From contig CBDCDZ010000004.1 in assembly GCA_965215565.1 (NCBI GenBank), forward strand, positions 1,408,001 through 1,472,000: 64,000 nucleotides of DNA, read 5' to 3'. A program made the translations under genes and the position numbers. Origin of the DNA: Trueperaceae bacterium. Its GTDB lineage: Bacteria; Deinococcota; Deinococci; Deinococcales; Trueperaceae. Below the pieces are notes generated by a model, which was given only the letters and a program-made list of their open reading frames with translations, had not been told where the DNA came from and did not search any database. Numbering within the stretch: the first letter of the stretch is position 1; the number at the start of each line of letters is the position of its first letter. Positions 1 to 64,000 of this stretch are shown here, one piece after another.

Positions 1-143
1 TCCTTCGCCGCCCACGCCTCGCCAAAGTCCCAGTCGTAAAAGCTCAGCACGAGCGAGTTGTACAAGGGGACCATCAGCCCGAGCGCCAGGATGGTCACAG
101 CGGGGAGGAGAAACAAATAGGGGACGAAGCGGTTTGTTCTCAT
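1..143 (-). CDS. Carbohydrate ABC transporter permease, 5' part (runs off window)
   Basis: Manual translation from ATG at 143: MRTNRFVPYLFLLPAVTILALGLMVPLYNSLVLSFYDWDFG, a typical MalF-type N-terminus; lies downstream of the sugar-binding protein gene. Confidence 0.8.
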   Translation of the reverse strand, partial: MRTNRFVPYLFLLPAVTILALGLMVPLYNSLVLSFYDWDFGEAWAAK

Positions 144-260
144 AAAGTTTTCTCGTGGGTTCTTCCGTGTGAAATTCTGCGGTTATGGAGCATTAAGAAC
201 CTTAGATATTTGGGGGATTTCTTTTGGTGTGGGCTCGGGGGACGAGGTGGGCGGCGCGTA

Positions 261-288
261 GTAGGGGCGATTCATGAATCGCCCCTAC
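261..288. repeat. REP-like GTAG palindrome
   Basis: gtaggggcgattcatgaatcgcccctac, a perfect palindrome; related copies at 3544-3573 and 63143-63169. Confidence 0.75.
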
Positions 289-328
289 GGAGTAGCGCAG
301 CATTACAATTGCAGTTGATGCGACGCCC

Positions 329-1666
329 TTACTGGTCCGTCCAGCTATAGTAGCCCTCACGTGCCAAAAGCTCGCGAATGCGCTCGTTCGCGCTGTTCAT
401 CGCTTCGGCGATGGATTTTTGTCCGGTCAAGGCGGCGGAGATTTCCTCACCCAAGATGGGCGCGTTCATAGCGGGCCACTCGGGAATGAGCGGACGCCAG
501 TCGGGGTCGGCGCACTCTAACTGCTCTAACACAACTGGAAACTCGGGGCGCATCGCCTGAAGCTCCTCGTTCGCAAGCGTGGACATCCTCATCGGATTAC
601 CACCCGCTTCTACCACCATCTGGTCGCCCATCTTGCTCGTGAACCACTGGATAAAGAGCCACGCGGCTTCCTTGTTCTCTGAATTCGAGGGAATCCCCAT
701 TGCGAAGCCGCCCGTCTCGCTGCCGCACTCGGCGGCGGTGGGGTGGAGCGCGTAGCCGACGTTGCCGACAATCGTGGAGGTCTCGGGATTATCCGCCATC
801 GGCGCAATCGCCATGCGGTCTAGGTAAATCGCGGCGTCACCCTGCAAAAAGGCGGCGTCTTGCTCGCCTGCGCCGTTGGCTTCTGCGCCTGGGGGGGCGT
901 TCTCGAGGATCGTCTTGAGCACCTGCGCCGCTTCAATCGCCTCGGGGCTATTCACCACCGGGTTAAAGTTGTCGTCCAAAACCGTCCCGCCCAAAGGCGA
1001 GAGGTGGAGGAGCCAAGCGTGCACCACTTGGTGCCCCGCCGAGCCGCGCGTCGTGATGCCGTAGACATCGGGAACGTTCTCGGTGATAAACGCAGCCGTT
1101 TCTAAAAGCTCGTCATACGTAGTAGGGACCTCTAAGTCGTACTCCTCGAAGATGTCCGTGCGGTACGCCAAGATGCTCGTCTCGGGGCTGAAAGGAATGC
1201 CGTAAAGGGACGCGCCGGGACCATCCAAGTACCCTTTACGCCCACCGGACTTGCCGCCGTTCGTGAGGTAAGCCGGAACGACGTCCTCGATGTCATAGTC
1301 GGGCATGGAGAGGCGCGGGTCGTTCAAAAAGGGCGCGAGCGGTGTAAGCCAGCCGTTGTCCACGTATTCATTCTTGGTGAAGACCACCCAAGAGACGACA
1401 TCTAAGTCACCCGAGTTGGGCTTAGAAATTTCGGTAATCTGGCGGTCTTTCATGTTGAGGTACTGGGTCAAGTCGAGTTCGACCTCGATGCCCGTCTCCT
1501 CGGTGAACTGCGGGATGAGCGTGGCGGCGTTTTCGAAGTGCGCCAGCGCGGGCCAGCTCACTACAATCGTCGTGCCGTCAAACTCCTCGTAAGGCTGGGC
1601 GAAGCTAAAGCTTAATAAAGAGGTCAGTCCCACCACTAACAAGAGAACTTCGCGGACGTGCGTCAT
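329..1666 (-). CDS. Sugar ABC transporter substrate-binding protein
   Basis: Signal peptide; FTEETGIEV, YRTDIFEEYDLEVPTTYDEL and SENKEAAWLFIQW motifs of family-1 SBPs. Confidence 0.9.
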   Translation of the reverse strand: MTHVREVLLLVVGLTSLLSFSFAQPYEEFDGTTIVVSWPALAHFENAATLIPQFTEETGIEVELDLTQYLNMKDRQITEISKPNSGDLDVVSWVVFTKNEYVDNGWLTPLAPFLNDPRLSMPDYDIEDVVPAYLTNGGKSGGRKGYLDGPGASLYGIPFSPETSILAYRTDIFEEYDLEVPTTYDELLETAAFITENVPDVYGITTRGSAGHQVVHAWLLHLSPLGGTVLDDNFNPVVNSPEAIEAAQVLKTILENAPPGAEANGAGEQDAAFLQGDAAIYLDRMAIAPMADNPETSTIVGNVGYALHPTAAECGSETGGFAMGIPSNSENKEAAWLFIQWFTSKMGDQMVVEAGGNPMRMSTLANEELQAMRPEFPVVLEQLECADPDWRPLIPEWPAMNAPILGEEISAALTGQKSIAEAMNSANERIRELLAREGYYSWTDQ

Positions 1667-1805
1667 CTTTTCTCCTTTGCTGCCGTGCCTCTATTCGTGC
1701 ACCGCGCGTGCTACCTAATTTTTGTGTGCCCAAAACAGTATAAGTTATCTTTTTCACTACCAACGTTATCCCCGTCTACGATTGCTGTCGCCGACTATCA
1801 CCTCT

Positions 1806-2870
1806 CTATAAAAGCGCCTTGAAGGGCAAGTCGGGCTCTTCACTAAACGCATCTTCGAAGCCGCGCCGATAGTTGAACACGAGCCTATCTTTGTCCACGG
1901 GGTGCGTATATCTGCCGCCGACTTGCCAGATGAAGGGCTTAAAAGCGTATTGATGACGCTCACGGCGCATCTTCCAAAGCGTCAAAATCTCGTCTGTATT
2001 CGCCTGAAAGTTCGTCCAGATGTCGTGATGCACGGGGATGACCACTTCAGCGTCCAGTCCTTCCGCCATCTTCAAGAGGTCCACAGCCGTCATCTTGTCG
2101 GTCATGCCGCGCGGATTATCCCCGAACGAGCCGAGCGCCACGTCGATGTGGTGATCGTTGCCGTGCTTCGTGTAGTAGTTCGAATAGTGCGAGTCGCCGC
2201 TATGATAGAGATTGCCACCGGACGTCTTAACGAGGTAGTTGACCGCACGCTCGTCCATCTCCAAAACGGGCTGGTCTTTAAGGGTTACGTCAGCGGTTGT
2301 CGTGACGAGTTCGGTGCGGTCGAAGGATTCGAGCACAACAAGCTCCACGTCCTTAATCTGCAACGTATCACCCGGTTTCACCACCACGCACCGCTCCTCG
2401 GGCACGCCCCAAGCTAGCCACTTGTCCACACAGGTGCGCGGTCCGATGAACTGTACGGACGGGTCGCAGTTCTGCATCACGGCGGCGGCGACGTTCGGGT
2501 CGATGTGGTCGCTGTGGTCGTGGGTGGCGAGCACGGCGTCTATCTCGCGGACGGCGAAGGGGTCCAAGACGCAGACCGAGTTGCGCAAGTTCGGCTGGAT
2601 GAGCTTCGCGCCAATCGCGCGGCGGTGCTGATGCCCTTCGCGCATCGTTTTGACCTTTTGCGTGCGCTTGCCGCTGCCTACCCAGAGATCGAAACAGAGG
2701 TTCGCACCGCCCTCGGTTTTAAGCCAGATGCCCGTGCAGCCCAGCCACCACATCGCGAAGGTGCCGGGGTCAACCTCGGTTTGCTCAATCTCTTCGTTGA
2801 GCCACGTGCCCCACTCGGGAAAGGTGTCTAAAATCCAAGATTCCCTGGTGATTTCGTCTACTTTGCTCAA
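1806..2870 (-). CDS. ulaG: L-ascorbate-6-phosphate lactonase (metallo-beta-lactamase fold)
   Basis: [45 protein letters not shown] and PVHHDIW are characteristic of UlaG. Confidence 0.93.
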
Positions 2871-2960
2871 ACTTCACCTCTTGCTGTCTGCGTCTATCAA
2901 TCTGCCGCTAGAGAAGGCGTTTTTCTTGAATAGGGCACTCGAGTTTATATGTTCACAAAC

Positions 2961-3022
2961 AGAATATCGACTCAGCAGAGGCACGTCAACACATCTACTC
3001 ATAATTTTGCACATATGTTCAA
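2961..3022 (-). promoter_or_regulatory. ulaG operon promoter with SorC/DeoR-like operator
   Basis: Minus strand TTGACG-17-TATTCT (2989-2961); imperfect palindrome ttgcacatatgttcaa at 3007-3022. Confidence 0.55.
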
Positions 3023-3040
3023 ATGCTCAGTAGTCCAGCG

Positions 3041-3133
3041 TGATACCCTTTCCGGTTGATTCCTAAAAGAATCAACCCAAGCGTAGCGAGTAGAAACAGC
3101 GACGGATTCCGGTGAGTAACGGAATCCGTATGA
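3041..3133. repeat. Deinococcus-type small dispersed repeat, copy 1
   Basis: Starts tgataccctttccggt and ends acggattccggtgagtaacggaatccgtatga; near-identical ends at 55451-55635. Confidence 0.75.
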
Positions 3134-3203
3134 GATATACCTCTTGGGTCTCGAGACAATTTTCATCTTGAGATTTCGGCTAGAATCCTATGCTGGGGCA
3201 ATT

Positions 3204-3539
3204 ATGAATAGACCTATGAACAATCCTCCAAACCTAGACCACTTCCGGGGCACGCGGCGCAGCATCTTAACGCTTATATGCGGCGTCGCGATCGGCTTCG
3301 CGGCGAGTTCCGACACACCGCTTCTCTTGGGCGTCGCCTGGCTCTTCGCCGCGTTCGCTTACGCTGAAAAAAGCTACCTTGACGAGCAGTACTCGAGGGC
3401 CATCACACTGTGGACGCTCGGCGTCGCCGGCTTAGCGGGAGCGCTGCTGGTGCAGCAGCAGTATCTGGCGGGAGCCATACTTGGCGCGTTAGCGGCAGGT
3501 TACGCGCTGCAAGCCTGGCGGGAGAGGGCGCAAGTGTAG
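3204..3539 (+). CDS. Small hypothetical membrane protein
   Basis: About four hydrophobic segments; likely ATG at 3204 or 3216 within ORF 3144..3539. Confidence 0.65.
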   Translation: MNRPMNNPPNLDHFRGTRRSILTLICGVAIGFAASSDTPLLLGVAWLFAAFAYAEKSYLDEQYSRAITLWTLGVAGLAGALLVQQQYLAGAILGALAAGYALQAWRERAQV

Positions 3540-3543
3540 CAAA

Positions 3544-3573
3544 TGCAGGGGCGATTCATAAGTCGCCCCTGCA
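3544..3573. repeat. REP-like palindrome / possible terminator
   Basis: tgcaggggcgattcataagtcgcccctgca, related to 261-288. Confidence 0.65.
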
Positions 3574-3655
3574 CCGCGCAATCCCTCGTTAGGGAAGATA
3601 ATTGTGCGAAATTCAAAGAGGTTGAACAATACCCGCTTAATGAAGATTGTGGTGC

Positions 3656-3684
3656 TTGACACTCTACGTGAGGTTTGCTACACT
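3656..3684 (+). promoter_or_regulatory. Sigma70-type promoter of the Y RNA/tRNA-rsr-rtcB locus
   Basis: TTGACA-17-TACACT with extended -10 TG; predicted start falls at about 3691-3693, the 5' end of the first Y-like unit. Confidence 0.75.
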
Positions 3685-3692
3685 TCTAATTC

Positions 3693-3760
3693 GCGGACCG
3701 AAGAGACTTCGTTACCTGACTTTCCCTCAGACCTAACCCGAAGTTTCATGCCTCGTCCGC
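3693..3760 (+). ncRNA. Y RNA-like unit 1 (minimal, no tRNA body)
   Basis: gcggacCgaagagacttcgttacc...cgaagtttcatgcctcgtccgc: terminal bulged stem plus second helix and shared GTTA(T)C motif; pyrimidine-rich loop. Confidence 0.65.
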
Positions 3761-3978
3761 CAATCTTTGAGAAAGGGAGACACTCACCGCTTGTGAGGTC
3801 GTGGACGCTATGAATAAACATTTTGTACAACCCGAACACGGCTCCATCCTGAGCGCCGAGTCCACCTGGTTACTCCAGCGTGATTCGCGGCGAGCATAAG
3901 GATATTAAGGTGAGTTGGACCCTTCGAATACTCTTAACCCCTAAAAACTGAATAGTACTCACCTTAATTTGGAGCAAT

Positions 3979-4115
3979 AAACGGGCCGAAGATGTTTCGT
4001 TATCTTGACTATGGAGTCCTGCAGGTTCAAATCCTGCCTCATCTTCGGATGAGTGGCGGAACTGGTAGACGCGAGAGAGCTTAGCTCTTATCGAAACGTC
4101 ATCCCTTGCCCGTTT
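3979..4115 (+). ncRNA. Y RNA-like unit 2 (YrlA-like, permuted tRNA-Leu-like body)
   Basis: aaacgggcCga.../cttgcccgttt stem; inside: hairpin gact-atgg-agtc, T arm gcagg-ttcaaat-cctgc, closed acceptor ctcatc-ttcg-gatgag, Leu-type D arm tggcggaactggtagacgc, hairpin with cttag loop. Confidence 0.85.
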
Positions 4116-4231
4116 TTATAAGCAGTCCTACTGCATGTCTTGAAGACAATGCGAGTGCCACCACTGAATAAGCAGATCGGTGTGGCGCTTCTCATCTCAA
4201 AAATATGCGTAGGCAGAGGATACTTATGTCT

Positions 4232-4479
4232 GAAGGAGTTGCCTAAATGGGAGGGCGCAGCAAAAACATTCGGAGGCTGTCGCAAGCAGCGGGAGTACGA
4301 CTTGCTCTTTGGACGGGCGCATCGCGCCTAAACGTCTGAAGTGTGAGGTGCACGCCACAAGGTTTACAGATTGCACCTATAGCGGCCTACGGAAGTAGGT
4401 GGGACAAAGCAGCAAGGGAAGCAGGTTTTCCAAGGTGTGCTTTGCGTACTCTGTGCGGGTTCGAGTCCCGTCTCCTTCA
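4232..4479 (+). ncRNA. tRNA-like RNA with ~170-nt structured insertion in the anticodon arm
   Basis: Acceptor gaaggag/ctccttc-A, D arm gcctaaatgggagggc, T arm gcggg-ttcgagt-cccgt; about six hairpins between the D and T arms. Confidence 0.65.
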
Positions 4480-4532
4480 CTACTAGCACTGAGGTTTTTC
4501 GTCTTCTATTACGCTTATGGAGTTATTCGTCA

Positions 4533-4708
4533 GATGGACCGAAGAGGTTTCGTTGTCGCACCCGTCAGGATTATGGTTCGCGGCTGAGCGGTAGGGCGCT
4601 GCAACTCGAGCAGAACCAAGTAAGGCGAAAGGCTGCGCTTGCCCTAGTTGCAGAGAGGGTTCGAGTCCCCCAGTTCACAATCTAGCGGAGCTTCACACCT
4701 TGTCCATC
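4533..4708 (+). ncRNA. Y RNA-like unit 3 (unpermuted tRNA-like insert)
   Basis: gatggacCgaagaggtttcgttgtc.../cggagcttcacaccttgtccatc; inside, in linear order: D-like arm, long ctgcaact/agttgcag stem, T arm gggttcgagtccc. Confidence 0.7.
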
Positions 4709-4720
4709 CTTATTACGTTT

Positions 4721-4793
4721 GGTGCCATCGTTTAGCGGTCTAGGACTCGAGCCTTTCACGTTCGCAACAGGGGTTCAAATCCCCTTGGCACTA
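4721..4793 (+). tRNA. tRNA-Glu(TTC), CCA not encoded
   Basis: GGTGCCA/TGGCACT acceptor, anticodon arm CGAGC-CTTTCAC-GTTCG, T arm AGGGG-TTCAAAT-CCCCT. Confidence 0.88.
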
Positions 4794-4810
4794 TCAAACT
4801 CCTCGCTTAT

Positions 4811-4942
4811 ATGTGGGCCGAAGCGTGTCCGTTATCGACTTCTAATCGGCGGGTCGCGGGTTCGAATCCTGCCTGACACCATGCGTGGTGTCAGTAGCTC
4901 AGTGGCAGAGCAGCTTTCGGGCATACACAATCTTGCCCACAT
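4811..4942 (+). ncRNA. Y RNA-like unit 4 (permuted Lys/Arg-like tRNA body, TCT loop)
   Basis: atgtgggcCga/cttgcccacat; cga-cttctaa-tcg anticodon-like hairpin, T arm gcggg-ttcgaat-cctgc, closed acceptor ctgacacca-tgcg-tggtgtcag, D arm tagctcagtggcagagc. Confidence 0.88.
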
Positions 4943-4946
4943 CTTT

Positions 4947-5020
4947 AGCGCCATCGTCTAACGGCAAGACTCGAGACTTTGACTCTCGTAATAGAGGTTC
5001 GAATCCTCTTGGCGCTTCCA
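4947..5020 (+). tRNA. tRNA-Gln(TTG), atypical A1-U72/U73
   Basis: AGCGCCA/TGGCGCT-T-CCA, anticodon arm CGAGA-CTTTGAC-TCTCG, T arm AGAGG-TTCGAAT-CCTCT. Confidence 0.88.
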
Positions 5021-5034
5021 TATTCTTCTCGCCT

Positions 5035-5108
5035 GGTGCCATCGTCTAACGGCAGGATTCCTGGTTCTTACCCAGAGGATAGAGGTTCGAATCCTCTTGG
5101 CACCACCA
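5035..5108 (+). tRNA. tRNA with CTT (Lys) anticodon on a Glu/Gln-type body
   Basis: GGTGCCA/TGGCACC-A-CCA, anticodon arm CCTGG-TTCTTAC-CCAGA (C.A mismatch at top), T arm identical and D arm nearly identical to the neighbouring tRNA-Gln. Confidence 0.8.
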
Positions 5109-5109
5109 C

Positions 5110-5237
5110 AACTAAGCCGAAGGGCGTTCGTTATCGGTCAGAGCCCCCGAAAGGGGAGGTCGCTGGTTCAACTCCAGCCTAGCCGCAAGGCTCAGTAGCT
5201 CAGGGAAACAACGCGAATGTCCACCCCTTGCTTAGTT
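5110..5237 (+). ncRNA. Y RNA-like unit 5 (tRNA body opened in the D loop)
   Basis: aactaagcCga/cttgcttagtt; order inside: ggtcagagc (3' D half), cccc-gaaa-gggg, aggtc, T arm gctgg-ttcaact-ccagc, agcc-gcaa-ggct, tagctcag (5' D half). Confidence 0.85.
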
Positions 5238-5248
5238 TTTCTATCAAG

Positions 5249-5490
5249 AGCGAGCCGATTGGGTTTCGTTATCGCCTGTCACGCTGGCGGTGCAGGTTCA
5301 GGAGCCTTCAGCAGCAGATGCTAACTGGTTATAGATGCGCTGGGTTCATAACGGGATGCTACCCGTCGCGTGGACTGCTCCCGCTAGATGCTGATGACTC
5401 CTTCCCACCTAGCGAGAGCTAGTCGTCTAATGGTTAGGACACCAAGTCGGAAGCAATCTCGACATACCGGAGCCCGCCACCTTGCTCGCT
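5249..5490 (+). ncRNA. Y RNA-like unit 6 (permuted Asp-like body with ~110-nt T-loop insertion)
   Basis: agcgagcCga..tttcgttatc/cttgctcgct; gc-ctgtcac-gc loop, gcaggttca followed by ggag...ctcc insertion, ctagc-gaga-gctag, D arm gtctaatggttaggac. Confidence 0.72.
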
Positions 5491-5499
5491 TTATTTTGT

Positions 5500-5601
5500 A
5501 ACGGGCCGACGCAGTTCGGTTATCACAGGTTCGATTCTTGTTGGACCCATACGCGGGTCCACGCCTATGGAGGCAAGCTCGAGCTGTCCCTCTTGCCCGT
5601 T
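5500..5601 (+). ncRNA. Y RNA-like unit 7 (canonical YrlA architecture)
   Basis: aacgggcCga/cttgcccgtt; T arm acagg-ttcgatt-cttgt, closed acceptor tggaccc/gggtcca, small D arm gcct-atgg-aggc. Confidence 0.85.
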
Positions 5602-5656
5602 TATCTTACGCGGATAGGTCGCTGAGTTCTTCTCAAATCCTTTCACCTGTTCGCTT

Positions 5657-5777
5657 TATAAAGGCAGCTTCTAAAGAATAACTGAGGCTGTATCAAGCAG
5701 GCATCATCTTTTGAGCGTGCGTGCTAACTGATGTTCTTTTCGGTGAGCGCGTTTGTGACCAGATGCTACCTGCTTGA
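5657..5777 (-). mobile_element. MITE-like dispersed repeat (short type), immediately upstream of the rsr RBS
   Basis: Reverse complement aligns by eye to 49037-49151: agcaggta.catctggt, ctcac, agaaca, tagcacgcac, gatgat. Confidence 0.6.
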
Positions 5778-5792
5778 GGGAGGTGCTCAACG

Positions 5793-7385
5793 ATGCAAAA
5801 GTTCCATAAGCTCTTCTCACCCACCAAGACGGCGCAAAACCGTCCGCTGGATAGGTCGCAAATCAAGAATAGCGCGGGCGGGTACGTCTGGGCGCTGGAC
5901 CCGTGGAAGAGGCTCGAGCGCTTCCTCATCTTGGGGACGGAGGGCGGCACCTTTTACGTCCGCGAAGCGCCTCTTACGGTAGAGAACGCTGAAAACGTCG
6001 TCAAGCTCCTCACGGAAGATGGTGTCCGCGTCGTCGAGCGAGTCGTAGAGGTCAGCACGCAAGGTCGCGCCCACAAGAATGACCCGGCGCTCTTCGCCCT
6101 GGCGCTCGCGTTCACGGTAGGTGACGTGGACACAAAGCGTGCGGCGGAAGCGGCGCTGCCTAAGGTGGCGCGTACCGGCACGCACCTCTTCACCCTCATG
6201 ACCTACGTGAGCGAGATGCGCGGTTGGGGTCGTGTGCTGCGCCGTGCGGTGGCGGGTTGGTACGCCACTAGGGACGTGCAAGCCCTCGCGTACGGCGTGA
6301 CCAAGTACGCTCAGCGCGGCGGCTGGACGCACCGAGACGCCCTGCGTTTGGCGCACCCTAAGACGGATGACGCCGAGCGTGACGCGCTGTACCGTTACGT
6401 CACGGGGCACGGCGACAAGCTGAAGGAGGTGAGCGGCGAATGGGTTGACTACTTAAAGGCAGTCGAAGCAGTGAAGACCGAAACGGACGTGCAAGCGGTC
6501 GTGGACGCCATCACGCGCTACAACTTGCCGAGAGAGGTCATCCCCACCGAGATGCTCCGCAAGAGCGAAGTCTGGTCAGCGCTCCTGGCGCGTATGCCTA
6601 TGACTGCGACGATTCGCAACCTCGCGACGATGACCCGCGTCGGCTTGCTCACATCCATGAGTGAAGCTGCGGACGTTGTGACAGAGCGCATCACGGACGA
6701 AAAGGCGCTCCGCAAGACAAGGGTCCACCCCATCGCCATCCTCGCCGCGCTGATGACCTATAGCGCAGGGCGCGGCGCAAGAGGTAAGGGAACGTGGGAG
6801 CCCGTGCAAGAGGTTGTGAACGCACTCGACACCGCGTTCTACCGTTCGTTTGAGAACGTCGTGCCGATGGGCAAGCGCATCCTCATGGGGCTGGACGTAT
6901 CCGGCTCGATGACCTGGGGTGAAGTGGGTGGCGTACCCGGTCTGACGCCCCGCGTTGCAAGCGCTGCGCTCGCGCTGGTCACGGCGGCGACTGAACCTAA
7001 GCACACATTCATGGCGTTCTCGCATGAACTCGTGCCCGTCAAGATTTCGCCGCGTCAACGGCTGGACGACGTGGTGAAGCAACTGGACAGGATGCCTTTC
7101 GGCGGGACGGACGCCTCGCTGCCGATGCTTTACGCGGCGCAGAAGGGGCTCGAGGTTGACGCCTTCGTCGTCTTGACCGACAGCGAGACTTGGTTCGGCA
7201 AGCAGCACCCTGCCGAAGCGTTGCTCGAGTACCGCCGCAAGACGGGCATCCCTGCCAAGCTCATCGTCGTCGGGATGCTTGGCAACCGTTTCACGATTGC
7301 GGACCCGTTTGATGCTGGCATGTTGGACGTGGTCGGGTTCAGCACGGATATACCCACAGTTATTGCGGATTTCATTCGCAAATAG
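5793..7385 (+). CDS. rsr: Ro60 orthologue (TROVE + vWA domain RNA-binding protein)
   Basis: NSAGGYV, RLERFLILGTEGGTFY, KY.QRGGWTHRD.LRLAHP, MPMTATIRNL, DVSGSM (MIDAS), TDSETW, GMLDVVGF; GGAGGT RBS. Confidence 0.97.
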   Translation: MQKFHKLFSPTKTAQNRPLDRSQIKNSAGGYVWALDPWKRLERFLILGTEGGTFYVREAPLTVENAENVVKLLTEDGVRVVERVVEVSTQGRAHKNDPALFALALAFTVGDVDTKRAAEAALPKVARTGTHLFTLMTYVSEMRGWGRVLRRAVAGWYATRDVQALAYGVTKYAQRGGWTHRDALRLAHPKTDDAERDALYRYVTGHGDKLKEVSGEWVDYLKAVEAVKTETDVQAVVDAITRYNLPREVIPTEMLRKSEVWSALLARMPMTATIRNLATMTRVGLLTSMSEAADVVTERITDEKALRKTRVHPIAILAALMTYSAGRGARGKGTWEPVQEVVNALDTAFYRSFENVVPMGKRILMGLDVSGSMTWGEVGGVPGLTPRVASAALALVTAATEPKHTFMAFSHELVPVKISPRQRLDDVVKQLDRMPFGGTDASLPMLYAAQKGLEVDAFVVLTDSETWFGKQHPAEALLEYRRKTGIPAKLIVVGMLGNRFTIADPFDAGMLDVVGFSTDIPTVIADFIRK

Positions 7386-7404
7386 ACCATCAAGCCCTAC
7401 GCTT

Positions 7405-7437
7405 TGGATGGAGGTTTCGAAGTAAAGCCTCCATCCA
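7405..7437 (+). other. Stable hairpin between rsr and rtcB (no U tract)
   Basis: tggatggaggttt...aaagcctccatcca inverted repeat. Confidence 0.6.
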
Positions 7438-7533
7438 CTAGAAAACAGGAGTAATGAAACACCTCTTGAATTCGGAGTCTTTCATTCCAAACTCTACGAA
7501 CCTCTTTCAAACTGTGAATGAAAAGGGTCAGTC

Positions 7534-8751
7534 ATGATGCAAGTAGATAGCATTTCTGTCTTCGGTCAACACGACGAAAAGACGTTGAAGCAGCTTAAAG
7601 ATGTAGCGACGAGGGCTGAGAAAGTCGCCCTCATGTCAGACGGACACTTGGGCTACATCATGCCCATCGGCGGCGTTGCAGCGTACGACAATAAGGTGTC
7701 TGTCGCAGGAATTGGATTTGATATCGCGTGCGGCAATGCCGCGATTAAAACGGATTTGACCCTGGGGCAACTCGAGCCCAACCTCACCGCGCTAGCCGAC
7801 GAAATCGCTGAGGTCATCTCCTTTGGCGTCGGACGCAAAAACACCTCAGATGACGCATCTGTAAACGATCCCCTTTTTGAGGACGCTGCTTGGGAAATAG
7901 TTCCAACGAAGAAGGGCGTGCGCCAGCGTCTCTTGAACAAGGCGCGTAACCAGCTTGGCACGGTAGGCTCGGGCAATCACTATGTGGACGTCTTTGCAGA
8001 CGAGGAAGGCGTGATTTGGGTTGGGGTGCACTTCGGCTCTCGCGGCTTCGGTCACACTATCGCCTCCACCTTCATGGCACTTCATCAGGGCGGCACCTGG
8101 AGCGATAAGGGTAAAGAAACCGAGGCACTTCTCAGCTTGGACGACGAGTTGGGCAAGGATTACTGGGCGCTCATGACGCTCGCGGGGCGCTACGCTTACG
8201 TCGGGCGCGAGTGGGTCGCGCGCAAGGTCGTGGAGATTTTGGGCGGGACGGAAAGAGAACTCGTCCACAACCACCACAATTACGCTTGGAAAGAGGTGCA
8301 TGACGAGCGTGAACTGGTTGTGGTGCGCAAAGGGGCGACGCCTGCGTTTCCCGGACAGAAGGGTTTCGTCGGCGGCAGCATGGGCGATGACGCTGTCATC
8401 TTACAAGGCCGAACGGATGCAGATGACGGGACAAAAGCCAAACAAGAAGCCGCCCTCTACTCCACCGTGCACGGCGCAGGTCGCGTGATGAGCCGCACGC
8501 GGGCGGCGGGTAAATGGGACTATAAGCGTAAGGTCCGCAAGACCGAAGGGCTGATTTCGCAAGCGATGATGAAGGCGTGGCTCGCCGAAAAAGAGGTCAT
8601 CTTGCGCGGCGGCGGCTTGGACGAAGCGCCGCAAGCCTACCGCCGTTTGCCTGACGTATTGGCGTCGCAGGGCGCGACTGTGGAGGTCTTACATACGCTC
8701 ACGCCGCTCATCGTGGTGATGGCGGGGGCGAATGAGTTTGACCCATATTAA
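7534..8751 (+). CDS. rtcB: RtcB family RNA ligase
   Basis: DGHLGY..PIGG, GFDIACGN, GSGNHY, HFGSRGFG, HNHHN, VRKGATPA, HGAGRVMSR, DEAPQAYR motifs. Confidence 0.96.
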   Translation: MMQVDSISVFGQHDEKTLKQLKDVATRAEKVALMSDGHLGYIMPIGGVAAYDNKVSVAGIGFDIACGNAAIKTDLTLGQLEPNLTALADEIAEVISFGVGRKNTSDDASVNDPLFEDAAWEIVPTKKGVRQRLLNKARNQLGTVGSGNHYVDVFADEEGVIWVGVHFGSRGFGHTIASTFMALHQGGTWSDKGKETEALLSLDDELGKDYWALMTLAGRYAYVGREWVARKVVEILGGTERELVHNHHNYAWKEVHDERELVVVRKGATPAFPGQKGFVGGSMGDDAVILQGRTDADDGTKAKQEAALYSTVHGAGRVMSRTRAAGKWDYKRKVRKTEGLISQAMMKAWLAEKEVILRGGGLDEAPQAYRRLPDVLASQGATVEVLHTLTPLIVVMAGANEFDPY

Positions 8752-8766
8752 GGATTAGGTAGAGAT

Positions 8767-8794
8767 AGAGGCTTCCCAAGAGAAGCCTCTTTTC
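8767..8794 (+). terminator. Rho-independent terminator after rtcB
   Basis: agaggcttc-ccaaga-gaagcctct followed by a short T run. Confidence 0.6.
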
Positions 8795-8917
8795 ACTCTA
8801 TCCGCTCGGTGCGTTGACGCGCCGTTCTGACCCTGTTTTATCACCCCAGACCGCCAAAACCGACTTCCCTTACGCGGATGAGGCGCACCGCGTTATACTC
8901 GAGACCACCTGACACCT

Positions 8918-9886
8918 ATGACCCGACGCGACGCGCCACCTAAACCCAACGACTTAGCCCTCCTCATCGAAGTCGCGCTGCTCTACTACGAAGAGGGGCG
9001 CACCCAAGCCGATATCGGGCGGCGCATCGGCACCTCGCGCTCGACGGTCTCGAGGCTCTTACAAGAGGCGCGGGCGCGGGGCGTCGTGCAGATTTGGGTT
9101 GACTATAGCCTAGCGCGGGACAGCCTCTTGGAACGGGAACTCAAGACGCGCTTTTCACTTAAAGAGGTGCGCGTGCTGCGCAGCTTCGGGCGCTCGGAGG
9201 ATGAGGTTATCGGCGGGCTAGGGCAACTCGCGGCGAGCTATTTAGATGAGGTCATTCGTGACGGAATGACCATAGGCGTCTCGTACGGGCGTTCGGTGGC
9301 GAGCGTGGTGCAGCGGGTGAAGCCCAAAAACCTCGCCGACTTAGTCGTGCTTCAAGTCATCGGCGCGTTGGGCTCGGGCAACCCTCTCCAAGACGGGCCC
9401 GACTTGGCGCGGCAACTCGCGAACCTCTACGGCGGAACGTACCGCTACCTCCACGCACCTCTCATGGTCGAAAGCGCGCGGACGCGCACGCTGTTGTCGC
9501 AAGAACCGCTCGTCAAAGACCTCTTGCAGACCGCCCGCCGAGCGGACGTGATCTTGATGGGCGTGAGCCCTTTGACGCCCGATACGGCCGGGCTTATCTT
9601 TACGGATTATCTGAGCAAGGCGGACCGCGAGCAGCTCTACGTAAGCGGCACAGTCGGTCACATGTGCGCTCAGTTTTTTGACGCGGACGGTCAACTTACA
9701 AGCACGCCTTTTAATGAGCGAGCCATCACGGTTGGACTAGAAACCTTGAAAGATGTGCGTGAAGTCGTCACGGTCGCGGGCGGCGCGGAGAAGGCGCAGG
9801 CCATCTCTGGCGCGCTGCGCGGCGGCTACACGGACGTACTCGTGACGGACGACGCGGCGGCGCACGCCGTTTTAGAACGGTTGTAA
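8918..9886 (+). CDS. SorC/DeoR-type sugar-binding transcriptional regulator
   Basis: N-terminal HTH (LYYEEGRTQADIG..SRSTVSRLLQEAR..GVV); sugar-binding domain ending LRGGYTDVLVTD. Confidence 0.92.
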   Translation: MTRRDAPPKPNDLALLIEVALLYYEEGRTQADIGRRIGTSRSTVSRLLQEARARGVVQIWVDYSLARDSLLERELKTRFSLKEVRVLRSFGRSEDEVIGGLGQLAASYLDEVIRDGMTIGVSYGRSVASVVQRVKPKNLADLVVLQVIGALGSGNPLQDGPDLARQLANLYGGTYRYLHAPLMVESARTRTLLSQEPLVKDLLQTARRADVILMGVSPLTPDTAGLIFTDYLSKADREQLYVSGTVGHMCAQFFDADGQLTSTPFNERAITVGLETLKDVREVVTVAGGAEKAQAISGALRGGYTDVLVTDDAAAHAVLERL

Positions 9887-10138
9887 AGTCTCGAGTCCGG
9901 CAGGCAAGTAAGAGGATCGGGGGAGTAGCGAGGAAAAGACAATTGGAAGCATAGGTTAGAGTGAAGCTCAAGGGCTTTACAGGTTAGAGCAAAGCTCTAT
10001 AGGCTCTTAGCCTTCACCTGTTCAGCGATCACCTGTGCCTTTACCTAGCGAGCAATGAGTTGAAAGTAAAAGCCCAAAGCTTTTCACTCATTGCTCTTCT
10101 TAACCTTGACTCTCGAGCCCGCCGAACTTACGCCCCAC

Positions 10139-10516
10139 CTACCGCAAAATATACGAACTCAGCACCCTGTAAACATCGTGAACGTTCTTGTCCTTGCGAA
10201 AGGCGAACGCGGTGGGCTCGGCTTCGCCGCGAATCCAGAGTTTGACCTCCGCCTCCATGTCGAAGCGTCCTTTGCTCTCTTTGGAGAACTTGGTGATGCT
10301 CGCGTACGGCACCGATAAAAATTCCCGCTTTTTGCCCGTCGCCCCCTGCTTGTCCACCATCACCAAGCGCCGGTTCGTGAAGACCAAGAGGTCGCGCACC
10401 AGTCTGTAAGCGTGCTCGATGCGCTCGCCCTCCACCAGGATGAGCGAGAAGTCCTTCTCCAATTTGTCTGTGTCCACCTCGGATGCGTTGCCGAGTAGTC
10501 CGCTAAAAAGTCCCAT
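10139..10516 (-). CDS. Bacterial PH domain protein
   Basis: MGLFSGLLGNASE..RDLLVFTNRRLVMVDKQGATGKK, typical of bPH_1. Confidence 0.88.
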   Translation of the reverse strand: MGLFSGLLGNASEVDTDKLEKDFSLILVEGERIEHAYRLVRDLLVFTNRRLVMVDKQGATGKKREFLSVPYASITKFSKESKGRFDMEAEVKLWIRGEAEPTAFAFRKDKNVHDVYRVLSSYILR

Positions 10517-10949
10517 AGTGCCTCCCGTTTAAGTGTACCTCTTCGGACGAGTGTTGCCCTCGACTTGCGCCCGCGTCCTCGAGCACCAGCGTCAGCGCGG
10601 GCAAGAGGTAGAGCGAGCCCAAGGTAAAGAGGATGAAGGGGCGCGAGAAGATGACCTTACTCAAGCTCGGGGGCGACAAGAGGTCGAGGACGTTGGTGCT
10701 AGCTAATGCGTAGGCAAAAACAACGAGGGAGACTGCACTTAGCAGCGCGAAAAACCAAGCGAGGTGCAGCGTGGCGAGAATCTTTGTGGGGCGTTTGGCA
10801 GGTGAGCCCCAAACGTGGCGCAGAGCGGCGAGTAAAGACGCGGCCAAACTTCCTGCGAATAAGAGCGTCAGCGTGTGAACGAGCGCGAGTCCTGTCATCA
10901 ACCTCTCCTCTGCCCCTCCCGTCGGCATGAAGATTCGCGTGCAGGTCAA
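10503..10949 (-). CDS. Hypothetical membrane protein (true start possibly 10898)
   Basis: Three hydrophobic segments; operon-like overlap with neighbours. Confidence 0.6.
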   Translation of the reverse strand: MTCTRIFMPTGGAEERLMTGLALVHTLTLLFAGSLAASLLAALRHVWGSPAKRPTKILATLHLAWFFALLSAVSLVVFAYALASTNVLDLLSPPSLSKVIFSRPFILFTLGSLYLLPALTLVLEDAGASRGQHSSEEVHLNGRHYGTF

Positions 10950-11683
10950 GGCGCGTTCGGCGCGGCAGGTTCTGAGTGCACTTCGGGGGACTTCTTCAAG
11001 TCGACCTCTCTAGCAGCTTCAACATTTTGAACGGGTTGACTCGGCTCGCTCTGAAGGGGGCTCGAGGACGCCGCGTCAGAGTTCGAGGAAAGCGCTTTAG
11101 GATTCGCGAAGAGGTACACCCCGCCGCCGATGAGTAGAAGCGGTAGGAGCGAGCCGCCGATGACGTTCGTCGTTAGAAGGGCGATGACGAGCGCGACGAT
11201 GGCCGGGTAGACCGCCCACGCTTTCCCTAAGCGCATGAGGGTGCCGAACGTCGCCGCGAAGCCTAAGAAGAGGAGCGGCGCTGTGCCCAAGAGGGTGCCG
11301 CCAAAGCCAACTGCGACTGCGGTAGAGAAGAAGAGTCCGGCGGGCAACACCGCCCACCACCTTTTCCTGTCAGATGTCTCGTCGCGCCAATAGAGCGCGA
11401 AAAAGCCCAAACCGATGAGGGCCAAAACGGCGGTGCCGCTCGAGAACGCCACGAGCGCCGCCCCGAAGAGCCCCAACCCCAAGACGAGCGCCCAGACCTC
11501 GTTAGAGTCGCGCAAGTAGCGTCGGCTCAGATAGACGCCGCCTGCGATGAGCAGCAGCGCCCGCACCGCCGAGGAGAGTCCGCCAAAAATTGCGCCGGGC
11601 AGTCCGTCGCTAGACAGCAGCGCCAACACGCCCAAGATGATGAGCGCCCAAGCGATAGGTTGTTCTTTCCGGTCTATGTTCAT
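10946..11683 (-). CDS. Polytopic membrane protein, paralogue of 14104..14700
   Basis: GGAGG RBS before ATG 11683; RWWAVLPAG and WAVYPA motifs. Confidence 0.8.
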   Translation of the reverse strand: MNIDRKEQPIAWALIILGVLALLSSDGLPGAIFGGLSSAVRALLLIAGGVYLSRRYLRDSNEVWALVLGLGLFGAALVAFSSGTAVLALIGLGFFALYWRDETSDRKRWWAVLPAGLFFSTAVAVGFGGTLLGTAPLLFLGFAATFGTLMRLGKAWAVYPAIVALVIALLTTNVIGGSLLPLLLIGGGVYLFANPKALSSNSDAASSSPLQSEPSQPVQNVEAAREVDLKKSPEVHSEPAAPNAP

Positions 11684-11826
11684 ATCCAACCTCCGTAAAG
11701 TGAGCTTTAGCGTAGAGCGCACGCCTCTGCCAAACATCGGCGAAAGGGTAGGAACGCTGCTCCACCTTTTGATGGAAGAGCAGCGCCGCTACGGACGGTA
11801 GAGTAAACGAGGGGGCGTGTAAGTTT

Positions 11827-12516
11827 ATGGAACGGGTGAGAGTTGTGGAAGACATGACGTCAGCGACTGAAACGCAAAAGCGCGTGCGCTTACTCTTAGT
11901 GGATGACCATAAAGTCGTGCGGCAGGGGCTCAAGATGGTGCTCTCGTTGGAAGCGGGTTTAGAGGTCATCGGCGAAGCTGCCAACGGTCAAGAGGCGCTC
12001 TCTCAAGTCGCCGCCTTGTCACCCCAAGTTGTACTGATGGACTTACTGATGCCTGTGATGAACGGCGTCAGCGCGATTCGCGCCATCAAGAAGGACTACC
12101 CCGAAACCGAAGTCGTCGCGCTGACGAGCGTGTTAGAAGACCGCTTGGTCATTGACGCAGTCGAGGCGGGCGCGGCGGGTTACTTGCTCAAGGAGAGCGG
12201 ACCCGAGGAGCTGATCGAGGCGATCTTTGCCGCCGCTAAAGGAGAGGTGCGCCTCCACCCGAAAGCGCAAAAGCGCCTTCTCCAAGAGGTGCGCACGCCC
12301 GAGATGCGCGAGGCGCTGACCGCCCGCGAGACCGCCACACTCCGCCTCGTCGCCAAAGGTCACGCGAACAAGGAGATTGCCGAAGAACTCGGTATTTCCG
12401 AGGTGACGGTCAAGACGTACGTCTCGAGCATCTTGTCCAAACTCAACCTCTCGAGCCGCACCCAAGCCGCCCTGTTCGCCCTCAAAGAAGGACTCGTCGG
12501 GCTCGAGGGTGGCTAA
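11827..12516 (+). CDS. NarL/LuxR family response regulator
   Basis: LLVDDH, MDLLMP receiver motifs; LTARE..NKEIA..L.ISE.TVKTY HTH. Confidence 0.95.
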   Translation: MERVRVVEDMTSATETQKRVRLLLVDDHKVVRQGLKMVLSLEAGLEVIGEAANGQEALSQVAALSPQVVLMDLLMPVMNGVSAIRAIKKDYPETEVVALTSVLEDRLVIDAVEAGAAGYLLKESGPEELIEAIFAAAKGEVRLHPKAQKRLLQEVRTPEMREALTARETATLRLVAKGHANKEIAEELGISEVTVKTYVSSILSKLNLSSRTQAALFALKEGLVGLEGG

Positions 12517-12523
12517 GGTCTAA

Positions 12524-14107
12524 ATGGACATCCCCTTCTGGAGCCGCCTCAGCACGCGCTTGACGCTGCTCATTTTAGCCATCGTCTTGGTGCTTGCCAC
12601 CGCGACGGGTATCCTGGTGAGCCGGGGATTTTCGCTCTTAGACGCCTCGACGCTGGCGCAATCGGAAACGCAGGGAGCAACCTCACAAGCAGGCTCAACC
12701 CCTCCTAACCCGGAAGTGGATAACCCAGAACGCGCCCCCGAGTTGAGCAACCCCGAACTGAGCGATATCGTGCGCGGCACCGTCATCAACCTCATCGCCG
12801 TCTTTCTCCTGACCTTAGTCGGCGCAACCGTCTTTAGCCGCAGCCTCCTCACCGAGCCCATCACCTCGCTGACCAGAGCGACGCAAGAGGTGGCGGCGGG
12901 TCACTTGGGCGTGACGCTGGACGTGAGCACGAAGGGTGAGCTTGGGCTCTTGGCGAGCACCTTTAACCAGATGTCTTTGAGCTTAGAGGCGCGAACCCGT
13001 GACCTCTTGCGCGCGAATGAGGCACTCCGTGAGAGCGAGGCGCGCCTCGAGGGGCGCGTGTTGGAGCGCACCGCCGAACTCACCTCTTTACTTGAACTCT
13101 CCAACGCCACCGCCCTCACGACGGAAGATATGCCCCTTTTAGAGCGGATTTTCGACAGGCTCTTCGAGCTTGTACCTTATCAAAGCGCCGCCCTCTTTCG
13201 GCGCATACAAGGGGAAGTTGCGCTCGTATTAGCAAGAGGTGAAAAGCTCCACGGGCTCGAGCTGAGCGGCGTCCTCACGCAGAAAACGCCGCAGCGCTAC
13301 GCCGAGGGGGAATACACGCGGCGCGTCCTGCCGCTCATCGTCCGCGACAAAGCGGTGGGGGCGTTGGTGCTCGAGCACACTGGCACGCTCACCGAGGACA
13401 AACTTCGCCTCATCGCCGCTTTTGCCAACCAAGCGGGCGTGACGCTGGAAAACATCCGGCTGTATGAACAAGTTCAAGAGCGCGCCGCCTTCGAAGAGCG
13501 GCAGCACTTAGCCCGAGAACTCCACGATTCGGTCTCGCAAGCGCTCTACAGCATCGTCTTGGGGACGCACGCCGCGCGCAAACAACTCTCGCAACCCGAA
13601 AGGGCGGGCGCAGCGCTCGAGTACGTCCAACACCTCTCCGAAGCCGCCTTAGCCGAGATGCGGGCGCTGATCTTCGAACTGCGCCCCGACATTTTAGAGC
13701 GCGAAGGTTTAGCGGCTGCTTTGCGCAAACAGGTGGAAGCCCTGGAGGTGCGTCATGACCTTCAGGCCGAATATACCGAAGAGGGCGAACCCGATGTGAC
13801 CTTCACCGCTAAGCAAGCCCTCTACCGCATCGCGCAAGAGGTCATCCACAACATCACCAAGCACGCGGACGCCGCGAACGTGCGCGTCAACCTCTCGCAG
13901 ACGAGTGAGCGGGTCAAGCTCGAGGTACAAGATGACGGCGTCGGCTTCGACGTGCAGGACTTTCCCGGTCACTTAGGGCTCAAGTCGATGCGCGAGCGCA
14001 GCACCTCTTTGGGCGGAACGTTTGACGTGGAGAGTGCGCCGGGTCAAGGCGCGAGGGTCACAGTTGAGATTCCTAAAAGACCGAACGCAGCAGGGAAACG
14101 CGCGTGA
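12524..14107 (+). CDS. Sensor histidine kinase (HAMP, GAF-like, HisKA_3)
   Basis: Two TM segments, HAMP, EERQHLARELHDSVSQ, DDGVGF, GLKSMRER. Confidence 0.93.
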   Translation: MDIPFWSRLSTRLTLLILAIVLVLATATGILVSRGFSLLDASTLAQSETQGATSQAGSTPPNPEVDNPERAPELSNPELSDIVRGTVINLIAVFLLTLVGATVFSRSLLTEPITSLTRATQEVAAGHLGVTLDVSTKGELGLLASTFNQMSLSLEARTRDLLRANEALRESEARLEGRVLERTAELTSLLELSNATALTTEDMPLLERIFDRLFELVPYQSAALFRRIQGEVALVLARGEKLHGLELSGVLTQKTPQRYAEGEYTRRVLPLIVRDKAVGALVLEHTGTLTEDKLRLIAAFANQAGVTLENIRLYEQVQERAAFEERQHLARELHDSVSQALYSIVLGTHAARKQLSQPERAGAALEYVQHLSEAALAEMRALIFELRPDILEREGLAAALRKQVEALEVRHDLQAEYTEEGEPDVTFTAKQALYRIAQEVIHNITKHADAANVRVNLSQTSERVKLEVQDDGVGFDVQDFPGHLGLKSMRERSTSLGGTFDVESAPGQGARVTVEIPKRPNAAGKRA

Positions 14108-14700
14108 GACGCGACCCGCGCACGCTCGCCTACGCGCTCCTCGTCATCGGCGCGCTGCTGCTTGCGAACAGTGGCTTCTTCGGAGCGCTGCCCGGCTTCT
14201 TGCGGACCTTGTCGCTCTTAGGGTTGGGCGCGGCGCTCTGGCTCGGACCGACGCACCTCGCGGCGGGCTGGCGCATTGCCGGTTTTATCGCCGTCGGCGT
14301 CTTTGCTATTGCGACCTCAGACGAATTTACGGGCGTCGCTTCGCTGGGCTTTCCTGCGCTCGCTCTTGCGCTCGTCTACCTCTCCAACCATCAACGCTGG
14401 TGGGCGGTGATTCCGGCGGGCATTTTAGCGAGTATCGCCACGCTCCTCGCCTTTAACGAACTTTTCTCGTGGAACGCGACGCCCGTGCTCTTTTTGGGCT
14501 TCGCGGCGACGTTTACGTACCTCTACTTACTTTCGCCTGGGCGCGGCGGGCAGCGCTGGGCGCTCTACCCGGCGGTGGTCTTCATCGCGCTAACCGTGCT
14601 CGTCAATGATCCTGGCAGCGGGTTCTCGAGCGCCCTGCCGCTCCTCTTTATCGGGGCGGGGGTGCTGATGTTGTGGTGGTGGCAGCGGGGGGCGAAGTAG
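14104..14700 (+). CDS. Polytopic membrane protein
   Basis: Hydrophobic; RWWAVIPAG and WALYPA; GTGA overlap with the kinase gene. Confidence 0.8.
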   Translation: MRRDPRTLAYALLVIGALLLANSGFFGALPGFLRTLSLLGLGAALWLGPTHLAAGWRIAGFIAVGVFAIATSDEFTGVASLGFPALALALVYLSNHQRWWAVIPAGILASIATLLAFNELFSWNATPVLFLGFAATFTYLYLLSPGRGGQRWALYPAVVFIALTVLVNDPGSGFSSALPLLFIGAGVLMLWWWQRGAK

Positions 14701-14752
14701 CGCCAGAGCACCTTTCTAAAAGCAGTTTGAGAGTACCGCCAGTATTAACCTA

Positions 14753-14782
14753 TTGACTTACAGCTCTTACACTAACTATAAT
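14753..14782 (+). promoter_or_regulatory. Sigma70-type promoter of the small peptide gene
   Basis: TTGACT-18-TATAAT. Confidence 0.7.
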
Positions 14783-14815
14783 CCCGATATTGAGGGACCA
14801 AATTTGGAGGCAAAG

Positions 14816-14995
14816 ATGAAAGTAAAGCTTTCTATTCGCGCGTTAGTATTAGTACCTTTATTACTTGGATTACTTGCACTAAGCGGTGGTACAGTTTCGA
14901 CCTATGGCGATAGCGCTGATGGTTTGGAAATAGTTAGACTAGCTGGGGATGGGGATGCTGATAGAATAACGCTAGGTAATAATAATAACGCCTGA
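14816..14995 (+). CDS. 59-aa secreted peptide precursor
   Basis: GGAGG RBS; MKVKLSIRALVLVPLLLGLLALSGG signal peptide followed by an acidic tail ..LAGDGDADRITLGNNNNA. Confidence 0.7.
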   Translation: MKVKLSIRALVLVPLLLGLLALSGGTVSTYGDSADGLEIVRLAGDGDADRITLGNNNNA

Positions 14996-15032
14996 AGTTA
15001 GACTAGATTTTTAGGAGGGCAAGTCAAGGTCG

Positions 15033-17951
15033 CTAGCTTAGCGCGTGAGCGACTGCCTCTTCTAAAGTCAACTTCTGCCCAGCTTCCCAAGCCGCCTGGA
15101 AACCTTCGTTTCCTAGATTCTCTCGCGCTATATTAAGAGCCTGCTCGTATACCTGCTCTTCTTTTTTGGGTAAAGGCTGACCTATCTCTCGGCGTACGGA
15201 TGAGGCACTACTCCAAACTTGAGTACTATGAGAGAATTGTCCCACAGAGCACATCAATTCCGCGTATATTTCCAAGCTCAATAAAATAACTCTTACTATA
15301 CCTGCCTCGCTTCCAACTTCTAAACTCTTTTGTACATATCGCTTCGCTGCTTCATAATCCCCTTGCTTTCTTAGTACATCACCTATGTTGCCAAGAGCTA
15401 GGGCAAGACCGTACTTGTCCTCTATGCGCCTATAGATTGCTAAAGCTTCCTCATAAAGAGCTTTCGAAATGGAGAGATTGTCTCGAGCATCTTCAACCGT
15501 TCCTAAACCCATCAGCATCACTGCTACAAACAAATTATTCTTTATGCGCTTCGCTATAAGGAGACCTTCTCGGTATAGCTCCTGTGCGGTTACGTGGTGT
15601 CCTTGATTTGCCTCTAAAAGAGCCAAGTTATTGAGCAACACAGCGGTATACACCAAGTCTCCGAGTTCTTTTGCAATAGACAAACCCTTTTCGTAGTGTG
15701 TTTGAGCGATTCGCTCGTGGCCTTGCTCCTCCTCTAGCAGTCCCAAACCGTTAAGTAACTTCATGGTCTCGTCCATAGCGCCCACGCGGTTACTGAGTTC
15801 TATACCCTCCTGGTAGTAAGCGAGAGCTGTTTCGTAGTCGCCTAAACTACGCATCACGTTGCCTAAGCCTCGTCGCAAGCTGATGCTACGTTTTTCAATA
15901 CTCAGCACCGCGTCTAGTTTGATACTTTCCTCTAAATATCTGCGGGAAGTTTTCGGGTTGCCGAGTTTTTCAGCTATCAATCCAGCGGCTTCTAGCGCTT
16001 TTATTCTCGCGAGCACATCACCTTTACCCGTCAGCCTTAGCACTTGAGTCAGCCACCCGAGTCCTTCTTTGAGATAAGCCCGCCGTAGCCAGAATTCTCT
16101 TAGTGCATTGACCAGTTGCAACGCTACATCAGCTTCTTCCTGGTCTATAGACCAGCGAAGCGCGGCTCGAAGATTATTGAGTTCATTGTCAAGCGTATCG
16201 AGCCACGCTACTTGACCCTCATCTTTCAGTTTAGGTTCTGCATTTTTAGCGAAAGCGAGAAAGTATTCAGCGTGACGGCTCTTTACTCTGTCAACCTTAT
16301 CCGATTCGGCTAATCGCTGTTCAAGATACTGCTTCGTCAAAGGATGAAACCCGTACCGTCCACTCTGCTCTAAAGTTACGAACGACGTAGAAATCAACCT
16401 CATAAGCTGCTCTAGCTCCACCCCCGCAACTTCAAGCGCCGCCTCTCTCGTAAAGCCCCCAGCAAACACGGATAGTTTCCGCAACGCCGCTTGGTCTTCA
16501 GCCGTAAGGCGTTGCCAAGATTGCGTAAACACGCCCTCCATACTCTGATGTCTTTGATCGCGCACAGAATGCGTCGCTTTTAACACCTCTATACCCTGCC
16601 CCACCTCACGTACAACTTCATTCAGCGACACCGTAGAGAGCCACGCCGCCGCGAACTCGAGCGCTAAAGGTGAGCCGCCTGTCAAGTCGCATAGTCGCGC
16701 CAGGTCTTCGTATTCGCTAGGCGCGAGGGAGAGGTCTAAGCGCGATTGTTTGGCGCGTTCGGCGAAGAGTTGGGGTGCGTCGTAAGTAAAGAGGTTATCG
16801 TCAGTGTTGAGTGGATAGGAGAGCCCGCCGACGCGAAAGACCCATTCGTCCTCCAAGTCGAGACGAGCACGTGACGTGACCAAAAGTTTGAGGTTGGGGC
16901 GTGAGGCGAGCAGCGCCGAGACCGTTGACAGGTCCTCTAGCAAATGCTCCATGTTGTCTAAAACGAGGAGCATCTGCTTCTTGCCGATGTAGGACTGGAT
17001 GAGGCCTAAGTGGGATTCTCGCCCTTTAGGGGACAACTCTAGCGCCTCGGCGATGCGCGTAGGAATGAGATCGGCGGAGGTGAGGGACTCGAGCGCGGCG
17101 AGGTAGACACCGTCCTCAACGTGCGGCTGAGAGAGTTGCGCGTGCGCCACGTTCAACGCGAGGCGCGATTTTCCTATGCCGCCTGGTCCCATCAGCGTGA
17201 GAAGTCGGCAATTCGGATCGCTGAGTTGCGAGCTAAGCGTTTCTATCTCCTCTTGACGCCCGATAAAAGCGTTCTTTGGTGAGGGCAGGTTGTGAGGGAC
17301 TACCTCACTGAATTTAGCGCGTGATGGAGCCGCTTTGACGAGTGTAAGCCCTAACTCTTCAGCTTCTGCGGCGACGGCTTGCGCCGCCTCGTGCCCGCCT
17401 TCTTGAAGCAGATCAAAGATGAGGGTCAACGTTTCAGGTTCGAGCGCGGGTGCGGCGGGCAGGGTGTAGGCGGTCTCGGCGTACTGTGCAGCGAGTTCGG
17501 CGCGGCTCTCCTCGGCGTAGTGCTCGGCGAGCTTCAAGAGGCTCGTTTGCGCCTGCGCCGCGAACGTCTCGCGCGTATCGTAAACCCAAGATTCCAAGTT
17601 GGCGCTCCAGTCAGGCAACGCAACATCTTCTAGGAAGGGTCCCTGATAGAGATTCAGCGCCGCTTTATGTTGCCCCCGCTCCGCCGCTCTCGAAAAGGCG
17701 AGCGCATCCGTAGGCAGCGTGCTCTTGACGCTATGCGCGTCGCTTTCGATGCTACCCGGACGCGCTTTTCGGAGTCGGCTCAGCGCGACGGAGAGGTCTC
17801 CAAAGGGATCTTTAGCGTCGGACCAAAAAAGCTGCGCGAGGTGCTTTCTGCTCTGCCGCCCCTCCAGGCTCAAGTAGGACAGCAAGACGAGCGGCTTGAG
17901 CCGAGTGAAATGCGTATCGCCCAGCGAGAGCTTTCCTAACGTGTAGAGCAT
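15033..17951 (-). CDS. AfsR/SARP-like regulator: N-terminal wHTH/BTAD-like region, STAND ATPase, TPR repeats
   Basis: HNLP...FIGR, GPGGIGKS Walker A, LLVLDNMEH Walker B, many C-terminal TPRs. Confidence 0.9.
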   Translation of the reverse strand: MLYTLGKLSLGDTHFTRLKPLVLLSYLSLEGRQSRKHLAQLFWSDAKDPFGDLSVALSRLRKARPGSIESDAHSVKSTLPTDALAFSRAAERGQHKAALNLYQGPFLEDVALPDWSANLESWVYDTRETFAAQAQTSLLKLAEHYAEESRAELAAQYAETAYTLPAAPALEPETLTLIFDLLQEGGHEAAQAVAAEAEELGLTLVKAAPSRAKFSEVVPHNLPSPKNAFIGRQEEIETLSSQLSDPNCRLLTLMGPGGIGKSRLALNVAHAQLSQPHVEDGVYLAALESLTSADLIPTRIAEALELSPKGRESHLGLIQSYIGKKQMLLVLDNMEHLLEDLSTVSALLASRPNLKLLVTSRARLDLEDEWVFRVGGLSYPLNTDDNLFTYDAPQLFAERAKQSRLDLSLAPSEYEDLARLCDLTGGSPLALEFAAAWLSTVSLNEVVREVGQGIEVLKATHSVRDQRHQSMEGVFTQSWQRLTAEDQAALRKLSVFAGGFTREAALEVAGVELEQLMRLISTSFVTLEQSGRYGFHPLTKQYLEQRLAESDKVDRVKSRHAEYFLAFAKNAEPKLKDEGQVAWLDTLDNELNNLRAALRWSIDQEEADVALQLVNALREFWLRRAYLKEGLGWLTQVLRLTGKGDVLARIKALEAAGLIAEKLGNPKTSRRYLEESIKLDAVLSIEKRSISLRRGLGNVMRSLGDYETALAYYQEGIELSNRVGAMDETMKLLNGLGLLEEEQGHERIAQTHYEKGLSIAKELGDLVYTAVLLNNLALLEANQGHHVTAQELYREGLLIAKRIKNNLFVAVMLMGLGTVEDARDNLSISKALYEEALAIYRRIEDKYGLALALGNIGDVLRKQGDYEAAKRYVQKSLEVGSEAGIVRVILLSLEIYAELMCSVGQFSHSTQVWSSASSVRREIGQPLPKKEEQVYEQALNIARENLGNEGFQAAWEAGQKLTLEEAVAHALS

Positions 17952-18090
17952 CTGTATCTCCCTGCTAAAAACCTCTTACCAGAAGTAATGTACTCACCAA
18001 AAACTGCTTTCACTATTTTGACTCAGGATAGTCGGTAGCTCGAGCCTTGTTTGTAACCTCTCTATGAAAAAACGTTAATCTTCTCACACT

Positions 18091-18132
18091 TCGGAAAGCT
18101 CTGGAAAGCCCTGGAAAGCGTCCCCCTATATT
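18091..18132 (+). promoter_or_regulatory. Three 10-nt direct repeats upstream of a -10 box (candidate activator site)
   Basis: tcggaaagct ctggaaagcc ctggaaagcg then TATATT at 18127-18132. Confidence 0.55.
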
Positions 18133-18366
18133 CTTCGGTCAAGTTCAGAAAAGAGGAGGGTCCGAAGCGTTGGAAATGCCACAACTGCGGCGAGCAGCTC
18201 GAGCGCATTTGGCACAGTTTCCAAACAAAAGGTTGTGCGGAAGAGGGTTAGTCAAACTTTAGCTTTCTAAGGGGAAGAGCTGAATAAGAGCTTAATTGCT
18301 GAATCACGAAGCAAGGACCCGCTGAACAGCTTTGTAACATTCTGCGCAAAATTTAGAGGAGAGAAG

Positions 18367-19650
18367 ATGAAAGCAACGAAGTTTATTCGCACCTTGGCAC
18401 CTTTATTACTCGCATTACTCGTACTCGCTGCGTGCTCTGACCTAGCAGCCGGTCCTACTGAAGATACCCAACTCGCAACCTTAGCCGGTACTACGTACTA
18501 CGTTTCGACTACGGGCAGCAATAGCAACGACGGTAAGTCAACGAGCAGACCCTTCAAAACGATTGCTAAGGCTGCGGGCGCTGCTGGACCGGGTGATACT
18601 ATCTACCTGCGCGGCGGCGTGTACAAGGAATACGTCGATGGCTACAGCGGCGGGTCAAATACCTACTTCACGAGGAGTGGTGTAAGTGGTAGCCCCATCA
18701 CCATCGCGAGCTATCCTGGCGAACGCGCGACCATCGACGGCAGCAGCTTGACGGGTGAAAATGGCGGCAGATACCTCTTACAAATCAACGCGAATTACAT
18801 CGTTGTTCGTGACCTCAACCTCCGCAATAGCGTAGGCAAGGGAATACGCGCAGCGGGTAACAACAACACCATTAGCGGTGTTCGTTCCTTCGCCAACCGT
18901 GAAGACGGCATCTACGTCAACGGTGATAACAACCTTATCGAGCGTAACGAGTCTTACGACAACTACGACCGCGGCTCAGGCGGGGACAGCGGCGACGGCA
19001 TTAAGGTAGGCGGGCAGAGCAAAGGCGTCGTCATCAAACACAATCGTGTTTATAACAACTCTGACGACGGCATTGACGTTTGGGATTCGGTAGACGCACT
19101 TGTTACCAACAACATCTCTTACAGCAACGGACGTGGAACATCAGGCAACGGTAACGGCTATAAGTTGGGCGGTGGTAACGGTCTTCCACCTGCTGGTACT
19201 AGACCAGCTAACAGCGGTGTGGAGGCCAAATACAACGTTGGTTATAAAAATAAGGCGAGTAATTTTGAGACGAACACGACTAACGGGGTATCACTCTACA
19301 GAAATACTTCGTGGGCTTCAAGTGGAGTTGGCTTCGAATTCGGTGCTAAAAACGGCGTATCCGACGATTTCGTGAACCGCAACCTCAGCTATCAAGATAA
19401 AACAGCTTTCAATGACGGTCCTGCGGACAGCTTCCCGAAAGGCTACATGCAGAATTCATGGCAAGAGGGAATCACCAACCCTGGTCTCAATACCAACCCT
19501 TCAAGCTCCGGGTTCATGAGCATCCCCTCGAGCAGCCCCGCAGCGAACGTAGACGGCTCCCCGATTGGCGCAGTCAGCCCAGGAAAAACGCTGAGCAGCA
19601 ACATCCCCTCGCAAACCTGCGGCGGTTCAGGATACGGCGCTTGTCCGTAA
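18367..19650 (+). CDS. Lipoprotein with right-handed beta-helix (pectate lyase PL9-like)
   Basis: LAAC lipobox, TYYVS..G.NSNDG..PFKTI..A..GPGDTIYLRGGVY, NSDDGID.W, GNGNGYKLGG. Confidence 0.85.
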   Translation: MKATKFIRTLAPLLLALLVLAACSDLAAGPTEDTQLATLAGTTYYVSTTGSNSNDGKSTSRPFKTIAKAAGAAGPGDTIYLRGGVYKEYVDGYSGGSNTYFTRSGVSGSPITIASYPGERATIDGSSLTGENGGRYLLQINANYIVVRDLNLRNSVGKGIRAAGNNNTISGVRSFANREDGIYVNGDNNLIERNESYDNYDRGSGGDSGDGIKVGGQSKGVVIKHNRVYNNSDDGIDVWDSVDALVTNNISYSNGRGTSGNGNGYKLGGGNGLPPAGTRPANSGVEAKYNVGYKNKASNFETNTTNGVSLYRNTSWASSGVGFEFGAKNGVSDDFVNRNLSYQDKTAFNDGPADSFPKGYMQNSWQEGITNPGLNTNPSSSGFMSIPSSSPAANVDGSPIGAVSPGKTLSSNIPSQTCGGSGYGACP

Positions 19651-19814
19651 TCAGTCTCAAGGTTGAAAAAAGGTAGGAGCACTTAGAATAAGAGGCGGTC
19701 AAAACCGCCTCTTCTCTCTTTGGCACACTTCGCTGACGCAAGTGAAGCGCCCTAAATCCCAAACTACAATTTGTCAGCCTTGCATCTTCTCTCCTCGAGC
19801 CTATATATTTATAC

Positions 19815-21377
19815 GTGCGCTCCCCTCCCGCCCCTACGACAACCCAGAGTAAAGACACCCTGCTCGAGATGCACGCCATCACCAAACGCTTCCCCGGCGT
19901 CATTGCAAACGACAGCGTGAGTTTGACCTTACACGCCGGCGAAGTCCACGCGCTTTTGGGCGAAAACGGCGCGGGCAAAACGACCCTGATTAGCATCCTT
20001 TATGGTCTCTACAACCCGGATGAGGGCGAGATTTTCGTGCGCGGCGAAGCGGTACACTTTCGCTCGCCGAAAGACGCGATAAGTGCGGGTATCGGGCTTA
20101 TCGCGCAACACTTCATGCTCGTCAAGAAGCACACGGTGGCGGAGAACATCGCATTGGGCTTAGAGCGCACGCCTTTTTTCTTCCCGCTACGCAACCTCAA
20201 AACGCAGATTAGAGAGCTGGGCGAGCGCTACGGGCTGGGCGTAGACCCGGACGCTTACGTCAATGAACTCTCAGCGGGCGAGCAGCAGCGCGTGGAGATT
20301 CTGAAGGCGCTCGTGCGCGGCGCAAAGGTGCTCATTATGGACGAGCCGACGGGCGTGCTGACGCCGCAGGAGGCGCAGAACCTCTTCAGCGTTTTAGCGC
20401 GAATGAAAGAGGCGGGGCACGCGGTCATTTTCATCACCCATAAGCTCAGCGAGGTCTTAGCTATCGCGGACCGCATTACCGTATTGCGCAAAGGAGCAGT
20501 GGTGGGCGCGCTGGACCGTAGCGAGGCGAACGAGAAGACCTTGGCGCGGCTGATGGTCGGGCGCGAGGTCGCGCCGGTACGCCTAAAGAGGACGGTAGGC
20601 GAGGGGAATAAGGGCGTTGTTTTGGAAGCTGACAAGCTCTCCGCGCAGAGCGAACGCGACACAGCGGCGCTCAAAGAGGTTTCATTTCACGTTAAACGCG
20701 GCGAGATTTTGGGCGTGGCGGGCGTAGCAGGCAACGGTCAGAGCGAACTCATTGAGGTTGTTACCGGACATCGCCCTCTGGGCGCCGGACGACTCACCTT
20801 GGCAGGCGAAGACGTCACCTCACTAGATAGTCGAGGGCGCTTTGAGCGCGGCGTCGCGCACATCCCTGAAGACCGTAACGGCGTAGGCGTCGTGCCGACG
20901 CTCTCGGTGGCGGAGAACTTGGCTTTGCGGCACTACCGCTACGCGCCCCTTGCAAGAGGACCGCTCCTCAATCCGAAAGCCGTCGCGTACTTTGCCGAAC
21001 GCGCCATCGAAACATACGACATCGCGACGCCTTCGCGCCGCACGCCCGCGCGCCTCCTCTCGGGCGGCAATATTCAGAAGCTCATCTTGGCTCGGGAGCT
21101 GTCCAACTTGAGTGAGCGCTCCAACACCTCGCTTATCGTCGCCTCGCACCCGACGTACGGACTCGACGTGGGCGCGGCGGCGCAGGTACACCGGGCACTT
21201 TTAGAAGAGCGCAGCGAAGGGAGCGGCGTGCTGCTCGTGTCCGAAGATTTAGAGGAACTCTTAGGGTTAGCAGACCGAATCATGGTGATGTTTGCGGGTG
21301 AGGTCATGGGAACGCTCAAAGGCGAACAAGCGGAGCGCGAGCAGCTCGGGCTGATGATGGCGGGGGTGAGGGCGTGA
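19815..21377 (+). CDS. ABC transporter ATP-binding protein (nucleoside/sugar type, two NBDs)
   Basis: GENGAGKT, LSAGEQQRVEI, LSGGNIQK. Confidence 0.93.
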   Translation: MRSPPAPTTTQSKDTLLEMHAITKRFPGVIANDSVSLTLHAGEVHALLGENGAGKTTLISILYGLYNPDEGEIFVRGEAVHFRSPKDAISAGIGLIAQHFMLVKKHTVAENIALGLERTPFFFPLRNLKTQIRELGERYGLGVDPDAYVNELSAGEQQRVEILKALVRGAKVLIMDEPTGVLTPQEAQNLFSVLARMKEAGHAVIFITHKLSEVLAIADRITVLRKGAVVGALDRSEANEKTLARLMVGREVAPVRLKRTVGEGNKGVVLEADKLSAQSERDTAALKEVSFHVKRGEILGVAGVAGNGQSELIEVVTGHRPLGAGRLTLAGEDVTSLDSRGRFERGVAHIPEDRNGVGVVPTLSVAENLALRHYRYAPLARGPLLNPKAVAYFAERAIETYDIATPSRRTPARLLSGGNIQKLILARELSNLSERSNTSLIVASHPTYGLDVGAAAQVHRALLEERSEGSGVLLVSEDLEELLGLADRIMVMFAGEVMGTLKGEQAEREQLGLMMAGVRA

Positions 21378-22495
21378 GCGGACTTACAGGCTGGCGGCTC
21401 GAGCGTCAACCCTCCCCCTCCCCTTTGGCCGTCATCGGCGTCTCGTTAGGCGCGATTTTTGCGGCGCTTATTGTGACAGGGTTTATCTTCTGGTTCTACG
21501 GCTTCAATCCGCTCGAGGCTTACGGCACAATTCTGAGCAGCACGTTGGGCAACTTCAGAGGCTTCGCCGAAGTGTTGCGCAAGAGTATTCCACTCCTCTT
21601 AGCGGGTGTCGGCTTGGTGCTGGCGTTCCGGGCGCAGTTCTGGAACATCGGGGCGGAGGGGCAGATTTTAGTCGGCGCGGTGGCAGCGTCGGGCGTGGCA
21701 CTTTTCGTCCCCTTGCCCGGTCCTCTTTACTTGCCCACGATGTTCTTAGCGGGCTTCGTCGGCGGCGCACTCTGGGGGCTCGTGCCCGCACTGCTCAAAG
21801 TCCGTTTGGGCGTCAACGAAATCATTACCACGCTGATGCTCAACTACGTAGCGATTTACCTCGTGCAGTACCTCATCTATGGACCTTGGAAGGGCGCAGC
21901 CACACGCGGAATGCCCATCTCCGACTTCTTCCCCGACGCGGCGTGGCTGCCCGTCATCCCCGGCACGCGGCTCCACTGGCCGACGCTCGTTCTAGGACTT
22001 TTACTCGCCCTATTTGTCGCCTTTTTGCTCGCGCGCACGAAGCTCGGCTTCGAGATTCGCGTGCTCGGGCAGAGCCCCCAGGCGGCGCGGTATGCGGGGG
22101 TGAACTTTCTCAAGACGACGCTGGTTCTGGTTCTCATCTCGGCGGGCGCGGCGGGCTTAGCGGGCGTAGGCGAGGTGGCGGGCATCTATCACCGCCTCAC
22201 CGACCCCGCGCAGCTCTCGCTCGGCTACGGCTACACGGCGATTATCGTGGCGCTTTTGGCGCGGAACAACCCTATCGCGGCTGTTTTTACCGCGCTCTTT
22301 TTAGGCTTCGTCTTCGCGAGCGGCGACGTGATGCGGGTCTCGCTCCGCTTGCCCTTCCAAATGACGAACGTCATCAGCGGTCTGGTGCTCCTCTTCATGA
22401 TCGCGAGCGAGCCGCTCTTGCGCTACAGGTTGCGCCGGGTGAGGAGGGATTCAGCGGTGACGGATGTCGAGTCTCGCAGGTCTCGGCAGAGCTAA
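21374..22495 (+). CDS. ABC transporter permease (nucleoside type)
   Basis: WNIGAEGQ, NEIITTLMLNY, GYGYTAIIVALL. Confidence 0.92.
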   Translation: MSGLTGWRLERQPSPSPLAVIGVSLGAIFAALIVTGFIFWFYGFNPLEAYGTILSSTLGNFRGFAEVLRKSIPLLLAGVGLVLAFRAQFWNIGAEGQILVGAVAASGVALFVPLPGPLYLPTMFLAGFVGGALWGLVPALLKVRLGVNEIITTLMLNYVAIYLVQYLIYGPWKGAATRGMPISDFFPDAAWLPVIPGTRLHWPTLVLGLLLALFVAFLLARTKLGFEIRVLGQSPQAARYAGVNFLKTTLVLVLISAGAAGLAGVGEVAGIYHRLTDPAQLSLGYGYTAIIVALLARNNPIAAVFTALFLGFVFASGDVMRVSLRLPFQMTNVISGLVLLFMIASEPLLRYRLRRVRRDSAVTDVESRRSRQS

Positions 22496-22632
22496 ATAAG
22501 GGAGTTGAAAGCAATGAGCAATGAGTGAAACCCTTTAGACTCATTGCTTTCAACTCATTGCTCACCGTTCGTCCAGCTCGACTGGATTGCTCTGAACTCA
22601 TCACTGTATAGATAAAGAATTAAGGAGAACAC

Positions 22633-23559
22633 GTGGAAGCAGACTGGCTCATCAGCACGGTAGGACGCGCGCTCGCGTTCAGCACGCCGCTTCTTTGGGC
22701 GGCGCTGGGTGAAATCTACGCCGAACGCGCCGGGGTGGTGAATTTGGGGCTCGAGGGGATGATGATTCTAGGCGCAATCATGGGCTTTATTGCGGGTCAA
22801 ACAACGGGCTCGCCCCTCTTAGGTCTTGTGGTGGCGGCGGGTGCGGGTGGGCTCGCGGCACTTTTGCACGCCTTTATTTCCATCACCTTGCGGGCGAACC
22901 AATACGTCTCCGGCTTAGCGCTCACGATTTTGGGGCTCGGTTTGGCAGGGCTCTTGGGTAGAGGATACGAGGGAATCCCGCTGCGTCAGCCGATGCGAGC
23001 AGTGAGCGTCCCCCTACTCTCCGACATCCCTGTCATCGGTCCAGCCTTTTTCACCAATCAGTACCTCTTGACCTACGCGGGGCTTCTCATCGCGGTACTG
23101 CTCTGGTTCGTCTTGCGCTACACAAAGGTGGGCGTCACGCTTCGCTCGGTGGGTGAGTCGCCCAAAGCGGCGGACTCGCTCGGCATCAATGTGTTTACGG
23201 TGCGCTACCTCGCCGTGATTTTCGGTGGACTCATGGCGGGGATTGCAGGCGGTTATCTCTCGCTGGCGTATCGCCCCTCATGGAGCGAAGGGATGACGGC
23301 GGGGATGGGCTGGATTGCTCTAGCCATCACGATCTTCGCGGCGTGGAGCCCGCTACGCGCTATTCTGGCCGCGTTTTTGTTCGGTGCGTGCTTCCACCTC
23401 TCGTTTCGGCTGCAAGGGAGCTTCCCCACCGAGTTCTTGCAGATGCTTCCCTATGTTTTTACGATTCTAGCGCTTACGGTCATCGCGCTCAGCAAGTCGG
23501 GACGCCGCAACGGTGCGCCTGAAGCGTTGGGGGAGCCGTACTCGAGGGGGGAGAGGTAA
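22633..23559 (+). CDS. ABC transporter permease (nucleoside type)
   Basis: ERAGVVNLGLEGMM, RSVGESP.AADSLG, G.GWIALA, LPYV. Confidence 0.92.
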   Translation: MEADWLISTVGRALAFSTPLLWAALGEIYAERAGVVNLGLEGMMILGAIMGFIAGQTTGSPLLGLVVAAGAGGLAALLHAFISITLRANQYVSGLALTILGLGLAGLLGRGYEGIPLRQPMRAVSVPLLSDIPVIGPAFFTNQYLLTYAGLLIAVLLWFVLRYTKVGVTLRSVGESPKAADSLGINVFTVRYLAVIFGGLMAGIAGGYLSLAYRPSWSEGMTAGMGWIALAITIFAAWSPLRAILAAFLFGACFHLSFRLQGSFPTEFLQMLPYVFTILALTVIALSKSGRRNGAPEALGEPYSRGER

Positions 23560-23695
23560 AGGAGCATTTCAGCCGGTCAGCTTGTCAGGTTTTTCCTGAC
23601 CCGCTGACATGCTGACTAGCTTAATGAAGATGCACCCCGCACGCCATATGTGATAATTTATACAGAGTGAAACGCAGGGCAGCCCCGGAGGTTTT

Positions 23696-24850
23696 ATGAA
23701 GCGTTGGTTACTGGCACTACTCGTTCTTATCATCCCCCTAGCCACGGCACAAGAATCTGGGCAAGAGGACGACACCCTCACGGCGGGCTTTATCTACGTC
23801 GGACCGGTAGGCGACTACGGCTGGACCTTTGCCCACGACGAGGCGCGGCAGATGTTGGAAGAGGAATTCGACTGGTTGGAGACGATTTACGTCGAATCCG
23901 TTCCCGAGGGCGACGCGGAGCCCTTTATCGACCAGTTGGTGCAGCAGGGTGCCGAGGTCATTTTCACCACGAGCTTCGGTTACATGGACGCCACCATCGC
24001 GGCGGCTGCGCGCTACCCGGATGTGCTCTTCGCCCACGCGACGGGCTTTATGCGTGCACCCAACGTGGCGACGTACACCGCTGAGTTCTACCAGGTCTAC
24101 TACTTGAACGGTCTCATGGCGGGCGCGTTGACTGACGGCGACGTCGGCTATGTCGGCGCGTTCCCTATACCCGAAGTGAAGCGCCACATCGACGCCTTTA
24201 CGCTGGGCGTGCGCGAGGTCAACCCCGAAGCGAATGTTACGGTGCGCTGGATCAACGCTTGGTTCGACCCCGCCGCCGCCACCGAAGCGACGCAAGCCCT
24301 CATCGCGGAAGGCGCGGACGTTCTAGCGTTCACCGAAGATACGCCCACCGTGATTCAAGTCGCGGCGGAGCGCGGGCTGCCCAGCTTCTCGCACTACTCG
24401 CCCATGTATGAATTCGCACCCGAGTACGTCGTGTCGGGTCAGCTCGTCCACTGGGACGAAATCTACCGCGACTTTCTGACCAAAGTGCGTGACGGTACGT
24501 ATACAGCAGAAAACTTAGAAGAGGTGGATTACTGGTGGCTTTTAGCCGACGACGCCGTGGAGATGGCAGCCAGCGAAGAGGTTGTCATCAACCCGGCGTA
24601 CGAGGAAGCGCTCCGCGCCGTGACGGTAGATGACCCCGAATTAGGTGAAATCTCCGTGTATGACCTTGTGCTGACGCGCTTGGAGCAGATGGACGCTTCC
24701 CCTACCGCCTTCGACCCCTTCACCGGACCTATCTCTGACAGAAACGGTAATGTGGTGGTTGAGGAGGGCGTCACCATGAGTGTCGAAGAGTTGGCTTCGA
24801 TGCAGTGGGCCGTTGAAGGGGTGGCTGGGCCCTGGCCCGACGAACCGTAA
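23696..24850 (+). CDS. BMP family ABC substrate-binding protein
   Basis: GFIYVGPVGDYGWTFAH, IFTTSFGYMD, WFDP. Confidence 0.92.
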   Translation: MKRWLLALLVLIIPLATAQESGQEDDTLTAGFIYVGPVGDYGWTFAHDEARQMLEEEFDWLETIYVESVPEGDAEPFIDQLVQQGAEVIFTTSFGYMDATIAAAARYPDVLFAHATGFMRAPNVATYTAEFYQVYYLNGLMAGALTDGDVGYVGAFPIPEVKRHIDAFTLGVREVNPEANVTVRWINAWFDPAAATEATQALIAEGADVLAFTEDTPTVIQVAAERGLPSFSHYSPMYEFAPEYVVSGQLVHWDEIYRDFLTKVRDGTYTAENLEEVDYWWLLADDAVEMAASEEVVINPAYEEALRAVTVDDPELGEISVYDLVLTRLEQMDASPTAFDPFTGPISDRNGNVVVEEGVTMSVEELASMQWAVEGVAGPWPDEP

Positions 24851-25071
24851 GCCGCCGCCACGCCACCTTTTGCCGCGTCAGATAACGATTCTGACGCGGC
24901 TTTCTCGTGTTGGAATTCAGCGAACGTCCTGCGTTTCGTCTCGCATGTCCTTTCTCGAGTCGAAAAGCTCACAGTTCACGTTAGTGCTGGCGAAAACTTC
25001 ATAGCTGTGGACGCATCGACCTGGTTTACTTGCGGTACATAGAGACCCCAACCGTGAGCTAGCTCACCCAC

Positions 25072-27663
25072 ATGTTCTGCATCCAACGATTCCTGATGCC
25101 TCACGAGGAGAGATTAAATAGTGTGACCCCCTCTATCTTTACGGCGATTCTCACGACGCAAGGCGACGTTGTCCAACTCAACCACCAGGCGCTCGAGGCG
25201 GCGCACATCGACCCGCAAACCGTTTTAGGTCAACCGCTCGGTGCGCTTCCTTACTGGGCTGATCCCGAATGCGTGCGCAAGGCGGCGGCGGATGCGGCGC
25301 AGGGTGAGGTGGTGCGCTTAGAAACAACCCTCGAGCTAAATGGAGCGCAGCTCGAGGTGGAACTCATCCTCGCCCCGCTCCATAACGCCGAAGGTAAAGT
25401 CACGCAGCTCAGCGGTCATGTAGTCGACATCAGCGAGCGTAAGGCATGGGAACGTGCCGCGAAGGAGAAGGTGGCGCGGCAACAGCTCATCCTAGAGAAC
25501 GTCAAGGAGCACGCCATTTTGCTGCTCGACGTACACGGGGTGGTCACGGCGTGCAACTCGGGCGCAGAGCGTATCCTCGGCTACCGCCCGGAGGAACTTG
25601 AAGGACAACCTATCGCGTGTATTTTCACACCCGAAGATGTCGAAGCGGGCGCTGCGCAAAAAGAGATGCGCGTCGCAGCGGCGGAAGGGCGCGCCCAGGA
25701 CAACCGCTGGCATGTGCATAAGGACGGCAGCAGCTTCTGGGCGGACGGCATCACTACGGCGAGGTGCGCCGAGGACGGCTCGCTACTGGGTTTCGCGAAG
25801 GTGTTCTCCGACGACTCGAAGAGCAAGTTAGCCGAGCAAGAGCGCGACTACCTCTTGGAGCGCTTGGAGCGCAAACGAGCGTATTTAGAGGCAATTTTTC
25901 AGCAGATGCCCTCGGGCGTCGCCATCGCTGAAGCGCCCTCGGGCAAGCTGATTATGCACAACGAGGAGGCGGAAAAACTTCTAGGTCATCCTCTTTTAGA
26001 GTCGGCAGACTACACGGGCTACTCGCGCTACGGCGCGCTGCATCCCGACGGACGCCCTTACGCCGCCGAGGAGTACCCGATCACGCGGGCACTCCTGCGC
26101 GGCAAAACGGTCTCGCAAGAGGACATGCGCTATAGGCGCGGCGACGGCAGGGTCACGCTCTTCTCCGTCAACGCTGCGCCCGTCAAGGACGCGGACGGCA
26201 CCATCGTCGCGGCGATCAGCACCTTTCACGACATCTCCGAGCGGCAGCGTGCCGCTGAGGAACTGCAAAAGGCGCACGAAGCGTTGCAGGCACGGGTGAA
26301 AGAACTCGACGCGATGAAAGAGGAGTTGGAAAGAGTCAACGACAGGCTTTACCACGACGCCTTCCACGACGCGCTGACCGGGCTCCCCAACCGCCTGCTC
26401 TTCACGGAGCGCTTAGAGCAAGCGCTTAAAAGACAGGTGCGCCACCCTCACGCGCACGCGGCGGTGCTCTTTTTGGACTTTGACCGCTTCAAAGTTGTCA
26501 ACGACTCGCTCGGCCACGCGGTGGGCGACGGGCTCCTAACGTGTATCAGCAAGCGCCTCCAAACCTGTGTGAGACCGTCCGATACAGTAGCGCGTTTAGG
26601 CGGCGACGAGTTCGTGATTTTGTTAGAGGGGATCACTCATACTGAGCAAGTCACGCACGTCGCGCAGCGCATCACCGAGGCGTTTTACCGCCCGCTGCTC
26701 GTCGGCGAACACGACCTCTACACGAGCGCGAGCATCGGCATCGTTTCGAATACCGCGTACTATGCGCGCGCCGACGACGTGCTGCGCGACGCCGACATCG
26801 CCATGTACCGCGCCAAAGCGAAAGGGCGCGGAACGTACCAGCTTTTCAGCCAGCGGATGCACCAGCAGGCGATGGACGCGATGACGCTCGAGCGCGAACT
26901 GCGCAGCGCGGTCACGGAGCGCGAACTGCGCGTCGCCTATCAGCCTATCTTGGCGGTCGCGAACGGCACACTTCTAGGTTTCGAAGCGCTGGTGCGCTGG
27001 CAAAACCCCAAGCGCGGGCTCATCTCCCCCGCCCTCTTTCTGCCGCTAGCCGAAGAGACCGGGCTCATCCGCGAAATCGACCGCTACGTCTGGACGGAGG
27101 CGTGCCGGCAGGTTCGCGTTTGGCAAAGAGGTTCGGACGACCCTAGCGGCGCAGACTATCCCCTCACCCTCAGCATCAACCTCTCGTCGCAGCATTTCCT
27201 CTACCCCGAACTCGTCAGGAACATCGAAAGCATCCTCACCGAGACCGACTTTCCCCCGGAGCAACTCGTTTTGGAAATCACCGAAGGCGCACTCATCCGC
27301 TCGTCGGAAATGGTCAGCACGACGCTACGTGAACTCAAAGAACTCGGGCTCAAACTCTACTTAGACGACTTCGGCACGGGCTACTCGTCCTTATCGTACT
27401 TACAACGCTTCCCCGTAGACGCCCTTAAAATCGACCGCTCGTTCATCCACAGCATGACCCGCAACGAAGAGAGCGCCGAACTGGTGCGCACGATCATCAA
27501 CATGGCGCAGAACTTAGGCTTGCAAGCCGTCGCGGAAGGCGTCGAGACCGAGGAACAACTCGAGCGGCTCCGCGACTTGGGCTGCTCGTATACGCAGGGC
27601 TACCTCTTTGCGAAACCGCTCAGCGAGGCGCAGGCGGAGGAGTTTATGACAGTAAGTGGGTAA
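25072..27663 (+). CDS. PAS-GGDEF-EAL diguanylate cyclase/phosphodiesterase
   Basis: PAS repeats, HDALTGLPNR, GGDEF, EAL, DDFGTGYSS. Confidence 0.95.
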   Translation: MFCIQRFLMPHEERLNSVTPSIFTAILTTQGDVVQLNHQALEAAHIDPQTVLGQPLGALPYWADPECVRKAAADAAQGEVVRLETTLELNGAQLEVELILAPLHNAEGKVTQLSGHVVDISERKAWERAAKEKVARQQLILENVKEHAILLLDVHGVVTACNSGAERILGYRPEELEGQPIACIFTPEDVEAGAAQKEMRVAAAEGRAQDNRWHVHKDGSSFWADGITTARCAEDGSLLGFAKVFSDDSKSKLAEQERDYLLERLERKRAYLEAIFQQMPSGVAIAEAPSGKLIMHNEEAEKLLGHPLLESADYTGYSRYGALHPDGRPYAAEEYPITRALLRGKTVSQEDMRYRRGDGRVTLFSVNAAPVKDADGTIVAAISTFHDISERQRAAEELQKAHEALQARVKELDAMKEELERVNDRLYHDAFHDALTGLPNRLLFTERLEQALKRQVRHPHAHAAVLFLDFDRFKVVNDSLGHAVGDGLLTCISKRLQTCVRPSDTVARLGGDEFVILLEGITHTEQVTHVAQRITEAFYRPLLVGEHDLYTSASIGIVSNTAYYARADDVLRDADIAMYRAKAKGRGTYQLFSQRMHQQAMDAMTLERELRSAVTERELRVAYQPILAVANGTLLGFEALVRWQNPKRGLISPALFLPLAEETGLIREIDRYVWTEACRQVRVWQRGSDDPSGADYPLTLSINLSSQHFLYPELVRNIESILTETDFPPEQLVLEITEGALIRSSEMVSTTLRELKELGLKLYLDDFGTGYSSLSYLQRFPVDALKIDRSFIHSMTRNEESAELVRTIINMAQNLGLQAVAEGVETEEQLERLRDLGCSYTQGYLFAKPLSEAQAEEFMTVSG

Positions 27664-27668
27664 GGGCG

Positions 27669-27711
27669 AGGATACAGGAGGCAGAACATTCTGCCTCCTG
27701 TATCCTTTTTT
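27669..27711. terminator. Terminator between convergent genes
   Basis: 18-bp perfect inverted repeat aggatacaggaggcagaa/ttctgcctcctgtatcct followed by a T run. Confidence 0.75.
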
Positions 27712-28531
27712 ACCCTCGGTTGAACCGCTCTAAAATCACCAACAAGACGACACCCGGCACCGACGCGAGTAGCGCCAACCCCGCCCCCACCGGGTCCAAC
27801 GCGCCGCCGCCCGCGAGCTTCGAGAAGAGCAGCGTCGGCAGCGTCTCGACTTGTCCGCGTCCGACGTAAAAGGTCAGCAAGAAGAGGTTGGACGAGATGA
27901 GAAAGGCGAACAGCGCACTCGCCGCGAGCCCCGGCAAGATGAGCGGCAGCGTCACATATAGGGCGACTTGCCAGGGCGACGCGCCGAGCGTCCGCGCCTG
28001 CGCCTCGACCTCTTGACCTAAGTTTTGAAACGCCGAAATCAGCACGCGCATGGTGTAGGGAATCACAGGGATGAGGTGCGCGAGGACGATGCCGACGAAA
28101 CTTCCCGCGAGCCCAAGTTGGATAAACAGCACGAGCATCCCGAGACCGATGGCAATTTCTGGGACGATGAGGGGTGTGAGGAGAAAAAACTCTAACGCGC
28201 TGCGTCCCGGAAATCGCTCGGTAGCGATGGCTCTTGCAGCGGGCAAGCAGAGCAGCGACGCCAGCAGCGTCACAGCGAGGGCAATGCCCACCGTGTTGAG
28301 GAGCGCGTCCCCAGCATTAAGCGCCGAGGAGAAGACGAAATCCCACGCCACCGGGCGAAAGACCTCCCCGCGCACCTGCCACCACCATTCGCTCGGCAAG
28401 AGGTTTGGCCAAGTCCAGCGGAAGGAGACCGAGGCGATAAGGAGGGGCGCGAAGGGTCCCGCGAAGGCGAGCACCGCGAGGACGAGGGTGAGGCGGCTTA
28501 GCGTGCTAGGTTTACGCCTCATCGGGCTCAC
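27710..28531 (-). CDS. ABC transporter permease (PotC-like)
   Basis: EAQARTLGASPWQ EAA-type loop; hydrophobic. Confidence 0.9.
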   Translation of the reverse strand: MSPMRRKPSTLSRLTLVLAVLAFAGPFAPLLIASVSFRWTWPNLLPSEWWWQVRGEVFRPVAWDFVFSSALNAGDALLNTVGIALAVTLLASLLCLPAARAIATERFPGRSALEFFLLTPLIVPEIAIGLGMLVLFIQLGLAGSFVGIVLAHLIPVIPYTMRVLISAFQNLGQEVEAQARTLGASPWQVALYVTLPLILPGLAASALFAFLISSNLFLLTFYVGRGQVETLPTLLFSKLAGGGALDPVGAGLALLASVPGVVLLVILERFNRG

Positions 28532-29402
28532 TCGCGCTGAAGCGGCGGTAGAGGAGGAGGTAGAGCGTCAGGAGGAGGCTCGAGACCCCACTCACCACCA
28601 CGATGATGCTCACCCCGAAAAGCCGCCGCGACACGTCCACGTCGTCGAAGGCTCGCCACGCCATCACGGGCAGCGTGTTGGGACCTCCGCCGAGTAAAAA
28701 CGGCACCTCGAATGAGCCGAAGTTAAAGGCGAAGACGATAAGTGTCGCGGCGAGAATGCCGGGCATCAAGCGGGGCAGCGTTATATACCAAAAGGTCTGA
28801 CGCGGTGACGCCCCGGAGACCCGCGCCGCCGCTTCGATGTCGGGGTTTAAGCCCGCTAAGACTGACACCAGAATGAGCGTCTGAAAGGGAATCTGCTTCC
28901 AGAGGTAGACCAGCATGACGCCGATACCGCTCTCCGTGTAGAGGAGCCTGGGGAAGTCCCGCGTGCTCTCAATGAACCCCAGCGCGAAGAGCGAACGCGC
29001 GATGAGTCCGCCGTTCGACCAGAGCAGCGCCGTGAGTGCGACGCCGACGAGATACGGCACAACGAGCGGGAGTTTGTACAAGAAGCTTATGACGCCGCGC
29101 CCCGCGAAGTGTCGGCGCAGAGAGAGCGCGAGAAAGATGCTCAAAATAGTGCCGAGTACGGTGGGAACAATTGCGTAATACAAGGTGAGCCAGAGACTTT
29201 GCCAGAACGTACTCGAGCCGAAAAGCTCAGTGTAGTAGCGCCCAGTCGGAAACTCGCTTACGCCGTAGATGGGCGCGTAGCCGAGGCTTTGGGCGAGCGC
29301 AGCGAGCAGGGCTCCCAGGTAGAGGACGACGAGCACCAGCAGCACAGGCGCGAGCATGAACGTGAGGCGGAGACCTCTTCTACTTCTACGTTTCCACTTC
29401 AC
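28512..29402 (-). CDS. ABC transporter permease (PotB-like)
   Basis: EAAARVSGASPRQTFWYITLP. Confidence 0.9.
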   Translation of the reverse strand: MKWKRRSRRGLRLTFMLAPVLLVLVVLYLGALLAALAQSLGYAPIYGVSEFPTGRYYTELFGSSTFWQSLWLTLYYAIVPTVLGTILSIFLALSLRRHFAGRGVISFLYKLPLVVPYLVGVALTALLWSNGGLIARSLFALGFIESTRDFPRLLYTESGIGVMLVYLWKQIPFQTLILVSVLAGLNPDIEAAARVSGASPRQTFWYITLPRLMPGILAATLIVFAFNFGSFEVPFLLGGGPNTLPVMAWRAFDDVDVSRRLFGVSIIVVVSGVSSLLLTLYLLLYRRFSASEPDEA

Positions 29403-29509
29403 CTTTTTACCTCTTACTCATTCCCTACAAAACTACACGGTACCGTCCTAAAGGCAGTCTGAGCGACTTGCTACGCCCCTACCGCGTCAACACAAGACAT
29501 ATTTACAGC

Positions 29510-30868
29510 CTACTGACGCGCGTCGTAGGCGGCTTCGACTAACTCGAGCACCGACGCTTCCGTTTCCTGCGCGATGTAGCCTTCCCACACCTCTTGGATG
29601 ACCTCGATGAGCGTCGCGTTCGTGTCGGGCACTTCGTTGGCGGCAAGCTCCTCAAAGGTGAGCCCGCGCAAGCTGGGCGCGGCTGCTTCGACCTCGCTCC
29701 TCTGCTCCTCGCTTAAAAGCGGTACGTCCACGCCAGGGAAGTAGCCGAGTGCGCCCAGTTTACTGATGTGGCTCGCGGGGCTCGAGAGGACGTTCGCCAG
29801 CACCAACGCCGCCGCCGGGTTGGGCGAGGTAGCTGGAATGGCGATAAAGCTCTTGTTCGCGAGCATGTTGCCCTCGGGGAAGACGATGTTCTCTATCGTC
29901 TCGGGAAAGCGCCCATTTTGCACGCCCACCGCCGCCGTGAACGCACCCATCTGACAGAGCATGTCCACCTCGCCGTTAATGAGAAACGCCTCATTCGCCG
30001 CTTGGTTCTCGGGGTAGATGGGACCTCCGCGTACGCCCTCTTGACCACTGCCGCCGAGTAAGAAGGGACCTATGCGCTTTAAGTATTCGAAGCCCGGCGT
30101 GATGAGTTGCGCGAATTCTTCAGGTGTATAAGCATCTAACGGCTCTAAAAAGGCCATGGCATCCTGTTGGCTCGAGGCGTAGAGGACGCTCTGCACGAAG
30201 GTGTTACCAATGTAGTCGGGCGGGCGCACGTAGGTGAAGCGGTCTGGATTGTTCTGCAGAAAGGTCTCTAATTCCTCCAGCGTATTCGGCGCGTCCTCAC
30301 GGGAAAGTCTCGCCGTGTCTATCATGCACGTATACTGAAACTGCGCCCAGGGCACCTCTCTGAGTTCGGTAGGGAAGCCGTTGTCGCGCCGATTGATGAG
30401 CGCTTTGGGGTCATCCTCTTCCAGGTAGAAATACTGCGAGTTCGGCAACTTGTCCGCGAACGCGCCGAAGAGCAAATCTTGTGTTGCGAGGGTGAGGAAG
30501 TTCTCGCCGTTAATCCAAATGGCGTCCACGGTTCCCTCACCGAGACCGCTGCCGGTTGCTTCGTCCGCTAAAACTTGGTCTACAGCGTCGCGGGTATCGG
30601 GGACACGGGAGGTCTCCAGGGTAATCCCCAGCTCCGCCATCGCCGGAACGACCTCTTGCTCCACCCAGAAGTTCAGCTCGTCCGAGCCGCCCCAATGGAA
30701 CCACCGGACCTCGCCCTCCTCTTGCGCCCGCGCGACGACCTCGTCCCAGCTCAACTCACCCGCTAAAAACGCTTCGCGAAACGCTTCTGCGTCACCGCTT
30801 TGTGCTAAAGCGCAACTCGCCAAAGAGGTTGTAACGGTAATAACCAACCCTAAAATAAAACGCATCAT
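29510..30868 (-). CDS. ABC substrate-binding protein (YnjB-like)
   Basis: AGGAG RBS before MMRFIL at 30868; WGGS, D.IWINGENF, RFTYVRPPD..G.TF. Confidence 0.85.
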   Translation of the reverse strand: MMRFILGLVITVTTSLASCALAQSGDAEAFREAFLAGELSWDEVVARAQEEGEVRWFHWGGSDELNFWVEQEVVPAMAELGITLETSRVPDTRDAVDQVLADEATGSGLGEGTVDAIWINGENFLTLATQDLLFGAFADKLPNSQYFYLEEDDPKALINRRDNGFPTELREVPWAQFQYTCMIDTARLSREDAPNTLEELETFLQNNPDRFTYVRPPDYIGNTFVQSVLYASSQQDAMAFLEPLDAYTPEEFAQLITPGFEYLKRIGPFLLGGSGQEGVRGGPIYPENQAANEAFLINGEVDMLCQMGAFTAAVGVQNGRFPETIENIVFPEGNMLANKSFIAIPATSPNPAAALVLANVLSSPASHISKLGALGYFPGVDVPLLSEEQRSEVEAAAPSLRGLTFEELAANEVPDTNATLIEVIQEVWEGYIAQETEASVLELVEAAYDARQ

Positions 30869-30876
30869 TTCTCCTT

Positions 30877-32010
30877 TTACGCCGCCAACTCTGCCGAAGT
30901 CGCGCGCGCCGCCCCGTCTTTTGCACTGCCGTCTTCTGCGCCACTGTCTTCTCCCGGCGGCAGGACCCAAAGACGCTCGGCGGGTAGCGAGACACCGATG
31001 TGCTCGCCCACCGCAAACGCCGCCCCCCCGCCCAGGTGCGCGACGAGGGTCTCGGGTTCAGCTTGCTCGTCGTTCCCTCGAGGATAGACTGCGACCTCAT
31101 AGCGTGTGACGCCGCCGCGATAGACAGCTTTGGTGACGTGTCCGGTGATCGGCCCACCGCTTCGGCACAGTTCGACGTATTCAGGACGAATCACCGCGGT
31201 GACTTCGCCACTCCGGTAGGGAGTTGACGGAAGGGTGACTCGCCCTATCAACGTCGCTAGATGTTCACCCTCGAGCCTTCCCGTCAAGAGGTTCGTTCCG
31301 CCCATGAACTGCGCGACGGGGGCGCTCGCCGGACGCTCGAAGACCTCTTGCGGCGTGCCGAGTTGCGCCACTTGACCCTCAAACATCACGCCGAGCGCGT
31401 CGGCGAGTTCTAGCGCCTCCATCTGATCGTGGGTGACGAAAAGCGTGGTGACGCCCAAACTACGTTGCAAATCGCGCACCAGCTCGCGCATCTCTTCGCG
31501 CAGGGTAGCGTCTAGGCTCGAGAAGGGCTCGTCCATCAGCAGTAATTTGGGCTCGGTAACGACAGCGCGTGCAATCGCCACGCGCTGCTGCTGTCCGCCC
31601 GAAAGCTGACGCGGTTTTCTCCCTTCGAAACCTGTGAGCTGCACCGACTCGAGCGCTTCCCCGACGCGCCGCCGGACCTCTCGGCGAGACGCGCCGCGCA
31701 TCTTGAGCCCGAAGCCGACGTTTGCCGCGACACTTAGATGCGGAAAGAGCGTCGGACGCTGAAAGACCATGCCGATGTCGCGCTTCTCGGGCGGCAGGTG
31801 GGCGACGTTGTGACCACTCAACTTAATCTCGCCTGCATCCGGCTCTAAAAGCCCCGCAACGAGCCGCAGGAGCGTCGTTTTGCCGCAACCCGACGGACCC
31901 AAAAGCGCCAGAAGCTGACCCGGCGCGACCTCCAAGGAGACCCCCTTGAGCGCGCGCACGTCGCCATAGACCTTGCTGAGCCCTTGCAAGCTGAGCGCTA
32001 CTAGACTCAT
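30877..32010 (-). CDS. ABC ATP-binding protein (PotA-like, TOBE)
   Basis: GPSGCGKT, LSGGQQQRVA, VTHDQ.EA. Confidence 0.93.
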   Translation of the reverse strand: MSLVALSLQGLSKVYGDVRALKGVSLEVAPGQLLALLGPSGCGKTTLLRLVAGLLEPDAGEIKLSGHNVAHLPPEKRDIGMVFQRPTLFPHLSVAANVGFGLKMRGASRREVRRRVGEALESVQLTGFEGRKPRQLSGGQQQRVAIARAVVTEPKLLLMDEPFSSLDATLREEMRELVRDLQRSLGVTTLFVTHDQMEALELADALGVMFEGQVAQLGTPQEVFERPASAPVAQFMGGTNLLTGRLEGEHLATLIGRVTLPSTPYRSGEVTAVIRPEYVELCRSGGPITGHVTKAVYRGGVTRYEVAVYPRGNDEQAEPETLVAHLGGGAAFAVGEHIGVSLPAERLWVLPPGEDSGAEDGSAKDGAARATSAELAA

Positions 32011-32122
32011 CCCTCAAGCTCCATTTTTAGAAATCCTGCCATCATTTCGAGTCTACAGACCACGTCATCCTTGCGTCGTCCTAAGCTGACTAGCATTGGG
32101 CGCAAGAACGTGGTAGGTGACG

Positions 32123-32764
32123 CTACCCAAGCTCTTCGGCAAGCTGCGGGTTGAGGATGTAGAAGGAGAGCCGCTGCAACCCTGTCAAGAAGTCCATGCG
32201 CTCAACGTGCACCTCGCTCGGCACGCTGAGCATGAAGGGCGTGAAGTTGAGGATGCCGCGCACGCCTGCGCGTACGATGTCGTCGGCGGCGTCTTGCGCG
32301 GTCTGCGAGGGTGTGCATAGGAGCGCCATATCGACACCCTTCTCTTGAACGATGCGGGATAACTCACTCATCGGCTGCACTTCTAAGTCGCCGAAGCGCT
32401 GACCGATGACGTTCGGGCTGATGTCAAAAACGCCCTTGAATTCGAACGAGTAGTCGCCGATGTGCGGGTCGTGAACAATAGCTTGACCCAAACGACCCAT
32501 GCCGACAATCACAACGCTCCACACCCTGGTTAAGCCCAAAATGCGGCGCAACTCGCGGCGCAGCGTCGGTACGGTGTAGCCCGCGCCGCGCGTACCGAAG
32601 CGCCCGAAGTATGCCAAATCTTTACGAACTTGAAAGGCGGTGCTCTGCGCCTCATCTGCCAAAAAGTCTGATGAGGTGGTTTTGACGCCCGCCGCCTCGA
32701 GCCTCTCTAACGTGCGCAAATAGAGAACCAGGCGGCTGATCGTCGCCGTCGGAATCGTGCTCAT
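32123..32764 (-). CDS. rex: Redox-sensing transcriptional repressor Rex
   Basis: IP.ATISRL..YLR.L, QVRKDLAYFG.FG.RG.GY, VGMGRLG, ILNF.P. Confidence 0.95.
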   Translation of the reverse strand: MSTIPTATISRLVLYLRTLERLEAAGVKTTSSDFLADEAQSTAFQVRKDLAYFGRFGTRGAGYTVPTLRRELRRILGLTRVWSVVIVGMGRLGQAIVHDPHIGDYSFEFKGVFDISPNVIGQRFGDLEVQPMSELSRIVQEKGVDMALLCTPSQTAQDAADDIVRAGVRGILNFTPFMLSVPSEVHVERMDFLTGLQRLSFYILNPQLAEELG

Positions 32765-33231
32765 AGTCCCTCCACGCGACCGTTATACCATATAAGCGAA
32801 AACATTCACATTTTACGCGGAATTTTATCCTTTGGCGCGATTAGGTTGATTTTTGAAAGAGGTCAGCGTGACCTCGAGGAGCGATAAGCGTGTGCGTCAA
32901 ATTGAGCCCCACGCCACTACGAAGACACCTTCTCCTAGATTTAAGCTAAAAGATTTAAGTTTGAAAGGGTCAAAAGAGAAACCGTACTGTAAGTAAGCAT
33001 GTGAGCGAGCATACACGTGAACACCTTGTGGACCTTGCGTAGTCTCAACACAGAACCCCAATATATAGAACGTGCTACTACGCTAAAAAGGCCATAAGAA
33101 AACTTTGAGAGGACCTCCACCGGGGGGGCAGCGGGTGTGGAGATACAACCCTCAAAGCTGAAATAAGTATACACATACCTAGTACGGTTTGTAAACCCCC
33201 TACACCCCCTCGTCCTGCTATACTCTGCGCT

Positions 33232-33906
33232 GTGAACACTCCCAAACTCGCCCCTTCAATTCTCGCCGCCGACTTCTCACGTCTAGGCGAACAGGTCAAA
33301 GCCGCCGAGGAAGCCGGGGCTGACCTCATCCATATCGACGTGATGGACGGACACTTCGTCCCGAACATCACCATCGGACCGCTCATTGTACAAGCCTGCA
33401 AGCGCGTGACCAAACTCCCTTTGGACGTGCACCTCATGATTGCAGAGCCCGAGCGCTACTTGGAGACCTTCGCCGAGGCGGGCGCGGACATCCTCACCCT
33501 CCACGCCGAAGCCACGCCCCACGTCCACCGCGCTCTACAAGTCGTGCGCGAGTCGGGCACGCGCGCAGGTCTCGCACTGAATCCGGTAACGCCTCTAGAG
33601 ATTGTCAAAGAAGCCCTGCCCTATCTCGACTTGGTCCTCATCATGAGCGTCAACCCCGGCTTCGGCGGACAGAAGTTCATCGAGGCGACGATTCGCCGCC
33701 TGCGCACCGTAAGAGGTTGGATTGACGAGATTAACCCGAACTGCGAACTAGAGGTGGACGGCGGCATTGATAAGAGCACCGCGCCCAGGGTGGTCGAGGC
33801 GGGCGCGAGCGTGCTGGTAGCGGGCAGCGCAATTTTTAGTGGGATGGACAGCGTGCAGGAGAATATTGCGGCGCTGAGAGAGAGTATAGGCGTTTCGGAA
33901 GATTAG
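33232..33906 (+). CDS. rpe: Ribulose-phosphate 3-epimerase
   Basis: APSILAADF, HIDVMDGHFVPN, MSVNPGFGGQ, EVDGG. Confidence 0.97.
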   Translation: MNTPKLAPSILAADFSRLGEQVKAAEEAGADLIHIDVMDGHFVPNITIGPLIVQACKRVTKLPLDVHLMIAEPERYLETFAEAGADILTLHAEATPHVHRALQVVRESGTRAGLALNPVTPLEIVKEALPYLDLVLIMSVNPGFGGQKFIEATIRRLRTVRGWIDEINPNCELEVDGGIDKSTAPRVVEAGASVLVAGSAIFSGMDSVQENIAALRESIGVSED

Positions 33907-34499
33907 TAGTCGTCCGGTATGACTTCGGTGTCGATAATTCTCTGAGCGATAAGAGGTTCGTTTGAGTTTTCGGGGTGGGTGAACTCGAGCGTCACCTTGA
34001 GGTTGTCATCGAGCAGACCACCAAGCTCCGCGCAGACCGCTTCGGAGCAAGTAAATTCCTTCACTCGGTGAAATTGGAAGAGGTTGGCAGCTTTTTGAAC
34101 GAGATATTCTTCTGCAAATTCATCCGAACTTTCTTGTGTGGTCAGCGCGATTTCGAAGCGAACGTCCGGTGCAACCTTTTCTTTGCTGATTACCTCTAGC
34201 AGCGTCGTCTCGATACTGGACCCATCGGCTGGAGGATTTCGTATCCGCGTCTGGCGCACCTGTAATTCATACGTGTAGCCCCACTCGTACTCAAATCCTG
34301 CGATACCGCTGTAGCGGTACGTCCACGTGTCGTTGACTTCTTCTTTCTCGAGGTAGCAAAGACGCAAAGAGAGACCTACGCATTCGGTCAGATGATGATC
34401 AAGATAGAGCGTCTTAACAGTAGATGCCTGGAGAAGACCACAGCTTGTCAGCGCGAGCAGTATTCCTATGGCAAGTATTGTGTGACTCAATTTCTTCAT
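33903..34499 (-). CDS. Lipoprotein, DUF4377-like
   Basis: LTSC lipobox; CVG...C, I.GFEYEWGY.Y.L, NPPADGSS. Confidence 0.75.
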   Translation of the reverse strand: MKKLSHTILAIGILLALTSCGLLQASTVKTLYLDHHLTECVGLSLRLCYLEKEEVNDTWTYRYSGIAGFEYEWGYTYELQVRQTRIRNPPADGSSIETTLLEVISKEKVAPDVRFEIALTTQESSDEFAEEYLVQKAANLFQFHRVKEFTCSEAVCAELGGLLDDNLKVTLEFTHPENSNEPLIAQRIIDTEVIPDDY

Positions 34500-34565
34500 A
34501 GTTTTAAGTTTAACAAAAGAAACCAGCCTTACATTTCATTATTTTTTAAGACAACCCAGACATCC

Positions 34566-34596
34566 TTGACTCTCACGCCGCGTCAGAGTCTAAGCT
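34566..34596 (+). promoter_or_regulatory. MerR-type promoter 1
   Basis: TTGACT-19-TAAGCT with gactct/agagtc dyad. Confidence 0.75.
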
Positions 34597-34621
34597 AAAA
34601 CCATAGATATGGAGGTCAAGC

Positions 34622-35476
34622 GTGTTCAAAATCGGCGACTTCTCCCAACTCGGGCGCGTCACGGTGCGCACCCTGCGCCACTACGACGAGCTAGGGCTCT
34701 TGCACCCTGCTAAAATCGACGATGAAAGCAGCTACCGCTTCTACAGCGTGGAGCAACTGCCCAAGCTCAACCGCATCGTCGCCTTGAAAGACTTAGGCTT
34801 TTCTCTTGGCGAGATTCAGCGGCTCGTCAAAGAGGACGTGTCGGCAGATGAACTCAGGGCGATGTTGGAGCAAAAGCAGCGCGAGGTATCGGTGAAACTG
34901 GCACAAGAGCAGCAGCGTTTGAGGCAGATAGTGTCGCGCTTGCAGATGATCGAACAAGAGGACGAGGTGCCTCACTACGACGTGACCCTGAAACGTCTCC
35001 CCGCTATGACGGTCTTCTCCAAACGCCACTTCGTCCCGCACACTAGCCAGATGAGCGAGTTCTGCGTGCGCTTCTACGAGGAGCTTTATACGGTCTTGAA
35101 CGCTCAGCACCTCGCGCCTGTCCAGCCCGAATTCACGCTCTACCACATGACTGAGTACACCGAAGAGAACGTGGATGTGGAGGTGGCGGTTGTGCTGGAA
35201 AACGCAGCTTATGAGCGGTTGGAACTGCCCGACGACACCTTCAGCGTGCGTAAGCTGCCCAAGCACAATACCGTCGCGAGCGTACTCCATCACGGCTACT
35301 ACCACGAGCTAGGGCGAGCGGCTAAGGCGCTGACGTTGTGGGTCGGGATGAACGGCTACGAGAGTAACGGAGCCGCCAGAGAGGTTCACCTCTCCGGTCC
35401 TGTAACCCAAACGGGCAAAGATCGCCCCGTAGTGGTTGAACTTCAAGCCCCTGTTGTGCCGCATGGAATTGACTAG
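34622..35476 (+). CDS. MerR family regulator with GyrI-like effector domain
   Basis: FKIGDFS...V.VRTLRHYDELGLL.P..YRFY; C-terminal GyrI-like domain. Confidence 0.93.
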   Translation: MFKIGDFSQLGRVTVRTLRHYDELGLLHPAKIDDESSYRFYSVEQLPKLNRIVALKDLGFSLGEIQRLVKEDVSADELRAMLEQKQREVSVKLAQEQQRLRQIVSRLQMIEQEDEVPHYDVTLKRLPAMTVFSKRHFVPHTSQMSEFCVRFYEELYTVLNAQHLAPVQPEFTLYHMTEYTEENVDVEVAVVLENAAYERLELPDDTFSVRKLPKHNTVASVLHHGYYHELGRAAKALTLWVGMNGYESNGAAREVHLSGPVTQTGKDRPVVVELQAPVVPHGID

Positions 35477-35479
35477 CCC

Positions 35480-35510
35480 TTGACTCTCCCGTAACGGTAG
35501 ACTCCACACT
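35480..35510 (+). promoter_or_regulatory. MerR-type promoter 2
   Basis: TTGACT-19-CACACT with ccgt/acgg dyad. Confidence 0.7.
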
Positions 35511-35528
35511 GGGCTGAAGGAGGCACGT

Positions 35529-36716
35529 ATGAATCAACCTTCAGCCCTAACCCGCCGAACCTTCTTGAAACGCACGAGCGCAGGTATGCTCGTCCTCGCG
35601 CTCGGCGGCGGCACCTACCGCGCCGTAGACCAGGGCGTCTTCGCGTCGGGTCGAGGTGAAGCGTACGAGCCCTGGCGCGAGTGGCGCACCCAGCCGGAGC
35701 CGGGACCCTTGCGCCTCGTCCAGTCCGCTGTCCTAGCGGCGAACCCGCACAACACGCAGCCCTGGCTCTTCCGCGTGCGGGAGGGTAGCCTCGAGCTGTT
35801 TGCAGACACCTCGAGACATTTAGGCGCGATGGACCCCTTTTTGCGCGAGATGCACTTAGGGCTCGGCTGCGCGTTGGAAAATATGATGCTGACGGCGCGG
35901 GCAGAGGGGTATGAGGTGGAGTTGAGACTCGAGCCTGGTACGCTCACCAAAGTCACACCCCAAGATTTCATCAAGGTCGCCACGCTCAACCTAACGCCGT
36001 CCGAAGCAGACACTTCACCTCTTTACGCCGCCATTCCAGAGCGGCATACGGACCGCTCGAGCTATTCATCCCAAGAGGTTGAAAGAGAGACGTTAGAAGA
36101 GATGACCACGCTCACTGGGGCGGATACCAAGCTCTTTCTCTTCGAAGAGGGTGCTGCCTTTAACGCTTTTGCAGAAGAAACTGTCAGGGCCACCGAAGCG
36201 ATTGTTGCGGACGCAACGATGTCTCGAGACTCCCACGCCTGGTTCGACAAAAATTGGCAAGAGGTCCAGGGGGACAAAGACGGACCTTTCATCGACACGT
36301 CGGGCGTGTCGCCCTTGTTACGCGCTACCGTCAAGATGTTGCCGCCCACCTCGGACAAGATGCTCGACGACGGTTGGCTTTCCGGCACAAAAGCAACCCT
36401 AGCCTCAACCCCCGTGCTCGGTCTGCTCGCCGTGCGGGACCTCTACGACAAGCCGCAGACGCTCCAAGCGGGGCACGTGTGGCAGCGGCTTCACTTATGG
36501 ATGGCGGCGAACGGGCTCGCAGCACAACCCGTGAATCAGATGCTCGAGATCGTAGACCGTGAGCGCCAGTTGGGGCAGAGCGCGCAGATGGCAAGCGTGC
36601 TCGACGAACTCACAGGCGACGCCTCTTGGCGTCCCACCTTCGCGTTCCGCCTGGGCTATCCGAATACGGACGTACTGCCGAGTGCCCGCCGCTCCGTAAG
36701 CGAAGTTCTCATCTGA
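35529..36716 (+). CDS. Tat-exported Acg-family FMN-binding nitroreductase-like protein
   Basis: TRRTFLK twin-arginine; AANPHNTQPW, LGCALEN, RHTDR, FRLGY. Confidence 0.88.
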   Translation: MNQPSALTRRTFLKRTSAGMLVLALGGGTYRAVDQGVFASGRGEAYEPWREWRTQPEPGPLRLVQSAVLAANPHNTQPWLFRVREGSLELFADTSRHLGAMDPFLREMHLGLGCALENMMLTARAEGYEVELRLEPGTLTKVTPQDFIKVATLNLTPSEADTSPLYAAIPERHTDRSSYSSQEVERETLEEMTTLTGADTKLFLFEEGAAFNAFAEETVRATEAIVADATMSRDSHAWFDKNWQEVQGDKDGPFIDTSGVSPLLRATVKMLPPTSDKMLDDGWLSGTKATLASTPVLGLLAVRDLYDKPQTLQAGHVWQRLHLWMAANGLAAQPVNQMLEIVDRERQLGQSAQMASVLDELTGDASWRPTFAFRLGYPNTDVLPSARRSVSEVLI

Positions 36717-36730
36717 AGAGGTCCCGCAGT

Positions 36731-37005
36731 TCAGCCGCTCGGCGCGCCTCGCAGTATCCAGCCGTTGCCGTCCGGGTCGCTGAAGCTCGCAAAGGTGCCG
36801 CTCGGCTCGAGCCAGAACCGCACCACCGTCTTCTCGAGCGGTCCGCCGCGCCACGTGTACGCCAGGTGATGCGGTCTCTATGCCGCAATGACCTCTCCAA
36901 TCACGACGCCGTCAAAGCCGGGCGCGGGCTTCGTCTTGAAGGTGAAGCGCTTGCCGACGATGGGCCCAAAGTCAGTTTCCATGAGCCACTGTGACAGGGC
37001 GGCGG
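36731..37005 (-). pseudogene. SRPBCC/AHSA1 fragment with in-frame stop fused to a VOC C-terminal fragment
   Basis: Manual translation AALSQWLMETDFGPIVGKRFTF..GFDGVVIGEVIAA*RPHHLAYTWRGG..VRFWLEPSG/TFASFSDPDGNGWIL; TAG at 36880-36878. Confidence 0.7.
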
Positions 37006-37186
37006 TACCCAACTACGAAGGGGACGGCTTGCGCCATCCCCAATTCGTTCCGGTGCTGCCGCTCGACCTCTTCGAATTTCGCCCCATCGCCTCGCCAAAC
37101 GTCTGCGGCGAGCTTTCAGACGGACTGACCTCTTAGGTGTAGAGCGGTGGCTGCGTCCATAAGGCAGCACTATCTCTTCCCAGACG

Positions 37187-38239
37187 CTATCTGCGCAGCC
37201 CCCGCAGCATCATCGCAACCTTGCTGCTCTGCAGGACTTGCTCGAGCGTCGCGCTCTGCCCCTCTGCAAAGGTCAGGGTGACGTTCTCACCGGGGACGCC
37301 GTTTCCGTTCGCGTCGTCTAACGTCCCCGCGAAGCTCACGGCTAACGCGCCGTCGATGCGCAGCGCGCCGTCACTCAGCGCGGCGCTTTCACTCTCCAAG
37401 TCGATGCTGTCTACGTCCACGCTAAAGGCGAAACTGCCCGCGCCCAAGCTCAGGCTCAGGTCTACATTGCCGCTCGTGGGCACGTAGCCGCTGGTGAAGC
37501 AGTTCTCCCGCTCGCGCTCACCCGCTACGCTGAGCGTCCACTCGAGCGTGACGCCCTCCTGCGCCTTGAGCGTGACTTTGCCCTGCGTCGTCACGGTGTC
37601 CCCGCCGTCTTCCGAGACGCTATACCCGACGTTCTCCAAGCTCAGGAGGCTGCCCGCGCCGTTCACGCTCAGGCTGGTGGGCTCGGCGATACCGGCGGCG
37701 GTACCGCATCCATCCGCGCTGTAGTAGGTGAGCGCGAAATCTACGTCGGCAACCTTTTGGTCTGCCGCGCTTAGCGTGACGTTAAAGGCGCTCGGAGCCT
37801 CGAGGGTCTCCCCTGCCGGACCCGCTACGTCGAGGGTCTCACTGAGCACGTCCCAGTCGACCGTGAGCGTCGCTTTGGCGCTGCCGTCTATAGCCTCGTA
37901 GCGCCAGGTGAGGATGAGGTCATCGGCGTCTGCGCTACGCTGCCAGGCGTCCGAGGCTTCGTCGTAGACGTAGGAGCCGCGCGGCAAGCGCGCGTCTCCC
38001 TCCGCGCGCTCAAAAGGAGACGCGGCGTGGCTGGGGAAGCTCTGCAGGGCAACGCTGCTCGGGTCCCCACTCACCGAGAAAACCGTGCTGACGAGTTCTC
38101 TGCCGAGATCACCGAGCGCCGCGTCCGTCTCCGCCTCGCTGAGCTGCGCGGCGCTCGGCGCTGTGTCTACTGTGCCACCGCTACACGCGGCGAGCAGACC
38201 GACGAGCAGGGCGGAAATTAAAGTGCATTTTAGGTTCAT
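37187..38239 (-). CDS. Hypothetical lipoprotein
   Basis: LAAC lipobox, beta-rich acidic body, GGAG RBS. Confidence 0.8.
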   Translation of the reverse strand: MNLKCTLISALLVGLLAACSGGTVDTAPSAAQLSEAETDAALGDLGRELVSTVFSVSGDPSSVALQSFPSHAASPFERAEGDARLPRGSYVYDEASDAWQRSADADDLILTWRYEAIDGSAKATLTVDWDVLSETLDVAGPAGETLEAPSAFNVTLSAADQKVADVDFALTYYSADGCGTAAGIAEPTSLSVNGAGSLLSLENVGYSVSEDGGDTVTTQGKVTLKAQEGVTLEWTLSVAGERERENCFTSGYVPTSGNVDLSLSLGAGSFAFSVDVDSIDLESESAALSDGALRIDGALAVSFAGTLDDANGNGVPGENVTLTFAEGQSATLEQVLQSSKVAMMLRGLRR

Positions 38240-38483
38240 TTAGAACTCCTTTCGGATGGTTAGGCTGTGCGAATGACGCTGAGTACTGCTTAATACAGTA
38301 TCGGGCAGGGCAGCGCTGATGTCAGTACGGGGTGCACACTTGAGGGCGCACGTTTCGGTGGTGAATGGACCCTAGCAGGATAAGGTTAAGGGAAACCGGG
38401 ATAAGGAGGGTGAGCGCTTCATAAAGCTTAGGCGCGACGAGACAATCACCGAAAGAAAGTAGCGCGCGTCGTCTTACCCGCTC

Positions 38484-39743
38484 CTATTCGAAGCGGTAAC
38501 TTTTAGGCACGACTACCACGCCGCGCTCGGTGACGGTGAAGCCCCTCGCCCTGTCGTCGTCCAAGTTGACGCCTATCTGCGTGCCCTCGGGGACGGTGAC
38601 ATTTTTATCCACGATGGCGTTCTTTACGGTGCAGCGCCGCCCTATCGTCGAGCTGTCCAAGACGACGGAGCGCTCTACGGTGCTGTACGAGTTGACCCTC
38701 GAGCGCCGCGCGAAGATGGACTCGCGCACCGTTGCGCCCGAGACGATCACACCCCCCGCGAGCATCGAGTTGAACGCCTGCCCGCGCCTGTCGTCCGTGT
38801 CGTGGACGAATTTGGCGGGCGGCGAAAACTCCGAAGAGGTCCGCAGGGGCCACTCGGTATTGTAGAGGTCAAATTCGGGCTGCACCGCGACTAAGTCCAT
38901 GTTCGCTTCCCAATACGAGTCGATGGTGCCCACGTCGCGCCAATAGGTGTTCTGCGCCGCCTGACCGGGGATGGGGTTCTGCGCGAAGTCGTACGCCATA
39001 ATGTTGTAGCCCTGCTCCAGCGCCAGCGGCATCACGCTCTTGCCAAAGTCGTGCGGAGAGCCCTCCTCAGCGGCGTCTTTTGTTAAGAGTTCGGTGAGTG
39101 CTTTCTGCGAGAAGATGTAGTTTCCCATCGAGGCGAGCGCGTGGGTGTCGCGTCCTGGAATCGGATTGGGGTTCTCAGGCTTCTCCTGAAACTCGGTGAT
39201 GCGAAAGTCGTCATCGACTTGCAACACGCCGAAGCGCGTGGCGTCCTCGACGAGCGTCGGGTACGCCGCGATGGTCACGTCCGCGCCTGTCTCCTGGTGC
39301 TGCTCGATCATGTGGCGAATGTCCATCTTGTAGATGTGGTCGCCGCTAAAAATCGCCACCAAGTCGGCGTGGTTGTTGTCGATGAGGTGCAGGTTCTGGT
39401 AGATGGCGTCCGCTGTGCCCCGGTACCACTCCTCGCCGATCTCCTCGTAGCGGTACATCTGCGCGGGCGCTAACGTGATGAAGTAGTCGCTCAAAAAGCT
39501 TCCGAAGCGCCAGTTGCGCTGGATGTGCTCGGTCAAGGACTGCGCCTTGAACTGCGTCATGACGTACATGCCGTAAATCTGCGAATTGATCATGTTATTC
39601 AGCGCAAAGTCGATGATGCGGTACTTGCTGCCGAAGGGCACGGCGGGCTTCGTGCGCTTCGCGGTCAAAGGACCGAGCCGGGTGCCCTTGCCGCCCGCTA
39701 AGACCATGCCTAAGACTTTTGCGTTCTGAGCCGAATGATTCAT
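38484..39743 (-). CDS. glgC: Glucose-1-phosphate adenylyltransferase
   Basis: [50 protein letters not shown]. Confidence 0.97.
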
Positions 39744-39953
39744 ATACTCACCCTCTCTAGGTGTCGGGTCTCGTTTAGGGGCATTCTAGCGCAGCGTAGG
39801 GAAAAGGAAAGCGGCTCAGCGCCTTTGTATTCGCTTCGCGGTAGTGGTTGGAATGCTCACTGAGTATGAACGAGGGGTTGCACAGGCGCAGGGCCTCGTC
39901 GCAACGTAAGAAGCAGTCCACATGAAACGCTCTTAGACACGTAAAATAAAGAG

Positions 39954-40466
39954 GTGGAGCATCTACTTGAATATCAGGACTACGTGTTAGCCTACCGCTT
40001 GCGCGCGCTCGTAGGCGGAAGATCGCGTCCCTTAAAGGGATATTTGTCGCTGAACGAGTACGCCAAAAGGAGGCTCGAGCGTCAGGCTCTTGCCAAAGCG
40101 GTTCTAGGCGCACCCGACTACCGCGCCTCGCTGCGCCAAGTCGAGGCGCTGACCGAAGAGATCAACTTCGGCTTTTGGCACAACCCCGGCGAGAGCGTGG
40201 ACTTCCTCAAAAAGATGATCGAGCAGGGGGGCTGCCGCGCGCTGGAGTCGGACGAGCACTTTATCGAAGAACTCTTGACCCCACGTGAGCGCGGTGAGTT
40301 GAGCGAAGGCGAGCGCCGCCTCGTCGCAACCTATTACTTAGGGCTACTCCGCGCCTCCGCTGCCTACCTCGACGCCGAGGTCTTTACGCGCTTACGCAGT
40401 GAGGTGGAGCCGCTGCGCGACAAGATGCCCGTGTTCGTGTTGACCTCGGACGTTCCTCTGGCGTAG
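39954..40466 (+). CDS. Hypothetical protein
   Basis: Clean ORF with host-like codon usage filling the glgC-moeA gap. Confidence 0.75.
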   Translation: MEHLLEYQDYVLAYRLRALVGGRSRPLKGYLSLNEYAKRRLERQALAKAVLGAPDYRASLRQVEALTEEINFGFWHNPGESVDFLKKMIEQGGCRALESDEHFIEELLTPRERGELSEGERRLVATYYLGLLRASAAYLDAEVFTRLRSEVEPLRDKMPVFVLTSDVPLA

Positions 40467-40509
40467 AGGTTGCCACGTTTTGAACATAGGGACAATTTAT
40501 GAATTACCC

Positions 40510-41751
40510 CTATATGTTTAGGGGAATGACCTCGAGCCTATCCCCCGCCCCAACCTCTTGATTGGATGGCACTATAACAAGCACATCTGCGTTTAACATC
40601 GAGGTCAGCACGCCCGAACTCTGACTTCCGGTGCTGTGCGCGAGGTAGCCTCTTTCATCATCGAACCTCAGCGCGGCACGGTTGAGCGTAACTTTACGGT
40701 TTGTGCCTTTGAAGGTCGTGGCGGCGGTAGCGGTAATTCGCTTGTGAAAGAGCGGCTGTTCATTAGAGCCTAGCGCCGTATCGAGCCAAACTTTGGTGAG
40801 AAGGTAAAAGACTACCATGCTCGAGACCGGATTCCCCGGTAGCCCAAAAACCGGCAAGCCGCGCCACTCCCCGAACATCGCGGGTCCCCCCGGTTTCATC
40901 GCCACTTTCCAGAAGTGCACCGTCCCCTCGTCGAAGAGCAAGTCGCGTACGAAGTCGTACTTGCCCATCGAGACGCCGCCCGAGGTGATGAGGAGGTCCA
41001 CGCCGCCTAGAGCCTCCAACGCGCCCTTGAGCTTTTCGGGATTGTCCTCGACTTTTGGAAGCATGACAGGAACGCAACTTGACTGTTTAATTAGGCTCGC
41101 CACCGCGTAAGCGTTCGAGTTGTAGACCTGCCCATCCCGAATCGGCTCACCGGGGTCAATAACCTCATCACCTGTGGCTAAGATGCCAACCCTGGGCTTC
41201 TTTGTTACGTTGAGGACCGGATAGCCCATCGAAGCCGCGACGCCGACAGACGCAGGGGTAAGCCGCGTCCCTTTCCGCAAGTAGACCTCACCTTTTTTCA
41301 AGTCTTGCGCTCTCGGGCGAATATCACTCTTACTCGCAGGTTTGTTGAGCCAGACCTCTTCACCTCTTTGCCCTGAGTGTTGTTTCGTATGCTCCACCCC
41401 GATAATCGCGTTCGCCCCGCTCGGTACAGGCGCGCCCGTGTAGATGCCTACCGCTTCGCCCGCGCCGACCTCTCCCTCGTAAACGCTGCCCGCCGGAATA
41501 TCACCGACAAGCTTGAGCGTAGCGAGACTCTCTGCAGTCGCCCCTAACGTATCCTCTTCGCGGCAAGCGTAGCCGTCTAAAGCGGAGTTGTCGCAGCTCG
41601 GGTGGTCCACTTGGCTCGTCAAGTCTTCGGCGAGCGTACGCCCGAGTGCATTTAAGAGGTCAACCTCTTCGGTCTCCAAAGGTTTAGCGTTCGCTCTTAA
41701 AATATCTAGCGCCTCATCTACGCTAATTTGAGTTTTGTAGTTTTGGCTCAT
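40510..41751 (-). CDS. moeA: Molybdopterin molybdotransferase
   Basis: SALDGYA, IYTGAPVP.GA, TGDEV, SGGVSMG..D, GLPGNPVS. Confidence 0.96.
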   Translation of the reverse strand: MSQNYKTQISVDEALDILRANAKPLETEEVDLLNALGRTLAEDLTSQVDHPSCDNSALDGYACREEDTLGATAESLATLKLVGDIPAGSVYEGEVGAGEAVGIYTGAPVPSGANAIIGVEHTKQHSGQRGEEVWLNKPASKSDIRPRAQDLKKGEVYLRKGTRLTPASVGVAASMGYPVLNVTKKPRVGILATGDEVIDPGEPIRDGQVYNSNAYAVASLIKQSSCVPVMLPKVEDNPEKLKGALEALGGVDLLITSGGVSMGKYDFVRDLLFDEGTVHFWKVAMKPGGPAMFGEWRGLPVFGLPGNPVSSMVVFYLLTKVWLDTALGSNEQPLFHKRITATAATTFKGTNRKVTLNRAALRFDDERGYLAHSTGSQSSGVLTSMLNADVLVIVPSNQEVGAGDRLEVIPLNI

Positions 41752-41836
41752 GAGGTTACTTTAGCAGTCCTGGGGAGGCGTGCTAGACTCGAGGCTGCGT
41801 CACGTAAATTTTTCACACGAGGAAAGAGGTCTAGTC

Positions 41837-43111
41837 ATGACAACCAGCGCGAGCTATCAAAAAGTCGACGTTCCCGAGGGCGATAAGATTACGCTCAAAA
41901 ACGGCGAACTGCAGGTCTCCAACAAACCGATCATCGCCTTTATCGAAGGCGACGGCACCGGACCCGACATCTGGCGAGCCTCGAAGCGCGTTTTCGACGC
42001 CGCGGTCGAAAACGCCTACGGCGGCGAGCGCGAAATCGCCTGGATGGAGGTCTACGCGGGCGACAAGGCGAACGACGTGTACGGCGAGACCTTGTGGCTG
42101 CCCGAAGAGACCGTGGACGTGCTCAATGAGTACCTCGTCGCCATCAAAGGACCTCTCACCACGCCCGTCGGCGGCGGCATCCGCTCCATCAACGTGGCGA
42201 TTCGCCAGCGCCTAGACCTCTACGCCTGCGTGCGCCCCGTGCAGTACTTCGACGGCGTCCCGAGCCCGATGAAAAAGCCCGAAGAAGTCAACATGACGAT
42301 CTTCCGCGAGAACACCGAGGACATCTACGCGGGCATCGAGTACAAAGAGGGCTCGGATGAGGTGAAAACGTTTTTGAACCTCTTGGAGGAGAACTTCTCC
42401 GAGTCGTATGGCAAGATTCGCTTTCCAGACTCGAGCGGCATCGGCATCAAACCCGTCTCGAAAGAGGGCACGGCGCGTTTGGTGAGAGGTGCCATCAACT
42501 ACGCCATCGACAACGATTTGCCCACCGTCACGCTCGTCCATAAAGGCAACATCATGAAGTTCACCGAGGGTGCCTTCCGCGATTGGGGCTACGCGGTGGC
42601 CAAAGAGGAGTTCGGCGCAACCGAACTCGACGGCGGACCCTGGCTCACCTTCCAAAATCCGAATACGGGCACCGAAATCACGGTCAAAGATGTGATCGCC
42701 GACGCGATGCTCCAGCAGATCATCCTGCGCCCCGCCGAGTACAACTGCATCGCCACCTTAAACCTCAACGGCGACTACATCTCGGACGCCTTAGCCGCGC
42801 AAGTCGGCGGCATCGGCATCGCGCCGGGCGCGAACATCAACTACGACTCAGGTCACGCCGTCTTCGAGGCGACGCACGGCACCGCGCCCAAATACGCCGA
42901 CCAAGACAAGGTCAACCCCTCGTCCGTCATCCTCTCCGGCGAGATGATGCTGCGGCACCTCGGTTGGAACGAAGCCGCTGAGCTAATCACCCAAGCAATG
43001 GGCAAAACGATTGCCCAAAAGCGCGTGACCTACGACTTCGAGCGGCAGATGGAGGGAGCAGAACTCCTCAAGACGAGTGAGTTTGGGGATGCGTTGATTG
43101 AAAATATGTAG
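41837..43111 (+). CDS. icd: NADP-dependent isocitrate dehydrogenase
   Basis: [55 protein letters not shown]; likely ATG 41837. Confidence 0.97.
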
Positions 43112-43260
43112 GCAAAAAGCAGCAATGAGATGAAAGCAATCCCCTTTCGGGGACGATTACAAAGTTTTCGCGGAGGCGAAACGGTGAGCAATGAGTCTAA
43201 AGATTTTTCACTCATTGCTCGTTGCTCGGTACTCATTGCTGCTTTTGCTATAATTACAGA

Positions 43261-43806
43261 ATGATTCAACCAAAACCCTACCACTTCAGTATCGAGGAGT
43301 ACGAGCAAGTCGCGTGCGCTGGCGTGTGGGATGGTGTACGGGTGGAACTTCTTGATGGCGAGGTCTTTCACATGGCACCCATTGGACCAGAACATAGCCT
43401 TTCGGTTATACAGTTTATTGAGCAGTTAGTTCTTAGGTTCAGCGGACGCGCCGTACTTGCGGCACAAAATCCTCTTCATTTATCCCCTGATGGCGAGCCT
43501 GAACCTGATATTGTGTTACTCAAGCCGCCAAAAGAGCAGTATCAGTCTCGTTTGCCGACAGGGGAAGACGTCTTGCTCCTCATCGAAGTGTCCAAGAGCA
43601 CCCTCGAGTACGACCGCACCAAGAAACTGCCTATCTATGCTAGAGCAACTATTCCCGAAGTGTGGATTCACAACCTTGTGGATAGTCAGTTAGAGGTTTA
43701 CAGAAACCCGCAGAACGAGCGCTACACCTCTTTATCAACGTACGAAGAGGGTCAAGAGGTTGCGCCTTTGGCGTTTGGTAGCGAGTTTATCCAATGGTGG
43801 GCATAA
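43261..43806 (+). CDS. Uma2 family (restriction endonuclease-fold) protein
   Basis: RVELLDG...M.PIGP.H, EPEPD, LLIEVS.STL.YDR..KL..YA..IPEVW. Confidence 0.9.
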   Translation: MIQPKPYHFSIEEYEQVACAGVWDGVRVELLDGEVFHMAPIGPEHSLSVIQFIEQLVLRFSGRAVLAAQNPLHLSPDGEPEPDIVLLKPPKEQYQSRLPTGEDVLLLIEVSKSTLEYDRTKKLPIYARATIPEVWIHNLVDSQLEVYRNPQNERYTSLSTYEEGQEVAPLAFGSEFIQWWA

Positions 43807-43879
43807 AGCAGCGAGTTGAACTCGTCACGACCTCTTAAACTGAGTAAGCGGGCGGCGCTCGAGGTATCCTCTTCTCATC

Positions 43880-44527
43880 ATGAATAAAAGCACGGCTAAA
43901 AAGTCGCCCGCCGTTCTCCTCCTCGCTGTCATTGTTTTCGTCCTAGCCGGGCTCTTTGGCGATGACCTACCTATTCTCAACGAAGTCGCTGAGCTGTTCG
44001 ATGAGTTTTTGGGCGGCGGCCCGAGTGTTACAGGTTTGCAAGGTCCAGCGGAGGTGACGCGCGTATCCGACGGAGACACCATCACGGTGACGCTGGACGG
44101 GCGCGAAGAGAAGGTGCGGCTCACCGGGATTGACACGCCCGAGACCTTCGCGAGTTCCAAACTCGACCGCGACGTAGACCTCTCGCCCCTCAACCGTGAA
44201 GAGATGCGCGCGCTCGGTAAAGAGGCGACGGCGTACGCGGAGGATTTGATGGAGGGGCGAGAGGTCTATTTAGAGCTGGACGCCGAGGAGCGAGACCGCT
44301 ACGGGCGGATGTTGGCGTATGTCTACACCTTGGAGCAGGGCGGCGACTGGACCTTTCAAGATGAGACCTTCGAACAGGTCAACTTAGAGCTGGTCGAGGC
44401 GGGTTGGGCGGACCCCTTGACCATTGCGCCGAACGATAAATACGCCGAGCTATACGTAGACGCGGCGCAAGTCGCGCGGCGGCAGAACCGGGGGATATGG
44501 GCGCAGGGGTGGGTAGCGAGTGAGTAA
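43880..44527 (+). CDS. Thermonuclease (SNase-like) family protein
   Basis: V.DGDTI, VRL.GIDTPE, DRYGR.LAYV, N..LV..G.A. Confidence 0.92.
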   Translation: MNKSTAKKSPAVLLLAVIVFVLAGLFGDDLPILNEVAELFDEFLGGGPSVTGLQGPAEVTRVSDGDTITVTLDGREEKVRLTGIDTPETFASSKLDRDVDLSPLNREEMRALGKEATAYAEDLMEGREVYLELDAEERDRYGRMLAYVYTLEQGGDWTFQDETFEQVNLELVEAGWADPLTIAPNDKYAELYVDAAQVARRQNRGIWAQGWVASE

Positions 44528-44529
44528 GG

Positions 44530-45033
44530 TCAGTTGATCCGCCCAAAGAGCCACACCAACAGCCAGACGACGAGCACGACGCCTCCCCCTACAACCGCTA
44601 ACGCGCCAAGCAAAAGAAAGATAGGACCTTTGTTCGAAGGCCTCTCGAACACCACCTCATCTGAGGGTCCCAAGTGCTGCTCTAAGAGGTAGAGGTTCCT
44701 CACGTTGGACTTCCAGGTGGCGTCGAAGAGGTCACCGATGAGCGGGACGCTCCCGGCCAACGTTTCTAAACCGATGTTAAAAACCATCCGTGTTAAGGTG
44801 CTTCTCGGCGCACCGAGGCGGTACGCCTGGTAGACGATGTAGCCCGATGGCACGAGCATAACCATATCGCCGATGCCCGGAATAAGTCCGATGATAGCGT
44901 CCCAGCCAACGCGGTAGCCCACGCCCGGAATCTCGAAGGCGTTGTCGAGCGTATGTGTCAGGCTGCGAAGCTGCTTTAAGGTCTCGAGCTTCTCTCTATT
45001 TTTAGCTGAACGTGCCGCCGTATCTTTAGGCAT
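44530..45033 (-). CDS. DUF4112 protein
   Basis: LD..F.IPG..R.G.D.IIGLIPG.GD, GSVPLIGDLFD..WKSN.RN. Confidence 0.88.
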   Translation of the reverse strand: MPKDTAARSAKNREKLETLKQLRSLTHTLDNAFEIPGVGYRVGWDAIIGLIPGIGDMVMLVPSGYIVYQAYRLGAPRSTLTRMVFNIGLETLAGSVPLIGDLFDATWKSNVRNLYLLEQHLGPSDEVVFERPSNKGPIFLLLGALAVVGGGVVLVVWLLVWLFGRIN

Positions 45034-45198
45034 GAGTTATCCGTATCCGCGAAGCTTCTAGCGGTTAGCTAAACCTTTAAGCTAACCGCTAAATTTAGTA
45101 GTGGCTCTACATGGAATGACACTGGCGTCAAAGCAAGGGGTTGAAACCCCTTGTTCATCGCACGACGACATTGGACCCGGAACCACTACCCCTGAATC

Positions 45199-45615
45199 TT
45201 ACGTCGCCGAATACGACGCGAAGTGCCGCTCGACGATCTTCATATTGCGCTTGTTCGACTTCCAGAAGAGGTCAAAAATATCGCCGATCAGAGGAATGCT
45301 GCCGACTAAAACATCTACAAGTGAGTTGAAAACCATCCTCGAGACCTTCTCACGTGGCACGCCCATGTTGTACGCCTTGAAGATGATGTAGCTCGAAATG
45401 GCAAAGCCGCTAAAGTCACCGATCACGGGCACGAGCCCTAAAAGTCCATCCAAACCGACGCGGTAATTGATGATGGGAATTTTGACCGCCTCATCTAAAA
45501 GATTTGCCAAGCGGCGCATCTCGTTCAGGTCACGCTGAAAGGACTTGTTTCTGCCATACTCGTAGCGCCCGTAGTTGCTGCCGTAGTCGTAGTCGCTATT
45601 GTTGTAGTCGCTCAT
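45199..45615 (-). CDS. DUF4112 protein (tandem paralogue)
   Basis: GLDGLLGLVPVIGD, GSIPLIGDIFD.FWKSNKRN; ATG 45615 overlaps the upstream stop. Confidence 0.85.
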   Translation of the reverse strand: MSDYNNSDYDYGSNYGRYEYGRNKSFQRDLNEMRRLANLLDEAVKIPIINYRVGLDGLLGLVPVIGDFSGFAISSYIIFKAYNMGVPREKVSRMVFNSLVDVLVGSIPLIGDIFDLFWKSNKRNMKIVERHFASYSAT

Positions 45616-46085
45616 ACTCGTTTTCCCCCTCGTCCGTCCCACCCTGCATAGGTGTAGAATCTCCCTGTTTTACCATCTCGCAGGTAGTTTGCAAGTGGCT
45701 CACGTAGCGGCGGGATAGGAATCAGGGTCTCTACCTCTTCCACCGGAAAGAACCGCGCCTCGACGATAAAGCCGTCGGGGTCGCGCGGATTCAGAAGCCC
45801 GTCGTACGCCGCGACAAACGCGAACGAGATGGCCCTGTCGTTGCGCCGCACGTCCTCGACGTGAACCGAGTACGCTAAGTGTTCTATGTGCGTGACCCTG
45901 AGCCCCGTCTCCTCCATCACCTCTCTGGAAAGCGCGTCGATGGTGGACTCGCCGCGCTCCACCACGCCGCCCGGCAAGGTGTAGCGCACGTGACCGTAAC
46001 CCTGCCAGTCGTTGCCGACCAAAAGCACCCGACCCTGCGCGTCGAGCAAAATTGCGGCGGCAACGACGAACTCACGCCGCGCCAC
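45612..46085 (-). CDS. NUDIX hydrolase
   Basis: PGG.VERGES..DALSREVMEETG Nudix box. Confidence 0.9.
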   Translation of the reverse strand: MARREFVVAAAILLDAQGRVLLVGNDWQGYGHVRYTLPGGVVERGESTIDALSREVMEETGLRVTHIEHLAYSVHVEDVRRNDRAISFAFVAAYDGLLNPRDPDGFIVEARFFPVEEVETLIPIPPLREPLANYLRDGKTGRFYTYAGWDGRGGKRV

Positions 46086-47190
46086 GGCTCACGTTGCTCG
46101 TGCTACCCTCGCTACGCTGCGCGCCGCCCATCTCGTCTAAACGCTGCGCCTGCTCCGCCTCGCTCAAGACTTCGGTCAACTCGTCCACCTTGCCCGTCAT
46201 GATGTCGCCAAGATTATGTGTGGTGTAGCCGATGCGGTGGTCAGTGACCCGCGACTGCGGAAAGTTGTACGTGCGAATCTTCTCGCTGCGCTCACCCGTG
46301 CCAATTTGCACAAGCCGCGCCTCTCTCGCTTCGGAGGCTGCCCGTTCGCGCTCGCGCTCCAAGAGTCGCGCCCGGAGGACGGTTAGCGCCTTCTCCTTAT
46401 TCTTAATCTGGCTCTTACCGTCCTGACAGGTCACGACGATTTCGTCCGAGGTGCCCGGCTTATACGTGATGCGCACTGCCGAGTCCGTGGTGTTCACCGA
46501 CTGCCCGCCCGGTCCGCTACTCCTATACACGTCCACGCGGTAGTCGCTCGGGGAGAGGTTGACGTCCACGTCTTCGGCTTCGGGTAAGACAGCGACGGTG
46601 ATGGTGCTCGTGTGGATGCGCCCTTGCGTCTCGGTTTCGGGGACGCGCTGAACCCTATGCACGCCCGACTCGAACTTGAATTTGCTGTACGCGCCGCGCC
46701 CGGTGATCTCAAAATTCACCTTGCTCAGCCCGCCGACGCTATTGGCGTAGGAGTCGATGACTTCGGTTTTGAAGCCTAGCGCTTCGGCGTAGCGCTGGTA
46801 CATGCCCAGCACTTCGGCGGCGAAAAGGGAGGCTTCGTCACCCCCTGCAGCCGCGCGAATCTCGATGATGACGTTCTTGTCGTCGAAGGGGTCTTTGGGA
46901 AGTAGGAGGGTCTCAAGCCGACTCTCGAGCACGGTTCTCTGCGCCTCTAAAGCCTCCAACTCCTCACGCGCCATCTCCTCTAACTCGGGGTCAGCGAGGG
47001 CTTCTCGTGCGTTATCCATACCTGAGAGCACATCTCTATATTCGGTATACACTTTGACGATGCTCTGCAACTCGCTGTAGCGCTGCATCGCCTCACGGTA
47101 GCGCGTCTGGTTGCTAAGCAGCTCGGGGTCGCCCAAGGACTGCTCGAGCGCCGCAAACTCACGACTAAGGTGTTCTAGCTTCTCGATCAT
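46072..47190 (-). CDS. prfA: Peptide chain release factor 1
   Basis: GGDEA, ESGVHRVQRVPETE (PxT motif), GPGGQSVN, RTYNFPQ.RVTDHRI. Confidence 0.97.
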   Translation of the reverse strand: MIEKLEHLSREFAALEQSLGDPELLSNQTRYREAMQRYSELQSIVKVYTEYRDVLSGMDNAREALADPELEEMAREELEALEAQRTVLESRLETLLLPKDPFDDKNVIIEIRAAAGGDEASLFAAEVLGMYQRYAEALGFKTEVIDSYANSVGGLSKVNFEITGRGAYSKFKFESGVHRVQRVPETETQGRIHTSTITVAVLPEAEDVDVNLSPSDYRVDVYRSSGPGGQSVNTTDSAVRITYKPGTSDEIVVTCQDGKSQIKNKEKALTVLRARLLERERERAASEAREARLVQIGTGERSEKIRTYNFPQSRVTDHRIGYTTHNLGDIMTGKVDELTEVLSEAEQAQRLDEMGGAQRSEGSTSNVSRGAA

Positions 47191-47365
47191 AATGCACTAG
47201 TCTACCGTCAAGCGTGTCTGAGAAGTAGAGGAGAGGGGACAAAGGGGCAAGGTGTCACAGTCTGAGAGCGGCGCAAAAGGTTCTGTGGTTAAGGTGGAGG
47301 AGCGGGTCAGCGTATCAGCTCATTAGGAAAACCTGACTGGCTGAAATCCAGTCAGGCTGGTTGCG

Positions 47366-47543
47366 TATAGCAGTTCCAAGACACACTGAGACGAAATGCC
47401 GCTTTCTGAAAGCTCACAGGGACGTAGTTTTCGCTCCGCGAAGGGCATCATCACCGAACGTGCGTGCTAACCGTCGCTTCGGACAGTAAGAATATCTCAA
47501 ACCAGCTCCGAACACAGTGAGACAAACTTTGATACCTGCTAAT
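47366..47543 (-). mobile_element. MITE-like dispersed repeat (long type)
   Basis: Reverse complement of the 3' end (tagcaggtatcaaagtttgtctcactgtgttcggagctggtttgag) nearly identical to 55377-55422; other end matches 55754-55784. Confidence 0.75.
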
Positions 47544-47616
47544 TACAGTCGCACACGCTCCCGCTAGCCCGAAGGGAATGAAAGGTGCGGAGGTGCTCTG
47601 TTAAACTCTAAACATC

Positions 47617-48066
47617 ATGAAGCGCCTTACCCTCTTTCCCATTCTCGGTTTACTCATCCTCACAAGCTGTGTGCCTGCGACGGAACAACTGCCTGTCGCT
47701 CCTACGCCCATCACCTATCAGGGTGCCCCAAAAGAGGTCCACGAGACCGTGCTGCAAACAGTCGTAGACTCGCCGGGCGTGCCCGGTTACAACCCTGGCG
47801 GGCTGGACGGTTACGAGCGAGCGCCGTCGGGACCCTGGGAAATCGTATCGAGTGATCCTCCCCGGAGCGTCTCCGCGCGAGCCGAGTCGCGCGCGTCGGG
47901 ATTTTTGGGCTCTAACGCGGAGCCGGACGTGCACGAGATTGAGGTGAGGTTGAGCGAGGTGGGCGGCGTGGCAACTCGAGTTTCGGTTCAAGGAACGCCG
48001 CAAGCGCAAGGATTAGCTGACGATATTTACGCTCGGCTTGACGAGCGGTTTGGGAGGCGTAAGTAG
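47617..48066 (+). CDS. Hypothetical lipoprotein
   Basis: LTSC lipobox after signal peptide. Confidence 0.75.
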   Translation: MKRLTLFPILGLLILTSCVPATEQLPVAPTPITYQGAPKEVHETVLQTVVDSPGVPGYNPGGLDGYERAPSGPWEIVSSDPPRSVSARAESRASGFLGSNAEPDVHEIEVRLSEVGGVATRVSVQGTPQAQGLADDIYARLDERFGRRK

Positions 48067-48067
48067 G

Positions 48068-48144
48068 TGGTGCGCCCGGTAGGAGTCGAACCTACGACCT
48101 TGGGCTTAGGAGTCCCCTGCTCTATCCTACTGAGCTACGGGCGC
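48068..48144 (-). tRNA. tRNA-Arg(CCT)
   Basis: Reverse complement GCGCCCGTAGCTCAGTAGGATAGAGCAGGGGACTCCTAAGCCCAAGGTCGTAGGTTCGACTCCTACCGGGCGCACCA. Confidence 0.92.
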
Positions 48145-48195
48145 ACGCGGCAGAGCCAGAGGATATTCTACCGGAGCCGCGCGCGCCCTTCAAGC

Positions 48196-48678
48196 TCAAG
48201 CTTGAATCGAATGTGGAATAGGATCGCTCTCGCCTCTTAGATGTCGCATGAGCCAGCTACCCGGCTCGACGGTAAACGAGGCGTTGCGCCAGTCGTCGGT
48301 GTACTGCGTGTCCAGGAGGTTTAGAGCCACCTCTTCTTGTCTGCCCCTACTGACCCGCAACGCCGTCAAAAAGTTCGCCGCGAGTTTGCCTGCGAGTTCG
48401 CGGTCTAAAAGCGGAATGTCGCTGAGGTCCGCTACGCCGATGTTGGCGGTATAGTCGGTGTGGTCGGTAATCGCAATCATAAAGCTCTCGATCGCTTGCA
48501 GACCGAACTCGGTAAAGGTGTAGAGCGCGGGATAGGTTTCTTTAAGTGGACCCTTCACGTAGTCGCGCGTCACCTCTAAAACGTCGGGGATGGTGTCTAA
48601 GGTTTTGCCGAGCGGGAGTTTATTGGTGTCACGGTCATCTAAGACGAGAAAGATATCGACGGCGTTCATGAGTGGCAC
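48196..48678 (-). CDS. Hypothetical protein
   Basis: GGAG RBS, host-like codon usage. Confidence 0.7.
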   Translation of the reverse strand: MPLMNAVDIFLVLDDRDTNKLPLGKTLDTIPDVLEVTRDYVKGPLKETYPALYTFTEFGLQAIESFMIAITDHTDYTANIGVADLSDIPLLDRELAGKLAANFLTALRVSRGRQEEVALNLLDTQYTDDWRNASFTVEPGSWLMRHLRGESDPIPHSIQA

Positions 48679-49036
48679 CTCCAGGCAGCGGGTATCAAGG
48701 TCAGCCCCGTTGATGTTCGGAACTGGCTATAGACGCGCTCAGCGAGAGGAGCATCCGCCTTGACGCATCCTAAAAAGTAGCACCCGCAAAAGCTCGCTCC
48801 GGTGGACTGAAGCGCTTTTAACATGGTTTTAGGTAGACTGTTCGTAAGCTCCATATACTATTGTAGAAGCTACGCGCCGAAAAAGCGAGGGGTTATTCAC
48901 GCTTTTCGTGAAAATGTGGAAAGTTATAAGTTTTGCTGAAGGTTCTAGGTAGGATTTTAGAATTGAGCTTACATTCTTGCTGAAGTCGCTGAAGGTTTTA
49001 TCTTCTGCGTGAAAGAGAAGCGCCGTATCCCAGCAG

Positions 49037-49151
49037 TATAGCAGGTATCATCTGGTTTGAGCCAGTCTCACATGATAGAACAACGACTAGCACGCACTTT
49101 AAGGGATGATATCTGCGCTATTTCAGTCCAATACTTCTGATAACCGCTATA
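49037..49151 (+). mobile_element. MITE-like dispersed repeat (short type)
   Basis: tatagcaggtatcatctggtttgagcc...tagcacgcac...aaccgctata; colinear with reverse complement of 58285-58399. Confidence 0.75.
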
Positions 49152-49647
49152 ATCATCCGGTTTACCCCGTCCTCATTAAAGCGTTGGCTAGCACGCTCGT
49201 TAGAGGGTGGTACTTGCGAAAAAGTGCAACGACGTTACCCGGGAACGATTAAGGTGCACCGCTCGAGGACGAACCCGGTCAAACTTAGAGCTTCGCGGCA
49301 GCGCTCGGGTAGACTCGGGTCCACTTTCAACTTTCAATGTAAACATGAGTCACCGGCTCATGTTGAGCCAATATTAAGAACTGGTTAAAGTGTGAAAACT
49401 TTCGTGTCTGACGGTAAGATAGTGCTGCGGCACTACGCTGAGTGAGCAGCGGGTATTTTCTCAAGAAAAAACGCGGTATATTTTCTCGAGACTTAGGTTC
49501 GGCAGCTTAGCGGCAGCCCGAGCTTTATTAGCGCAACCTTACATATAGACTTGTGTGCGGGGCTAACCACAATCCTAAAACCGTTATTCAGATAGGCGGG
49601 TACGCAGTGATGTTTAACCAACGACTTCTCCTTCAACCCTTTCAGCT

Positions 49648-51528
49648 ATGTCGCGGCGCATGACGCGCAAGCCGCAGCCTGCGGCGTCCGCCCCGCGTAG
49701 GCCCGGCGCAACGGTCTACACCTCAATAGACAGTGCGCCCCCTGAGTTCTCGGTGCCGCGTCCGTTCTGGTACGTGCTGCTCTTTTTACTGGCGTTCGTT
49801 GTATGTTCGGCGCTTTCGCTGCTGGTGCTGCCCGCCGTGGAGTCGTTCTATACCGAGTTGCTCCGCCGCGCCACGGGCGGGCTCCGCTTCCCCGAGCCTA
49901 CCTACGCCCTGAGGTTGCGCCCCTTCTTCTTCGTCTTTTTCCTCGCGTTCAGCCTCTTCGCGTCAGGCTCACCTTGGCGGCGGCTCAAGCTCGCGGGCAC
50001 CCTGCTGCTCTCTTACGTCTTCGCGATGCTCTTTTTGGATACGCTTTTGCTCAGTTTGACGCCCGTGGTGAGCCCGCGGCTCATCGCGGTCATCGCGAAC
50101 GTCTCGATCGGCTTCGCCGCGCTCATCATTCTCGCCGCCGTGCTGCTTTTGCAGGGGCACTTCCCGCTCGACGAGCGCGTCCAGGCGCGTTTGGCGCGTC
50201 CGCGCCGCTACGCCATGCTCCTCTTGCTCGCGGGCGCGGCGAGTGCACTCGTTGCTATCTTGGTAAGCCGTTTTATGGGGGGGGCGCTCGAGTCGCTACG
50301 CTCGGTGGGTCTGCTGGGCGGGCTCGGTCCCGGTATCGTCCTCTTCTTCCCGCTCTGCTTCGCGTTTTTAGCACTTTACGAACTCACGTCACTGCGCCAG
50401 CGAAAGGGTGACATCCGCTACTCTATCGCCTTTTTGGTGCCCGCCTTTAACGAAGAGGACGACATCGCCGCGTGCATTCAGAGCTTGGACCGGGCGGCGC
50501 AGCACTACGGGCGGCTCTGCCAGCTTTACGTCGTGGACAACGATTCAAAAGACGCCACCAAAGCCGTCGCGCAAGCCGCGCTCGACGACTGCAAGGCGCT
50601 CAAGGGTCAGGTGCTGAGCTGCCCAGAGCCGGGCAAGTCAAAGGCGCTCAACGCCGGACTGCGTCAGATCAAAGAGGACATCGTCGTGCGCGTGGACGCC
50701 GACACGCTCGTCTCGCCTCACATCCTCTCGTGGGCGATTCCCCACTTCTCCGAGCCGGCGGTGGGCGCGGTCAGCGGACTGCCGCTGCCGCGAGAATCGG
50801 ACTCGCTCCTCTCGAAAATGCGGGCGATAGAGGTCTACCTCAACCAGGGTTTCGGGCGGCTCGGGCTCTGCGCGGTGGACGGTCTCCTCAGTATGCCCGG
50901 CATCTTCTCGGCGTACCGGCGGAGCTGCTTAGTCGAGCTTGAGGGCTTCGCGGAAGGCATCAACGGTGAGGACACCGACATCGTGCTGCGCACCGGGCGG
51001 CTCGGCTATAGGCTCGTCAACGACCCGCGCTTGCAGGTCTATTCGGAGGTGCCCGCCACTTTGGGTCACCTGCGCGAACAGCGCCTGCGCTGGTTTCGCA
51101 GCATCTACCACGTGGCGTCGCGCAACCGCTCAGCCATGACCATGCGCCAGGGCGTGCGCGGCAGCTTCACCCTCCCTTGGGCGCTCGTGCAGAGCGCGCG
51201 GCGCTCGATGATGGTGCCGATCCTTGTCTACGCGGTGGTAGTAGCCGCCTTAGAGCCAACAGCGCTCTACTTGCGCTCGGGCGCAACCATCGTGGCGATC
51301 TTAGCAGGCTCGTCGCTGCTCATCTCGCTCGCGGTGCTCGCCGCCTATCGGCGTTGGGAACTCTTCGCCTTCGTGCCCGCGTACTTGGGCTTTCGGCTTC
51401 TGCGCGCCTACTTGAGCCTCGACTCGCTCTTTACCTTGCCGCTCGGTCCTGCGCCAACCGAGCCCGTTTCGCGGGCTACTCCTGCTGCGACGCCGCAACG
51501 GGAGCGCGTAACTGTCTCAGAAAATTGA
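49648..51528 (+). CDS. Membrane-bound processive GT2 glycosyltransferase
   Basis: N-terminal TMs; PAFNEE, VDND, GKS.ALN, DAD, GED, QRLRW motifs. Confidence 0.9.
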   Translation: MSRRMTRKPQPAASAPRRPGATVYTSIDSAPPEFSVPRPFWYVLLFLLAFVVCSALSLLVLPAVESFYTELLRRATGGLRFPEPTYALRLRPFFFVFFLAFSLFASGSPWRRLKLAGTLLLSYVFAMLFLDTLLLSLTPVVSPRLIAVIANVSIGFAALIILAAVLLLQGHFPLDERVQARLARPRRYAMLLLLAGAASALVAILVSRFMGGALESLRSVGLLGGLGPGIVLFFPLCFAFLALYELTSLRQRKGDIRYSIAFLVPAFNEEDDIAACIQSLDRAAQHYGRLCQLYVVDNDSKDATKAVAQAALDDCKALKGQVLSCPEPGKSKALNAGLRQIKEDIVVRVDADTLVSPHILSWAIPHFSEPAVGAVSGLPLPRESDSLLSKMRAIEVYLNQGFGRLGLCAVDGLLSMPGIFSAYRRSCLVELEGFAEGINGEDTDIVLRTGRLGYRLVNDPRLQVYSEVPATLGHLREQRLRWFRSIYHVASRNRSAMTMRQGVRGSFTLPWALVQSARRSMMVPILVYAVVVAALEPTALYLRSGATIVAILAGSSLLISLAVLAAYRRWELFAFVPAYLGFRLLRAYLSLDSLFTLPLGPAPTEPVSRATPAATPQRERVTVSEN

Positions 51529-52519
51529 GCGCCTGTCCCGGATACTCCGGCGACCACCAGAGCAAGACGCCGGAGAGCCCCTTGACCTGCGCAACCTGAG
51601 CACAGTCGAACGCGCGCTCCACCGTCGTGCCGTTAGGCGCTTTGGGGTCCACGGTGACTTGCGGCACCCAGTTAAGTTCCGGATTGACGAGCGAAACTTG
51701 CCGGATCACGCGCTCTAGGGCGCGCTCGAACGCGCGCGTGCCCTCTTTGCAGTAGGTCTGCGTCTGGATAAAAAGCTCATCAAAGGCTTCACTGAGCTGA
51801 CCGTAGTTCCAATTGTAACGGAGCAGGTTGCGCTGCAAAAGCGGACGTCCAGTAGGTTTGGCACCCAGACGCAGTTCGCTCGTCCGCGCCCAGGCGCTCG
51901 CCTCGGAGAGGTGCTCCAACGTCGCGTAAAAGTCCCAGGTGAATTCAGGCAGGTTAGGGAAGTTCGGCTCGTAGACGTAGATAACTGCCTCGACGGGGGG
52001 CTCCACACCGAGCGTCGCAGCGGCGACGTTGCTTAGACCGCTCGTCGCTGCGACGATGGACACTTGCGGGTAGGCGCGCCGCAGCGCGTCCGCCGCGCTG
52101 TTGACCCACGCGATATCCACCTCGCCCCTCGTGTTGCCGGAAACGAGCATAAAGGTGTCGCCCGGCTGCAAGAGAAGGTGAAACTCGGTCTGCGAAGAGA
52201 GTACGAGTTCCAACCCACGCTCGTTGTAGATGGGCAGCACGACGGAGAGGCTTGCGCTTGAATCAGCGGGCTCGGCTGAGCGGGGCTGAACCGTCGGCTG
52301 AGCTAGGGCGGGCTCAGTCGTGACCTGAGCCGCGGCGTGACCCAGAAGAGACGGTGCACAGAATACTATCCACATGGCAAATAAGGCACACAACGTTTTT
52401 GAGCCTTGGTCAATCATCATCACGTCCTCTTCGCCGCCCTCGTTTACCCGGTCCCACAGGTCCCGCCGTAAACGTTTCTCATTCATCATATAAGACGACG
52501 ATGAGAGGCGGCACCTCAC
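51476..52519 (-). CDS. Hypothetical exported protein (true start probably ~52421)
   Basis: Signal-like segment ..GHAAAQ, Pro/Ala linker, alpha/beta-patterned body. Confidence 0.65.
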   Translation of the reverse strand: MRCRLSSSSYMMNEKRLRRDLWDRVNEGGEEDVMMIDQGSKTLCALFAMWIVFCAPSLLGHAAAQVTTEPALAQPTVQPRSAEPADSSASLSVVLPIYNERGLELVLSSQTEFHLLLQPGDTFMLVSGNTRGEVDIAWVNSAADALRRAYPQVSIVAATSGLSNVAAATLGVEPPVEAVIYVYEPNFPNLPEFTWDFYATLEHLSEASAWARTSELRLGAKPTGRPLLQRNLLRYNWNYGQLSEAFDELFIQTQTYCKEGTRAFERALERVIRQVSLVNPELNWVPQVTVDPKAPNGTTVERAFDCAQVAQVKGLSGVLLWWSPEYPGQALNFLRQLRAPVAASQQE

Positions 52520-52583
52520 CCTAGAAGGCAGCGGGGCGAAAAGGGGTAAACTTTGCGACTCGAGGTATGGGAATTTCTTAACA

Positions 52584-53708
52584 CTAAGGTCTGAGCTTGA
52601 GGGTAGCCTGATGTAGGTGTTCTATAAACGTATTGAAGCAATTCGCAGCCTCTAATGCCAGTTCCTTCGTTGGGCGCACCAATTCCTTCGACTTATCGGG
52701 GGATTCGAGTATAGGTATCAAAGGAGACACATGAATAACTTGGTGTCTATACCTGATGTACTCTTTCAACGGCGTAAATACTTTAGAGTCTAAACCTATA
52801 TCGTTACCGAAACTCAAGTTGTAAGCCTTGCCATAAGCGCGCTTGCAATCATCGTAACTTTGAAAGTTGATCCTATCTTTATCGATGAGGTGAACTAATG
52901 CAGACTTTCCCTCTTCCTTGGCCTCTTCATAGAAGTCTCGAACTAGCCCCTTCTTTCTCTCCCTTGTTGAGAAAAATCGATCAGTAAGCGCCTTCATGTC
53001 AGCACGAATGCCTTCACCCTCTAGCTCAAGAAAACGTCTTTTGGTGTAGGACTCAAATCCCGTCACCATAATAGAAAGGATAGAGTTGGTTACAGCAACC
53101 TCATGCAAAGAACCTTTTTCTAATTCTCTATCTAATAGTAGTTTCGCCGCTATTGTGCTATCTGCCCAAAATTCAATGGCGGACGGTTCTATAATCAACT
53201 GGTCATATTTGTAAACCCGATGATGCGATGTTTCTAAAGGCTCTCCATTGGCATCTACCCCATCAATGGCATAAACATTCCCGTCTTTGCCGACACGGTG
53301 TTGAGTGCGAGATTTTACTCCGAGCGCTGAAATCGTCCCTTCCCGCTCTACCACGCTAAAGTCAAGCCTAACTTCCTCGGGCGACCAACCTAAAAAAACT
53401 GCCACTTCATCGCCAAGGAAAACGTTTTCTAAATCTATCTCTGCAACTCGCGTTCCCGTACCAGGCGATGAGTGATAGAACTGAAGAGATGAACGATTAG
53501 TACAAACGAAATGAACCACATGGCTTCCTATTGGTATCATGTTCAAAAGGGCAAATTCCGGTTCTTTACGGTCAATTAAATTGGAAGATTTGAAACTTAA
53601 TAAAATAGTACCGGCAGGCATTGGGTCTAGTTCTCGAACGCTCTCGTCCAGCAATCCGGGATGTTCTACTACTCTTCTACCAATAAGTTGAGCTGGTAGT
53701 TCTTTCAC
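52584..53708 (-). CDS. Low-GC hypothetical protein with C-terminal HEPN-like RxxxxH motif
   Basis: Helical C-terminus with ..VTGFESY.. and RHQVIH; AT-rich relative to flanks. Confidence 0.65.
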   Translation of the reverse strand: MKELPAQLIGRRVVEHPGLLDESVRELDPMPAGTILLSFKSSNLIDRKEPEFALLNMIPIGSHVVHFVCTNRSSLQFYHSSPGTGTRVAEIDLENVFLGDEVAVFLGWSPEEVRLDFSVVEREGTISALGVKSRTQHRVGKDGNVYAIDGVDANGEPLETSHHRVYKYDQLIIEPSAIEFWADSTIAAKLLLDRELEKGSLHEVAVTNSILSIMVTGFESYTKRRFLELEGEGIRADMKALTDRFFSTRERKKGLVRDFYEEAKEEGKSALVHLIDKDRINFQSYDDCKRAYGKAYNLSFGNDIGLDSKVFTPLKEYIRYRHQVIHVSPLIPILESPDKSKELVRPTKELALEAANCFNTFIEHLHQATLKLRP

Positions 53709-53960
53709 TATCGGGCTACGTGAAACTGCTCAGTGACTAGACTAAAATTCACTTCACCCTCATAAGTTTGAATATTGTTCAAAAACGGACCATGCCCAAG
53801 AAACTTATTGTAGTTACGATAAAAGGTAGCACGTGAACGTACCATTGTCATATCATCTTCTCCATAGGTGTCAGCCCTTTTTCCGTCGCTAGCTGGATGA
53901 TGTTGATGTGTCCCTCTCGTTCTCCTCAACTAGATTTACTCACTGACTTACCACCAATCA

Positions 53961-55305
53961 TTAACCATCCACCTCGCGCACCATGACGCGGCTCCCCTCG
54001 ACGCGCAAGACTTCTATTGCGCTGCCCCGAGTTACCCCCTTCGGTGACGACGTCGACGCGCTCTAAATCGAAACGCGCCGTCCCTGCCGGGCGCAAGTCG
54101 GTGATAGCGACGCCGCGCTCGCCGCTCAGGTGGCGGAGGTCGCTCGTGAGCTTGCCCTCGTTGGGCGTGTCGACGCTCTGCGGCGAATCACTGTCGCCCA
54201 GGCGCGTCGTCAGCGTGAATACGCCGCCCAAGCGCGTGTTCGGCAGGAGCCAAAGCGCTAAGCCTAGCAAGACGCCGCCGAAGAGCGTGGTGTAGCCGAG
54301 CACCTCGGCGGTGTTTCCCTGAAAGATGCGAAAGACCGCGAAGATGATCGCACCTGCGCCTAAGATACCCGCCACCCCGAAGCCGGGAATCACGAAGACC
54401 TCAGCGGCGATGAGCAAGATGCCCGCTAGAAGCACCACCAGGTCGAACGGACCCGCAGGCGTGGCAATGAACGCGCCGCTAAAAAAGAGCAAGAGCGCGA
54501 GCGCCCCGATACCGCCCGGCAGCCCGACGCCCGGCGAGAAGAGTTCGATGATGATGCCTAGAATACCGATGGCTAAAAGCGCCGCCGCAACGAGCGGGCT
54601 CGTCAGCCCGCCTGCGACGCGCTCGGTGAGGGTAGGCTCGAGCCGCTCGACAGGTACATTCGCGCTGTAGCCGAGCTGTTCCAAAGCGTCTTGCAAGCTG
54701 CTCGCTTGCAGGTCCGCGATGTTGTATTCCACCGCCTGCGCCGCTGTTAGCGTGACGAGTTCTTCGTTTGTGGAGAGCCCCGGCACTTCGATGCGCTCCG
54801 AGACCATCCCTGCCGCCACGTCCTCGTTGCGCCCTCTCGCTTGCGCCACCGCGCGAAACTCGCTGCGCCACGCGGACTGAATCTTCTCGGACGCCTGTTC
54901 GCCCGTGAGCCCGTTTATAGCCGTTGCCGCCCCGATGGACGCGCCCGGTAAGATCGCTAAGTCCTGCGCGCTCATCGCGATGAGCGCGCCCGCGCTAAAG
55001 GCGTCTTGCACGACGGCGATCGTCGGTACCTGCGCCTCATTGAGGATGCTGTCCGAGATGTCTTGCGCCGCGTCCACGCGCCCCCCCGGTGTGTCGATAA
55101 GGAATACGAGGGCGAGCGGAAGTGTGTCGTTCGCCTCTTCGATGCGTGAGACGACAAACTGCGTAGTGGCAGGCGTAATCTGCCCTTCAATGGGGATGAC
55201 CCAGACGGCGTTGGCGTTCTGTGCGTGGCTAGGCGGACCGAGTCCGGTGAGGACGGCAGCTAAAACCAACAAAAAGGCGAGGTAAGCTCGCGGTTCGCGT
55301 ATCAT
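53961..55305 (-). CDS. NfeD family membrane serine protease, frameshifted near the 3' end
   Basis: IDTPGG, A.SAGALIA, TDLRPAG.A, DVVTEG; expected tail GSAIEVLRVEGSRVMVRE lies in another frame after ~54030. Confidence 0.8.
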
Positions 55306-55376
55306 GTTACTCAAAATTATACCCGCAAAAGCGCGTTCGCTATGTCGAGGGCGCGTCGGCTCAGCGCTATAACAAA

Positions 55377-55784
55377 TAGCAGGTATCAAAGTCTGTCTCA
55401 CTATGTTCGGAGCTGGTTTGAGTGTACATAAGTTCTGCGAAGCAACGCTCTCATACCCTTTCCGGTAAAATACGCTACAAAGTAGCGCATTTAATCCCGA
55501 GGAAGAGCCATCAGCCGGTGGTAACATCAACGAATAGCCAGTACAAGCCATCTACAACGGCATGATACGCCCGGCTGAAGGCTCCTGAGCGAGCAGAAAC
55601 AAGTACGGATTCCGGTGAGCACGGAATTCGTATCACTCCAAGAAGCAACGTTTCGCTCTGCAAAAAGTGCCTAACTAGCACGCACATCGTGAGATGAAAT
55701 CCCGCTCTCAAGCGAAGCTTAGCGGGATCGGTCTGCGAGCTGAGACCTATGATATTTTGTCTCAGTGTATTGTGGAAATGCCAA
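55377..55784 (+). mobile_element. MITE-like dispersed repeat (long type) interrupted by a second repeat
   Basis: Both ends and internal blocks (gaagcaacg, tagcacgcac, ctgcgagct) match the reverse complement of 47366-47543. Confidence 0.7.
55451..55635. repeat. Deinococcus-type small dispersed repeat, copy 2
   Basis: tcataccctttccggt...gcgagcagaaac..acggattccggtgagcacggaattcgtatca; matches 3041-3133 with a longer centre. Confidence 0.75.
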
Positions 55785-55858
55785 GAAAATTCAGCCCACC
55801 CTTTTTATGACACGCCAACCAATCTGATAAGACTAAGTTATCACCGCTGCGGGCAGTC

Positions 55859-56536
55859 CTAAGAGGTGACGAGCAACCTAGCTCGCTCCAAAACCGCGTC
55901 GAACATCTTCGGCGTGAGCCTGCCAGTGTTCGTATTTTGGATGCTGACGTGGTAACTGCCGAGCATAGGTAAGGCACCCTCTATCTCATGAAGTGCGCTG
56001 TGCGCAAACTTGTAGCGGGCTTTAACAATCTCTCTTCCCTGAGCTTTGAGCAGTTCCAAGTAGCTGTCATGCGCGATAGACCCGAGGGCGAAGACGAGTT
56101 TTAAGTTCCTGAGCCCGTTAAAGTCATGTTCCAGCCAGGTTTGGCAGTTCAGCACCTCTTGCCGCGCGGGTTTGTTGCCGGGCGGTACACAGCGGCACGC
56201 GGCGCTGATCCACATGTCGTTAAGCTCGAGCCCATCTCCCCGCTTCGAGTCCGGCTGGCTCGCGAAGCCCGTGCGCCACAGCGCCGGAAAGAGGAAGTTG
56301 CCGCTGCCGTCGCCCGTGAACATCCGCCCGGTGCGGTTGCTGCCGTGTGCGCCCGGCGCGAGCCCCAAGAGGAGGACGCGGGCGTCCTTGTCACCGAAGC
56401 CAGGCACGGGCTTGCCCCAATAGTCCTCGTTTTGATAGGCGCGGCGCTTCTTCTCAGCAACCTCTTGGCGGTACTGGGTGAGCCTGGGACAGCGGGTGCA
56501 GTGCTCGAGGTCTTTCGGAAAGGGATCGAACATCAC
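55859..56536 (-). CDS. Uracil-DNA glycosylase, family 5 (UdgB-like, Fe-S)
   Basis: C..CPRL, YWGKPVPGFGD, GLAPGAHGSNRTGRMFTGD.SG, C.PP.NKP, YH.S.QNT.TG.LT. Confidence 0.92.
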   Translation of the reverse strand: MMFDPFPKDLEHCTRCPRLTQYRQEVAEKKRRAYQNEDYWGKPVPGFGDKDARVLLLGLAPGAHGSNRTGRMFTGDGSGNFLFPALWRTGFASQPDSKRGDGLELNDMWISAACRCVPPGNKPARQEVLNCQTWLEHDFNGLRNLKLVFALGSIAHDSYLELLKAQGREIVKARYKFAHSALHEIEGALPMLGSYHVSIQNTNTGRLTPKMFDAVLERARLLVTS

Positions 56537-57048
56537 TCGGCGTCCACGAGACAGACAAACCTGAATGGAAACAACTCGGGGAACAACTCGGGGACCTCTC
56601 GGACCCTTTCATCGCAACCGATGAGCGCAACCCCGACGACGCACCCCTTCAACTTCTGAATGAGTTCGACCGCCGCTACGAGCTGTGCGCCCGTCTCTGA
56701 CCAGTCGTCCACGAGGAGCACGCGCTCGCCCGGCTGCACTGCGTCTTCGGCCAGCTCGAGCCCCTTCACCTCGCCGCTGTAATTCGCAATTTTCGTGCTC
56801 ACGGTATGCCAAGGAATTTTGCCCTCTTTGCGAATGAGAACGAGCCCGGCTCCGAGTGAAACGGCGACGCTGCCACCCAACGTAAAGCCGAGCGCATCTA
56901 ACGCAGCGACTTTCTCAACCCCGCTGTTTCGGAACGGCTCAGCTAAATCTTTCGTCACTCGCCCGAACGCCGCAGCGTCCGCGAAAAGAGGCGTGAAGTC
57001 GTAGCGATTGCGCCCCGCCATCTCCCTGATGTACCTCTCGAAATCCAA
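56533..57048 (-). CDS. apt: Adenine phosphoribosyltransferase-like protein
   Basis: D.TPL, DALGF..G, IRK.GK.P, VLLVDD..ETG PRPP motif. Confidence 0.8.
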   Translation of the reverse strand: MDFERYIREMAGRNRYDFTPLFADAAAFGRVTKDLAEPFRNSGVEKVAALDALGFTLGGSVAVSLGAGLVLIRKEGKIPWHTVSTKIANYSGEVKGLELAEDAVQPGERVLLVDDWSETGAQLVAAVELIQKLKGCVVGVALIGCDERVREVPELFPELFPFRFVCLVDAE

Positions 57049-57051
57049 GGC

Positions 57052-58218
57052 TTACACCCGCTGCTCGACGCCGCGCTTGATCCGCTGCAAGGCTTCCTCC
57101 ACAATCGCACGAGAGGTAGCGAAGTTCAGCCGCGTGAAGCCCTCGCCGCCCGGACCGTACGCGGGACCACTGTTGAGACCGACTTTGCAGTCCTCCAACA
57201 AGAAGTCGTGCACATCCTTGCCCACATCCAGCGCGCTAAAGTCCATGAAGCTGAGGTAGGTCCCTTCCGGCACGGCGTGCTTGACTTCCGGCAAATGCTC
57301 GCCCAAAAAGCTGCTCACGAACTGCCGGTTGTCGTCCAGATAGTCCATCATGCTCGCGTACCACGCCTGCGAACGCTCATACGCTGCCACCGTCGCGGTC
57401 TGCGCCATCACGTTAGGCGGCGCGACCAGGTAGCCCGCGACCTCTTTCACGCGCTTCAAGAGCTGCGGATTTTGCGCGATCAAAAAGCCGATTTTGAGCC
57501 CGGCGATGTTGAACGTTTTTGTAGGACCGTAGAGCGTCACGGTGCGCTCCGCGACCTCTTCGCTCAGCGAGGCGAAGGGGATGTGCTCGTGCTCTTTGTA
57601 GGTTAGATCGCTGTGAAGCTCGTCCGAGACCACCCACAGGCGGTGACGCAGGGCGAACTCAGCAAGCGCCTCCAACTCCTCACGGCGGAAGACGCGCCCG
57701 GTGGGATTGTGCGGGTTGCAGAGCATCATAAGGCGCGTGGCTGGCGTGACCTGCTCCTCCATCTTGTCAATGTCGATGGTCCAGTCGTCGCCCGTAAAGG
57801 TAAGTTGGCTATATACAGGCGTCCTGCCCATGTCCTTGATTGCCGTCATGAAAGGAGGATAGAGCGGGGTGTGAATCAAGACCTCTTCGCCCGGACCTGC
57901 TAACGCCAACGCGCCCAGGTAGAGCCCCGGTACGATGCCGTTAACGAGGTGGATGTCACCAGGTTCGACGTCCCAACTGTAGCGCTCCGCCAACCTCTTC
58001 TGCACCGCCTCTTTGAGCCCCGGCAGGCCTTCCGGTTTCGGATAGCCGAAGTTGTCACCTCGCGCGTAGTCTAAAAGCGCCTCGCGAATGGGCTCCGCGA
58101 TCGGAAAGTCCATGTCCGCCACCCACAGAGGGAGCACGTCGTTGTCAAAGCGCTGCCACTTCATGCAGTCTTTTTCTCTCAATATCTCTTTGTCGAGTTG
58201 ATCAAAAGGATGAGGCAT
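57052..58218 (-). CDS. MalY/PatB family PLP-dependent C-S lyase
   Basis: LPLWVADMDF, LCNPHNPTGRV, SDE.H, KTFNIAG, RLNFAT. Confidence 0.92.
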   Translation of the reverse strand: MPHPFDQLDKEILREKDCMKWQRFDNDVLPLWVADMDFPIAEPIREALLDYARGDNFGYPKPEGLPGLKEAVQKRLAERYSWDVEPGDIHLVNGIVPGLYLGALALAGPGEEVLIHTPLYPPFMTAIKDMGRTPVYSQLTFTGDDWTIDIDKMEEQVTPATRLMMLCNPHNPTGRVFRREELEALAEFALRHRLWVVSDELHSDLTYKEHEHIPFASLSEEVAERTVTLYGPTKTFNIAGLKIGFLIAQNPQLLKRVKEVAGYLVAPPNVMAQTATVAAYERSQAWYASMMDYLDDNRQFVSSFLGEHLPEVKHAVPEGTYLSFMDFSALDVGKDVHDFLLEDCKVGLNSGPAYGPGGEGFTRLNFATSRAIVEEALQRIKRGVEQRV

Positions 58219-58284
58219 AGTCCAGCGTATCAGAAGCGAGGAATAAGAAGTGAGGAGCAGGAAGCAAGAAGTAAGAAGTGAGAT

Positions 58285-58399
58285 TAAAGCAGTTCACAGA
58301 AGTACTGAATTGGAATAGCGCAAGTATCATTCAAGAACGTGCGTGCCCGTCAATGTTCCCTAACGTGGGATTGGCTCAAACCAAATGATACTTGCTATA
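58285..58399 (-). mobile_element. MITE-like dispersed repeat (short type)
   Basis: Reverse complement tatagcaagtatcatttggtttgagccaatcccac...gcacgcac...gcgctatt..tacttct..aactgc aligns with 49037-49151. Confidence 0.75.
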
Positions 58400-58480
58400 A
58401 AAGGTTCCTACTTTCTACCTCTTGCCCCCTCAGCTCGAGCACTCCCCCAATACCCTCGCGAGAACGGTAGACTGTCCGCT

Positions 58481-59458
58481 ATGGAGTTAGAGATCAACAT
58501 CCCCGACTGGGCGACGCACATCGTGTCCGACCTGACCGACATGGACAGAAACCCGCATGAGGTGGACAAGGAGAGGGTGAGCCGTTTCTCCCTCAATCTT
58601 CCGGGCGACGTCTATCTCGAATACGCTTTTTTGGACGCCGAAGGCGAGATGAAGGCTGACCCCGAGAACGAGGTGCGCGGGCGCAGCATCTGGTACCCCG
58701 AGGTGAGCGCGGTCTACGGTCCTGAGTATGAGGCTGAGCCGTACGCTCAGATTGACGAGGAGGAGGTCGACGTGGGTGAGACGAAGCGGGAGCGGCTCGA
58801 GTCCGACCTCTTAAACCAAACGCGCCGCCTGAGCCTCTACACGCCCCAGGGGTACGAAGACGAACCGCTGCCTGTCGTCTATATCCAAGACGGCACCGCC
58901 TTTTACCGCTTCGCCAAGCTCCACCTGACGCTCGAGAAGCTGATCGAAGATGACCTCGTCCGCCCCGCCCACCTCGTCTTTATCGAGCCGATGGACCGCG
59001 CGAAGGAATACGGCTACAACGAAACCTACCGCCGCTTCATGTTCGAAGAGGTCATTTCGCTTGTTGAAGATAAATTAAAGACGACTGATGAGCGAACCGC
59101 GATGGGCGCGAGCTTGGGCGGCTTGGCGAGCACGCTCTTAGCTTGGGACAAGCCAGAGGTATTCGGCACCGTCGTCGCCTTTTCGGGCGCATACTTGGGT
59201 ACGCCTGAATCTAAAGAATTTTATTGGGACGAAGATTCGTGGTTTTTAGAGGCGCTTAAATCCGAAGAGGTCAAACCGATACGGTTTTATAACGACGTGG
59301 GGACGTTGGAGTGGCTGACTGACATCAACCAAGAGGTTGCTGAAGTTTTAGATGAAAAAGGCTACGAGCACGTTTTTGAAACGCGAAATGCGGGGCACAA
59401 CTGGGTGAATTGGAAGAACGGGTTTCGGGGAGCGTTGGAATTTGCGCTGAAACCGTGA
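58481..59458 (+). CDS. Alpha/beta hydrolase (Fes/esterase family)
   Basis: YTP.GY, PVVY.QDG, GASLGG nucleophile elbow, GHNW..W. Confidence 0.88.
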   Translation: MELEINIPDWATHIVSDLTDMDRNPHEVDKERVSRFSLNLPGDVYLEYAFLDAEGEMKADPENEVRGRSIWYPEVSAVYGPEYEAEPYAQIDEEEVDVGETKRERLESDLLNQTRRLSLYTPQGYEDEPLPVVYIQDGTAFYRFAKLHLTLEKLIEDDLVRPAHLVFIEPMDRAKEYGYNETYRRFMFEEVISLVEDKLKTTDERTAMGASLGGLASTLLAWDKPEVFGTVVAFSGAYLGTPESKEFYWDEDSWFLEALKSEEVKPIRFYNDVGTLEWLTDINQEVAEVLDEKGYEHVFETRNAGHNWVNWKNGFRGALEFALKP

Positions 59459-59522
59459 GAGAGGTTTGGGGAGGGCTCGAGGCTTCCTACTACGCCCCAT
59501 CCGTAGCGCTACCATACAAAAG

Positions 59523-59550
59523 AAAAGCCCCGCACTCGGCGGGGTCTTTC
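59523..59550. terminator. Bidirectional terminator
   Basis: aaagccccgcactcggcggggtcttt between convergent genes. Confidence 0.6.
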
Positions 59551-59567
59551 CGTGTCTATAGAGACGT

Positions 59568-60236
59568 TTAGAGCACCTGCATCACGTAGTGGTCCGTCGC
59601 AGCTTCCAACCCTTCTGGGTTCGCGACGTACACGCCGCGCGTGCCGGTGAGCGCGCCGTCATTGCGAAGCTCACCTAAAATGCGGGTGATGGTAACGCGA
59701 GACGAGCCCGTGAGCGACGCTAAATCTTCGTGTGTCAGGGCGAGGGGAAGCTTGACGCCCGCTTGACCGTCCGCGCTCTGACCGAAACGCTCGGCTAAGC
59801 GCAAGAAGGCGCGGGTCACGCGAGCACCAACCGGCAACTCAGCGTCGTCGATCGCTTCGCGGCTGTTGCGCAGTTGTCGCGCCAAGCTGCGCATGATGTA
59901 GTCGCGTAGCCTGCGGTCGCCCATCGCTTGCTGCGGGTCGACGGGGGTGAGGTCAGCGTTGTGCACGGCGACGACGGTCTCCGCGTGCTGACCGCCGTCC
60001 AAGGCAGCCGTGCCGATAACGTCGCCGGGACCGTAGAGGTCAGCGATGCGCTCTTTGCCTACCGACGTTGGGACAACGGCCTTTAAGACGCCGCTGTTCA
60101 CGATGTAAAGTGAGCTAGCGTCGCGTCCTTCTTCGTACAGAACGTCGTCAACCTCTAAAGTGCGCGTCGGCAAGGCTAAGGTATTTGGGACGACGTTGGG
60201 GGAGAAGCCTAAGTCTGTAGTATGAGTATCTAACAT
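59568..60236 (-). CDS. Crp/Fnr family transcriptional regulator
   Basis: cNMP-binding-like N-domain; LTHEDLASLTGSSRVTITRIL HTH. Confidence 0.92.
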   Translation of the reverse strand: MLDTHTTDLGFSPNVVPNTLALPTRTLEVDDVLYEEGRDASSLYIVNSGVLKAVVPTSVGKERIADLYGPGDVIGTAALDGGQHAETVVAVHNADLTPVDPQQAMGDRRLRDYIMRSLARQLRNSREAIDDAELPVGARVTRAFLRLAERFGQSADGQAGVKLPLALTHEDLASLTGSSRVTITRILGELRNDGALTGTRGVYVANPEGLEAATDHYVMQVL

Positions 60237-60660
60237 AGGTGTAGACCTTTCTTGAATGTAGGATGTAAGGGGTAAAGCTATTTGAGATGGGTGTTGAGAA
60301 GGTTACTTAGGTGATCCGTTAGTGATTTGCCTGGGTGGGAGGACTATGCCTCTATCTGTTGATAATTTTACCTTATATATTAAGGCATGTCAAGGGGTGT
60401 ATCGTGTTTTGTAAGCGTGAAAAATTGTGTCCTAGACGGTATTTTTAGCGCTCTCTTGACCTTTACTGTAACCCACTTAAATTAAAACCTCATGACAGCG
60501 CACCGTACAGATGTTTAAGAAAGATTTAATATTCCTAAACATCTGTAGAATATCCTCTATATGTTAATTTCTTGTGTAGATATTTCACATGTTATATGAA
60601 TTCTGTCTTGTCTATATGCAACGGCTTGAACGAGCGAAAGCCTGAAACGCTCCTAGAACG

Positions 60661-62067
60661 TCAGCGCCCGCTTTCGTATCCGAAAAGCTCGCGCTCTTTG
60701 ATGAGCTGCCCCACTTCGGAGGGCACCATCTCCTCCCAGGAGGAATCTTGGCTGCGGATTTTAGCGAGGACCTCGTGCGAGAAGATATGCAAGTAGTCTT
60801 CGTTGTAGCAGTCGATCTGCTCGAGGTAGTCGTTATGACACAGATGCTTGTAGAGGTAGCGCAGATGCGCGGGAACCTCGTACGTGTCGGTGGTGACGAG
60901 TTCGTTCGTTTCGCCGTCTCTCGTCGGATAGATGTAGAGCTTGAGGTCACCCTTAAAAAGTCGTCCGAACGCCTCTAACACGCCGCCGTCTAGGTCATCG
61001 TAAATGTCTTCGTCGAAGAGGTTGCCGATGCTCGGGATGCCCATCGCAAGCGCGATAGGCTGGCTTGAGTAGCGCCGCAAGTAGGCGGCTAGGCGGTAGT
61101 ACTCGAAATAGTTGGAGACGAGCACGATGGTGTCGGTAGCTTCGAGCACGTCCGCGCGGTCCAAGAAGTCGCGGTAGTCAAGCTCGCCGTCGGCGCGCAA
61201 ATCTTGCAGGGTCAACTCCATGATAGGGACGATGTTGTCCTCTTCGAAGCGGCGCGAGAACTGCTGACGCGCACTCTCTAAAATGTCCAAGTTGACATAC
61301 GTCACCGGGCGGAAGCGGCCGCGCTCGACCAGGATGGGCTTCTTGTAGAGCACCTCGGCGGCGTGAAGCACGCTGCCGTCTGTAGCGAACATCGCCGCTT
61401 GGCTGAGCCCTAGCTGCACCAGCTTGAGGCTGACGATGCGCGAATCCACCCCTTCGAAGGCGGGACCCGAGAGCTTGACCATGTCCACTTCGATGCGCTC
61501 GGTGGAGAGGTCGTCTAAAAGGCAGCGCAAGAAGCTGTCAGGCTCCTCGAAGTACTCGAACGCCGCGTAGATGAGGTTGACGCCCAGGACGCCTAGCGCC
61601 TCTTGCTGCGCCCGGTTCTCGCGGTCGAGCATCCGCACGTGCGTCAGAATTTGGCTGGGCTCGCCCCCCGGCGTCGCTTGGTAGCGGATGCCCATCCAGC
61701 CGTGGCACTCGTCGCCGCCATTATAGGAGCGTGCCCGCACCGTGTTCGCAAAGGCGAAGAACTGGGGTGCGTCGCGGTCTTCGGCTAACCTGTCGGTCAA
61801 GAGGTCATATTCGTATTGGAGCATCGTCTCGAGCCGCGCCCTGGATACGTAGCGCGGCGACTCGCCGTAGATGGCGTCGCTGACCGTCATGTCGTACGCC
61901 GAGATGGACTTCGCAATCGTGCCCGCCGCCGCGCCCGCTTGGAAAAACCACCGCACAACCTCTTGCCCCGCGCCGATTTCAGCAAAGGTGCCGTAGCGCT
62001 CCGAATTCATATTGAGTTCAAACGCTTTTTGCTGCGTGCCGACTTTTTGTCTGTCCGTACTGTCCAC
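60661..62067 (-). CDS. Conserved protein of the 'YGTFAEIGAGQEV' family (nucleotidyltransferase-like, function unclear)
   Basis: YGTFAEIGAGQEVVRWFF..G.A.GTIAK, RGRFRPVT..N, FGRLFK motifs. Confidence 0.75.
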   Translation of the reverse strand: MDSTDRQKVGTQQKAFELNMNSERYGTFAEIGAGQEVVRWFFQAGAAAGTIAKSISAYDMTVSDAIYGESPRYVSRARLETMLQYEYDLLTDRLAEDRDAPQFFAFANTVRARSYNGGDECHGWMGIRYQATPGGEPSQILTHVRMLDRENRAQQEALGVLGVNLIYAAFEYFEEPDSFLRCLLDDLSTERIEVDMVKLSGPAFEGVDSRIVSLKLVQLGLSQAAMFATDGSVLHAAEVLYKKPILVERGRFRPVTYVNLDILESARQQFSRRFEEDNIVPIMELTLQDLRADGELDYRDFLDRADVLEATDTIVLVSNYFEYYRLAAYLRRYSSQPIALAMGIPSIGNLFDEDIYDDLDGGVLEAFGRLFKGDLKLYIYPTRDGETNELVTTDTYEVPAHLRYLYKHLCHNDYLEQIDCYNEDYLHIFSHEVLAKIRSQDSSWEEMVPSEVGQLIKERELFGYESGR

Positions 62068-62240
62068 AACCCACCACCAAACGTTAGCTAGAGTTCACCA
62101 CCGGAACGAACGCTTTATCACCAACATATCAAAGTATCACATGTGCCGGTGCTGCGTGCCCGAAGCGAGGTTCTAAGCAGGAGGGAGACGCTGTAAGCCG
62201 CGCCCTAATGTGCGGAGCGCAGGGCGCTATAGAGTAACGC

Positions 62241-62561
62241 ATGTCAATTTCAGGAACGCTTACAGTAACGGACAACGGACAGGAGCGCAGGCTCGAGTGC
62301 TCAGGCGATTTGGAGCGGTTCAAAGTCGAGAGCACCGGCGACGTGGTGCGCGGCAAGCTCCACGTGCCCGACGAGGCGATAGGACCGCTGCAAGACGCTA
62401 TGCGCGTGCAGGCAACGAGCGACGAAGACGCCCTGGTGCACTACTCGGGCGAGGTCTACGACCAGGGTCGCGAGGGTACGAGCGTTGTTACAGACTTGCC
62501 GCTGATGGTGCGCGGCATGGACGGGGCGAACGACGTGATGTTTGAGACCAAAGGGACCTAG
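62241..62561 (+). CDS. Hypothetical protein
   Basis: Host-like codon usage; short ORF upstream of the DinB gene. Confidence 0.6.
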   Translation: MSISGTLTVTDNGQERRLECSGDLERFKVESTGDVVRGKLHVPDEAIGPLQDAMRVQATSDEDALVHYSGEVYDQGREGTSVVTDLPLMVRGMDGANDVMFETKGT

Positions 62562-63063
62562 CTTGACTCAATCTCGAGAGGTCTGGCTGCGCGGACCTCT
62601 GCCTGATACGCCGCCCCACCTACAGGGTATCGCGCACGCCCTCTTGCAAGCGCGGGAAGAGGTGGACGCGCTTACCACAGACTTCCCCGATGCGTTGCTC
62701 TGGGAAAAACCCGCCGGTGTCGCGCCTGTCGGGTTTCATTTGCAACACTTAAAAGGTGTTTTAGAGCGGCTTTTTACCTATGCGAGAGGTGAGCAGCTTA
62801 GTGAAGAACAGTTGAAGAGATTGAACGCTGAGGGTAAACGCATATCAACGACTCGAGACCTTTATGAAGCTTTTAGTGAAGAGGTTGAGCGGGCGTTGGA
62901 ACAACTGCGTAATTTGGATGAAGAGGGGTTAGTGGAGGTTAGGGAGGTGGGGCGTCAGCGCTTGCCCTCTACCGTGATAGGACTCTACACGCACGCAGCA
63001 GAACACACGATGCGGCACGTCGGACAGCTTTTGGTGACGGTGCGAATTTTAAGGAATCAGTAG
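62542..63063 (+). CDS. DinB family protein
   Basis: EVWLRGP, GFHLQH, HAAEHT.RH.GQ metal-binding histidines. Confidence 0.85.
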   Translation: MRPKGPSLTQSREVWLRGPLPDTPPHLQGIAHALLQAREEVDALTTDFPDALLWEKPAGVAPVGFHLQHLKGVLERLFTYARGEQLSEEQLKRLNAEGKRISTTRDLYEAFSEEVERALEQLRNLDEEGLVEVREVGRQRLPSTVIGLYTHAAEHTMRHVGQLLVTVRILRNQ

Positions 63064-63142
63064 TCAGAATCCAGTAGTTTCTCTTAGCTCGACCTCTTGA
63101 AATTTCGCACAATCGTCTTGTTAAGTGAGGGAGTGAGCGGCA

Positions 63143-63169
63143 TAGGGGGGATTCGTGAATCCCCCCTAC
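63143..63169. repeat. REP-like palindrome
   Basis: taggggggattcgtgaatcccccctac, related to 261-288. Confidence 0.65.
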
Positions 63170-63214
63170 CCCCTACCGCATTTGCCTCTTAACCTCTCGG
63201 TTTCTAGCCCGTCG

Positions 63215-64000
63215 TCAGTTTGTAGACGCAGCCTCCAAATCCTCCTGCAACTCCGCCTGTCTAAGCGAGCGAGTCGCTGCCAAATCGTAGAGAAGCGTAT
63301 CCGCCGCGCCCGCCTGCTGATACACACGCTGCCACCGCTCGCGCTCTTCTAACCCCAAATTGAGATGTACCACCGTCGTATTTTCTAAGGGAAGCTCAGC
63401 AGGTTGCACCGCCGCTGGCGAGTGGTCTTCGCCGTTGCCAAAAACCACTAAGACCTTCTCCCCTTCTGCCTCATTCAGATAAAACGCCGCCGCCCGCAAC
63501 GCCTCGCTCAGCCCTGTACCGAAATCCGTATCTACCTCGGTTGGCAGCGCGTCTCTCAGGGTGATGAAGAAGTCGTAGCGCTCCAACTGACTGCTCGGAT
63601 ACGTCGCGTTAAAGAGGGCGCTGTAAGTTGCGTCGAGATTCCCCGGCGCACGAATCGGGATGACGATGAGCCTGTCGCCCCGTTCTAAAAGGGCGCGTTG
63701 CGGCGACGGGTCCGCCCAGGAGAGAACCGTCTGGTTCGTCTCCTGAATGCGCTCGGCTTCGGAGCCCGTCGCGTCGATTAAAACGACGTATGTCGCCGCC
63801 TGAGTGATACCCCAACCGCTCAGGATGAGCATAAAGGCGAGCACTTCAACCGTGCGCCCACGCCCTCCACCGCGCCTTCCACCCCTTCGCACAAGGTGGC
63901 TCAGCCACACGAGCGTCCAGCCTACCGTCGTCGCCAAAAACGCCCACGTACTGTAGAGGACGCTCTGCATTTTGAGGAGAAGTCGCCCGAACGCGATCAT
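63215..64000 (-). CDS. Hypothetical protein with vWA-like domain (may extend beyond window)
   Basis: VVLIDATGS MIDAS-like motif, T.L.EAL..A, LVVFGNGED. Confidence 0.6.
   Translation of the reverse strand: MIAFGRLLLKMQSVLYSTWAFLATTVGWTLVWLSHLVRRGGRRGGGRGRTVEVLAFMLILSGWGITQAATYVVLIDATGSEAERIQETNQTVLSWADPSPQRALLERGDRLIVIPIRAPGNLDATYSALFNATYPSSQLERYDFFITLRDALPTEVDTDFGTGLSEALRAAAFYLNEAEGEKVLVVFGNGEDHSPAAVQPAELPLENTTVVHLNLGLEERERWQRVYQQAGAADTLLYDLAATRSLRQAELQEDLEAASTN

Follow-up and report, generated by a model that had tools for sequence, protein, structure and literature searches.

What kind of RNA is encoded at positions 4232..4479 (+) of the window (the whole 64,000-nt stretch of DNA that was analysed), where the arms of a tRNA enclose a long structured segment? 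The earlier note left two possibilities, a new class of tRNA-processed non-coding RNA or an intron-like tRNA precursor whose halves would be joined by a ligase such as the neighbouring RtcB. The first is supported by numerous homologues, a covarying structure and the lack of an Rfam model, with RNase P as the presumed processing enzyme. The RNA belongs to a large, widespread and apparently undescribed family.

The RNA and its parts

The gene extends from the acceptor 5' end to the discriminator A73 (A4479); CCA is not encoded, and CUA follows the discriminator. An acceptor stem, D arm and T arm enclose a structured interior, as the earlier note had described. The acceptor 5' strand (4232..4238, +) pairs with 4472-4478 at 7/7 positions, starting with G1-C72, A2-U71 and A3-U70. 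The D arm (4241..4256, +) carries GG in its loop and an A15 that matches U48 (4454) as the 15-48 tertiary pair, and the T arm (4455..4471, +) has a canonical T loop. The folding z-score of the whole RNA is -3.26, with 1/200 shuffles equally stable. Public DNA contigs (two runs, possibly of the source sample) match the stretch and contain no joint that skips the interior. The placement of the interior had to be revised, however. It had been taken to replace the anticodon loop, but a stem-loop occupies that position (4257..4280, +; 4257-4261 pairing with 4276-4280 around a 14-nt A-rich loop without U33), and the large domain lies 3' of it, at the variable arm.

The variable-arm domain is closed by a base helix (4292..4298, +, with 4446-4452) that is complete (7/7) in the window and in L009, a homologue of 82% identity, with one two-sided change. 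It is followed by a lineage-specific side hairpin (4307..4341, +), which most members lack and which shows 4 plus 2 two-sided changes relative to L009, and by helix P5, whose 5' strand (4350..4362, +) pairs 4350-4356 with 4434-4440 and GG 4361-4362 with CC 4430-4431. Next comes a conserved core. Its 5' side (4363..4378, +) comprises the linker UU-R/G-C/A-R-G-A, a GC/GC helix, a 1x3 internal loop and a CCU/AGG helix, and its 3' side (4415..4431, +) reads AGG-GAA-GC, then the 3' strand of a pseudoknot and CC; in the 1x3 loop, A4375 stands opposite G4418-A4419-A4420. Between the two sides lies a distal subdomain (4379..4414, +) made of a 2-bp helix (4382-4383 with 4412-4413), a hairpin (4385-4400) and an A-rich strand, which is kept within one subfamily, whereas many of the phage members have a different fold in its place. 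The pseudoknot 5' strand, AAAAC (4263..4267, +), lies in the anticodon-position loop and pairs with GUUUU at 4425-4429. Our core model R1 matches 4358-4433 at 73 bits and nothing else in the window significantly.

The hairpins proposed from the single sequence fared unequally. The closest homologue has two-sided changes in those formed by ggacg/cgtct, gcgc/gcgc and cctac/gtagg. The sequences gagtac/ttgctc, aggtgca/tgcacct and ggaagc/ttttcc could pair in the window but do not belong to the family's fold. Upstream of the GCACCT segment, 2/56 members have a full 7/7 partner, and a 5/5 GGAAG hairpin is present in 24/56; the GCACCT and GGAAG bases instead pair over long range, with compensatory changes. 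A gctg/cagc helix competes with the anticodon-position stem, and the comparison of the window with L009 is compatible with either.

Homologues and conservation of the tRNA body

The search for homologues that the earlier note had proposed returned many, with covarying structure. A metagenome scan yielded at least 120 matches. Among 176 core matches, 136 had a T arm and acceptor and 40 were dropped as chance or truncated, which left 110 unique sequences; four were removed, one for an insert in the D loop and three because their 5' end was misplaced, giving 56 representatives of 164-322 nt at 85% identity. The first patterns fixed CCTATAG and GCAAGG, and so hid covariation and overstated G3-U70 (32/56). 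A pattern without these two motifs found 33 viral stretches, of which 29 score with R1, a model that spans the 77 core positions in one subfamily and loses sensitivity elsewhere in the family. Looser viral patterns gave either no matches or 11 chance matches in coding DNA. The combined set comprises 82 mostly non-redundant members of about 165-320 nt.

Across 47 of the 56 representatives, the 29 named pairs are paired in 90.0% of cases (71.3% when shuffled), with a covariation of 0.50 against 0.155; the 'two-sided' changes at pair 27-70 stem in part from a shifted alignment of five related sequences of family f5. Within this alignment the acceptor is paired in 99.4% of cells, with two-sided changes at 7/7 pairs, the T arm is paired in 100% of cells, with two-sided changes at 4/5 pairs, and the D stem covaries. 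GG is found in the D-loop region of 56/56 members. The 15-48 pair (A-U or G-C) is present in 25/38 members with canonical D-arm numbering, against 13.9 in shuffles and with 0/10000 permutations reaching this value, a figure that, like our other permutation figures, is not a probability because the members are related. An independent viral set has the pair in 17/18. Retention of the 15-48 pair argues that the tRNA elbow is under selection. Comparison shows that the family keeps the whole tRNA L-shape, that is, the acceptor, the D/T elbow and the 15-48 pair.

Carriers include Deinococcota, Fibrobacteria, Betaproteobacteria, metagenomes and phages, among them cultured Ralstonia and Streptomyces phages in which the RNA is unannotated. 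Within the phylum of the window, BLAST found the RNA in 14/364 genomes and the core pattern in 13/364, with 0 control matches; R1 added a divergent form in 10/19 genomes of family f5. R1 also found it in 3/121 genomes from the phylum of the Fibrobacteria record and in 1/151 from the family of the Variovorax record. A genome collection gave 22 matches, 14 of them chance and 8 judged real by eye (three named Deinococcus species, Deinococcus sp., Variovorax, Achromobacter, Fibrobacteria and one uncultured), and the order-level relatives have copies of the same subfamily as the named Deinococcus records, from which we take the window to be part of a probable Deinococcales genome. No plasmid matched the window RNA as query; four Variovorax megaplasmids matched the Achromobacter copy. 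One viral stretch matches 27 Streptomyces phage records, 14 of them over at least 80% of its length, none with an RNA annotation there. The RNA lies unannotated amid tRNA genes in the cultured phages RSP15 (a Ralstonia phage, in a gap beside tRNA genes), Gilson, Satis and Alone3.

Two records, L072 (Deinococcus yunweiensis) and L015, hold a member with about 72 nt extra inside the D loop. At about 1500-1620 of L237, right after a coding stretch and upstream of rtcB, there is a 5'-truncated member (core and T arm only, with a CAU/AUG variant of the short core helix), which an integration event may have left behind.

An RNA without function, or a selfish one, that simply travels with tRNA islands (as an integration target or a decayed element, for instance) could show such a patchy distribution (13/364 by pattern, 1/151), could be missing from the syntenic locus of the same genus, as this RNA is, and could leave a truncated copy like that in L237. 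Set against this, two-sided changes run throughout the RNA, across phyla and phages, and it is single-copy in every genome searched, so that we regard a passenger as highly improbable.

The anticodon-position loop and the variable-arm core

The arms follow each other in the normal order (D, anticodon, variable, T) in the alignment. After the D arm, 53/56 members have a 4-5-bp stem with an A-rich loop of 6-20 nt; this loop has 7 nt in 3/53 and a U at the 33-equivalent position in 4/53. The large domain starts 3' of this hairpin and rejoins just before the T stem, which identifies it as an insertion in the variable arm. The loop sequence AAAACG pairs with the strand 3' of GGAAGC, with 4.43 Watson-Crick pairs between cognate partners against 3.82 +/- 0.11 between permuted ones (0/5000), the register being picked identically for both. 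Two-sided changes occur at 4/5 pairs of this pseudoknot in the aligned members, and 22/23 independent viral members have at least four Watson-Crick pairs. Comparison among members thus shows a variable-arm domain of 90-250 nt that turns back, its CGUUU strand pairing with the AAAACG loop at the anticodon position.

The core common to all members consists of the linker UUGCRGA, a GC/GC helix, the 1x3 A/GAA loop and a short compensated helix, and holds about 25 near-invariant nucleotides, including invariant unpaired purines. Among 80 members the first helix is GC/GC in 73 and GA/UC in 6, and the second is CCU/AGG in 55 and CUG/CAG in 3, with others; a CAU/AUG variant was also found. The fold distal to the core differs by subfamily. 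A length correlation (rho 0.27, p 0.04, among related sequences) hints weakly at an ENE-like U.A-U triple helix formed by the linker UU on the pseudoknot.

Two outside likenesses of the core were considered. A genome stretch that resembles it is, we take it, domain I of 23S rRNA; this resemblance was dropped because divergent members change the bases concerned in compensating pairs. The A/GAA loop resembles the B12 box of cobalamin riboswitches, a likeness that no Rfam match on the RNA backs.

Comparison with known RNA classes

The Rfam scan assigned the window RNA to no family at gathering score; its sole weak hit was tmRNA at 4416-4482 (12.2 bits against 47). The RNAs of 20 metagenomic and 20 viral homologous loci likewise matched no family at gathering score. 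Across the window and the 40 loci, tmRNA (RF00023) reached at best 12-23 bits against 47, at the ends only. The family shares with tmRNA, including the forms without a coding sequence (PMC11915505, in excerpt), its tRNA-like ends, a large pseudoknotted interior and residence in phage tRNA arrays, and about half of its members, the window copy not among them, have the tmRNA alanine set G3-U70/A73. It differs in having a true, covarying D stem where tmRNA has a D loop without a stem, a hairpin at the anticodon position (53/56), where tmRNA relies on SmpB for the missing arm, an interior carried on the variable arm and a length of 165-320 nt. It also has no conserved tag frame, a tag-like frame being found in 8/56 members (smallest members 164 nt) under a loose rule without a control, and it coexists with ordinary tmRNA.

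The bacterial Y RNAs of the YrlA type (RF02553; PMC4201824) are likewise non-coding tRNA mimics encoded beside rsr and rtcB. They consist of a circularly permuted tRNA module with a Ro60-binding closing stem that bears GNCGAA. The family RNA, in contrast, has the normal tRNA order and free acceptor ends, lacks the Ro motif and is also found in genomes and phages that have no Ro60. The absence of a Ro stem noted earlier holds, since the window RNA has no G.CGAA and five neighbours have the motif; RF02553 hits in the window fall on neighbours only, none on 4232-4479.

Phage T4 RnaC and RnaD (species 1 and 2) are, by record annotation, also stable non-decoding RNAs in a phage tRNA cluster. They are shorter, at 139 and 119 nt, and the core model, run at E up to 2, matched nothing in the T4 tRNA region, with the core motifs absent from RnaC and RnaD. 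Allo-tRNAs and other tRNAs with long variable arms, as presented in excerpts of PMC5389517, resemble the family in their enlarged variable arm, non-canonical form and place in polycistrons, and the cloverleaf and L-shape contacts of such tRNAs (D-loop GG, T loop, 15-48) are present in it. Allo-tRNAs have an 8/4 or 9/3 fold with a working anticodon, whereas the family RNA has a 7/5 fold, its loop is locked and its variable domain is several-fold longer.

The tRNA genes interrupted by group I introns (RF00028) also have common tRNA ends around a structured segment of 100-250 nt, and perfect tRNA ends, a location in tRNA arrays and an ARAGORN forced intron call in 33/59 members would all suit a precursor, with a degenerate group I or RtcB-ligated intron, that yields a normal tRNA. 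The details do not. Neither the window RNA, where the earlier note had already seen no group I core, nor the 40 homologous loci gave an RF00028 match on the RNA, although the same scan detected a neighbouring intron at L155. The forced calls start anywhere between positions 29 and 38, and their anticodons are scattered (Ala in 3/33), with no consistent product; the window copy would become a His tRNA and L009 a Stop. There is no U33 exon or 7-nt loop (6-20 nt instead), the insert lies outside the anticodon loop, and the putative exon loop covaries with the interior. Complete phages carry the RNA without RtcB, which is found in 1/5 phage records. We therefore rejected the spliced pre-tRNA and hold any intron reading to be very unlikely; what remains of the proposed link to RtcB is a shared operon, and not splicing.

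The literature search, core motifs included, found no description of the family; subscription papers and bioRxiv supplements lay outside its scope. The family does not appear in excerpts of PMC5389517, PMC11915505 and PMC10690425, no motif match was found in seven supplementary files of the last of these, and bioRxiv 10.64898/2026.09.15.751765 has no occurrence of tRNA or RtcB. Since files 1 and 2 of PMC10690425 were outside the motif search, the family may be among its 10,006 unnamed candidates. We see a small but real chance that it has already been described somewhere.

Acceptor identity

According to excerpts of PMC9976931, G3-U70 is the main determinant for AlaRS, and G1-C72, G2-C71, G3-U70 and A73 form the bacterial alanine signature. 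The earlier remark that alanine identity is missing is right for the window copy, which has A3-U70, and wrong for the family, where the 3:70 pair is GU in 39, GC in 16, CG in 12, UA in 9 and AU in 5 of 82 members. A73 is present in 69/82 and an encoded CCA in 35/82. G.U is concentrated at 3:70 (34/59, against 0-4 at other acceptor positions), and the four alanine elements occur together in 30/59, over 26 different acceptor sequences. The less biased search returned G3-U70 in 4/24 and an encoded CCA in 4/24 (one with a misplaced 5' end). We read alanine identity as a subfamily trait that probably lets about half of the members be charged, without being required.

Could charged members, mostly with alanine, act as self-decoding RNAs in ribosome rescue? 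They would enter the A site with EF-Tu on ribosomes stalled by a lost tRNA, the duplex between loop and strand would replace the codon-anticodon helix, and the nascent chain would be taken over without SmpB or a tag frame. Pseudoknot I of the dicistrovirus IRES stands in for a codon-anticodon helix in this way. The full alanine set over so many acceptor sequences and a pseudoknot exactly at the anticodon position speak for such a role, as does the existence of tmRNA forms without a coding sequence (PMC11915505, in excerpt). The low G3-U70 count of the less biased search and its absence from the window copy speak against it, and ordinary tmRNA is present both in the same phage array (Gilson) and in the genome of the window. 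Moreover, helices close off the pairing strand at either end, and the decoding site would probably be crowded by the domain. On balance we think a rescue function rather unlikely.

Genomic context

The RNA lies in a cluster of about 2 kb (3692..5605, +) with several Y-type RNAs and tRNA-Glu, -Gln and -Lys; its borders were read by eye, except for Rfam and ARAGORN hits. Ro motifs start at 3696, 3984, 4537, 4816 and 5504, and YrlA-like matches cover 4814-4942 and 4020-4072. A sigma-70-like promoter with an extended -10 (3656..3684, +; 10/12 matches, 2 such sites being found against 1.1 expected) heads the cluster, which is likely transcribed as a polycistron. Downstream follow rsr (5793..7385, +), which encodes Ro60 with TROVE and vWA_Ro60 domains, and the RNA ligase gene rtcB (7534..8751, +).

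Several neighbours of the RNA have unusual features of their own. At 4533-4712 of the window, a second tRNA-like body (about 4575-4680) with an anticodon-loop insert of about 45 nt sits inside a Ro-type terminal stem; the same-genus locus has no such body. At about 5262-5490, a Y-type RNA carries a T-loop insert of about 110 nt (5290-5405) that the same-genus copy lacks, and L009 has a similar insert in the T loop of a tRNA-Gln (about 835-915, -), which together suggest a small mobile or self-removing element; its pattern matched only coding DNA in viral contigs. Structured-looking stretches without an Rfam hit lie between the Y RNAs at 4120-4230 and 3780-3970, the latter conserved in the same-genus genome G001.

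Elsewhere, members often lie among tRNA genes. A same-strand tRNA lies within 500 nt in 39/56 members and within 100 nt in 30/56, and within 500 nt in 18/24 viral members; in Satis the RNA stands between tRNA-Arg and tRNA-Asp. Deinococcales of family f5 (L003-L007, L271-L279) have large tRNA arrays, just upstream of rsr in 6/10 carriers. In L155, a family member within a tRNA array is followed closely downstream by the group I intron mentioned above (1-188, -; 59.7 bits).

Repair genes are a second setting. In the window and L009 the RNA precedes rsr, in a soil clade it is flanked by rsr and rtcB, and in 6/10 f5 carriers it lies 2-4 kb upstream of a Ro60 vWA match. L063 has the order divergent rtcR, sigma-54-type promoter (by eye), RNA, rsr, rtcB, and L236 the order rtcR, promoter, RNA, rtcB; in both, no RNA other than the family member was found behind the RtcR-type promoter. 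In the soil clade, which includes L099, a SEC-C ORF repeatedly lies immediately upstream of the RNA; in L099 a long run of Y-type and tRNA-like RNAs, mostly below Rfam cut-offs, lies between rsr and the family RNA (400-1700). Ro60, RtcB or RtcR genes are near the RNA in 7/39 representatives with at least 1.5 kb of DNA, and no repair gene was found within about 1.2 kb of the 24 viral members. No Ro60 match was found in 5/12 carriers of the Deinococcaceae-type family f2, where the RNA stands alone. Among five phage records (four complete), RtcB is present in 1/5 and TROVE in 0/5; Gilson encodes an RNA ligase and a PNK within 3 kb of the RNA, and Alone3 a Ro-like gene within 3 kb.

Possible functions

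The family is real, apparently undescribed and new in its architecture; what it does can be suggested from where its genes lie. RtcR operons are induced by cleaved tRNA (PMC7790460, in excerpt), and phage tRNA arrays with RNA ligase and PNK relate to tRNA damage (parts of PMC4810235). Both habitats of the RNA thus concern tRNA damage, which leads us to a decoy or scaffold; a decoy role has also been proposed for YrlA (PMC7790460, in excerpt). The RNA would be a stand-alone, stable, non-decoding tRNA mimic in the tRNA-damage response. We favour this reading while giving it slightly less than an even chance.

RNase P and 3' trimming would release the RNA from polycistrons of tRNAs or Y RNAs, and CCA would then be added, with no splicing. 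The 7-bp acceptor and T arm make RNase P processing plausible, and for YrlA of M. smegmatis maturation from a polycistron by RNase P and CCA addition has been shown (PMC4201824, in excerpt). When tRNAs come under attack, the RNA would be expressed together with spare tRNAs or with the Ro60, RtcB and RtcR repair genes. Offering a tRNA elbow and acceptor with the anticodon position shielded, it may occupy or dock tRNA-handling proteins, candidate partners being anticodon nucleases, toxins that act on tRNA ends, sensors and repair enzymes. Several observations sit poorly with a decoy, however. A plain decoy has no obvious need for about 25 near-invariant core nucleotides or for G.U pairs concentrated at 3:70, and the sparse repair genes around representatives and viral members, the Deinococcaceae-type carriers with no Ro60 match and the phage records short of TROVE and RtcB also count against it.

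The tRNA body might alternatively serve only processing and stability, with the pseudoknotted core binding a ligand or protein unrelated to tRNA mimicry; its need for RNase P and CCA would then explain why the RNA rides in tRNA operons. Acceptor identity does vary widely at 3:70 whereas the core residues hardly change, and several Deinococcus genomes carry the RNA by itself. Yet the full elbow, 15-48 pair included, is kept beyond what processing needs, and the RNA recurs at RtcR/Ro60/RtcB loci of unrelated phyla. We judge this division of labour unlikely, though it deserves serious weight.

The core could also be a ribozyme. Self-cleavage would leave a 5' half with a 2',3'-cyclic phosphate, the ligand of RtcR, and RtcB would reseal the RNA, which would act as a signal or timer. 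RtcR is indeed activated by 5' tRNA halves with a cyclic phosphate (PMC7790460, in excerpt), the core folds compactly into a pseudoknot whose unpaired purines are invariant, and in L063 and L236 no other RNA was found behind the RtcR-type promoter, with rtcB downstream. Rfam ribozyme models (hammerhead, HDV-like, twister and others), however, have no match on the RNA in the window or the 40 homologous loci, many carriers are complete phages without RtcB, and the alignment shows no conserved cleavage site. A ribozyme therefore seems to us distinctly improbable.

Compared with the tRNA mimic of the damage response, a broader proposal is more speculative and, in our estimate, improbable without being far-fetched: that the family is a class of translation-stress RNA, either an aminoacylated tRNA mimic with its own codon in cis or a ribozyme core that produces the RtcR signal. 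If so, it would enter stalled ribosomes or neutralize tRNA-targeting defences without SmpB or an mRNA, and would give phages and RtcR operons a means of countering tRNA-cleaving immunity.

Large conserved classes of non-coding RNA are rare finds, and this family spans several phyla and many phages. We found no earlier description of its architecture, a tRNA in which a variable-arm domain locks the anticodon loop, and it is unannotated in Streptomyces phages Gilson, Satis and Alone3, in Ralstonia phage RSP15 and in named Deinococcus species. The family bears on the roles of phage tRNA clusters beyond codon supply and on the question of which RNAs the RtcR/Ro60/RtcB operon has as partners or substrates. 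As it is the only RNA found in the RtcR-type operon of two genomes, the question of the operon's partner can be tested directly there.
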